From an uncultured virus (IMG/VR IMGVR_UViG_3300025678_000930) (taxonomy: Duplodnaviria > Heunggongvirae > Uroviricota > Caudoviricetes): a stretch of DNA of 32,028 nucleotides. The notes under the pieces were generated by a model that was given only the letters and a program-made list of their open reading frames with translations, did not search any database and was not told where the DNA came from. Location: the IMG/VR virus record IMGVR_UViG_3300025678_000930. One strand, given 5' to 3'. Made by a program: the position numbers and the translations under genes. Below are positions 1 to 32,028 of the stretch, one piece after another. Each line of letters begins with the position of its first letter. Positions within the stretch are counted from its first letter, which is position 1.

Positions 1-75
1 ATGGCTCTCTGTAAATCCTGTCACTCAAGAATCACTGCTGAGAGCGGTGACCGGTGGGGGCGGTCAAATCTCTAA
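1..75 (+). CDS. HNH endonuclease, C-terminal end (partial)
   Basis: Frame 1 reads MALCKSCHSRITAESGDRWGRSNL*; LCxxCH is the terminal HNH motif; canonical position just upstream of terS. Confidence 0.8.
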   Translation: MALCKSCHSRITAESGDRWGRSNL

Positions 76-170
76 AACTATTTTAAGCGGACAGCGGCGT
101 GGGGCTTCGTGTGAAAAAATGCAGTTTCAAACGAGGGAATAACCCCAACCCTGCAAAGTGAGGTGATTAT

Positions 171-722
171 ATGGCAAAAGACGGTACAAATCGAGGTGGC
201 GCTCGTGTCGGTGCAGGTGCGAAAAAGAAACCCCTGACTGAAAAAATCGCCGAAGGCAATCCAGGCGGCAGGAAACTGACCGTGATGGAATTTAAGGAAA
301 CAGCAGACCTAAAAGGACTTGAAATGCCCGAGCCAAATAAAATGCTTGAGGCAATACAAAAGGACGGCAAGGCTCTGGTAGCAGGAAAAATCTTCAGAAG
401 TACATGGCAGTGGCTGAACGAACGCGGGTGTGCGGTTCTTGTATCACCTCAGTTATTAGAACGCTATGCCATGAGTGTGGCTCGTTGGATTCAATGTGAG
501 GAAGCAGTCACGGAATATGGATTTTTAGCAAAACACCCGACTACGGGTAATGCCATTCAAAGTCCATATGTGGCAATGGGTCAGAATTACATGAGCCAAA
601 CCAACCGGTTGTGGATGGAGATATTCCAGATTGTAAAAGAAAACTGCACCGGTGAATACAGCGGAGCAAATCCGCAGGACGATGTTATGGAGCGTCTGCT
701 AACAGCGAGGCGAGGAAAATAA
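171..722 (+). CDS. terS: Terminase small subunit (P27 family)
   Basis: N-terminal RGGARVGAGAKKK, LERYAMSVARW, HPTTGNAIQSPYV motifs; RBS GAGGTG upstream; follows HNH. Confidence 0.88.
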   Translation: MAKDGTNRGGARVGAGAKKKPLTEKIAEGNPGGRKLTVMEFKETADLKGLEMPEPNKMLEAIQKDGKALVAGKIFRSTWQWLNERGCAVLVSPQLLERYAMSVARWIQCEEAVTEYGFLAKHPTTGNAIQSPYVAMGQNYMSQTNRLWMEIFQIVKENCTGEYSGANPQDDVMERLLTARRGK

Positions 723-741
723 ATATGATAGGAGAATAAAT

Positions 742-1920
742 ATGATTACTTATAAAACAGCTGAAAGTGTCTGTGCCGGACATCCCGATAAGCTTTGCGA
801 CCTCATTGCTGACAATATTCTAGATGCTTGTATGCATAAGGATAAAGCTTCACGTGTGGCCTGCGAGGTCATGGCTACCAAAGGCAAGATTATCGTAGCG
901 GGCGAAATCACCTGCAGCGGTAAAGTGGACATCCGTTTCATCGTAAAAAATGTACTTCGAGAGGTCGGATACAATCCGTGGAAATTCACAGTATTTGTAT
1001 TCGTGCACCATCAAAGCGCAGACATTGAAGCGGGTGTTAATAATGCACTTGAAGCAAGAAATGGTATCAATAATCCATATGGTTCTGTCGGCGCCGGAGA
1101 CCAAGGTACGGTTTACGGTTATGCAAGCAATGAAACCAGTAAGAACCTGCCCCTGCCACTGGTACTTTCCCATCGCATCGTAAAGCGCATTGATGACTGC
1201 CGCAAAGGAAAACTCATCAAAGGAATTCTGCCGGACGGAAAAGCACAGGTCACGGTAGAATATGAGGATGGTAAACCAAAGCGTGTGAAAACCATTGTAG
1301 TTTCAGTCCAGCATGATAAGGACAAAACCCAGGAAGAATTGAAGTCGGATATCCTTAGTAATGTACTTTGGCAGTGCTTTGAGGATTTTCCATTTGATGA
1401 TGATACTGAAATCCTTATTAATCCCTCAGGCAGATTTGTCGAAGGTGGTCCCGCTGCCGACACAGGCTTGACCGGCAGAAAAATCATGGTCGATACCTAC
1501 GGTGGCCTTGCATCCCACGGGGGAGGTGCCCTTTGCGGTAAGGACCCGACCAAGGTTGACCGAAGTGGTGCATATATGGCACGCTACATTGCAAAGAACA
1601 TTATTTGGAGCGGTCTTGCAGAGGAATGTGAGGTCGCTCTTTCTTATGCCATAGGAAAGGCAAATCCTGTGGCGGTTGATGTGACTTCCTTTGGTACAAG
1701 CAAACTCGCAGATGATCAGCTTTCCTATATTGTGCAGGAAGTATTTAACCTCCGACCTGCTGCAATCATCGAAAAATTACACTTAAGAAATGTCATCTAT
1801 TCCGATACGTCGGTTTACGGACATTTTAATTCAAGTCTGTTCCCCTGGGAGAATGTCAATATGTACACGAATTTAAGAAAGGCGGCTGAAATATATGCAG
1901 ATAGAAAAACTGAAAACTGA
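742..1920 (+). CDS. metK: S-adenosylmethionine synthetase (methionine adenosyltransferase)
   Basis: Signature motifs ESVxxGHPDK, GAGDQG, LINPSGRFVEGGPAADTGLTGRK, GGGALCGKDPTKVDRS; full length, 392 aa. Confidence 0.97.
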   Translation: MITYKTAESVCAGHPDKLCDLIADNILDACMHKDKASRVACEVMATKGKIIVAGEITCSGKVDIRFIVKNVLREVGYNPWKFTVFVFVHHQSADIEAGVNNALEARNGINNPYGSVGAGDQGTVYGYASNETSKNLPLPLVLSHRIVKRIDDCRKGKLIKGILPDGKAQVTVEYEDGKPKRVKTIVVSVQHDKDKTQEELKSDILSNVLWQCFEDFPFDDDTEILINPSGRFVEGGPAADTGLTGRKIMVDTYGGLASHGGGALCGKDPTKVDRSGAYMARYIAKNIIWSGLAEECEVALSYAIGKANPVAVDVTSFGTSKLADDQLSYIVQEVFNLRPAAIIEKLHLRNVIYSDTSVYGHFNSSLFPWENVNMYTNLRKAAEIYADRKTEN

Positions 1921-3139
1921 GTTGTTGATTCCAGCCGACTATAATCCACGTAAAGACTTGAAACCCGGTGACCCTGAATACGAAAAGCTGAAACGTTCCA
2001 TCGAGCAGTTCGGTTATGTTGAACCCGTTATATGGAATAAGACCACATCTCATGTTGTCGGTGGCCATCAGCGGTTGAAGGTGCTGTTAGATTTAGGCTT
2101 AACCGAAGTCGAGTGTGTGGTTATTGAAATGGATAAGGAAAAAGAGAAGGCGCTCAATATCGCCCTCAATAAAATAAGCGGTGACTGGGATAAAGATAAG
2201 TTGATGCTTTTGATTGCTGATTTGCAAGGTGCAGACTTTGACGTATCACTCACAGGATTCGAACCTGCTGAACTGGATGCACTATTTAAGGACTCGCTCA
2301 AGGACGGTATTCATGATGATGACTTCGATGTGGATGCTGAACTTAAAAAGCCTGCACTCACCAAACAAGGTGATGTTTGGAAACTCGGACAGCACAGGCT
2401 CGTCTGTGGTGATTCCACCAAGGCTGATACTTTTACACTTCTGATGGACGGCAAGCTCGCAAACCTTGTTGTAACGGACCCTCCGTACAATGTCAACTAT
2501 GAAGGATCGGCGGGTAAAATCAAAAACGATAACATGGAAAATGAAGCATTCTACGATTTTCTGCTGGCGGCTTTTCAAAACACCGAAGCAGCAATGGCGA
2601 AGGATGCTTCTATTTATGTGTTCCATGCAGATACTGAAGGTTTAAATTTCAGAAAGGCATTTTCTGATGCAGGTTTCTACCTCTCAGGTACTTGCATTTG
2701 GAAAAAGCAGTCACTGGTTCTTGGCCGCTCGCCTTATCAATGGCAGCATGAACCTGTTCTTTTCGGTTGGAAGAAGTCCGGCAAACATAACTGGTATGCC
2801 GATAGAAAGCAGACTACCATATGGGAATTTGAAAAGCCGAAGAAAAATGCAGACCATCCGACCATGAAACCGGTAGCTTTGGTTGCATACCCGATTCTCA
2901 ATAGCAGCTTGTCTAATTGTATCGTACTCGATCCCTTCGGTGGAAGTGGTTCTACCCTGATCGCCTGTGAACAGACGGACAGGATATGCCATACAATTGA
3001 ACTGGATGAAAAGTACTGTGATGTAATTGTAAAGAGGTATATCGAGCAGGTTGGAAATTCTAATGGTGTATTTCTTTTGAGAGATGCCTCGGAAATCCGA
3101 TACAGTGACCTGCCGGGGGTGAGTGCTGATGAAACATAA
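1895..3139 (+). CDS. ParB/Srx N-terminal domain fused to N6-adenine/N4-cytosine DNA methyltransferase (beta class)
   Basis: N-terminal YNPRK..FGYVEPVIWN..GGHQRL (ParB-like); catalytic DPPY precedes SAM-binding LDPFGGSGST; HPTMKPV. Confidence 0.93.
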   Translation: MQIEKLKTELLIPADYNPRKDLKPGDPEYEKLKRSIEQFGYVEPVIWNKTTSHVVGGHQRLKVLLDLGLTEVECVVIEMDKEKEKALNIALNKISGDWDKDKLMLLIADLQGADFDVSLTGFEPAELDALFKDSLKDGIHDDDFDVDAELKKPALTKQGDVWKLGQHRLVCGDSTKADTFTLLMDGKLANLVVTDPPYNVNYEGSAGKIKNDNMENEAFYDFLLAAFQNTEAAMAKDASIYVFHADTEGLNFRKAFSDAGFYLSGTCIWKKQSLVLGRSPYQWQHEPVLFGWKKSGKHNWYADRKQTTIWEFEKPKKNADHPTMKPVALVAYPILNSSLSNCIVLDPFGGSGSTLIACEQTDRICHTIELDEKYCDVIVKRYIEQVGNSNGVFLLRDASEIRYSDLPGVSADET

Positions 3140-4994
3140 ACTTACCCTTGGTTCTCTATTTGATGGCAGCGGAGGTTTTCCCTTGGGTGGTCTACTCTGT
3201 GGCATCGAGCCATTATGGGCATCCGAAATTGAACCCTTTCCTATAAGGGTTACTACAAAAAGGTTGCCTTTTATGAAACACTATGGTGATGTTTCCATCC
3301 TGGATGGCAGTAAGATGGAACCGGTTGATATTATAACATTTGGCTCACCTTGCCAGGATATGTCCGTGGCAGGTAAGCGTAATGGCTTGGACGGAGAGCG
3401 TTCAAGTCTTTTTTATGAGGCAATTAGAATTGTAAAAGAAATGAGGTGTGCTACAGATGGCGAATATCCAAGATACATCGTCTGGGAAAATGTGCCGGGT
3501 GCTTTCTCCTCAAACAAAGGAGAGGACTTCAGATGTGTCCTTGAAAGCATCTGTCACATCAAAGATAAAACCTTATCAGTTCCTAAAGCTGATAAATGGA
3601 GGCAAGCAGGTAATATCGTGGGAGATGATTTCTCCATTGCCTGGCGAGTGCTTGACGCTCAATACTGGGGAGTTCCCCAACGAAGAAAACGCATCTTCCT
3701 TGTCGCAGATTTTGCAGGTGGGAGTGCCGGAGAAATACTATTTAAGTCAGAAGGCTTGTCTGGGTATTCTAAGGAGAGCTTCCGCTCGTGGCAAGGAGCT
3801 GCCGATTGTTTTGAAAACGGCATTAGAGAGACAGGCACAAGCAGTGTGATTTTAAATGATCAAGGTGGCAATCGTATGGATATCACAGAAGATGTCACTT
3901 GTACTCTTCGAGCAGAGGCACATCATCCACCCTGTGTTATGGATGCAGCTGTTTTTGATAATCATGGGAGAGATACTCGCTTTACGGGACCGATTGATGT
4001 TGCACCAACAATATCTGCCACTTATGGAACAGGTGGCAATAATCAGCCTTTTGTGGTTGGTGATACACCGAAAACCCTCAAAATCCGTTGTGGCTGTGAG
4101 GGTGGTGGTAAAGGTGCACTTATCCAGAATAATAAATCAGCAACACTGTCATGCAATAATGACCAGACATTATTTGTTCCGAAAGCCTATGGTATCTGTT
4201 CAAAAGACAGCAATTCCATGAAATCATCCAATCCCAACAGTGGTGTGTATGAGGCTGATACTTCACGCACCATAGATGGAAATGGTGGAAATCCTTCCTG
4301 CAATCAAGGCGGAATTGCTATTGTGGAAAGTTATGCTTTGCAAGGCTCCATGATAGGCAGAAATGATAAGAACGGTCCACAGGGGGATGGAGTTAATGAG
4401 GATATTAGCTTTACTCTAAACACAGTTGATAAGCACGCTGTTGTTTATGCTATTGATAGAGAATCTTACAACTGTGGCCAAAACTATGCAAGGAATCTTG
4501 GGATTACAGAAGACGGAATATCATCAACACTAAATGCACAAGGGCCAAGTGCTGTGGCAACTCCTACCTACTCTTCAAGCAAGGCATCATTTTTTACTGC
4601 CGCTGAAGAAGAACTTGCAAATACGCTGGTTGCTACTGACTATAAAGACCCTCCGCTTATAAATGATACAGACGGCACTCTTTACACGGTCAGAAGATTA
4701 ACTCCGACCGAATGTGCAAGACTTCAAGGTTTCCCGGACGGGTGGTGCAGTGACCTTGGAACAGAAAACCCAACAATGGATGATTTACGCACATGGTATG
4801 GAATATTCGAAACTCATCGTAAGGTTACGGGAGGTTCATCTAAACCTAAGACCTTAAAGCAGATATCTAAGTGGCTTAAAGACCCGCATTCAGATTCTGC
4901 GGAATATAAGATGTGGGGCAACGGAGTGGCACTGCCTTGCGTATGTTTTGTTTTGTCCGGCATTGTGTTATCCATGCAAGATACCGCCGAATAA
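3129..4994 (+). CDS. C5-cytosine DNA methyltransferase with very long variable region (candidate multispecific)
   Basis: Motif I LFDGSGG, IV GSPCQ, VI WENVPG, VIII PQRRKRIF, IX RRLTPTECARLQGFP, X YKMWGNGV; ATG at 3129 preferred over GTG at 3123. Confidence 0.95.
   Translation: MKHKLTLGSLFDGSGGFPLGGLLCGIEPLWASEIEPFPIRVTTKRLPFMKHYGDVSILDGSKMEPVDIITFGSPCQDMSVAGKRNGLDGERSSLFYEAIRIVKEMRCATDGEYPRYIVWENVPGAFSSNKGEDFRCVLESICHIKDKTLSVPKADKWRQAGNIVGDDFSIAWRVLDAQYWGVPQRRKRIFLVADFAGGSAGEILFKSEGLSGYSKESFRSWQGAADCFENGIRETGTSSVILNDQGGNRMDITEDVTCTLRAEAHHPPCVMDAAVFDNHGRDTRFTGPIDVAPTISATYGTGGNNQPFVVGDTPKTLKIRCGCEGGGKGALIQNNKSATLSCNNDQTLFVPKAYGICSKDSNSMKSSNPNSGVYEADTSRTIDGNGGNPSCNQGGIAIVESYALQGSMIGRNDKNGPQGDGVNEDISFTLNTVDKHAVVYAIDRESYNCGQNYARNLGITEDGISSTLNAQGPSAVATPTYSSSKASFFTAAEEELANTLVATDYKDPPLINDTDGTLYTVRRLTPTECARLQGFPDGWCSDLGTENPTMDDLRTWYGIFETHRKVTGGSSKPKTLKQISKWLKDPHSDSAEYKMWGNGVALPCVCFVLSGIVLSMQDTAE
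3457..3849 (+). CDS. Nested alternative-frame ORF within the C5-MTase, resembling the N-terminal part of M.EcoHK31I polypeptide beta
   Basis: Open +1 frame; GAGGTG (3443-3448) lies 8 nt before ATG 3457; GECLTLNTGEFPNEENASSLSQIL...YYLSQKACLGILRRA...LP resembles the recalled EcoHK31I beta sequence. Confidence 0.7.
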   Translation: MANIQDTSSGKMCRVLSPQTKERTSDVSLKASVTSKIKPYQFLKLINGGKQVISWEMISPLPGECLTLNTGEFPNEENASSLSQILQVGVPEKYYLSQKACLGILRRASARGKELPIVLKTALERQAQAV

Positions 4995-5030
4995 AAGAAC
5001 ATTATTCTCTACATAAAATGCTCGAAACAA

Positions 5031-5073
5031 CTTGCTATTTACAGCGTTAAGAGTGATATATGTAGTACCGAAA
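5031..5073 (+). promoter_or_regulatory. Promoter-like motif, copy 1 (CTTGCTA-N12-AGAGTGATATATGTA..TACCGAAA)
   Basis: Same blocks with identical 12-nt spacing at 6195 and 29996; each lies just upstream of an RBS and start codon. Confidence 0.65.
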
Positions 5074-5093
5074 AATGAAAGGCGGTATGAAAA

Positions 5094-5903
5094 ATGAAGA
5101 TTAATTACAATGTTACAGGTCCAAAACGAAAATTGCTGGTGGCAGCAATAAGCCAGGAACTAAATGCTCCAACAAAATACCTCGGAGCACCTACTTTTGC
5201 TTATGAGGTAGGCGGCTACCATATCGACAAGAATGGGATGCTCGAGGGTGAGGACAATCCTAACTTAGTTGCTGACCTGCAGGGATTGCATGACTTCAGA
5301 GCGATTACAGAAGAGTACGACACTCCACTTCCAGAATCAGAACCGGAAGCAGTTCCGGAGGATATCCAAATTCCTTACGAGGCAGCTCTTGGTGGCAGGG
5401 TCAGTCCTTACTGTGATTATGAGGAGCCACCCACATATGCAGAACCTGAGCAAAGTGGTGAGATCGAAACTAACCGTTTGACCATCGATTTGCCAAGGTC
5501 GGCATTCACCGATGTGGCTCTTGAAAACCTCAAGCGATTGGTAGAAAGCAAATCGTCTTTAATAAAAAAGGCTCTAGCTGCTGATTGCATCCCCATAATA
5601 ACAAACGAAGAAACAGTCAGTTTCCCCTGGTTTCAAGGGGAGCTTGTAGCTGAAGAGGTCAAAGCCTACACGCATTTTGTTACCGCACTCTGTGAGATGG
5701 CAAAAACACAGCAGAGAGTCAATGCCACCGAAAAGCAAGTCGAAAATGAGAAGTACGCTTTTCGCTGTTTTCTAATCCGACTCGGTTTCGTCGGCTCAGA
5801 ACACAAAGCAGAACGCAAAATCCTGCTAAAGAATCTATCAGGCAATGCTGCCTTTAAGAATGGGGCTCCACCAAAACCCGAGGAGGTAATGGCTGATGAA
5901 TAA
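5094..5903 (+). CDS. Phage 'virulence-related' hypothetical protein; degenerate amidoligase paralog
   Basis: C-terminus ENEKYAFRCFLIRLGFVG...LSGNAAFK aligns with the C-terminus of the amidoligase at 6272; catalytic motifs absent. Confidence 0.75.
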   Translation: MKINYNVTGPKRKLLVAAISQELNAPTKYLGAPTFAYEVGGYHIDKNGMLEGEDNPNLVADLQGLHDFRAITEEYDTPLPESEPEAVPEDIQIPYEAALGGRVSPYCDYEEPPTYAEPEQSGEIETNRLTIDLPRSAFTDVALENLKRLVESKSSLIKKALAADCIPIITNEETVSFPWFQGELVAEEVKAYTHFVTALCEMAKTQQRVNATEKQVENEKYAFRCFLIRLGFVGSEHKAERKILLKNLSGNAAFKNGAPPKPEEVMADE

Positions 5904-6123
5904 CTTTCCTTCAAGAGAAACTGTGGAACGCATCCGCAAGCAATACCCGGTGGGTTGCCGTGTAGAACTTGTTCGCATGGATGACTTTCAAGCACCTCCT
6001 ATTGGAACAAAAGGCTTTGTAACCGGAGTAGATGACACAGGCAGCATCATGGTTCATTGGGATAACGGTTCTTCTTTAAATGTGGTTTATGGAGAGGATT
6101 TGTGCCGGAGAGTTGAAGAATAG
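5896..6123 (+). CDS. DUF4314 domain protein (small SH3-like)
   Basis: YPVGCRVELVRMDD..PPIGTKG.V..VDDTGSIMVHWDNGSSLNVVYGED pattern; GGAGG RBS. Confidence 0.85.
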   Translation: MNNFPSRETVERIRKQYPVGCRVELVRMDDFQAPPIGTKGFVTGVDDTGSIMVHWDNGSSLNVVYGEDLCRRVEE

Positions 6124-6194
6124 TATACACACTTTTCACTTGAAAAAGCAGAGTAAAATTGTGTGAAAAATGCTTCTTATTATTGAATAATAGT

Positions 6195-6238
6195 CTTGCT
6201 ATATATGTCTTTTAGAGTGATATATGTACATACCGAAA
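6195..6238 (+). promoter_or_regulatory. Promoter-like motif, copy 2
   Basis: CTTGCTA 6195-6201, AGAGTGATATATGTA 6214-6228, TACCGAAA 6231-6238; upstream of the amidoligase. Confidence 0.65.
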
Positions 6239-6271
6239 GGGACAAATACACTTTAAAAGGAGCGAGAATCA

Positions 6272-7171
6272 ATGTTAAGAACAAGGTTCGGAATTGAAAT
6301 TGAGTTCACAGGAATAACAAGAAACGAAGCGGCGAAAGTCACAGCCGACTACCTAAACGGAACGGTTGTGAGCACAGGAGACTATTACGATACCAAAAAG
6401 GTCACAGCCACCGACGGGCGAGTTTGGAAAATCATGAGCGACGGCAGCATCTCCTGCCAGAAGAAACAAGGACGGCGGAAGGTTGCAGCAACCAAAGAAT
6501 ATAGCGTGGAGCTGGTAAGTCCCATCCTGACCTACCAAGAGGACATTAAAACACTGCAGGAACTGATACGCAGGCTACGCGAGGCAGGAGCTTTCACAAA
6601 CAACTCCTGCGGAATCCATATCCACTTGGACGGAGCAGACCATACCTCAAGGAGCATACGAAACTTTGTAAACATCATCGCAAGCAAGAACGACCTTTTT
6701 TACAAGGCTTTGCAGATAGAACCTGAACGAATTCGTTACTGCAAAAAAATGGATGAGATTCTGGTGGAAAAAATCAATCGCAAGAAGCCAAAAACGCTGG
6801 CACAAATTGAGAGCCTTTGGTATGAGGGCTACAGCGAAAGTACCACCAGGCATTACCATTCAAGCCGATACCATTTCCTTAACCTGCACAGCTTTTTCAA
6901 CGGAAATCACACGGTAGAGCTTAGAGGTTTCAACAGCGAACTTCACGCAGGCAAGGTTAGAAGCTACATTGTTCTTGCCCTTGCACTGAACAACCAAGCA
7001 CTGACACAAAAGTGTGCATCGGCAAAGAAACCACAGGTGGAGAATGAAAAGTTTGCAATGCGGACCTACCTCAACCGAATCGGTTTCATCGGCGAGGAAT
7101 TCGCAAACTGCCGTGAACACTTGACCGCCCACTTGGACGGCTCGGCAGCTTGGCGGTTTCGGGCAGCCTAA
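6272..7171 (+). CDS. Putative amidoligase (Amidoligase_2, COOH-NH2 ligase superfamily)
   Basis: FGIEIEF, W...SDGSI, VELVSPIL, NSCGIHIH, RYHFLNLHS, TVELRGFN motifs. Confidence 0.9.
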   Translation: MLRTRFGIEIEFTGITRNEAAKVTADYLNGTVVSTGDYYDTKKVTATDGRVWKIMSDGSISCQKKQGRRKVAATKEYSVELVSPILTYQEDIKTLQELIRRLREAGAFTNNSCGIHIHLDGADHTSRSIRNFVNIIASKNDLFYKALQIEPERIRYCKKMDEILVEKINRKKPKTLAQIESLWYEGYSESTTRHYHSSRYHFLNLHSFFNGNHTVELRGFNSELHAGKVRSYIVLALALNNQALTQKCASAKKPQVENEKFAMRTYLNRIGFIGEEFANCREHLTAHLDGSAAWRFRAA

Positions 7172-7206
7172 AGGGTTGCCCAGCAAATATAAGGAGGATA
7201 AGGTCT

Positions 7207-7656
7207 ATGAGTAAAACATTCTATCTCGCCTATGGCTCAAACCTCAACCTTGAGCAAATGGCGTACCGTTGCCCCACAGCAAAGCCTATCGGCACGGTTG
7301 TTTTAAAGGATTACCAGTTATTGTTCAGAGGTGGACACGGCGGTGCTGTGGCAACCGTGGAGCCTTTAAAAGGCAAGACAGTCCCATGCTTGCTATGGGA
7401 GATTACCCTGGCTGATGAAACAGCACTTGACCGCTATGAGGGCTATCCATTCCTTTATCGAAAGGAAATGGTCAAAGTCAAATATGGCAAAAAGAACGTA
7501 GAAACCATGGTGTACATCATGAACGAAGGCAGGCCTCTTGGAACTCCAAGCTGCTATTATTACAGTGTTATCTTAGAGGGATATAAGAGTGCAAACTTCG
7601 ATATCGGTATTCTAAAACAGGCCGTAGAGGATTCAAAGGAGGACAAAAATGGATAA
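7207..7656 (+). CDS. Gamma-glutamylcyclotransferase (AIG2-like) family protein
   Basis: YLAYGSNL, RCPTA, LDRYEGYP..Y motifs; AGGAGG RBS before ATG 7207. Confidence 0.92.
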   Translation: MSKTFYLAYGSNLNLEQMAYRCPTAKPIGTVVLKDYQLLFRGGHGGAVATVEPLKGKTVPCLLWEITLADETALDRYEGYPFLYRKEMVKVKYGKKNVETMVYIMNEGRPLGTPSCYYYSVILEGYKSANFDIGILKQAVEDSKEDKNG

Positions 7657-7828
7657 AAGGATAAAGGAACAAATACTCACCATCCGTGACACAGGCGAAA
7701 CAAATATGTTTGATGTGCCAAAAGTGCAGGAAATAGCTCTGCGGGAAGGATATGACGAGCTGATTGCTTACCTTGCTGATAACATTGGTGCCTATTGCCG
7801 ATTCATTCTGACCGGTGAGGAGAAATAA
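7649..7828 (+). CDS. DUF5049 family small protein (59 aa, not in the ORF track)
   Basis: MDKRIKEQILTIRDTGETNMFDVPKVQEIALREGYDELIAYLADNIGAYCRFILTGEEK*; AGGAGG RBS; overlaps the GGCT stop. Confidence 0.85.
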   Translation: MDKRIKEQILTIRDTGETNMFDVPKVQEIALREGYDELIAYLADNIGAYCRFILTGEEK

Positions 7829-7894
7829 ATAACTAAAACCTAACAAGAGAACAGTGCCAATAACGGCTCTGTTTCTCGTACAAATAGATTATGA

Positions 7895-7920
7895 AGGCTT
7901 GCATATGCAGGTCTATTTTT
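7895..7920 (+). terminator. Possible intrinsic terminator upstream of terL
   Basis: Stem AGGCTTGC/GCAGGTCT (with G-U pairs) followed by ATTTTT; a second hairpin at 7847-7877. Confidence 0.4.
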
Positions 7921-7943
7921 ATGCTCGGAAGGAGGTGGCGGAT

Positions 7944-9545
7944 ATACGGAAACTCAAGAAATACACACCAACAATATTTAAGGCGGCTGATTCGGTCTAT
8001 GATAAGTCTTATGCAGATTATGCCGTGTCCTTTATAGAGGCTTTATCTCATACCAAAGGTACATGGGCGGGGAAACCTTTTGAACTAATAGATTGGCAAG
8101 AGAAGATCATCCGTGATGTATTTGGGATTATTAAGCCAAATGGCTATCGGCAGTTCAATACTGCTTATGTAGAAATACCAAAGAAGATGGGAAAAAGTGA
8201 GCTTGCGGCGGCTGTTGCCCTGTTGCTCACCTGTGGAGATAACGAGGAACGAGCTGAGGTTTATGGCTGTGCTGCCGACCGCAATCAGGCATCCATAGTA
8301 TTTAATGTTGCGGCGGACATGGTGCGAATGAGTCCGGCTTTATCTAAACGAGTTAAGATCCTAGATTCCACAAAGAGGCTCATCTATCAACCTACAGGCA
8401 GTATTTATCAAGTACTGTCAGCCGATGTCAGCAACAAGCATGGTTTCAACACTCATGGTGTGGTGTTTGATGAACTGCATACCCAACCGAATAGAAAACT
8501 CTACGATGTTATGACCAAAGGCAGTGGTGATGCAAGAATGCAGCCGCTGTATTTCCTTATAACCACTGCAGGAGACAATCAGAACAGCATCTGTTGGGAA
8601 GTACACCAGAAGGCACTAGATATCATAAATGGCAGAAAGAAAGACCCCACTTTCTATCCAGTTATATACGGAGCTGCCGTTGAGGATGACTGGACTGACC
8701 CAAAGATATGGAAGAAAGCGAATCCATCACTCGGCATTACAGTCAGTATGGATAAGGTCAAAGCAGCCTTTGAATCAGCAAGGCAGAATCCTGCTGAAGA
8801 GAACAGTTTTAGGCAGCTTCGTCTTAACCAATGGGTCAAACAGGCAGTACGCTGGATGCCTATGGAAAAATGGGATGCCTGTGCATTTGCTGTTGATCCC
8901 GAATCACTTCGAGGACGAATCTGCTACGGGGGACTTGACCTCTCCAGCAGTACAGATATTACGGCTTTTGTGCTGGTCTTTCCTCCAATAGATGAAGATG
9001 ATAAATATGTTGTTCTTCCATTCTTCTGGATACCGGAGGACAATATTGATTTGCGTGTCCGGCGGGATCATGTTAATTACGATGTATGGAAGAAGCAAGG
9101 ATTTCTTAAAACTACAGAAGGCAATGTAGTGCATTACGGATTCATTGAAACCTTCATTGAAGAACTTGGAACAAAATATAACATCCGCGAGATTGCTTTT
9201 GACCGCTGGGGTGCTGTGCAAATGACCCAGAATCTAGAGAACCTTGGTTTTACAGTTGTTCCTTTCGGTCAAGGATTTAAAGATATGTCTCCACCAACCA
9301 AAGAATTGATGAAACTGACATTGGAACAGAAAATTGCTCATGGTGGGCATCCGATTCTTCGCTGGATGATGGATAACATCTATATTCGAACAGATCCTGC
9401 CGGAAACATCAAAGCAGACAAGGAAAAGTCAACCGAGAAGATTGACGGTGCAGTAGCAACCATCATGGCTCTTGATAGAGCGATAAGGTGTGGTGGAGGA
9501 ACAGGTTCATCGGTTTATGATGATAGGGGTCTGCTTATTTTTTAG
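7944..9545 (+). CDS. terL: Terminase large subunit (start uncertain, probably ATA at 7944)
   Basis: Walker A IPKKMGKSEL, Walker B VVFDELH, ITTAG, nuclease GGLDLSSSTD and KIDGAVA; AGGAGG at 7930-7935. Confidence 0.95.
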   Translation: MRKLKKYTPTIFKAADSVYDKSYADYAVSFIEALSHTKGTWAGKPFELIDWQEKIIRDVFGIIKPNGYRQFNTAYVEIPKKMGKSELAAAVALLLTCGDNEERAEVYGCAADRNQASIVFNVAADMVRMSPALSKRVKILDSTKRLIYQPTGSIYQVLSADVSNKHGFNTHGVVFDELHTQPNRKLYDVMTKGSGDARMQPLYFLITTAGDNQNSICWEVHQKALDIINGRKKDPTFYPVIYGAAVEDDWTDPKIWKKANPSLGITVSMDKVKAAFESARQNPAEENSFRQLRLNQWVKQAVRWMPMEKWDACAFAVDPESLRGRICYGGLDLSSSTDITAFVLVFPPIDEDDKYVVLPFFWIPEDNIDLRVRRDHVNYDVWKKQGFLKTTEGNVVHYGFIETFIEELGTKYNIREIAFDRWGAVQMTQNLENLGFTVVPFGQGFKDMSPPTKELMKLTLEQKIAHGGHPILRWMMDNIYIRTDPAGNIKADKEKSTEKIDGAVATIMALDRAIRCGGGTGSSVYDDRGLLIF

Positions 9546-9563
9546 TAAAGGAGAGTGATGTCT

Positions 9564-10820
9564 ATGGGAATTTTACAAGGAATATTTAAAGCTCGAGATA
9601 AACCTAAGGATAGTCTGGTCGGCAGTCATTACAGTTTCTTCTTCGGAGGCACAACTGCCGGAAAACCTGTCAATGAACACACGGCCATGCAAATGACGGC
9701 AGTTTACTCATGTGTGAGGATACTGGCTGAAACATTAGCTGGACTTCCACTTCATGTCTACAAATACAACGATAGCGGTGGAAAAGAGAAATATTTAAAA
9801 CATCCTTTATATAAACTGCTCCACGATGAGCCAAACCCTGAGATGACTTCCTTCACGTTCCGAGAAACGCTGATGAGTCATCTTTTATTATGGGGCAATG
9901 CTTACGCACAGATTATCCGCAATGCCCGTGGTGAGGTTATTGCTCTTTATCCTCTTATGCCAAACAAAATGACAGTCGACCGAGATAAAAACGGCCGACT
10001 TTTTTATTTGTATCAGCGAAGTATGGAGGACGCACCTACCCTCGGAAAAGACACAATGGTTTATCTGGGTCCGTCCGATGTGCTCCATATTCCTGGTTTG
10101 GGTTTTGATGGACTGGTGGGTTATTCGCCAATTGCAATGGCCAAGAATGCTATAGGATTGGCTATGGCTACAGAGGAATACGGAGCGAAGTTCTTTGCTA
10201 ATGGAGCGGCTCCTGGCGGAGTGCTGGAACACCCCGGCACAATCAAGGATCCTCAAAAGGTAAAAGACAGCTGGAATGCCGCCTATCAAGGTTCAGCCAA
10301 TTCTCATAGAGTGGCTGTTCTTGAAGAAGGCATGAAGTATCAGCAGATAGGCATCCCACCTGAACAGGCACAGTTCCTGGAAACACGTAAATTTCAGATT
10401 AATGAAATCGCCCGTATTTTTAGAATACCGCCCCATATGCTTGCTGACCTGGAGAAATCATCTTTTTCCAACATAGAGCAGCAGTCCTTGGAATTTGTGA
10501 AATACACGCTTGACCCTTGGGTAGTCCGCTGGGAACAGACAATGTGCCGTTCTCTTCTCATGGAAAGTGAAAAGCCTACTGTATTCATCAAATTTAATGT
10601 GGATGGTCTGTTACGTGGTGATTATGCAAGCCGTATGAGTGGTTATGCAACTGCCAGACAGAATGGATGGATGAGCGCCAATGACATCCGGGAACTTGAG
10701 AACCTCGACCGAATACCAGTGGAACTTGGCGGTGATTTATATCTCATTAATGGAGCCATGACCAAATTACAGGACGCAGGTGCGTTCGCAAATACTACAG
10801 AAAGGAAGGAAACCCAATGA
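9564..10820 (+). CDS. Portal protein (HK97 family)
   Basis: AVYSCVRILAETLAGLPL, LLLWGNAYA, GFDGLVGYSPI, EIARIFRIPP, SSFSNIEQQ; alternative starts at 9555/9558. Confidence 0.95.
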   Translation: MGILQGIFKARDKPKDSLVGSHYSFFFGGTTAGKPVNEHTAMQMTAVYSCVRILAETLAGLPLHVYKYNDSGGKEKYLKHPLYKLLHDEPNPEMTSFTFRETLMSHLLLWGNAYAQIIRNARGEVIALYPLMPNKMTVDRDKNGRLFYLYQRSMEDAPTLGKDTMVYLGPSDVLHIPGLGFDGLVGYSPIAMAKNAIGLAMATEEYGAKFFANGAAPGGVLEHPGTIKDPQKVKDSWNAAYQGSANSHRVAVLEEGMKYQQIGIPPEQAQFLETRKFQINEIARIFRIPPHMLADLEKSSFSNIEQQSLEFVKYTLDPWVVRWEQTMCRSLLMESEKPTVFIKFNVDGLLRGDYASRMSGYATARQNGWMSANDIRELENLDRIPVELGGDLYLINGAMTKLQDAGAFANTTERKETQ

Positions 10821-11515
10821 AGAAATTTTGGAACTGGGTGAAGGATGAAAAATCCGACACCCGAACGCTCTACCTCGACGGCGTGATTGCCGAGGAATCA
10901 TGGTTTGATGACGATGTCACCCCTAAGGCGTTCAAAGCAGATTTGATTGCCGGAGAGGGTGACATTGTTATTTGGCTGAACTCGCCGGGTGGTGATTGCA
11001 TCGCAGCAAGCCAGATTTACACCATGCTTATGGACTACAAAGGCAAAGTGACCATCAAAATTGACGGTATCGCAGCGTCTGCTGCTTCCGTTATTGCTAT
11101 GGCGGGGACAACCGTGCTGATGGCTCCAACTGCACTGATGATGGTGCATAACCCATTGACCGTAGCCATCGGTGATAGCGAGGAAATGCAAAAGGCCATA
11201 GATATGCTCTCAGAGGTAAAAGAAAGCATCATCAATGCGTATGAAATCAAAACAGGCTTATCAAGAGCCAAGCTTTCCCACCTCATGGATGCAGAAACCT
11301 GGCTCAATGCCAATAAAGCAATTGAACTCGGCTTTGCAGATGAAATATTGGAGGATGAGAAAAAGCATAACCATCAAGATGATTTCACCTATGCCTTTAG
11401 TCGTAGGGCAGTGACAAATTCACTGCTTGATAAAGTATGTCCCAAGAAAGCATCTGCTAAAAAAGGTACACCCGTTGATTCGCTGGAAAAGCGACTCAAC
11501 AACATCATTCATTAA
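10817..11515 (+). CDS. Prohead maturation protease, ClpP-like
   Basis: LNSPGGD, IDGIAASAASVIAMAG, MMVHNP, ETWLNA.KAIELGFAD. Confidence 0.93.
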   Translation: MKKFWNWVKDEKSDTRTLYLDGVIAEESWFDDDVTPKAFKADLIAGEGDIVIWLNSPGGDCIAASQIYTMLMDYKGKVTIKIDGIAASAASVIAMAGTTVLMAPTALMMVHNPLTVAIGDSEEMQKAIDMLSEVKESIINAYEIKTGLSRAKLSHLMDAETWLNANKAIELGFADEILEDEKKHNHQDDFTYAFSRRAVTNSLLDKVCPKKASAKKGTPVDSLEKRLNNIIH

Positions 11516-11530
11516 TAGGAGGAAAAGAAT

Positions 11531-12739
11531 ATGAACAAGATTTTAGAACTGCGTGAGAAACGCGCCAAAGCATGGGATGCTACCAAAGCGTTCTTAGATA
11601 CTAAGCGTGGTACAGATGGATTGATTTCAGCTGAGGATGAAGCCACCTATAACAAAATGGAAGCGGATGTTATCGCCCTAGGTAAGGAAATAGACCGCTT
11701 GGAAAAACAGGCCATATTGGATGCGGAACTTAACGCTCCTACGGCTAATCCGTTGACAGGAAAGCCTACCACATCAAAAATGGACACTAAAATGGGAAGG
11801 GCTTCTGATGAATACAAAAATGCATTCTGGAATGCCATGCGTACTCGCGCTGGCGAAGGTCTCGACACAAGCGTAAGAAACGCTCTTCAAATTGGTACAG
11901 ATTCCGAAGGTGGATATTTAGTGCCTGATGAGTTTGAGAGAACTCTTGTAGAAGCTTTAAAGGAAGAGAATATCTTCAGAAGACTAGCTAATGTCATTAC
12001 CACAGCATCCGGTGATAGGAAAATACCGGTGGTAGCGTCAAAGGGTACAGCCTCATGGATAGATGAAGAAGGAGCAATCCCTGAAAGTGATGACAGCTTT
12101 GGTCAAGTATCCATTGGTGCGTATAAGCTGGGGACTATGATCAAAGTTTCTGAGGAACTTTTGAACGATAGTGTATTTAGACTTGAACCATATATTTCAA
12201 CTGAATTTGCAAGACGTATTGGTAATAAGGAAGAGGAAGCCTTCTTCACTGGCGATGGTTCCGGTAAACCAACTGGTATCCTAGCAGCCACAGGAGGAGC
12301 ACAACTTGGTGTGACTACAGCAGGTAGCACAGCTATTACTCTTGATGAAGTGCTTGATCTGTTCTATTCGTTAAAAGCACCTTATCGTAATAAGTCTGTG
12401 TTCATCATGAATGACTCAACCGTAAAGGCGATTCGTAAGCTGAAAGACGGTCAAGGTCAGTACCTATGGCAGCCATCTATACAGGCTGGAACTCCAGATA
12501 CGATTCTTAACCGTCCGCTATATACATCTTCCTACGTGCCTGCTATTGAAGCTGGAGCAAAGACAATAGCATTCGGTGATTTCAGTTATTACTGGGTAGC
12601 CGATCGTCAAGGTCGTGTATTTAAGAGACTTAATGAACTCTTTGCAGTGACAGGACAGGTAGGCTTTGTAGCTACTCAGCGTGTAGATGGGAAACTGATT
12701 CTGCCTGAAGCCATTAAGGTACTTCAGCAGAAAGCCTAA
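11531..12739 (+). CDS. Major capsid protein (HK97 fold)
   Basis: Coiled-coil N-terminal delta domain, GGYLVPDEF, GDGSGKPTGI, KLKDGQGQYLWQP, FGDFSYY, RVDGKL. Confidence 0.95.
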   Translation: MNKILELREKRAKAWDATKAFLDTKRGTDGLISAEDEATYNKMEADVIALGKEIDRLEKQAILDAELNAPTANPLTGKPTTSKMDTKMGRASDEYKNAFWNAMRTRAGEGLDTSVRNALQIGTDSEGGYLVPDEFERTLVEALKEENIFRRLANVITTASGDRKIPVVASKGTASWIDEEGAIPESDDSFGQVSIGAYKLGTMIKVSEELLNDSVFRLEPYISTEFARRIGNKEEEAFFTGDGSGKPTGILAATGGAQLGVTTAGSTAITLDEVLDLFYSLKAPYRNKSVFIMNDSTVKAIRKLKDGQGQYLWQPSIQAGTPDTILNRPLYTSSYVPAIEAGAKTIAFGDFSYYWVADRQGRVFKRLNELFAVTGQVGFVATQRVDGKLILPEAIKVLQQKA

Positions 12740-12751
12740 CGGAGGTGGATT

Positions 12752-12970
12752 ATGAGTTACAACACAAAGAATTACACCGAACAAGGCGGCGATAAAACCG
12801 TTATTGGTGGTACTTTAGAGATTAAGCAAGGAGCCTCGGTGACGGGGCTTCCAATGCTTGAAAATCAGTTAGAAAGTACAGCAACGGATGTACCAGGACT
12901 TCTCGCCGATTTTAATGCTTTACTTACCAAGTTAAAAGCTGCAGGGATTATGACGGCAGATACACCTTAA
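12752..12970 (+). CDS. Head fiber/decoration protein
   Basis: MSYNTKNYTEQGG...STATDV..L..DFNALLTKLKAAG pattern; immediately after the capsid gene. Confidence 0.7.
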   Translation: MSYNTKNYTEQGGDKTVIGGTLEIKQGASVTGLPMLENQLESTATDVPGLLADFNALLTKLKAAGIMTADTP

Positions 12971-12988
12971 TGAAAGGACGGTGGTGGA

Positions 12989-13297
12989 ATGATACTACTT
13001 GAAAAAGTCAAAGCAAACCTTATTCTCGAGCATAGCGCTGACGACGAACTCCTGCAGATGTACACCACTGCCGCCATAAAGTATGCTGAGAGCTATCAAC
13101 ATCTGCCAGAGGATTTCTATACTCTAAACCTAATGCCACCTACTACCGAGCAGGCTGTAATTATGCTCACATCCCATTTCTATGAATCAAGGGATGGCAG
13201 CACCGGCGGTTTCTTCTCTGATAATGTGCAAGCTGGTCAGCAGGTGTGGAATACAGTCAACCTTCTACTAAGGCTTGACCGGGATTGGAAGGTGTAG
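12989..13297 (+). CDS. Head-tail connector (gp6-like)
   Basis: LEKVKANL.LEH..DDELL, QAVIMLTSHFYESRD; position. Confidence 0.85.
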   Translation: MILLEKVKANLILEHSADDELLQMYTTAAIKYAESYQHLPEDFYTLNLMPPTTEQAVIMLTSHFYESRDGSTGGFFSDNVQAGQQVWNTVNLLLRLDRDWKV

Positions 13298-13300
13298 AGC

Positions 13301-13633
13301 ATGAGCTTTGGTAAAATGAACACCTTTATTGACATCATTGAGAAAGTAAACATAAAGGACAGTGAAGGGTTTTCGATAGAAACTGACAACATACTGGCTT
13401 CGGTTAGGGCATACAGGGAAGGTCGGCATGGCAATGAGAAATGGGCGAATAGAGCCACATTCTCTGAAGCCACCGACCTTTTCCGTTTTCGCTTTATACC
13501 GGATGTCACAGTGACAACCGCAATGGTCATTGTCTGTGAGGACGGACATTTTGAAATCACCTCAGTAGAAGATGTCAAAGGAAGAAGAATGTATACTGAG
13601 GTGTTTGCCAAGGAGGTGAGGCCTGGTGGCTAA
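13301..13633 (+). CDS. Head-tail adaptor / head closure protein (SPP1 gp16-like)
   Basis: MSFGKMN..I.I, FRFRFIP, FEITSVEDVKGR; position. Confidence 0.8.
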   Translation: MSFGKMNTFIDIIEKVNIKDSEGFSIETDNILASVRAYREGRHGNEKWANRATFSEATDLFRFRFIPDVTVTTAMVIVCEDGHFEITSVEDVKGRRMYTEVFAKEVRPGG

Positions 13634-14057
13634 GGCAACTATGAATATACCAGAGGAGTTTCTCCTTAAAATATCACGGCTTGCTGAAAAGACAGACGAA
13701 ATAATACCACGTGTCCTTGAAGCCGGCGGCGAAGTTGTGGAAGCTAAGGTTAGATCTAATTTGCAGGCTGTTATCGGAAGAAGTACACAGGAAGAAAGCC
13801 ACTCTACAGGAGAACTTGTTTCTGCACTTGGTGTGTCCTCTGCAAAACAGGATAGGGACGGCAACTTCAATGTCAAAGTAGGCTTTACTGAGCCTCGCTC
13901 GGATGGCAAAAGCAATGCCATGATTGCAGGCGTGCTTGAATACGGTAAAAGTGGTCAGCCGCCTAAACCATTCTTAAAACCTGCTAAATCGGCAAGCAAA
14001 AAGTCCTGCATCGAAGCAATGAAGGCGAAACTGGAAAGCGAGGTGAACGGCATATGA
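13626..14057 (+). CDS. HK97 gp10-like tail completion protein
   Basis: STGEL..AL, LEYGKSGQPPKPFLKPA motif. Confidence 0.85.
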   Translation: MAKATMNIPEEFLLKISRLAEKTDEIIPRVLEAGGEVVEAKVRSNLQAVIGRSTQEESHSTGELVSALGVSSAKQDRDGNFNVKVGFTEPRSDGKSNAMIAGVLEYGKSGQPPKPFLKPAKSASKKSCIEAMKAKLESEVNGI

Positions 14058-14395
14058 GCCTGCTATCCGAATTGACTGTGATCTTTGAAAGTTTGAGCAT
14101 TCCTGTTGAAACAGGTGTATTCTCAGACATTGCTTCGAATCAATATGCTGTGTTCACACCTCTTGCTGACACATTTGAATTGTTCGCAGATAACCTTCCG
14201 GGCACAGATATACAAGAAGTACGCATATCACTGTTTGATAAAGGCAACTACCTTAGTACAAAAAATGCTATCGTCCGTGCCTTGCTTTCAGTGGATATTA
14301 CAATAACAGACCGCCGGTATATTGGTCATGAGGACGATACCGGCTACCATCATTACGCTATAGACATAGCGAAACTTTATGAACTGGAGGAATAA
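14054..14395 (+). CDS. Putative tail terminator protein
   Basis: Size and position before the major tail gene; C-terminal HEDDTGYHHYAID. Confidence 0.65.
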   Translation: MSLLSELTVIFESLSIPVETGVFSDIASNQYAVFTPLADTFELFADNLPGTDIQEVRISLFDKGNYLSTKNAIVRALLSVDITITDRRYIGHEDDTGYHHYAIDIAKLYELEE

Positions 14396-14398
14396 CAA

Positions 14399-14989
14399 AT
14401 GGCTACAATTGGTCTTGATAAACTATATTATGCAAAAATCACGGAGGGTGAAAACGGTGAAGAAACCTATGGAACTCCCATTTCACTTGCAAAGGCAATG
14501 AAAGCTGATTTGTCAGTGGAACTTGCAGAAGCCACTCTTTATGCAGACGATGGGCCTGCTGCAGTGGTAAAAGAATTCAAATCAGGAACGCTGTCACTTG
14601 GTATCGATGATATTGGCACAGCCGCAGCTGAAGATTTGACCGGAGCAAAACTTGATGACAACCATGTGGTGATATCGGGCAGTGAAGATGGCGGCATTCC
14701 TGTTGCAGTCGGTTTTCGTGCCAAGAAAGCTAACGGGAAATACCGCTACTTCTGGCTTTACCGTGTGGTTTTCGGAATCCCAGCTACCAATCTGCAGACC
14801 AAGGGTGACAGCATTACCTTCTCTACACCGACTATCGAGGGTACAGTGTTCCGCCGAAATAAAATCGATGGCAATGGAAAACATCCCTGGAAGGCAGAGG
14901 TTAATGAGGATGATGCAACAGTTCCGGCATCTGTAATTACAGGCTGGTATACGCAGGTTTATGAGCCTGTGTTTGCTGTTACACCTTAA
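14399..14989 (+). CDS. Major tail (tube) protein, phi13 family
   Basis: MATIGLDKLYYA, LYADDG, VAVGFRAKK.NGKYRYFWL, TKGDSITFSTPTIEG. Confidence 0.9.
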   Translation: MATIGLDKLYYAKITEGENGEETYGTPISLAKAMKADLSVELAEATLYADDGPAAVVKEFKSGTLSLGIDDIGTAAAEDLTGAKLDDNHVVISGSEDGGIPVAVGFRAKKANGKYRYFWLYRVVFGIPATNLQTKGDSITFSTPTIEGTVFRRNKIDGNGKHPWKAEVNEDDATVPASVITGWYTQVYEPVFAVTP

Positions 14990-15003
14990 CGGAGGTATAG
15001 ATA

Positions 15004-15390
15004 ATGGATAATGAAAGAAGTTCAGAAATAACAATCGGTGGACAGAAATATGAAATGCTTCTAACCACCAAGGCCACCAAAGAGATCGCCAAGAGATATG
15101 GCGGTCTTTCTAACTTGGGCGAAAAATTGATGAAGTCAGAGAACTTTGAAATGGCTCTCGATGAAATCATCTGGCTCATCACCTTGCTTGCTAATCAATC
15201 GGTGCTGGTGCATAACCTGCAAAATCCTTCAGAAAAGCGAGAACTTCTTACTGAGGATGTGGTAGAACTTCTAACCTCTCCACTTGAACTGGCAGATTAC
15301 AAAAACAGCATTATGGAAGCGATGCTTAAAGGTACAAAACGAAATGTTGAAAGTGCGGATGAACCCTCAAAAAACGTGTCGGTCGGGTAA
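15004..15390 (+). CDS. Tail assembly chaperone (gpG-like)
   Basis: Lies between the major tail and tape measure genes; ends with slippery A AAA AAC. Confidence 0.8.
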   Translation: MDNERSSEITIGGQKYEMLLTTKATKEIAKRYGGLSNLGEKLMKSENFEMALDEIIWLITLLANQSVLVHNLQNPSEKRELLTEDVVELLTSPLELADYKNSIMEAMLKGTKRNVESADEPSKNVSVG

Positions 15391-15578
15391 GCGATGAAGA
15401 GTTGTTTGCCCGACTGATTTTTTATGGAACAACCTTACTCGGACGGGCGGAGCGTGATGTTTGGCTCATGCCAATCGGACATTTGCTCGATCAGTGGGAG
15501 GTATATAAACAGTTTAACGGACTTGCAAAAGCAAAACGTGAGTATTACATCGATGAAATCATTCCAAACGGAATCTAA
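15375..15578 (+). CDS. Tail assembly chaperone gpT-like segment reached by -1 frameshift (not in the ORF track)
   Basis: The -1 frame is open from the slippery site: RVGRVSDEELFARLIFYG...VWLMPIGHLLDQWEVYKQFNG...IDEIIPNGI*; fills the gap to the tape-measure RBS. Confidence 0.75.
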   Translation, partial: RVGRVSDEELFARLIFYGTTLLGRAERDVWLMPIGHLLDQWEVYKQFNGLAKAKREYYIDEIIPNGI

Positions 15579-15592
15579 GGAGGTGATGAGAT

Positions 15593-17770
15593 ATGGCGGA
15601 TAATTTTGGCTTAAAGATTGGCATTGAGGGCGAAAAAGAATTCAAGAAAGCTCTTTCTGATATTAATCAATCATTCAAAGTGCTAGGAAGCGAGATGAAA
15701 CTTGTATCTTCGGAATTTGATAAAAATGATAAAAGTGTTCAGGCTATGGCTGCCAGAAACGAAATTCTGAACAAGTCAATCGATGCACAGAAAGATAAAA
15801 TATCCACGCTCGAATCCGCCTTGAAGAATGCCTCCGAGAGTTTCGGCGAAAATGACCGCCGTACCCAAAATTGGGCTATTCAGCTGAATAATGCAAAGGC
15901 TGAACTTAATGGCATGGAACGAGAACTGGAGCAGTCTGCTGAAAGTGCAGATGAACTAGGGGATGAGTTGAAAGAAGCAGGCAATGACGCTGAGAATTCC
16001 GGTGGGAAGTTTGAAAAACTAGGTGGCATTCTCAAGGGTGTCGGTGCAGCGATGGGTGCTGCAACTGTTGCCGCAGGAGCTGCAGCCTTCAAACTGGGCA
16101 AAGAGGTCATTGAGCAATTCGGTGAACTGGAACAGAACTTGGGTGGCTCAGAAGCGGTTTTTGGAAAATACGCTGATTCCATCCAAAAGACCGGTGAAGA
16201 AGCGTACAAAAACCTTGGACTCTCCCAAAGTGACTACTTGGCAACCGCCAATAAGATGGGCGCTCTGTTCCAAGGCTCCGGTATCGAACAGCAGAAGTCG
16301 CTTGAACTGACCGAGAAAGCAATGCAACGAGCCGCCGACATGGCATCTGTCATGGGAATTGATATGTCCATGGCGATGGAAGCAGTCACAGGTGCAGCAA
16401 AAGGCAATTTTACTATGATGGATAACCTGGGTGTAGCTATGAATGCCACAAACATCGAGGCTTACGCACTAGCTAAGGGATTGGATTTTACTTGGAATAG
16501 TGCAACACAGGCAGAAAAAGCGGAAGTTGCTATGCAAATGTTCTTTGAGAACACCCAGCAGTATGCCGGAAACTTCGCTAGGGAGTCCACAGAAACCATT
16601 GCGGGTTCCATTGGACTATTCCAAGCAGCCCTTGGCTCTTTTACAGCAGGTCTTGGTAATGCCAATGCTGACATGACGAACTTAACTGGAAATCTTGTCG
16701 ATGCTTTTCAAGCAGTGGTCAAAAATATTGTACCTGTAATAGAAAACATAGTGGCTGCATTACCTGCGGCAATGGATGCCATTTTATCGGCAATCGCTGA
16801 GTTGTTGCCTACACTTCTTGAAACCGTCACGGAATTGTTTACACAGGTGCTTAATACCATCCTTACTCTTTTACCTGAACTTATCCCCGCGGCGGTAGAT
16901 GCTGTTATGACAATTGTGGGAGCTCTCATAGACAACCTTCCTCTTCTCATTGATGCTGCGGTGCAATTGATAACAGCGCTTGTAGAAGGTATCGGATTGG
17001 CACTACCGGAACTAATTCCCGCTGCGATTGAGGCAATTATAACCATCGTGCAGGGGTTACTTAATAGCATGGATAAAATCCTCGAAGCGGCATTTGCCAT
17101 CATAAAAGGTCTAGCTGAAGGCATATTGAACGCCCTTCCTGAATTAATAGAAGCTTTACCTCAAATCATTACGAGCATTATCAACTTCATAACCGACAAT
17201 CTGCCTGCCATTATTGCTATGGGTGTTGACCTCACCGTTCAGCTTGCCGTGGGTCTGATTAAAGCAATACCTCAACTTGTAGCGGCCATTCCGCAGATTA
17301 TTTCTGCAATCGTGGGAGGACTTGGTAAAGCAGTTGGTGCTGTCTTTGAAATCGGTAAAAACATCGTTACTGGATTATGGGAAGGTATTAAATCTCTCGG
17401 TTCGTGGATTACCGATAAGGTGAGTGGGTTCTTTTCCGGCATTACGAACAGTGTAAAAGGAATGCTTGGAATCAAGTCTCCCTCCTTGGTATTTGCAGGA
17501 ATCGGTGAAAATATGGGACTTGGTATCGGAGTCGGGTTTGACCATGTTATGGATAAAGTTGCAAGAGATATGCAGTCCTCTATCCCTACTGATTTTGATG
17601 TAGATTCAAACCTAAACATGAATGGTGGTATCAGCGGAATTGAACAGAATGCAAAATCCGTTGTTGAACATACAGGAATTATTGAAGTTAGGGGAGTGAA
17701 CAGCAAGAATGAACTCACCGGAGTAGTGGAAATCATAATGGACCAATTCAGAAGGGAGGCGAGAATCTGA
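15593..17770 (+). CDS. Tape measure protein
   Basis: MADNFGLKIGIEGEKEFK, coiled coil, Ala/Ile/Leu-rich quasi-repeats (LPELIPAA), LGIKSPSLVF. Confidence 0.92.
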   Translation: MADNFGLKIGIEGEKEFKKALSDINQSFKVLGSEMKLVSSEFDKNDKSVQAMAARNEILNKSIDAQKDKISTLESALKNASESFGENDRRTQNWAIQLNNAKAELNGMERELEQSAESADELGDELKEAGNDAENSGGKFEKLGGILKGVGAAMGAATVAAGAAAFKLGKEVIEQFGELEQNLGGSEAVFGKYADSIQKTGEEAYKNLGLSQSDYLATANKMGALFQGSGIEQQKSLELTEKAMQRAADMASVMGIDMSMAMEAVTGAAKGNFTMMDNLGVAMNATNIEAYALAKGLDFTWNSATQAEKAEVAMQMFFENTQQYAGNFARESTETIAGSIGLFQAALGSFTAGLGNANADMTNLTGNLVDAFQAVVKNIVPVIENIVAALPAAMDAILSAIAELLPTLLETVTELFTQVLNTILTLLPELIPAAVDAVMTIVGALIDNLPLLIDAAVQLITALVEGIGLALPELIPAAIEAIITIVQGLLNSMDKILEAAFAIIKGLAEGILNALPELIEALPQIITSIINFITDNLPAIIAMGVDLTVQLAVGLIKAIPQLVAAIPQIISAIVGGLGKAVGAVFEIGKNIVTGLWEGIKSLGSWITDKVSGFFSGITNSVKGMLGIKSPSLVFAGIGENMGLGIGVGFDHVMDKVARDMQSSIPTDFDVDSNLNMNGGISGIEQNAKSVVEHTGIIEVRGVNSKNELTGVVEIIMDQFRREARI

Positions 17771-18138
17771 TGATAAGACTTGAAACATCCACAGGTACTG
17801 TGCTTTCTAAGATCCTCAAAGAAGTCTCCCCAATAGAATATTCATCAAATAAACAAGTGAACAGGCTGCTGGATGGAAGCTATCATGTACAGATTATCGG
17901 CAGTCCTCTCAGAAGGATGGAAGGTGTCATCATATCAACTTTCAATCAAGCAGAAATGTTAAATAGCCTTGTTGATCAAGGCACCTCGCTGGTACTAATC
18001 TTTCTCGGTAAGAAGTATTTAGTGTTTATTGATGAAGGCATTGCATGGAAACGTATAAACTTTGCTCATGGCGATAAGGACAGAAGTCTTTTTGAAGGAA
18101 AGGTTATCATGATCATCAAGGAGGAGGTGGTGCTGTGA
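17770..18138 (+). CDS. Putative distal tail (Dit-like) / tail-tip protein
   Basis: Directly coupled to the tape measure stop; assignment is positional only. Confidence 0.5.
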   Translation: MIRLETSTGTVLSKILKEVSPIEYSSNKQVNRLLDGSYHVQIIGSPLRRMEGVIISTFNQAEMLNSLVDQGTSLVLIFLGKKYLVFIDEGIAWKRINFAHGDKDRSLFEGKVIMIIKEEVVL

Positions 18139-19514
18139 GAAACTTAAGCTCCTTGATGAACGAAAAACTCAAAAGCACTCAGCAAACACCTGCAAACAAG
18201 GCTTCACCCAGAATGAGCATCCAAGTTAGCCGTGCAAGAGCGACCATCATGGACTCAGACTACTGGACAGTTGAAACTATCCGTCAAAAAACCGGACTCG
18301 GCGATATCGGTGTTGCCCCCAGACGCTTTAAGCCTTATGGCCGTCCGAATAGAATCTATGAAATCCATGTAGATAATGGTGTGGTTGGGACGGCAATTCG
18401 AGAATACCCTGATACCTTCAAAGAAGGCTGGAAGGATCAGTTCACTCTTGGTGGAGGAGTCTCTGTTGGTCTGGCATTTGATGGCAACTGGCAACGATAC
18501 CGCAGTGCATGGAGACTTGTAACTGATGAAAAGCCGTGGATATTTTGGGTAGACACAAGTGGTGTGCTTTGGCGGCAGCTTTGGGACGATGCATCCACAC
18601 TTTCTCAGCTTGATACAGGTGTCAGCTATGTGAGGGCTATTAGAGCATGGCGAAATCAATATTCAGCTGAACTTGATCAAGGCATCGTTGTTGGATACAT
18701 CAAAACAGATGGTTCAGTCTGGTATCGAAATTACTGCAGACAGGCAGATGGCACAGTCATATGGGAAATTGCACGGCAAATCTCCACTGTTACCAATGCT
18801 GTACACCTTAATTTGTTCCTGACGAATGATTATAGGATTGGCTTTTGTATAGAAAAATCGAACCGGGATATTCAGTGGGTTATCACTCAAAGAAACTGGT
18901 CAGGTATGGCCCTGATTCCTGAAAATATCCATGGGGTGCTTGCGCTGAATGAAGTCAAGTTAATTCCTATCACATATACCGACTTAAAAGCAACAGAGCG
19001 TGTTGAATCGAACATTACTTTTGGAAAAGTAAACTTCTGCCCGTTTGATGTGATAATCAACTTTACACCTTCTATCATTCGTGCGAAGCGGATGGATAAC
19101 CATTTAATTGAAATTGAGTATGATACGGACATTTATGAAGTTCCAAATTGTCCTGAATGTTTTACTATCTCGAATAACTTGGTTGTAACAGTTGCTAAGT
19201 TCGGCTCAAGGATTCTTCAACTGACAACAGCAAATTCACTTGTCAGTGTAGGAAGTTGGACAGTTACCTATAACGGTCTAGGTGGCATAAATTCTTTCTA
19301 TTCCGATTGCTGCAAGCCTGAATTTAGCAGTTTCTCCATCCTTGCCACTGGAGAGCCACCGTCAGTGTCTGAAATTATCACACCGAATCTGAGTTTAACA
19401 AATATCAATTTTATCAAGTGTACATTTTCAAATCTACTCGGAGAAGAAAAGGTATCTGCTGTTCTAACAATTGTGGCCGTTGACCTAATAAAAGTCGGGA
19501 CAAATCCATTATAG
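18135..19514 (+). CDS. Tail-tip/baseplate structural protein (hypothetical)
   Basis: 459-aa beta-rich ORF with GGAGG RBS within the tail operon; function positional. Confidence 0.55.
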   Translation: MRNLSSLMNEKLKSTQQTPANKASPRMSIQVSRARATIMDSDYWTVETIRQKTGLGDIGVAPRRFKPYGRPNRIYEIHVDNGVVGTAIREYPDTFKEGWKDQFTLGGGVSVGLAFDGNWQRYRSAWRLVTDEKPWIFWVDTSGVLWRQLWDDASTLSQLDTGVSYVRAIRAWRNQYSAELDQGIVVGYIKTDGSVWYRNYCRQADGTVIWEIARQISTVTNAVHLNLFLTNDYRIGFCIEKSNRDIQWVITQRNWSGMALIPENIHGVLALNEVKLIPITYTDLKATERVESNITFGKVNFCPFDVIINFTPSIIRAKRMDNHLIEIEYDTDIYEVPNCPECFTISNNLVVTVAKFGSRILQLTTANSLVSVGSWTVTYNGLGGINSFYSDCCKPEFSSFSILATGEPPSVSEIITPNLSLTNINFIKCTFSNLLGEEKVSAVLTIVAVDLIKVGTNPL

Positions 19515-19528
19515 ACAGGAGGTTTAAC

Positions 19529-21556
19529 ATGAATTTTAATGCAAGCGTAAAGCTTCACAATAAATTTGAAATGTATGTCAAGGACATACGAACCGGCAGG
19601 GAGCGTCTTGTAGGCACTGCATACAACATGGTGCTAAATGCAATGTGGACACAGATTATATCTGACAGGAGAAGTCCATTTGACTACATCTGCTATGGCA
19701 GAGGAACTGGGGAGTTAACTCCAGACAGGACGGCTCTTTTTTCCCAAATTGCACAAGTCAGTTCAACCCGTGTAGAGGAAGTATATTCAAGTGACTCGGG
19801 ATATATAAAGGAGAAAATCGAACTCTCCCCAAGTACGGCAGTTGGAGAAACTATAACAGAAGTTGGTATTAGGGGCTATAGCCGGCTGGTGACTCATGCA
19901 CTCCTTAAGGATGCTGAAGGAAACCCTATTAGTTTCACTAAGACTGATACTGATGTTGTGACCATTTATGCAACGCTCTACTGTAAGATTTCAGTCACTT
20001 CACCATTGGGGTTCAGTCAATCCCAGGTGTCTTATGGAGCTGCATATTACATCCTAAACTATGGGTACATCACAACAAATATAAAAGTCGGTAGAAATCC
20101 AATGCCGCTTGATGTTGATTCAATCAACGCTGCAGGCATTAATGACGCATCTGCAGCATCCAAATCTGCAAGCCGTATTTCTTTTGATGTTGCCACAGCC
20201 ACAGAATCTTATAAGGTACGGTTTGAGATAGCAGATGCCAATCTTTTTATCAAGGAAATCCAGGTTGCGGATACCGCCTCCATTATCGTGCCTGAGAGTT
20301 CACTCATTGGCAAGGTTCTCTATGAAAATGTACCGCTTGGCACCGGTGATAATATAAAGACAAAATTTTTGCTCCCCAGCCCGTACATTGAGACACCGCT
20401 CGTAGATGTAAAGGTTAATTCAGTGGCAGTATCCTATACGATAGAAAGAAAGCCAAGGATTGCACTATCATGTGGTACTAATCATAGTAACGGCGGCTCA
20501 GGTTTCAGTTCTTATCCAAGCGTAGTATATCCCACACCTTGGGGGAATAAGTGGATTGGAAATGGCGAGTATAAGGTGATGTATGGAAAGGTACATCGTG
20601 GTTATTTAAGGCAATACGGGATGTTTAGTCCATCAGTTGGCTCGTTTCCCGATAAGCCACATTATAGTTCCAAATCATCCAGTCAGCCGATATTTCTTAA
20701 TACCGAATCAATATGTGTACTTCCTGCAAATGTATGGGTTGATTATTCAACAGACCAGGCAAAGTCGATTCTATCAAGATTTGGAGATATAACACCATCA
20801 ACAGGTGTAATGACCCAAGATGACCAGTTTTTGATTTACTCTGACAACAGTGCAGGGTATGTTAGGCTGGCAAAAAAAGCAGCTGATGGTAAATATAATC
20901 GTGTGGGGACTTCCCAAGCGGGTGGCTCTGGTAGATACACCTATCAGAATAACTTCATCACAGCCGATGGAAACCATGCAGTATTATCGGGTTACCATGG
21001 TTTGGTTATTGTCTCGCTTGATAGAATAAATGAAACAATTACTCAGGAGGTATACGACTCAACTTATCAGATTGCCGTCTGTAACTATAATGGCAAAATC
21101 TATACCTTTGCAGCAGGCAATTATAAGATTTATGAATTGGTGAGCGGTGTGTTTACACTGACCTACTCAGGCTCATATGGTAACACAATGTCGCTCTATG
21201 GTGGTGGTCTTGTAGGAGATGGACTCTGTTTGATCAGTGATTCCAATATAGTCAATGCAAAATTCATTAAACTGCTGCCAGATGGTGTGCAGTACTATGT
21301 ACCACAATCGCCCCTTTCACATTCCGTTACGAGTGTAACCAATATCATTACTGATGGCAGTTCCGTTTTCTATTGCGGCATTGATCGTTCAGCCAGAACC
21401 TTCTATGTGGATGATTCGGAGGTATTTGTGACATTGGCAACACCGCCAACAGATACAGAATCCGTTACAGCATCCTATAAAACTGAGGGCATCCATAAAA
21501 CAGACCAATTCGTTCTGGATGTCACATTCTCGGTTAGTTATGCGGAGGGCGTATGA
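19529..21556 (+). CDS. Putative tail fiber / receptor-binding protein
   Basis: N-terminal fiber-anchor-like segment (GRGTGELTPDRTALF..GETITEVGI..LVTHALLKDAEGNPISFTKT); Ser/Gly/Tyr-rich beta-type central region. Confidence 0.65.
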   Translation: MNFNASVKLHNKFEMYVKDIRTGRERLVGTAYNMVLNAMWTQIISDRRSPFDYICYGRGTGELTPDRTALFSQIAQVSSTRVEEVYSSDSGYIKEKIELSPSTAVGETITEVGIRGYSRLVTHALLKDAEGNPISFTKTDTDVVTIYATLYCKISVTSPLGFSQSQVSYGAAYYILNYGYITTNIKVGRNPMPLDVDSINAAGINDASAASKSASRISFDVATATESYKVRFEIADANLFIKEIQVADTASIIVPESSLIGKVLYENVPLGTGDNIKTKFLLPSPYIETPLVDVKVNSVAVSYTIERKPRIALSCGTNHSNGGSGFSSYPSVVYPTPWGNKWIGNGEYKVMYGKVHRGYLRQYGMFSPSVGSFPDKPHYSSKSSSQPIFLNTESICVLPANVWVDYSTDQAKSILSRFGDITPSTGVMTQDDQFLIYSDNSAGYVRLAKKAADGKYNRVGTSQAGGSGRYTYQNNFITADGNHAVLSGYHGLVIVSLDRINETITQEVYDSTYQIAVCNYNGKIYTFAAGNYKIYELVSGVFTLTYSGSYGNTMSLYGGGLVGDGLCLISDSNIVNAKFIKLLPDGVQYYVPQSPLSHSVTSVTNIITDGSSVFYCGIDRSARTFYVDDSEVFVTLATPPTDTESVTASYKTEGIHKTDQFVLDVTFSVSYAEGV

Positions 21557-22326
21557 TTACTTGGCATTTAGGTGGTGCAGTATCTTATCCCGATGAATTG
21601 CTACAGTACGCACTTCAGTTAATGGAACAAGGTTACCAGGTGCAAGTCTATGATGCTGCATTTACATCTCTTTGGAATGGTGGGCGGATACCTTTTAATA
21701 GAAACACCGGATACAAGGATTTTATAGCCACCATTGAACTATTCAACTCTCATGGGATAGGTGTGGATGCGTCCTTTTCTGGAATTGTTGAGGAAGACGA
21801 ACTTGGCGATTACGAGTGTAATGCTGTGCTTGAGAAATTGGCAAGAAACCAAAGGAATGGGGTGATTGTTTCTGAACAAAGGCTTTATGACTATATCCGG
21901 AGATACTACCCTGAGTTTCCAATCACCTCATCGATAACGTCGGTGATTCCCAAAATAACAGGTTGCAACTATTATGCGGTCAACCCAGATTTCAACACAC
22001 ATCTGGAGGAGCTGGCAGGGTTGGGGTTTGATAAACTGCAAATTCTTGTGAACGAAAACTGCTATCAGAACTGTGCGGAGCGTGGTCAACATTACAAGCT
22101 CTTGTCCCGCCAGATGAAGCGTTTTGATAAGGCTTACGAGGATACCTGCATCTGTAGGAATCAAAACGATGATAGATTTAAAATGAGACTGGGTTTGGAG
22201 CAGATTAAGGCTTTGCAGGAGTCGGGAATTTGTCATTTCAAACTGCAGGGAAGGCAAGATCATTTGGAAAATGAAACCGGCCATTACATTAGAAATGTAA
22301 TTTTGAAGGCCAATGGAGGTGAATAA
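21553..22326 (+). CDS. Peptidase U32-like (TIM-barrel, putative Fe-S) protein
   Basis: LWNGGR, NGVIVS...YIRRYYPEFPITSSIT, ILVNENCYQNC..R..HY, TCIC, GICHFKLQGR resemble U32 motifs (e.g. LKIEGR). Confidence 0.6.
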   Translation: MITWHLGGAVSYPDELLQYALQLMEQGYQVQVYDAAFTSLWNGGRIPFNRNTGYKDFIATIELFNSHGIGVDASFSGIVEEDELGDYECNAVLEKLARNQRNGVIVSEQRLYDYIRRYYPEFPITSSITSVIPKITGCNYYAVNPDFNTHLEELAGLGFDKLQILVNENCYQNCAERGQHYKLLSRQMKRFDKAYEDTCICRNQNDDRFKMRLGLEQIKALQESGICHFKLQGRQDHLENETGHYIRNVILKANGGE

Positions 22327-22327
22327 C

Positions 22328-22510
22328 ATGAGTACATGGCGAGTTGGAACGGTCGTTTGCAGCGGCTGTGGCACAGTTTTAAGTATTAAATCCAGATCTG
22401 ACAAAATGAAGTGCTACCTATGTGATACTCCTGTTGATTTGACAGATTGCCCAGTTATAGAAGAACCAGATAGTACAAAGGAATATGATACTCAAGGTAG
22501 TCAAGATTAA
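22328..22510 (+). CDS. Small zinc-ribbon / rubredoxin-like protein
   Basis: CSGCG...CYLCD (two CxxC) plus acidic tail; GGAGGTG RBS at 22315-22321. Confidence 0.7.
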   Translation: MSTWRVGTVVCSGCGTVLSIKSRSDKMKCYLCDTPVDLTDCPVIEEPDSTKEYDTQGSQD

Positions 22511-22540
22511 CAATAGATTTAATGGAACGGAGGTGATTCT

Positions 22541-23902
22541 ATGCAGCTTATTTTTGAGTATGACGGCATAATCGGCGGTGGGCTGTACCCAGATTTTATT
22601 CAGTTTCCAAAGACTGAGGGGCAACTCTTTTTTATCAATAACGGTCTGCTTTACGGAACACCCAGCAATAGACTGAATGGTGACTTTTCAGCACCCGTGT
22701 GGCAGGATACGGTTTTGATTAATCCAAAGGGAGATACGGAATTAAGCAATTTAGAACTCAAGTCCCTCTCCGGATTTGGGATTGTCGGTTGCTTCAGAAC
22801 TCCATATGCACAGAAACTGCTCATCCATGAGTATATGTTTGAAATGGATCGCTATCTGCATTCCGGCAGCATAAAGTGTTCCATGGACACACCGATTGCA
22901 TCTTTTACACTCAGCCTTGATAATCCCATTAATGAAAATCCAGAATACGAAGGCAATGTTGCAATATCCGAAAAGTCCAGCCTGCTGTCTCCTGGCAGTA
23001 AAGTAGTGTTTGAGTTTAGTATAGGTGACAGTGAACCCTACCCAATGGGTACTTTCTATGTTGACCGTAGCAATTTTCAACTCCTCGGAGAATCCGTCAG
23101 TGTAGATGGACGAAATATTATCGGTAAGGCATTGGGTGATCAGAGCTTTGATGAAGATAATGTTTACCCTTATCAAATATTGCACCAGATGCTTAAAGAC
23201 ATCCTCTATAAAGCAAACATCAGCTCAGATGAAATGCTGGTGCAGAATACGACCTTATCCGCAGGGTATCTTTTTGATTTTAATATGAGTTTTCTTGGAG
23301 GAATTACTGAAGTTTTGAAAGCCTTGGATAACTGGCAAATCAAAGAAATAGTCGATGGTACAGTTGTTATTGGTGATGCTTCTTTTGCGGGATTTACAAG
23401 GAATTCAAGTTATGTATTCCAGCGAGACAAAGACATTTTTAGCAGGAACATTATCAAGGATGATCAGGATGCATATCGCCGGGTTTGTGTCCACAACCGG
23501 GATTTCAGCATCAAGGTGTATCGGGATGTACAGACATATACAGGATGGAATCTACAAGCTAACAAGACCCTTTATATCAATGTACCAGAAGGAACGACTC
23601 TCCTAGATGCAGAAAATTATGCTGCCCAGATTGCTGATAATCTTCAGTATGTGGGTAAGATTGAAAGCTTTACAGGACCCTTTAGGCCTCAAGTAATCCT
23701 GGGTGATGAAGCAGTTATTACTGACAACGATGGCTCAACTAGCCTTGGACTCATAACTGAGATTACCCACCGTTTTGGGAAAGATGGCTTTTATACCGAT
23801 TTCACTGTAGACAGTGGAGGCAAACTGGGTAAAGGCAGACTCAGTGACTATATTGGAAGAATCACAAAAGACAGATCAAGCAGCAGCAGAGTTTATGAAT
23901 AA
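22541..23902 (+). CDS. Putative tail hub / baseplate protein (gp27/XkdQ-like)
   Basis: C-terminal GPFRPQVILGDEAVI...ITEITHRFGKDGFYTDFTV resembles hub-protein C-termini; strong RBS. Confidence 0.55.
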   Translation: MQLIFEYDGIIGGGLYPDFIQFPKTEGQLFFINNGLLYGTPSNRLNGDFSAPVWQDTVLINPKGDTELSNLELKSLSGFGIVGCFRTPYAQKLLIHEYMFEMDRYLHSGSIKCSMDTPIASFTLSLDNPINENPEYEGNVAISEKSSLLSPGSKVVFEFSIGDSEPYPMGTFYVDRSNFQLLGESVSVDGRNIIGKALGDQSFDEDNVYPYQILHQMLKDILYKANISSDEMLVQNTTLSAGYLFDFNMSFLGGITEVLKALDNWQIKEIVDGTVVIGDASFAGFTRNSSYVFQRDKDIFSRNIIKDDQDAYRRVCVHNRDFSIKVYRDVQTYTGWNLQANKTLYINVPEGTTLLDAENYAAQIADNLQYVGKIESFTGPFRPQVILGDEAVITDNDGSTSLGLITEITHRFGKDGFYTDFTVDSGGKLGKGRLSDYIGRITKDRSSSSRVYE

Positions 23903-23955
23903 AGCAATGCCTTGAGGACATCAAGGCTTTATATACATTTGAATAAATGTCATCA

Positions 23956-23987
23956 AGGCGTCCGCTTTTGTAGCAGGCGTCTTTTTT
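23956..23987 (+). terminator. Possible intrinsic terminator/attenuator before the lysis genes
   Basis: Stem AGGCGTCCGCT/AGCAGGCGTCT (one mismatch, G-U pairs) followed by a T-tract. Confidence 0.5.
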
Positions 23988-24013
23988 ATGCAGTAAACAG
24001 AAGGAGGTCTACT

Positions 24014-24424
24014 ATGAAAGAAATTTGGAACTGGAGTCAGGCAGTTATAGCAGCGATTGGAGGTTGGCTTGGATACTTTCTCGGAGGTTGGGATGGCTTT
24101 TTATATGCACTTGTGGCATTTGTTGTCATCGACTATATTACCGGTCTTATGTGCGCAGTATTGGATAAAAAACTATCCAGCGAAGTCGGTTTTCGTGGCA
24201 TTTTTAAGAAAGTGCTTATATTCTCACTTGTGGCCATTGGGCATATCATCGATCAGAGCGTAATAGGAGAAGGTTCTGTGATTAGAACAGCAGTAATCTT
24301 TTTCTATCTCTCTAACGAGGGTATTTCAATTTTAGAAAACACTGCCAGAATCGGTCTTCCTGTGCCGCAAAAGCTGAAGGATATTTTAGAACAGCTTCAT
24401 AACAAAAGCGACAAGGAGGTCTGA
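24014..24424 (+). CDS. Phage holin (toxin secretion/phage lysis family, holin_4_1)
   Basis: GGWLGYFLGGWDG, DYITG, LSSEVGFRGIFKK, FFYLSNEGISILEN, GLPVP.KLK; AAGGAGG before ATG 24014. Confidence 0.93.
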   Translation: MKEIWNWSQAVIAAIGGWLGYFLGGWDGFLYALVAFVVIDYITGLMCAVLDKKLSSEVGFRGIFKKVLIFSLVAIGHIIDQSVIGEGSVIRTAVIFFYLSNEGISILENTARIGLPVPQKLKDILEQLHNKSDKEV

Positions 24425-24427
24425 TAT

Positions 24428-25327
24428 ATGAATCTTCGAAAACTGATCCTTACAAACAATGCCTGCTACAAAGCTGGTAGAACCATTACACCCAAAGGTA
24501 TTATGGTTCATTCCACCGGTGCAAACAACCCGTGGCTTAAGCGATATGTAGGACCCGATGACGGTCTTTTAGGTAGAAACCAATATAACAACCATTGGAA
24601 CAAAGATAAGCCGGATGGCAGGCAGGTATGTGTTCATGCTTTCATAGGCAAACTGGAGGATGGAACAATTGCAACATACCAGACGTTGCCATGGAACTAT
24701 CGAGGCTGGCACGCAGGAGGCAGTGCAAACAATACCCATATAGGATTTGAGATTTGTGAGGATGGTCTTTCGGACAACACCTACTTTGGCAAGGTGTACC
24801 GGGAGGCCGTTGAACTTTGTATATATCTTTGCAAGCTCTATGGCTTAACTGAGGAAAACATCATCTGCCACAGTGAAGGATACAAGAAGGGAAATGCGAG
24901 TAATCATGGTGACGTCATGCACTGGTTTCCTAAACATGGCAAGTCTATGGATGACTTTCGGGAAGATGTGAAGATGGCACTAAAACCTATAAACCCAACA
25001 CCTAAAATGGGAGATATTCTATATCGTGTGAGAAAAAACTGGGATGAGTCCCAATCACAAAAGGGAGCATATAGGGAGTTAGAAAATGCCATACGCTGTG
25101 TAGATGACAACCCAGGGTATAACGTTTTTGATGAATATGGAAAAGTTGTATACTCAGGAAAATCTACTCTGCCTTATGAGATATACACCGTAGTTAAAGG
25201 TGATTCCATTTGGAAGATTGCTAAAGAGCAACTTGGTAATGGAGAAAGATATACAGAGATTAAGACACTCAACGGGCTGACTTCAAATATCATATATGCC
25301 GGACAGAAACTGAAAATTCCTAAATAA
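24428..25327 (+). CDS. Endolysin: N-acetylmuramoyl-L-alanine amidase (Amidase_2) with C-terminal LysM
   Basis: IMVHSTG, GWHAGG.AN..HIGFEICE, IICHSEG...SNHGD; LysM YTVVKGDSIWKIA...IYAGQKLKIP. Confidence 0.93.
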   Translation: MNLRKLILTNNACYKAGRTITPKGIMVHSTGANNPWLKRYVGPDDGLLGRNQYNNHWNKDKPDGRQVCVHAFIGKLEDGTIATYQTLPWNYRGWHAGGSANNTHIGFEICEDGLSDNTYFGKVYREAVELCIYLCKLYGLTEENIICHSEGYKKGNASNHGDVMHWFPKHGKSMDDFREDVKMALKPINPTPKMGDILYRVRKNWDESQSQKGAYRELENAIRCVDDNPGYNVFDEYGKVVYSGKSTLPYEIYTVVKGDSIWKIAKEQLGNGERYTEIKTLNGLTSNIIYAGQKLKIPK

Positions 25328-25331
25328 GCTT

Positions 25332-25374
25332 ATGCCCTTGGAGGTCTAAAAACTTCCGAGGGCATTATTTTTTT
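25332..25374 (+). terminator. Intrinsic terminator after the endolysin
   Basis: 13-bp stem ATGCCCTTGGAGG/CTTCCGAGGGCAT, 8-nt loop, then TATTTTTTT. Confidence 0.8.
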
Positions 25375-25383
25375 CTAAAAAAC

Positions 25384-25419
25384 CATCAGATTTCCTTTCC
25401 GCCCGTGGCTACCAGGTAG
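25384..25419 (+). repeat. Bipartite direct repeat, copy 1 (CATCAGATTTC-N8-CCGTGGCTACCAGGTAG)
   Basis: 11-bp and 17-bp blocks identical to 29727-29762 with the same 8-nt spacer length. Confidence 0.9.
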
Positions 25420-25461
25420 AGGGCAACAAATAAATCGCCCTTTAAGAAAGAGGTGAAGGAC

Positions 25462-25680
25462 ATGAAACACAGCTTAAAAATCAGTGTTTCAAAAGAGCCA
25501 CAGACAGGCGGAATCGTTACTTGCCGTAATGTCACCGTAAGGGAGCGCATCCTACGTTTCCTCCTTGGAGATAAACAGCGTGTAACCATTCTGATTCCCG
25601 GAGATAGTGTCGAGGAACTCGCTATCTGTGAGACTACGAAAGGAGGAAGTGACCTTGAGCAAAGTAAAGTTACTGCTTGA
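25462..25680 (+). CDS. Small phage hypothetical protein
   Basis: MKHSLKISVSKEP..GGIVTCRNVTVRERILRFLLG...LIPGDSVEELAI; AGAGGTG RBS. Confidence 0.75.
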   Translation: MKHSLKISVSKEPQTGGIVTCRNVTVRERILRFLLGDKQRVTILIPGDSVEELAICETTKGGSDLEQSKVTA

Positions 25681-25972
25681 TGTGGTAAACAATATGCGAA
25701 GCCTTGCAGACAGCATACAGGCAGTTTGTGATGCAATGACGGAAAGTGATTCTGCTCCCAAAGAAGTGCCTGCCACAAAAACAGAAACAGTAAAAGTGCC
25801 GGATATCCCACTGGAAAAAGTGCGTATGGTGCTTGCTGAAAAGAGCCAGCTTGGATTTACCGCCGAAGTACGAGGAATCATTGGGAAGTATGGTGCTGAC
25901 AAGCTAAGTGCCGTTGACAAGGCTTTTTATGCTGACATCTTGAAAGATGCGGAGGTTCTTGGCAATGGGTAA
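25655..25972 (+). CDS. Phage hypothetical protein (type often labelled 'rRNA biogenesis protein rrp5'), usual neighbour of DUF2800
   Basis: TTG start after AGGAGG; LEKVRMVLAEKSQLGFTAEVR.II.KYGADKLS.VD. Confidence 0.75.
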   Translation: MSKVKLLLDVVNNMRSLADSIQAVCDAMTESDSAPKEVPATKTETVKVPDIPLEKVRMVLAEKSQLGFTAEVRGIIGKYGADKLSAVDKAFYADILKDAEVLGNG

Positions 25973-27101
25973 TCACGCAATATTATCTGCATCATCTTCA
26001 CACAGATGGCTTCATTGTTTGCCGTCAGCAAGGCTTGAACTTGAGTTTGAGAATACAAGCGGTAAAGCAGCAGACGAAGGATCAGCGGCACATGCGCTTT
26101 CAGAACACAAACTGAAAAAGGCACTCCATATAAGGAGTAAGCGTCCTATATCAGACTATACGACAGATGAGATGGAAGAATGCACAGATGCTTATGTTGA
26201 TTTCGTTATGGAACAGGTGGAGCTTGCAAGGCATATCTGCAATGATCCTATCGTCCTTATCGAGCAGCGTCTTGATTTTTCCTGTTATGTGCCAGACGGA
26301 TTCGGCACTGGAGATTGTGTAATCATCTCAGATGATAGACTTCACATAGTGGATTTCAAATATGGCATGGGTGTGCTTGTGGACGCAGTGGACAATCCCC
26401 AGATGAAACTGTATGCCTTAGGTGCTCTTGCAATCTATGACAGCCTCTATGATATCAATGAGGTGTCAATGACGATTTTCCAGCCAAGAAGAGAAAATGT
26501 CAGTACATGGACAGTACCGGTAGAGGAGCTTAAGAGTTGGGCAGAAGAAGAACTCAAACCAAAGGCAGTCAAAGCTTATAACGGCGAAGGTGAATATATG
26601 CCAGGTGAATGGTGTACTTTCTGCAAAGCCGCAGTCAGATGCCGTGCAAGAGCCGAAGAAAAATTAAAACTCGCACAGACAGAGTTTAAGATGCCACCGT
26701 TACTTACTGACAATGAGATAGAAGAGATTCTGTTCATTCTTCCTGACCTTACCAAATGGGCAAATGAAATAACTGCTTATGCTACAGATGCTGCAGTAAA
26801 CCACGGCAAAGAGTGGAATGGTTTTAAGGTTGTAGAAGGCCGCTCAGTCCGCAAGTACAAAGATGAAGATGCCATCGCAGATAAAGCTGAAGCAAGTGGA
26901 TATAAGGACATTTACCGTAAGAGCCTTATTCCTATGACCGAGATGCAGAAACTGATGGGTAAAACCAAATTTGAGGAAATTCTAGGTGATCTCATTTTTA
27001 AACCACCGGGCAAGCCGACTCTTGTTCCCAACTCGGATAAAAGACCGGCTATGAACGTAGCAGATGCAAAAATCGAATTTAACGAAATTATGGAGGATTA
27101 A
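25965..27101 (+). CDS. DUF2800 family PD-(D/E)XK (Cas4-like) nuclease
   Basis: HAILSASSSHRWLHC, GSAAHALSE, FGTGDC, IVDFKYGMG, NPQMKLYALGA, GEWCTFCKAAVRCRAR. Confidence 0.9.
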   Translation: MGNHAILSASSSHRWLHCLPSARLELEFENTSGKAADEGSAAHALSEHKLKKALHIRSKRPISDYTTDEMEECTDAYVDFVMEQVELARHICNDPIVLIEQRLDFSCYVPDGFGTGDCVIISDDRLHIVDFKYGMGVLVDAVDNPQMKLYALGALAIYDSLYDINEVSMTIFQPRRENVSTWTVPVEELKSWAEEELKPKAVKAYNGEGEYMPGEWCTFCKAAVRCRARAEEKLKLAQTEFKMPPLLTDNEIEEILFILPDLTKWANEITAYATDAAVNHGKEWNGFKVVEGRSVRKYKDEDAIADKAEASGYKDIYRKSLIPMTEMQKLMGKTKFEEILGDLIFKPPGKPTLVPNSDKRPAMNVADAKIEFNEIMED

Positions 27102-27106
27102 ATATT

Positions 27107-27658
27107 ATGGCAAATAACACTAATAAAACTAAGGTTATCACAGGTGTAAACACAAGGCTCTCTTACTTCCATGGATGGGATCCGGTATCTATCAACGGCG
27201 GTGCTGAAAAGTACAGCGTATCCGTTCTAATTCCAAAGGATGATAAGGAAACTATTGATGCAGTAAATGCTGCCATTGATGCAGCTATAGAAGAAGGTAT
27301 TGCAAAGTTCGGTGGTAAGAAACCGAATAAGGCTACCATTAAACTTCCTCTCCGTGACGGAGATGTAGAGCGTGATGATGAGGCATACAAAGGGCATTAT
27401 TTTATCAATGCCAATAGCATAACCGCCCCGCAAATTGTAGACAAAAAAGTTAAACCTATTTTGGATCGCAGTGAAGTGTACAGCGGTTGTTATGGAAGAG
27501 TTTCTCTTAACTTCTATGCTTTCAACTCCAACGGCAATAAAGGTGTAGCTTGTGGTCTTGGAAATATTCAAAAAATCAAGGACGGCGAACCTCTTGGTGG
27601 CAAGACATCTGCAGCAGATGATTTTACTACTCTTGTAGATGATGACTTCCTTGCCTAA
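27107..27658 (+). CDS. DUF2815 family ssDNA-binding protein (Enc34/gp2.5-like)
   Basis: RLSY, KYSVSVLIPKDD, PLRDGD, VYSGCYGRVSLNFYAFNSNGNKGVACGLGNIQK, acidic DDDFLA tail. Confidence 0.9.
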   Translation: MANNTNKTKVITGVNTRLSYFHGWDPVSINGGAEKYSVSVLIPKDDKETIDAVNAAIDAAIEEGIAKFGGKKPNKATIKLPLRDGDVERDDEAYKGHYFINANSITAPQIVDKKVKPILDRSEVYSGCYGRVSLNFYAFNSNGNKGVACGLGNIQKIKDGEPLGGKTSAADDFTTLVDDDFLA

Positions 27659-27676
27659 AAGGAACGATGACATTGC

Positions 27677-27709
27677 GGTGGTGGAGGCTTTCCCTCTGCC
27701 ACCTTTTTT
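27677..27709 (+). terminator. Intrinsic terminator between the SSB and DNA polymerase genes
   Basis: Stem GGTGGTGGAGG/CCTCTGCCACC, 5-nt loop, TTTTTT. Confidence 0.75.
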
Positions 27710-27731
27710 CTTTTAGGAATGGAGGAGTGCT

Positions 27732-29720
27732 ATGAAGAACTTGGAAATCGATATTGAAACCTATTCATCTGTTAACCTACAAAAGAGCGGAGTTTATCGT
27801 TATGTGGAGGCAGATGATTTTGAAATATTACTGTTTGGTTATTCAATTGACGGCGGAGAGGTTATGGTGGTTGATCTTGTGAGTGGAGAAAAAATACCGC
27901 AAGAAATACTCGATGCCATAACCGATGATGAGGTAACCAAGTGGGCATTTAATGCTCAGTTTGAGCGTATCTGCCTGTCAAGGTATCTGTCAGATATGGG
28001 AATAAGCCTTGACCCGTTTAACGACAATCATCCATTGTCAAAGGAAATGGCAAGATATCTAAACCCTTCATCCTGGAAATGTTCAATGGTGTGGTCGGCA
28101 TATATGGGACTTCCCCTTTCCCTGGAAGGTGTGGGTGCCGTTCTTGGCCTTGAAAAGCAAAAGCTGACCGAAGGTAAAGACCTTATAAGATACTTCTGTG
28201 TTCCGTGTGCTCCTACAAAATCCAATGGTGGAAGAACTCGTAATATGCCAAGCGATGATGAGGAGAAATGGCAGAGGTTTAAGGCTTACAACAAGCGTGA
28301 TGTTGAAACGGAAACGCAGATACAGCAAAGGCTTATAAAGTTTCCTGTGCCAGAAGACATATGGGATGAATACCATCTCGACCAGGAAATCAATGATCGT
28401 GGCATAAAAGTTGATATGGATTTTGTAAAACAGGCTATTGCTGTGGATGATGTTTCTCACGAAAAACTGATGTCAGCAATACAGCAAATGACAGAACTTG
28501 ATAATCCCAACTCGGTACAACAGATGAAAGGCTGGCTTTCCGAAAACGGCCTTGAAACAGATACACTTGGTAAAAAGGCTGTGACAGAACTATTAAAGGA
28601 TGCACCTGAGCATTTGGCTGAAGTTCTTAAGCTCCGTCAGCAGCTTGCAAAATCGTCCGTTAAGAAATATACGGCAATGGAAAATGCTATTTGTGCGGAT
28701 TCTCGTGCCAGAGGTATGTTTCAGTTTTACGGGGCAAACAGAACCGGCCGCTTTGCAGGAAGGCTTGTGCAATTACAGAACCTGCCGCAAAACCATATGC
28801 CGGATTTAAAAGAGGCACGAGGCATAGTAAAAAACGGTGATTATGGAACGCTTGAAATGCTCTACGAAGATATACCGGACACCCTCTCGCAGCTTATCCG
28901 CACAGCTTTTATACCAAAGGCAGGCAACAAGTTTATTGTTGCGGACTTTTCTGCAATTGAGGCTCGTGTGCTTTCATGGCTTGCAGGTGAAGAATGGCGA
29001 ACCGAAGTATTCGCAAGCGGCGGTGACATTTATTGTGCATCGGCATCACAGATGTTTAAAGTTCCTGTGGAAAAGCATGGTGTGAACGGTCATCTAAGGC
29101 AAAAAGGAAAAATTGCAGAATTGGCACTTGGATATGGTGGATCTATCGGTGCATTAAAGGCTATGGGTGCGTTGGAGATGGGACTTGAAGAAGAAGAGTT
29201 GAAACCCCTTGTTAATGCCTGGAGAGCATCAAATCCAAACATCGTAAAGTTTTGGTGGGATGTTGATAGTGCTGTTAAGAAATGCATCAAGGAAAATAAG
29301 TCACAGAAAACTAATAACATTGAGTTTCATTGCATGAGTGGAATGCTATTTATAGTTCTCCCTTCCGGCAGACAGCTTTCCTATGTAAAACCTCGTATCG
29401 GTGAAAATATCTTCGGTGGTGAGTCTGTGACTTATGAAGGTGTAGGTGGAACAAAGAAATGGGAAAGAATCGAAAGTTATGGACCCAAGTTTGTAGAAAA
29501 CATTGTACAGGCAATCTCCCGTGATATTTTGATGCATGCTATGAAGACACTCCGTACTTGCAACATAGTGGCTCATGTGCATGATGAAGTAATCATTGAG
29601 GCAGACCCTCGAATGTCGATAGATAGCGTATGTGAGCAGATGGGTAGAGTTCCTCCCTGGGCAAAGGGGCTACTCCTTAATGCCGATGGTTATGAATGCG
29701 ATTTTTACAAAAAAGATTAG
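27732..29720 (+). CDS. Phage DNA polymerase, family A (3'-5' exonuclease + polymerase)
   Basis: Exo I DIET, Exo II AFNAQFER, Exo III YNKRDV; RTGRFAGR, motif A ADFSAIEARV, motif B RQKGKIAELALGYG, motif C HVHDE. Confidence 0.96.
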   Translation: MKNLEIDIETYSSVNLQKSGVYRYVEADDFEILLFGYSIDGGEVMVVDLVSGEKIPQEILDAITDDEVTKWAFNAQFERICLSRYLSDMGISLDPFNDNHPLSKEMARYLNPSSWKCSMVWSAYMGLPLSLEGVGAVLGLEKQKLTEGKDLIRYFCVPCAPTKSNGGRTRNMPSDDEEKWQRFKAYNKRDVETETQIQQRLIKFPVPEDIWDEYHLDQEINDRGIKVDMDFVKQAIAVDDVSHEKLMSAIQQMTELDNPNSVQQMKGWLSENGLETDTLGKKAVTELLKDAPEHLAEVLKLRQQLAKSSVKKYTAMENAICADSRARGMFQFYGANRTGRFAGRLVQLQNLPQNHMPDLKEARGIVKNGDYGTLEMLYEDIPDTLSQLIRTAFIPKAGNKFIVADFSAIEARVLSWLAGEEWRTEVFASGGDIYCASASQMFKVPVEKHGVNGHLRQKGKIAELALGYGGSIGALKAMGALEMGLEEEELKPLVNAWRASNPNIVKFWWDVDSAVKKCIKENKSQKTNNIEFHCMSGMLFIVLPSGRQLSYVKPRIGENIFGGESVTYEGVGGTKKWERIESYGPKFVENIVQAISRDILMHAMKTLRTCNIVAHVHDEVIIEADPRMSIDSVCEQMGRVPPWAKGLLLNADGYECDFYKKD

Positions 29721-29726
29721 TGAAAA

Positions 29727-29762
29727 CATCAGATTTCACCTCCCGCCGTGGCTACCAGGTAG
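29727..29762 (+). repeat. Bipartite direct repeat, copy 2
   Basis: CATCAGATTTC 29727-29737 and CCGTGGCTACCAGGTAG 29746-29762; begins 7 nt after the polymerase stop. Confidence 0.9.
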
Positions 29763-29775
29763 GAGGTGTTTTTTT

Positions 29776-29991
29776 ATGAATGTTTTTCAAGTCACAGACA
29801 ACAACCCAATACCAAGTGAAACTATAAAAATGACTAACAGCCAAATGCAGAAAGAGGCTGATTACTATATGGCTCAAAAACTGCTTAAACAGCTTTTATC
29901 TGCGGAGTTAATTTCACTGGATGAATTCGACAAAATTACAGAGTTGAATCGTAAAAAATTCTCACCCGTTTTAGCAAAGATAATGTCCTAA
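29776..29991 (+). CDS. SHOCT domain-containing small protein
   Basis: EADYYMAQKLLKQLLSAELISLDEFDKITELNRKKFSP; AGGAGGTG RBS; usual position before serine recombinases. Confidence 0.8.
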   Translation: MNVFQVTDNNPIPSETIKMTNSQMQKEADYYMAQKLLKQLLSAELISLDEFDKITELNRKKFSPVLAKIMS

Positions 29992-29995
29992 AACA

Positions 29996-30039
29996 CTTGC
30001 TATTACTGGCTTTTAGAGCGAATATGTCATATACCGAAA
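29996..30039 (+). promoter_or_regulatory. Promoter-like motif, copy 3, upstream of the recombinase
   Basis: CTTGCTA-N12-AGAGCGAATATGT..TACCGAAA. Confidence 0.6.
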
Positions 30040-30049
30040 GCGAGGTGAG

Positions 30050-31612
30050 ATGATGAAAAAGATATTTAAAGTTGACAATATAGCAGCCACTTCAAAGAGA
30101 AAACTTCGTGTTGCTGCATATGCCAGAGTTTCTACTGATAGTGATGAACAGCTGGTCAGTTTAAAGGCTCAGAAAGAGCATTACGAAAGTTGCATTAAAT
30201 TGAACCCCGAATGGGAGTTTGCAGGCCTTTATTATGATGAAGGCTTGAGCGGTACTAAGAAAGATAACAGAACCGGTCTTTTGGATATGATTGCAGATGC
30301 TGAGCAAGGCAAGATTGATTTTATTCTTACAAAGTCAATCAGCCGTTTTGCAAGAAATACAACCGATTGCTTGGAAATGGTAAGAAGACTGATTGATGTT
30401 GGTGTGTTCATTCAATTCGAGAAAGAAAACATTAATACAGGTTCTATGGAAAGTGAGTTAATGCTCTCCATACTAAGCAGTCTTGCCGAAAGCGAGTCTG
30501 TTTCCATTTCACAAAACAGCAAATGGGCTATTCAGAAACGCTTTATAAACGGCACTTTTATAATTTCCTACCCGCCATACGGTTACACAAATACTGATGG
30601 CAAGATGGAAGTTGTGCCTGAGGAGGCGGAAATAGTTCGCAACATTTTTAGAGAGTGTATTAACGGCAAAGGGGCCTTTCTCATAGCCAAAGAATTAAAT
30701 GAGCGAGGCATTCCATCCAAGCGAGGAACGAAATGGCATCCATCAACGGTTCAAGGTGTTCTTAAGAACGAAAAATATACTGGAGATGTAATCTTTCAAA
30801 AGACCTATACTGACAGCAAATTTAACCGCCACATAAACTACGGCGAAGAAAATCAGTACCTTTTTGAAAATCATCATGAGGCTATTATAAACCATGATGA
30901 TTTTGAAAAGGCACAATCGATTATGGAGCAACGTGGAAAGGAAAAGGGTGTCCTCAAGAAGGAAGGCAAATACCAAAAGCGGTATGTATTCTCCGGTAAA
31001 ATAACCTGCGGAGAGTGCGGTTCCCGTTTCAAAAGACGTATTCATTACTCCGGAAAAAACGAGTACATTGCCTGGTGCTGTACTAAGCACATAGATCACA
31101 CAGTCAAATGTTCAATGAAATTTATAAGGGATGAGGATATTAAGACTGCATTCGTAACAATGTTAAACAAGTTGATTTTTTCTTGCGATATGCTACTCAA
31201 GCCTTTTATGCAAGGGTTGAGAAATATTGATGAGAAAGCATATCTGAAGAAAATTACTGAAATTGAGGAACGCATTGAGAAGAACGAAAATCAGCGTAAT
31301 GTGCTTATGGAACTTATGTCAAAGGGACTTTTAAATCCGGGACTGTTTACAAAGCAGAATACGGAATTATTAAGTGAGTTTGCTCGGCTTGCCACAGAGA
31401 AAAAACATATATTTTATGCGGTAAGCGGTAATGCATCAAAGATAGATGAAACCCAAAGGCTCATAAGGTTCTGTAGCAGAAACAGAATGGCATTGAAATT
31501 TAACGATAATGTTTTTGAGGATTTTGTAGATGAGATAGTTGTAAATTCCAGGGAGGAGATTGTATTTAAACTGAAATGCGGTCTTTCCTTAAAAGAAAGG
31601 CTGGTGGAATAA
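30050..31612 (+). CDS. Large serine recombinase (resolvase + recombinase + Zn-ribbon domains)
   Basis: VAAYARVST (catalytic Ser), DEGLSGT, TKSISRFARN, PPYGY, LKNEKYTGD, CGECG...WCC. Confidence 0.96.
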   Translation: MMKKIFKVDNIAATSKRKLRVAAYARVSTDSDEQLVSLKAQKEHYESCIKLNPEWEFAGLYYDEGLSGTKKDNRTGLLDMIADAEQGKIDFILTKSISRFARNTTDCLEMVRRLIDVGVFIQFEKENINTGSMESELMLSILSSLAESESVSISQNSKWAIQKRFINGTFIISYPPYGYTNTDGKMEVVPEEAEIVRNIFRECINGKGAFLIAKELNERGIPSKRGTKWHPSTVQGVLKNEKYTGDVIFQKTYTDSKFNRHINYGEENQYLFENHHEAIINHDDFEKAQSIMEQRGKEKGVLKKEGKYQKRYVFSGKITCGECGSRFKRRIHYSGKNEYIAWCCTKHIDHTVKCSMKFIRDEDIKTAFVTMLNKLIFSCDMLLKPFMQGLRNIDEKAYLKKITEIEERIEKNENQRNVLMELMSKGLLNPGLFTKQNTELLSEFARLATEKKHIFYAVSGNASKIDETQRLIRFCSRNRMALKFNDNVFEDFVDEIVVNSREEIVFKLKCGLSLKERLVE

Positions 31613-32028
31613 TGACACATACACCATATGGTTACCGCATTGAAGGCGGTAAGGCAGTTATAGATGAAACGGCAGCAGGTCAAGTAAAAGAACTCTTTGA
31701 AGTTTATAACTCTGGGTTGGCTCTTACAGTGGCTGCCGAAAAAGCAGGACTTAAATTGTACCATGCTTCAGCAAAAAGAATGCTACAAAACGAGCATTAT
31801 GTTGGTGATGATTATTACCCTGCCATTGTTGATAGCGACGTTTTTAATAAGGCAAATAATGAAATACGTAGACGGGCATTGGCTCTTGGAAGAATAAAGG
31901 AATATAAAGAGCCGCTACCCCCTACTCCACAAACACGATTTAAGTTGGGCAGGCAGACGAAGTTTTTTGATGATCCTTTTGCACAAGCTGAATATATGTA
32001 CAGTCTGATAGAAAGCGAGGTGGACTGA
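31612..32028 (+). CDS. Small recombinase-domain-only protein
   Basis: HTPYGYRIEGG, MLQNEHYVGDDYYPAIVD; no catalytic resolvase domain; ATG overlaps the upstream TAA. Confidence 0.8.
   Translation: MTHTPYGYRIEGGKAVIDETAAGQVKELFEVYNSGLALTVAAEKAGLKLYHASAKRMLQNEHYVGDDYYPAIVDSDVFNKANNEIRRRALALGRIKEYKEPLPPTPQTRFKLGRQTKFFDDPFAQAEYMYSLIESEVD

Follow-up and report, generated by a model that had tools for sequence, protein, structure and literature searches.

The gene for a C5 DNA cytosine methyltransferase (C5-MTase) in an uncultured virus (Caudoviricetes; IMG/VR record IMGVR_UViG_3300025678_000930) contains a second gene, read from the same strand in the +1 frame. The pattern of variation among diverged relatives indicates that the nested open reading frame (ORF) is a real, conserved, protein-coding gene; its product is probably a small helper subunit of the methyltransferase that routine annotation has overlooked. 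The layout itself has been known since 1995 from EcoHK31I, and the annotation of phage MM1 includes a case. To our knowledge, long same-strand nested genes are rarely accepted in bacteria and phages and are discarded by annotation pipelines; the case described here offers unusually clean comparative proof and belongs to a very large family. Throughout, the window is the whole stretch of DNA that was analysed (32,028 nucleotides); the coordinates of its relevant features are collected in Table 1.

The host gene encodes a single-chain enzyme. Its product matches PF00145 (E 4.5e-42, 145.1 bits against a gathering cut-off of 22) and TIGR00675 (E 1.2e-35), and also phrog_38038 and phrog_116. A long, multi-module variable region separates motifs VIII and IX, and motifs I to X all stand on one open frame, so that the enzyme is not split over two chains in the manner of M.AquI; the placement of motif IX in the main frame, as first described, is correct. 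The gene sits on a prophage, and its start is overlapped by the 3′-end of the ParB_N and N6/N4 methyltransferase gene.

Table 1. Features of the C5-MTase gene, its upstream neighbour and the nested gene (positions in the window).
Feature	Position	Strand	Remarks
ParB_N + N6/N4 DNA methyltransferase, upstream neighbour	1895..3139	+	PF01555 E 5.9e-28, PF02195 E 5.7e-6
Single-chain C5 DNA cytosine methyltransferase	3129..4994	+	621 aa from ATG 3129; possible GTG start 3123
C5-MTase motif I	3159-3176	+	
C5-MTase motif IV (PCQ)	3348-3356	+	
+1-frame TGA, upstream bound of nested ORF	3442..3444	+	made by main-frame codons ATG-AGG (Met-Arg)
Shine-Dalgarno-like GAGGTG	3443..3448	+	8 nt 5′ of nested ATG; needs rare main-frame Arg codon AGG
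Nested +1-frame gene	3457..3849	+	130 aa + stop, pI 9.4
Nested residues 1-38, Ser/Thr/Lys/Pro-rich leader	3457..3570	+	45% S+T+K+P; overlaps conserved motif VI region
C5-MTase motif VI (ENV)	3486-3494	+	
Nested residues 39-130, conserved domain	3571..3846	+	invariant columns in 60 sequences
C5-MTase motif VIII (QRRKR)	3678-3692	+	
Stretch with selection mainly on +1	3699..3846	+	main frame: end of motif VIII region and variable linker before first TRD module
C5-MTase motif IX	4692-4739	+	
C5-MTase motif X	4917-4937	+	

The nested frame is +1 relative to the C5-MTase gene ((3457-3129) mod 3 = 1), and the whole of the ORF from 3457 to 3849 falls inside the larger gene. Read from a GTG codon it is listed as 3448..3849 (+), giving 133 aa; initiation at the ATG shortens the product to 130. 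ORF list and coordinates agree with the first-pass annotation, which had described a 130-codon +1 ORF with GAGGTG 8 nt before the ATG, overlapping catalytic motifs VI-VIII (ENV and QRRKR are both inside it) and stopping where the variable region begins: the nested stop lies just 5′ of the first conserved TRD block (consensus LNDQGG).

Comparison among relatives shows that the nested ORF has conserved translation start signals of its own. The stop that bounds it upstream is common to relatives (TGA in 69 of 70 viral loci), and the ATG follows four codons past this stop in 69 of 73 sequences. Across the viral set the position of the ATG is kept in 63 of the 70 loci and a Shine-Dalgarno-like sequence is present in 65. 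Codon choice in the main frame is biased accordingly: the arginine that forms the Shine-Dalgarno sequence is encoded by AGG in 39 of 42 non-redundant loci, against 13% AGG among Arg codons outside the overlap, and the base that forms the ATG is T in 41 of the 42, against 56% T at comparable codons elsewhere. Promoter predictions were at chance level (8 found, 7.5 expected), with none on the + strand between position 3107 and the nested start. Sequencing runs recorded as RNA, or guessed to be, contained at most 0.19 of the sampled words.

Openness and boundaries of the frame were assessed in 73 sequences covering the region (72 loci and the window): the +1 run measures 133-142 codons in 72 and 181 codons in the remaining one. 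A second set, of 70 viral loci, was gathered through motif IX only. All 70 carry the +1 anchor motif, and in 66 the +1 frame is open for at least 120 codons; three of the four short ones end at a contig edge. The module lies inside a C5-MTase gene in 69 of these loci and directly after one in the 70th. Frequent interruption in homologs, which the first-pass annotation had named as evidence against a gene, is thus not seen in either set. The openness of any one sequence is nonetheless weak evidence: when the main frame was reshuffled synonymously, a +1 frame of equal openness survived in 7.85% of the window's trials (P 0.0785), and the median over 42 loci was 15%. We therefore judge the ORF to be a real gene because the +1 frame is conserved across diverged relatives, not because it is open in one of them.

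That conservation was measured as entropy in two separately gathered sets of ∼40 diverged relatives each, with loci less than 85% identical in DNA. At main-frame third positions entropy is 1.44 bits upstream of the overlap, 1.12 in its N-terminal part, 0.43 in its C-terminal part and 1.61 downstream (Mann-Whitney P 2.4e-7 for the N-terminal and 4e-17 for the C-terminal part). The drop was replicated in 41 other (viral) loci, where the C-terminal part has 0.48 bits against 1.43 and 1.60 outside (P 5e-17). Wobble entropy is low over the last 50 nested codons and rises again right past the nested stop; the suppression of synonymous variation that had been put forward as a check is therefore present, and confined to the overlap, in both sets.

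The two frames share the burden unequally. Amino-acid identity in the N-terminal part of the overlap is 0.47 in the +1 frame and 0.69 in the main frame; over the stretch in which selection acts mainly on the +1 frame (Table 1) it is 0.80 and 0.59, and entropy at main-frame positions 1/2/3 is 0.85/0.33/0.43. Variation follows a +1-frame codon periodicity, with entropy peaking at the +1 wobble position. Invariant +1 residues (among them A100, L105, R107, K113, P116, L119 and A122) are encoded by two to five synonymous codons, and the main-frame residue that overlaps them varies.

The nested protein comprises a leader and a conserved domain. The leader is weakly constrained, is predicted to be disordered and has no counterpart in a relative whose genes do not overlap (L244, below). 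The domain runs through two short predicted strands at residues 40-44 and 54-58, a GE..LN.GE.P loop, the motifs LSQIL and YYLS, and two helices (98-111 and 117-128) that form an Arg/Lys-rich hairpin encoded at nt 3748-3840. AlphaFold2 (AF2) modelling of the protein alone gave a pLDDT of 59.9, with confidence only at residues ∼95-130, that is, the last two helices; a natural two-chain closing subunit modelled alone gave 49.1. A profile search recovered 4792 cluster representatives (50% identity clusters) at E≤1e-3, with members in Bacillota prophages, mycobacteriophages, Burkholderia and Vibrio phages and the P1 family. Pfam and NCBIfam hold no family for the protein (the sole match is DUF1093, E 0.19), a PDB profile search returned no matches at E≤10, and the ESM Atlas yielded nothing but unnamed clusters labelled ‘hypothetical protein’; the single match in the PHROG library is phrog_16143, ‘DNA methyltransferase’ (E 1.4e-7). 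The segment YYLS.KAC.GILRRA was also considered as a copy of motif IX and rejected: aligned by hhalign with the motif IX/X region of the enzyme itself, the nested profile scored a probability of 0.1%.

Relatives with two chains indicate what this domain is. The two-chain C5-MTase that has been described is M.AquI (PMC3404938), its catalytic and closing halves being on separate chains. In the two-chain relatives little of the catalytic half extends past motif VIII, and the module is followed on its own chain by TRDs and motifs IX/X, the whole forming a separate closing subunit; the window instead has the catalytic and closing parts on one chain. Eight of these loci are overlapping (L166, L167, L168, L204, L217, L218, L226 and L236): the module is placed in them as in the window, 88 nt downstream of motif VIII in +1, and the +1 frame extends on into motif IX. 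At L244 the module is encoded without overlap, as the head of a 394-aa closing subunit behind the gene for the catalytic half, and is 50% identical to the nested protein (E 1e-20). The nested profile aligns with the N-termini of closing subunits over 126 columns (hhalign E 2.6e-53), and the same residues are invariant in both. Two-chain forms occur in a sister clade and in the same bacterial groups; the window's own clade (98 rows) holds none, all being single-chain or undetermined. Judged by these alignments, the nested protein is the module that heads closing subunits: because the main frame already joins the catalytic half to the TRDs and motifs IX/X, the module would be produced on its own.

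M.EcoHK31I, reportedly characterised as a two-polypeptide enzyme by Lee, Kam and Shaw in 1995, is the nearest described system. The passages devoted to this enzyme (E. coli HK31, YGGCCR) in PMC2836561 and PMC3404938 place the beta chain entirely inside the alpha gene in another frame, assign motifs I-VIII, the TRD and motif X to alpha and motif IX to beta, and state that methylation needs both chains; to that extent they match the first-pass description, a two-chain C5-MTase with an alternative-frame beta that carries motif IX. Removal of at least 42 N-terminal residues from beta reportedly abolishes activity because association with alpha is lost (PMC2836561, in its account of Fung 2006). Residues 35-75 of beta could be deduced from the truncation primers in Supplementary Tables S1 and S3 of the same paper, and over beta 46-75 and nested 63-92 a gapless alignment made by eye, and so with no statistic, has 12 of 30 positions matching, including L-S-Q-[VI]-L; a Trp upstream of the block also matches by eye, at an offset of one residue. 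The likeness to beta proposed in the first-pass annotation is therefore supported over the part of beta that these tables reveal. Both systems encode a second polypeptide in another frame that lies fully within the C5-MTase gene. The division of labour differs: beta supplies the motif IX that alpha lacks, whereas in the window motifs IX and X belong to the main frame and the nested protein ends before any TRD or motif IX. The plasmid name C23 suggests ∼23 kDa, so beta is probably the longer of the two.

The explanation that fits best, and towards which we modestly lean, is that the nested gene encodes a trans-acting subunit that binds the methyltransferase, made from an internal start and docking on the catalytic half. 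We infer that the protein is translated and binds the enzyme, and the same holds for any effect on activity. Positions 3457-3849 would form a second cistron of the prophage methyltransferase mRNA, read in the +1 frame, on which ribosomes would initiate internally by way of the conserved Shine-Dalgarno sequence and ATG. The 130-residue product would consist of a disordered leader followed by the ∼90-residue domain closing in the helical hairpin, a module that we equate with the N-terminus of two-chain closing subunits and the N-terminal part of M.EcoHK31I beta. Supplied in trans, it might dock on the catalytic half at the site that two-chain enzymes use and may serve there as a small, obligatory subunit, either stabilising the methyltransferase or completing it. 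A point against this reading is that the main enzyme carries all ten motifs and may act alone, which leaves no gap for the module to fill.

Explanations that dispense with an independently made, functional protein carry little probability. A non-coding constraint within the C5-MTase gene, either an RNA structure or a DNA site, could account for suppressed synonymous variation taken by itself, but we regard it as barely credible given the +1 codon periodicity, the entropy maximum at the +1 wobble position, the synonymous codons at invariant +1 residues, and the existence at L244 of the same protein without any overlap. It is also very unlikely that the frame is a functionless relic of a two-chain arrangement, open by chance after the halves fused: two-chain forms do exist in the sister clade, and with the main-frame protein held constant a single sequence keeps its +1 frame open fairly often (median P 0.15), but purifying selection on the +1 protein is strong and the start signals are conserved across loci less than 85% identical in DNA. 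We give similarly scant weight to the idea that the +1 sequence is made only as a fusion, through programmed frameshifting from the N-terminal part of the methyltransferase, which would yield the ∼240-aa proteins present in databases. Such joined proteins account for 55 of the 120 longer matches listed; however, the junctions in 60 proteins of this kind are spread from 3446 to 3683 rather than gathered at a single slippery site, the fused proteins would be without motifs VI-VIII, and the conserved Shine-Dalgarno sequence and ATG point to independent initiation.

Two further readings accept the protein and differ over what it does. It might be a regulator or decoy and not a structural subunit, filling the docking site of the catalytic half to tune activity, or blocking two-chain assembly from co-resident or competing phages. 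A docking-type module that lacks any catalytic or DNA-reading part would suit such a role, as would a main enzyme that is complete without it and the presence of two-chain relatives in the same bacterial groups; we nonetheless think it unlikely, since retention in essentially all single-chain relatives (70 of 70) is a better fit to an integral part than to an optional regulator. The protein could, alternatively, be an overprinted gene that shares DNA with the methyltransferase but has an unrelated function, for example DNA binding or anti-defence. Its basic character, its Arg/Lys-rich helical hairpin and its want of Pfam, NCBIfam or PDB relatives would be in keeping with this, but the module is covalently within the closing subunits of relatives and within EcoHK31I beta, and stays with a C5-MTase gene in every one of the motif IX-gathered loci; this possibility, too, we consider improbable.

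Should the product prove to be a subunit, orphan C5-MTases of phages that have been cloned, assayed or put to use as tools on the basis of the annotated ORF alone carry an untracked second protein, which would be destroyed if such genes were silently recoded or codon-optimised. Set beside EcoHK31I, the window poses a sharper question: why is a docking module retained when one chain is already complete? A more speculative reading, which we rate as quite improbable, is that the free module of single-chain enzymes serves not as a helper but as a weapon or switch that fills the docking site on catalytic halves and thereby keeps closing subunits from assembling, the possible targets being two-chain methyltransferases of rival phages or alternative partners of its own enzyme. 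Were this so, thousands of methyltransferase genes, P1 dmt included, would conceal a dominant-negative element in the conflicts over methylation among phages and between phage and host.

Overprinted phage genes are classically exemplified by B, K and E of phiX174 and by Rz1 of lambda. The arrangement in the window is of the same kind, a gene inside a gene in another frame, and as in the classical cases disorder in the newer frame coincides with constraint in the older one, and structure with a tolerant linker there; unlike them, both products appear to belong to one enzyme system and the module is also found un-nested (L244). In the literature searched, no prior description of the wider nested family was found, only papers on the engineering and complementation of EcoHK31I; the portions covered of a 2025 restriction-modification review (PMC12707154) make no mention of that enzyme.

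A homologous +1 domain is present in the C5-MTase part of phage P7 dam/dmt, Mycobacterium phage Porcelain gp116 and Burkholderia phage Bcep22 gp25, where the +1 frame is open for 156-165 codons; the P7 version is 46% identical to the nested protein (E 2e-23). The main proteins of P7 and Bcep22 have motifs IX and X in frame, as in the window. In P7 a Dam domain is joined to the C5 domain, and the Porcelain methyltransferase is annotated as two genes; all three phages differ from the window in having hosts of other phyla and different leaders. The expectation that annotation would miss the nested gene holds for these three, none of which has a nested CDS, but not for Streptococcus pneumoniae phage MM1 (GenBank AJ302074), in which ORF14, ‘putative methyltransferase’, is annotated in the +1 frame inside ORF13, ‘putative DNA methylase’. 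MM1 ORF14 shows homology to residues 45-97 of the nested protein (38% identity, E 1e-7) and stops shortly past the YFLS motif; the helical hairpin, where conservation is highest in the window's protein, is absent from it. Streptococcal phage versions in general, MM1 ORF14 among them, align only to residues ∼36-105 and seem to lack the hairpin, so the most conserved part of the window's protein is not universal.

The nested ORF occupies the +1 frame of the C5 cytosine methyltransferase (C5-MTase) gene: it starts at ATG 3457, ends at 3849 after 130 codons, and has GAGGTG 8 nt 5′ of the start, all as described in the first-pass annotation; a +1-frame TGA precedes it at 3442–3444. A single arginine codon of the main (C5-MTase) frame makes both the TGA and the GAGG; it is AGG in 39/42 loci versus 13% AGG elsewhere, and the third base that forms the ATG is T in 41/42 loci versus 56% at comparable codons elsewhere. 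Judged by this codon choice, the putative start signals are synonymous-site constraints in their own right. A promoter scan found no promoter-like site above chance upstream of the nested cistron. Comparison among loci shows a conserved, predicted second cistron, with its own Shine-Dalgarno sequence and ATG, inside the MTase mRNA.

Openness of the +1 frame in one sequence is not strong evidence: when the main frame was resampled with synonymous codons, an equally long open +1 frame survived in 7.85% of the window's trials and in a median of 15% over 42 loci. The comparative evidence for a nested ORF, as read from aligned relatives, is strong. The first relative set comprised 80 related loci from species-representative genomes (49–96% protein identity), with the region covered by 73 sequences (72 loci and the window). 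The +1 run spans 133–142 codons in 72 of these and 181 in the other, the ATG falls four codons past the upstream stop in 69/73, and a +1 motif, G-I-L-x-R-A-x3-G-K, is conserved exactly 88 nt downstream of motif VIII. Because two of the six search patterns for this set fell within the overlap, a second set was collected from viral contigs through the motif IX region only; 70 of its 80 loci contain motifs VIII and IX. All 70 carry the +1 motif, and in 66 the frame is uninterrupted over 120 codons or more (a contig end cuts three of the four short ones). The upstream TGA is present in 69/70, an ATG at the same place in 63/70 and a Shine-Dalgarno-like sequence in 65/70, with an ORF length of 129–141 aa in 68/70. 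In a distant relative (L081, 2119–3799) the MTase is split into two ORFs in the variable (TRD) region and a 135-codon nested ORF is intact.

Selection on the +1 protein was examined in 42 sequences less than 85% identical in DNA, using the entropy of main-frame third positions (see table; Mann-Whitney P = 4e-17 for the last part of the ORF, 2.4e-7 for the first). Conserved four-fold-family codons follow the same order: 1.68 upstream, 1.17 in the first part, 0.50 in the last part and 1.74 after the stop. Within the last part, variation peaks at the main-frame first base, which is the +1 wobble base. Amino-acid identity averaged over pairs is 0.80 in the +1 frame versus 0.59 in the main frame for the last part (153 gap-free pairs) and 0.47 versus 0.69 for the first (861 pairs). 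For each invariant +1 residue (e.g., A100, L105, R107, K113, P116, L119 and A122) 2–5 synonymous codons are in use, and the main-frame residue that it overlaps varies freely. The entropies were replicated in 41 non-redundant viral loci without the window (1.43, 1.13, 0.48 and 1.60; P = 5e-17 and 2.3e-7). These substitution patterns show purifying selection on the predicted nested product.

Features of the window and main-frame third-position entropy in and around the nested ORF
Feature	Position	Match or value
Small terminase gene	171–722	
ParB_N + N6/N4 MTase gene	1895–3139	
C5 cytosine MTase gene	3129–4994	PF00145, E 4.5e-42
C5-MTase motif I	3159–3176	
C5-MTase motif IV	3348–3356	
C5-MTase motif VI	3486–3494	
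C5-MTase motif VIII	3678–3692	
C5-MTase motif IX	4692–4739	
C5-MTase motif X	4917–4937	
Entropy upstream of ORF		1.44 bits
Entropy, ORF first part	3457–3696	1.12 bits
Entropy, ORF last part	3699–3846	0.43 bits
Entropy directly 3′ of ORF stop		1.61 bits
Amidoligase-like paralogue 1	5094–5903	phrog_2443
Amidoligase-like paralogue 2	6272–7171	phrog_2443
Gamma-glutamyl cyclotransferase-like gene	7150–7656	
Large terminase gene	7854–9545	

No Pfam or NCBIfam family covers the nested protein, a PDB profile search gave no relative, and its Atlas matches include no named cluster; its sole library match is phrog_16143, a PHROG annotated ‘DNA methyltransferase’ (E 1.4e-7). A profile of 60 family members reaches 4792 cluster representatives at E≤1e-3 and 3369 at E≤1e-10. 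AF2 gave poor models both for the isolated module, in which it is confident solely for two C-terminal helices (98–111 and 117–128), and for a separate closing subunit of two-chain relatives on its own; residues 1–38 are rich in Ser, Thr, Lys and Pro. The YYLS...GILRRA stretch, considered as a possible copy of motif IX, shows no likeness to it (hhalign probability 0.1%).

With the nested protein as query, tblastn matched 531 plasmid records, mainly of P1-like E. coli plasmids with the match in the dmt gene, and 209 phage records. Three phage CDSs annotated as C5-MTase, those of phage P7 (dam/dmt), Mycobacterium phage Porcelain (gp116) and Burkholderia phage Bcep22 (gp25), hold the match in their +1 frame, which stays open for 156–165 codons; none of these three records annotates a nested CDS. 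The layout is already annotated in phage MM1, where ORF14, ‘putative methyltransferase’, lies inside ORF13. ORF14 (L085, 2632–3057) resembles nested residues 45–97 (E 1e-7) and stops just past the YFLS motif, before the helical hairpin; Streptococcus phage versions match just residues ∼36–105, and the streptococcal branch seems, from these alignments, to lack the C-terminal hairpin.

Database proteins with the domain fall into three classes: stand-alone proteins of ∼130 aa (119 of the 120 near-length matches listed); proteins of ∼240 aa in which the N-terminal part of the MTase switches into the nested frame (55 of the 120 longer matches listed, P0121–P0240); and proteins in which the domain comes first, ahead of TRD modules plus motifs IX and X (38 of the same 120). 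DNA sequences bear out the third class. Of 70 loci carrying the domain, 69 have motif VIII in the neighbouring frame, 88 nt upstream; 45 of the 69 place motif IX in the main frame, like the window, and in 16 it was found in neither frame. In the other 8/69 the main frame ends soon past motif VIII and the +1 frame extends into motif IX; by this layout they are predicted two-chain enzymes with overlapping genes. Among proteins P0125, P0139, P0155 and P0325 the module appears fused behind unrelated proteins (a ParB-MTase, an integrase and a DNA polymerase I), and in P0325 a closing subunit continues stop-free into motif I of a next MTase; such arrangements may stem from deletion or chimeric assembly, or they may be genuine fusions.

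One two-chain relative, L244 (1314–3457), separates the parts: a catalytic-half gene (1314–2276) overlaps by just 4 nt the gene after it, which encodes a 394-aa closing subunit with the domain at its head (50% identity over residues 39–127, E 1e-20), and the +1 frame within the catalytic half holds no such module. Since L244 encodes the domain without nesting, the domain is a genuine protein module, encodable without overlap. Stand-alone and tethered forms share invariant residues and match each other in profile comparison (hhalign, E 2.6e-53 across 126 columns). In a catalytic-half tree from a quick search, with SH-aLRT as its only support, 85 of the 98 rows in the window's clade are single-chain, 13 are undetermined and none is two-chain; the six two-chain rows sit in a sister clade of 24.

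PMC2836561 and PMC3404938 describe the one enzyme from which the nested-subunit principle is known, M.EcoHK31I (1995): alpha comprises motifs I–VIII, the TRD and motif X, beta is coded wholly within alpha in another frame and carries motif IX, and removal of at least 42 N-terminal residues of beta abolishes activity through weakened association. Beta residues 35–75 were read from the primer sequences used for its truncation (Supplementary Tables S1 and S3 of PMC2836561). Nested residues 63–92 and beta 46–75, aligned by eye, are identical at 12/30 positions without gaps, with the common pattern G-E ... N-T-x-E-x-P ... L-S-Q-[VI]-L ... P; this supports, for that part of beta, the likeness to its N-terminal part noted in the first-pass annotation. 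By eye, P0126 (a database protein with the domain) and similar family members are closer to beta than the nested protein is. Profile and residue matches together identify the predicted nested product with the module at the head of closing subunits and with part of beta. However, beta carries motif IX, whereas the nested gene of the window encodes the docking-type module only, motif IX being part of the main frame.

We infer that the module serves two-chain enzymes by docking their closing subunit onto the catalytic half, which fits the association role reported for the N-terminal part of beta; in the single-chain enzyme of the window the module, made alone, would be a small subunit that binds in trans at that docking site. 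Every single-chain relative examined has kept the module, which favours an integral over an optional role. That the nested protein is instead a regulator or decoy is unlikely, and an unrelated overprinted function is just as improbable. What is new in the window is a complete ten-motif single-chain MTase that retains, under strong selection, a nested gene for the docking-type module only; no description of a wider nested family was found in the literature searched.

The remaining alternatives fare less well. Expression of the +1 sequence as a frameshift fusion, as the ∼240-aa proteins might suggest, is very improbable: their junctions are spread over 3446–3683 (60 proteins, eight with junctions near CCGGG of motif VI), which rules out one programmed site. 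By their positions these proteins are independent frameshifts or sequencing errors; the entries may be inactivated genes or homopolymer errors. A dead relic has equally slim prospects, and conservation through a non-coding RNA or DNA element is the remotest reading, since both leave the codon periodicity in the +1 frame unexplained. A docking-type subunit is the reading we prefer.

Motifs I, IV, VI, VIII, IX and X of the main enzyme lie in one single frame. Its variable region (3850–4690, ∼280 residues) is long and contains several conserved modules of the ‘...TL...’ kind, by which the enzyme may be multispecific, as are MTases of Bacillus phages. At 3384–3418, within the MTase gene and ∼35 nt 5′ of the nested Shine-Dalgarno sequence, a 10-pair terminator-like hairpin is followed by TTTTTTAT; the scan found six terminator-like sites versus 3.4 ± 2.0 expected, and as the T run follows from a conserved Leu-Phe-Tyr, the hairpin may be due to chance.

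The gene content of the window is that of a siphovirus-type prophage: small and large terminase subunits, portal, protease, major head protein, tail proteins, endolysin, exonuclease, DNA polymerase and serine integrase. The two MTase genes share 11 nt and, lying between the terminase genes, are probably expressed together with the packaging genes. This inter-terminase insert also houses, at 5094–7656, the two amidoligase-like paralogues and the gamma-glutamyl cyclotransferase-like gene.

Follow-up and report, generated by a model that had tools for sequence, protein, structure and literature searches.

Characterised members of the U32 family (PF01136, IPR001539) are 4Fe-4S proteins that act as O2-independent hydroxylases, and their canonical motif holds four cysteines, CX6CX15CX3/4C (PMC6747719, PMC11574389). 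As an enzyme class, defined by a [4Fe-4S] cluster and an O2-independent, prephenate-dependent hydroxylation, they have been recognised only recently, and very few of them have an assigned substrate. The only solved U32 structure, the Mk0906 U32 peptidase domain (PDB 5D88), has no assigned function either, according to PMC11574389. Our literature search returned no paper linking U32 with viral auxiliary metabolic genes, and the two papers that mention U32 peptidases together with prophages and tail fibres appear unrelated. PMC11283538 reports such auxiliary genes and morons for 78.1% of the genomes of Ca. Heliusvirales, under which a relative is filed, and its main text contains 0 mentions of U32 or collagenase.

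The window analysed here, a stretch of 32,028 nucleotides from an uncultured Caudoviricetes virus (IMGVR_UViG_3300025678_000930), carries a U32-like gene beside its tail fibre gene. With moderate confidence we read the product as an accessory U32-like metalloenzyme, putatively of the Fe-S type, that is co-expressed late, is carried as optional cargo and is not a partner of the adjacent fibre or zinc-ribbon protein.

Genomic context of the U32-like gene

All genes described in this section lie on the + strand. The tail fibre gene (675 aa, 19529..21556), which matches phrog_4176 'tail fiber protein' over residues 13-159 (E 2.1e-11), is followed by the gene for the 257-aa U32-like protein (21553..22326), whose ATG sits in GTATGA and shares a 4-nt ATGA overlap with the fibre stop. 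This frame ends with TAA at 22324-22326, and 1 nt further on, at 22328, is the ATG of a mini-ORF (22328..22510) with a GGAGG ribosome-binding site at 22315..22319, which still falls among the final codons of the U32-like frame. The mini-ORF encodes a 60-aa zinc-ribbon protein of the form CxxC-x14-CxxC with an acidic tail; an upstream in-frame ATG at 22313 would make it 65 aa long. Next come a gene for a conserved 453-aa protein (22541..23902), the holin (phrog_199) and endolysin (phrog_15001) genes that end the late operon (24017..25327) and a strong terminator-like hairpin at 25332-25365, found by the terminator scan. The overlap with the fibre stop, the two-CxxC ORF with its own ribosome-binding site and the placement inside the late operon had all been proposed in the original prediction and are borne out.

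Consensus promoter and terminator scans revealed neither a promoter of its own nor an adjacent terminator-like hairpin for the U32-like gene. Promoter-like sites are not enriched in the consensus scan (21 versus 17.0 +/- 3.9 expected), none of them could be placed as a gene promoter together with a terminator, and the nearest strong terminator is the one at 25332. The absence of own signals and the overlap with the fibre stop argue that the U32-like protein is made late, with the tail and lysis proteins. Because its translation is coupled to that of the fibre gene, the protein could still have a role connected with the virion. GC content is 0.43-0.44 across the gene with flanks alike, and as a test for foreign composition it gives no signal.

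The cysteines of the mini-protein (C11, C14, C29, C32) are invariant in 6/6 aligned copies, and the protein scores 20.9 bits against the TIGR01053 zinc-finger domain (cut-off 15.5). Several Pfam zinc-ribbon models match it weakly, all under cut-off, and there are further weak matches to phrog_7826 (E 0.003) and PDC-S64 (E 0.0048). The 453-aa protein, which had been called tail-type, has homologues of 69-87% identity in 20/20 related contigs, in every case with the fibre on one side and the holin on the other, and a language-model feature search of the Atlas, useful as a lead only, places it nearest to gp44/gpP/gpD-like baseplate hub clusters. The tail-type call stands only on conserved position and on this lead; no match was found in Pfam (including 8 members scanned), PHROG or the PDB sequences (profile search). 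It is probably a tail or baseplate hub component.

Presence and absence among related phages

As a comparison set we used the 20 related viral contigs that carry a homologue of the 453-aa protein. The U32-like gene is found in 3 of them. A total of 13 have a zinc-ribbon gene immediately upstream of the one for the 453-aa protein, and because 10 of these 13 lack the U32-like gene the ribbon is not a dedicated partner of the enzyme. The fibre gives a similar picture. Its N-terminal ~155 aa are common to other fibre alleles of the lineage and its C-terminal part is allele-specific; since two contigs (L017/L035 and L021/L038) carry the same allele (675/679 aa, 81% identity) without the U32-like gene, the enzyme is not tied to this allele. 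In both, the fibre gene is followed directly by a zinc-ribbon gene of the same type.

In the junction alignment, ~770 bp of extra DNA separate the fibre stop from the ribosome-binding site that serves the zinc-ribbon gene. U32-less relatives have the same stretch of ribosome-binding site, spacer and ATG directly after the fibre stop, and the last U32-like codons reuse this ancestral region. The five U32-positive rows form one clade in the tree of the 453-aa protein (support 90/87). Judged by midpoint rooting and parsimony, a single sub-lineage within a group of temperate siphophages would have gained the gene, as an addition placed exactly after the fibre stop and ahead of the ribosome-binding site of a zinc-ribbon gene that was already there. 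The junction between fibre and hub is a variable slot for 0, 1 or 2 small genes.

A classical moron comes with a promoter and a terminator of its own. The U32-like gene shares with phage morons that it is a dispensable addition of a single gene, which some close relatives have and others lack, at a variable point where conserved structural genes meet; it differs from the classical ones in that it lacks both signals and overlaps the gene upstream of it.

These distributions bear directly on the central idea of the original prediction, namely that the U32-like protein and the zinc-ribbon protein may be an enzyme and its electron carrier, which mature or modify the fibre, for example by hydroxylation. 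The tight packing of the three genes speaks for such a pair, and all five U32-positive genomes do share this fibre allele and zinc-ribbon type. However, the two contigs with the same full-length allele and ribbon type do without the enzyme, and 10 U32-less contigs with other fibres carry zinc-ribbon mini-genes. No zinc-ribbon neighbour was noted for bacterial family members at the loci examined (3 gut records and 4 loci from 3 genomes). Moreover, ribbons that have four Cys as this one does typically bind Zn and are not redox carriers. A complex prediction for the two proteins (alignments A2 and A4) scored 0.00 in two runs, which counts neither way on binding. We therefore consider such a pair very unlikely: neither the pairing with the ribbon nor the link to the fibre allele holds, and the zinc-ribbon and fibre proteins are not partners of the U32-like protein. 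Adjacency to a fibre gene and a CxxC mini-gene does not mean that the genes form a functional module.

A divergent U32 relative

The U32-like protein scores 27.3 bits against PF01136 (cut-off 22.4), with the best stretch at residues 90-142. All the motifs on which the U32-like call had been based are found: NGVIVS (102-107), YP (119-120), SSIT (126-129), NENC (167-170), C174, HY (180-181), CIC (199-201) and FKLQGR (229-234). Searches with the protein in PHROGs, NCBIfam and PADLOC gave no match. The protein has 21 close homologues, which are 69-97% identical, and dN/dS is 0.09-0.27 over six computable pairs, none of which includes the window copy; for that copy the ratio could not be computed because dS was saturated in 4/10 pairs. 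The gene is under purifying selection. A Pfam score above the gathering threshold, the close homologues and the low dN/dS mark the ORF as more than a chance reading frame.

The AF2 model (pLDDT 91.9, pTM 0.91) is a TIM barrel of the (beta/alpha)8 type with no further domain. Its top Foldseek match is 5D88 (E 2.9e-6, TM 0.55/0.57), which is also the top match in VIA-align (Z 17.2, with 212 residues superposed at rmsd 3.2; next chain Z 12.9), yet identity between the two is just 11-13%. Among PDB sequences the A2 family profile matches 5D88 alone (E 2.2), and phmmer with the single protein found nothing meaningful. The comparison of profiles is clearer: when hhalign was run with A2 and a set of 30 canonical U32 proteins from Spirochaetota, it gave Prob 96.1 and E 3.2e-9 over 141 columns in local mode and Prob 97.4 and E 3.4e-11 over 272 columns in global mode, and with single sequences as targets just Prob 20-47. 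The global alignment pairs NExC170 with HGAxC, C199 with the last canonical Cys and FKLQGR with KIEGR. The proposed structural check thus turned out in favour of the U32-like call, as the predicted fold is a TIM barrel nearest to 5D88 and its conserved Cys cluster falls into the beta7-beta8 insert of canonical U32 proteins. Taken together, the Pfam score, profile comparison and structure prediction make the 257-aa protein a genuine, though divergent, relative of U32 proteins.

In the (beta/alpha)8 barrel, the Cys cluster in the insert after beta7, the K-x-x-G-R motif on beta8 and the occurrence of tandem or paired copies in its family, the phage protein resembles UbiU/UbiV, RlhA and TrhP. Unlike these oxidases it has just 257 aa without the C-terminal U32 extension, and the phage late operon encodes no SCP2/UbiT-like or other known partner.

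U32 was originally named as a peptidase family, and the gene lies between the fibre gene and that of a probable hub protein. One could therefore think of a 'collagenase-like' peptidase or depolymerase that is borne on the virion tail and acts on the host envelope during adsorption, in the manner of TIM-barrel hydrolases carried by the tails of other phages, all the more as generic TIM-barrel hydrolases and phage K gp155 are among the structural matches (Z ~10-11). These matches nevertheless lie 6 Z units under 5D88, at the level of any TIM barrel, and the model offers no domain beyond the barrel. Close relatives dispense with the gene, and the homologues are ordinary bacterial proteins of one domain whose neighbours, at the loci examined, are metabolic or regulatory genes. 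We regard a virion-borne enzyme as most improbable.

A three-cysteine site in a large unnamed family

The family around the U32-like protein is large and mostly unnamed (1548 cluster representatives). A Pfam scan of 39 representatives of the wider family left 33 without any Pfam family; 4/39 reached E <= 1e-3 with PF01136 and only 1/39 passed its cut-off. Over the 152 rows of the family alignment, C170 is conserved in 152, C174 in 151 and C199 in 151, and position 180 is His in 145. Position 89 is Cys in 77/152 rows and position 201 in 7/152, and no further conserved Cys column was found. Of the four cysteines pointed out in the original prediction, C170, C174 and C199 are conserved family-wide but C201 is not, being a feature of the phage clade only. 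The phage clade keeps all family-invariant residues. In the window the candidate metal-site codons span 22060..22155 on the + strand: C170 at 22060-22062, C174 at 22072-22074, H180 at 22090-22092, C199 at 22147-22149 and C201 at 22153-22155.

The resulting motif, CX3CX(20-56)C with three invariant Cys and a near-invariant His, does not fit the four-Cys pattern reported for U32 oxidases (PMC6747719, PMC11574389). Zn would fit a site of Cys3-His type no less than Fe-S, and the sequence does not reveal the cofactor. It is thus conceivable, if rather unlikely, that the protein has the same fold and accessory status but binds Zn and carries out non-redox chemistry (hydrolysis, lyase or isomerase), so that the analogy to U32 oxidases would not apply. 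Cys3His is a common Zn site, a fourth conserved Cys is missing and the family scores weakly against PF01136. On the other hand, the global profile alignment places the cysteines on the Fe-S-binding insert of canonical U32 proteins. The tandem-fused pairs that exist in the family echo the UbiU-UbiV heterodimer (PMC6747719), and the fusion of one member with a radical SAM domain similar to HemN suits anaerobic Fe-S chemistry.

On the reading that we favour, the protein is a soluble (beta/alpha)8 barrel from a large uncharacterised branch of the U32 superfamily, with C170, C174, C199 and His180 as its putative metal site, where canonical U32 oxidases have four Cys. Such a site may hold a [4Fe-4S] cluster with one iron that is not ligated by Cys. 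Synthesised late alongside tail and lysis proteins, the protein may be a cytoplasmic enzyme of the redox or hydroxylase type whose substrate is a molecule of the host or of the phage, and it would confer a conditional benefit and not serve virion assembly.

The surroundings of family members were sampled in 3 gut records, at 4 loci that belong to 3 genomes and in 2 viral contigs; a search of genome contigs with alignment A1 gave 3 loci. The neighbours of bacterial members differ, with a nitroreductase-family gene in 2/3 gut records and sulfatase/phosphodiesterase-TPR genes and a tannase elsewhere, and they give no consistent clue to the substrate. In this small sample the supposed link of homologues to tail genes fails, as members outside the phages sit in unrelated bacterial contexts.

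Besides the radical SAM fusion there is a member fused to a GT2 glycosyltransferase, four accession numbers apart from it on the same Ca. Termititenax contig. Given that the phage gene adjoins the gene of a receptor-binding fibre, the enzyme might alter a host surface glycan that serves as receptor and so block superinfection or the readsorption of progeny to lysed cells. The GT2 fusion is however a single case among the 149 representatives listed, and the other contexts examined contain no glycan genes. The phage cassette lacks a transporter, flippase or membrane segment, and the gene is expressed from the late operon and not from the prophage. A role in receptor modification therefore seems highly improbable to us.

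The target of RlhA and TrhP is C5 of pyrimidines, and Mom of phage Mu acts late on DNA. By analogy, the phage protein, as a late-expressed member of a new three-Cys branch of U32 Fe-S enzymes, might modify a macromolecule by an O2-independent reaction of the hydroxylation type while virions are being made in the anoxic gut, and the target could be phage DNA, host RNA bases or virion residues. In this specific form the proposal is unlikely.

Implications and a cultured phage with a similar barrel

The analysis marks out a large unnamed sister branch of U32, with its three Cys and a His and its paired and fused forms, and shows that one sub-lineage of temperate gut phages captured a copy and kept it under purifying selection in the late operon. 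As this copy is small and single-domain and is naturally present or absent in near-isogenic genomes, it offers a convenient handle on the function of the branch.

A search of the phage collection for canonical U32 proteins matched 44 records, nearly all of them unannotated fragments, unverified gut records or bacterial-looking records, and these matches are uninformative. The best viral structural match to our model is a 'peptidase' of 269 aa from Escherichia phage OLB35 (A0A3G3MCS7, BFVD model; E 1.2e-9, TM 0.70/0.68). It is only 15% identical to the window protein and was not recovered by tblastn with that protein or with a family member, and our literature search returned no paper mentioning OLB35. 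By this structural match, a U32-like barrel of similar size is encoded by at least one cultured phage.

Gene layout and expression

PHROG matches indicate that the window holds most of the genome of a temperate siphophage. The gene order begins with a small terminase (PHROG 171) and continues with ParB-like/DNA methyltransferase genes, two amidoligase-like genes with a gamma-glutamyl cyclotransferase, the large terminase (7854), portal, protease and major head protein, then connectors, the major tail protein and the tape measure (15593-17770). Downstream of the tape measure lie ORFs of 122 aa and 459 aa and a 675-aa protein with an N-terminal match to a tail-fibre PHROG; the 257-aa ORF, the 60-aa ORF, the 453-aa ORF, holin and endolysin succeed one another after this fibre, with replication genes and a serine integrase further downstream. 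The 257-aa ORF starts at 21553 within the last codon and stop of the fibre gene (ATGA overlap) and ends with TAA at 22324-22326; GGAGG lies at 22315-22319 and the ATG of the mini-ORF at 22328. The coordinates of the original prediction were exact, and every motif that it quoted is present in the 257-aa ORF.

A consensus scan found no promoter/terminator pair around the U32-like gene, the first strong terminator lies downstream of the endolysin, and the GC content of the gene is similar to that of its flanks. It is placed in the late operon, and its ATGA overlap fits translation coupled to that of the fibre gene. Purifying selection acts on the gene: dN/dS was 0.09-0.27 in the six pairs with unsaturated dS.

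A second accessory enzyme set of this phage occupies 5094-7656, flanked by the DNA methyltransferase genes on one side and the large terminase on the other. It consists of the gamma-glutamyl cyclotransferase (phrog_2520; 7150-7656) and the two amidoligase-like genes (5094-5903 and 6272-7171; phrog_2443). The two large DNA methyltransferase genes span 1895-4994; a ParB-like domain (phrog_498/phrog_620) forms the N-terminal part of the first, and the second has matches to phrog_38038/phrog_116.

A divergent U32 fold

The 257-aa protein scored 27.3 bits against Pfam PF01136 (cut-off 22.4). An AF2 model from a shallow alignment reached a pLDDT of 69, and one from 150 diverse homologues a pLDDT of 91.9 and a pTM of 0.91, with eight beta/alpha units. 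Foldseek against the PDB placed the U32 domain 5D88 on top (E 2.9e-6, TM 0.55/0.57), followed by unrelated TIM barrels from E 1e-4; VIA-align against 48,161 representative chains likewise gave 5D88 first (Z 17.2, rmsd 3.2, 212 residues; next chain Z 12.9). The U32-like assignment proposed at the outset is thus borne out by the predicted barrel. Against a canonical U32 profile of 30 proteins from Spirochaetota genomes the family profile gave a local alignment with Prob 96.1 (E 3.2e-9) and a global one with Prob 97.4 (E 3.4e-11), the signal against single canonical sequences being weak (Prob 20-47). The global alignment pairs NExC170 with HGAxC of canonical U32, FKLQGR with KIEGR, and C199 with the final Cys of the canonical set. 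Profile comparison and predicted structure together identify the protein as a U32-fold barrel, though a divergent one.

Among viral proteins, the best structural match (E 1.2e-9, TM 0.70) was BFVD model A0A3G3MCS7, a ‘Peptidase’ of 269 aa from Escherichia phage OLB35. By TM it is nearer to the model of the 257-aa protein than 5D88 is; it gave no tblastn match from three-Cys family queries.

The three-Cys family and its candidate metal site

A word-indexed search with the window protein returned 23 proteins, 21 at 69-97% identity (three of them fragments) and two at about 26%. Exhaustive profile search of cluster representatives gave 1548 at E <= 1e-3, 830 at <= 1e-10 and 133 at <= 1e-30. The phage clade makes up only one representative among the 1548; the next-best rows represent two distant sequences that were themselves included in the profile, so their rank is no sign of closeness, and all other representatives show 20-33% identity to the window protein. 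A Pfam scan of 39 representatives assigned no family to 33, and PF01136 reached E <= 1e-3 in four, above cut-off in one of these.

The family alignment of 152 rows combined the query with 145 representatives and six hits, close or distant, after exclusion of four proteins of at least 420 aa. C170 is Cys in 152/152 rows, C174 and C199 each in 151; H180 is kept in 145, K230 in 150, R234 in 151, R45 and N90 each in 146 and S127 in 148. The prediction of conserved Cys residues therefore stands for C170, C174 and C199, and fails for C201 of the proposed ‘CxC’, which is Cys in only 7/152. C89 is Cys in 77/152, and the alignment holds no further column with at least 25% Cys. Between C174 and C199 lie 20 to 56 residues, depending on the protein. 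Canonical U32 proteins bind a [4Fe-4S] cluster through four Cys, CX6CX15CX3/4C (PMC6747719, PMC11574389), whereas this family has three Cys (+ His), which makes it a relative of U32 with another metal motif. Alignment and model together show a predicted U32-type barrel with a conserved three-Cys and His site in the U32 cluster-binding insert. Such a site would suit a cluster in which one iron is open or bound by His, and also Zn; a Zn-dependent, non-redox enzyme seems rather unlikely to us. By analogy with UbiU/UbiV, the metal centre that the protein would bind is most likely a [4Fe-4S] cluster.

An optional gene at the fibre/hub junction

Homologues of the 453-aa protein (22541-23902; 69-87% identity) occur on 20 IMG/VR contigs, and tblastn with all module proteins found the U32-like gene on three, the same three recovered by the U32 query. 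Two U32-less contigs carry the same fibre allele (81% identity across the whole 675 aa), followed directly by a Zn-ribbon gene of the same type (53-57% identity) and the 453-aa gene. In both, an 18-nt spacer that carries the RBS separates the fibre stop from the start codon of the ribbon gene. The matching RBS-spacer-ATG stretch of the window forms the end of the U32-like ORF, stop codon included. Extra DNA of about 770 bp in the window, or its clean deletion from the relatives, therefore accounts for the difference.

Immediately 5' of the 453-aa gene, 13 of the 20 contigs, three U32-positive and ten U32-less, have a mini-ORF with two Cys pairs; the mini-ORFs fall into three unrelated-looking sequence types of 47-65 aa. 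Such a mini-ORF is absent there from the other seven and from the GenBank relative PV036459.1. The Zn-ribbon (22328-22510), originally proposed as a carrier partner, is thus present without the U32-like gene in ten contigs: it is a gene of the variable junction in its own right and no partner of the U32-like gene. The enzyme and mini-protein ‘module’ dissolves on comparison with relatives, and the U32-like gene is not tied to the fibre allele. Maturation of the fibre by such a pair, which the operon position might suggest, is very improbable. We favour a U32-like protein that would be active in the cytoplasm during late infection and whose substrate would not be the fibre.

In a midpoint-rooted ML tree of the 453-aa protein (22 rows; L033, a contig with a truncated copy, was left out) all five U32-positive rows group in a single clade (support 90/87), to which U32-less rows are successive neighbours. 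The clade unites the window with three IMG/VR contigs and a further contig that was binned in a Sphaerochaeta MAG. With this rooting a single gain in the clade is parsimonious, not proven. The U32-like gene is optional cargo in this lineage, and might confer a conditional advantage.

The junction itself (window 21556-22541; L014-L033 upstream of the 453-aa gene) is a variable slot holding 0, 1 or 2 small genes. The Sphaerochaeta-MAG contig (L007/L076; genome G001, contig C20, 56,935 bp) has the same phage module with a 73% identical U32-like gene. It is close in length to the complete relative PV036459.1 (57,209 bp) and may represent an entire phage genome that ended up in the MAG bin, and is therefore weak evidence on the host.

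Family members in other contexts

In the phage collection the distant matches, three in all (27.8-34.2% identity), are on unverified gut scaffolds, where nitroreductase-family genes adjoin in two of three and other neighbours are DUF975, PolA, NadR-like, NUDIX/NrtR, an HTH regulator and ABC ATPases. No tail genes lie beside the family members on these scaffolds, against the supposed link of homologues to tail genes. A virion-borne hydrolase, for which the tail-operon position could be invoked, is very improbable. A broader-motif scan of 2.9 million viral contigs added only two members (L078:324-1379 and L079:5271-6155). One has a papain-like protease, a GIY-YIG endonuclease and a glucosaminidase just downstream; the other, apparently split into two ORFs, lies beside an EcoRI-type methyltransferase and a GmrSD-like gene.

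At E <= 1e-15 the family profile matched 3/121 sampled Planctomycetota and 4/121 Spirochaetota genomes, counts that include the two seed genomes and weaker matches nearer canonical U32. One planctomycete (G002) encodes a tandem-fused double three-Cys U32-like domain in a 689-aa ORF (L072:7991-10057 (+)) and a third copy on another contig; its copies lie among sulfatase/phosphodiesterase-TPR genes, near a Pnkp/Hen1 RNA-repair pair. A spirochaete copy adjoins a tannase and regulators. Two scanned representatives are fusions, one with a HemN-like radical SAM domain and one with a GT2 glycosyltransferase. Modification of surface glycans by the U32-like enzyme, a reading that the glycosyltransferase fusion brings to mind, is highly unlikely. 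In the literature searched we found neither this three-Cys branch of U32 described nor a phage tail operon with a U32-like gene, and neither U32 nor collagenase appears in the main text of the Ca. Heliusvirales paper.

Both fusions (P0083, P0112) come from Ca. Termititenax aidoneus, on one 45-kb contig and four accession numbers apart, and may belong to a biosynthetic cluster. A 470-aa protein (L074:7427-8836 (-), genome G131) joins a PF01136 U32 domain to a C-terminal chorismate mutase domain, and its gene adjoins a DAHP synthase and an NAD-binding reductase; this fusion fits prephenate as the O donor of U32 hydroxylases, as reported in PMC10990095.
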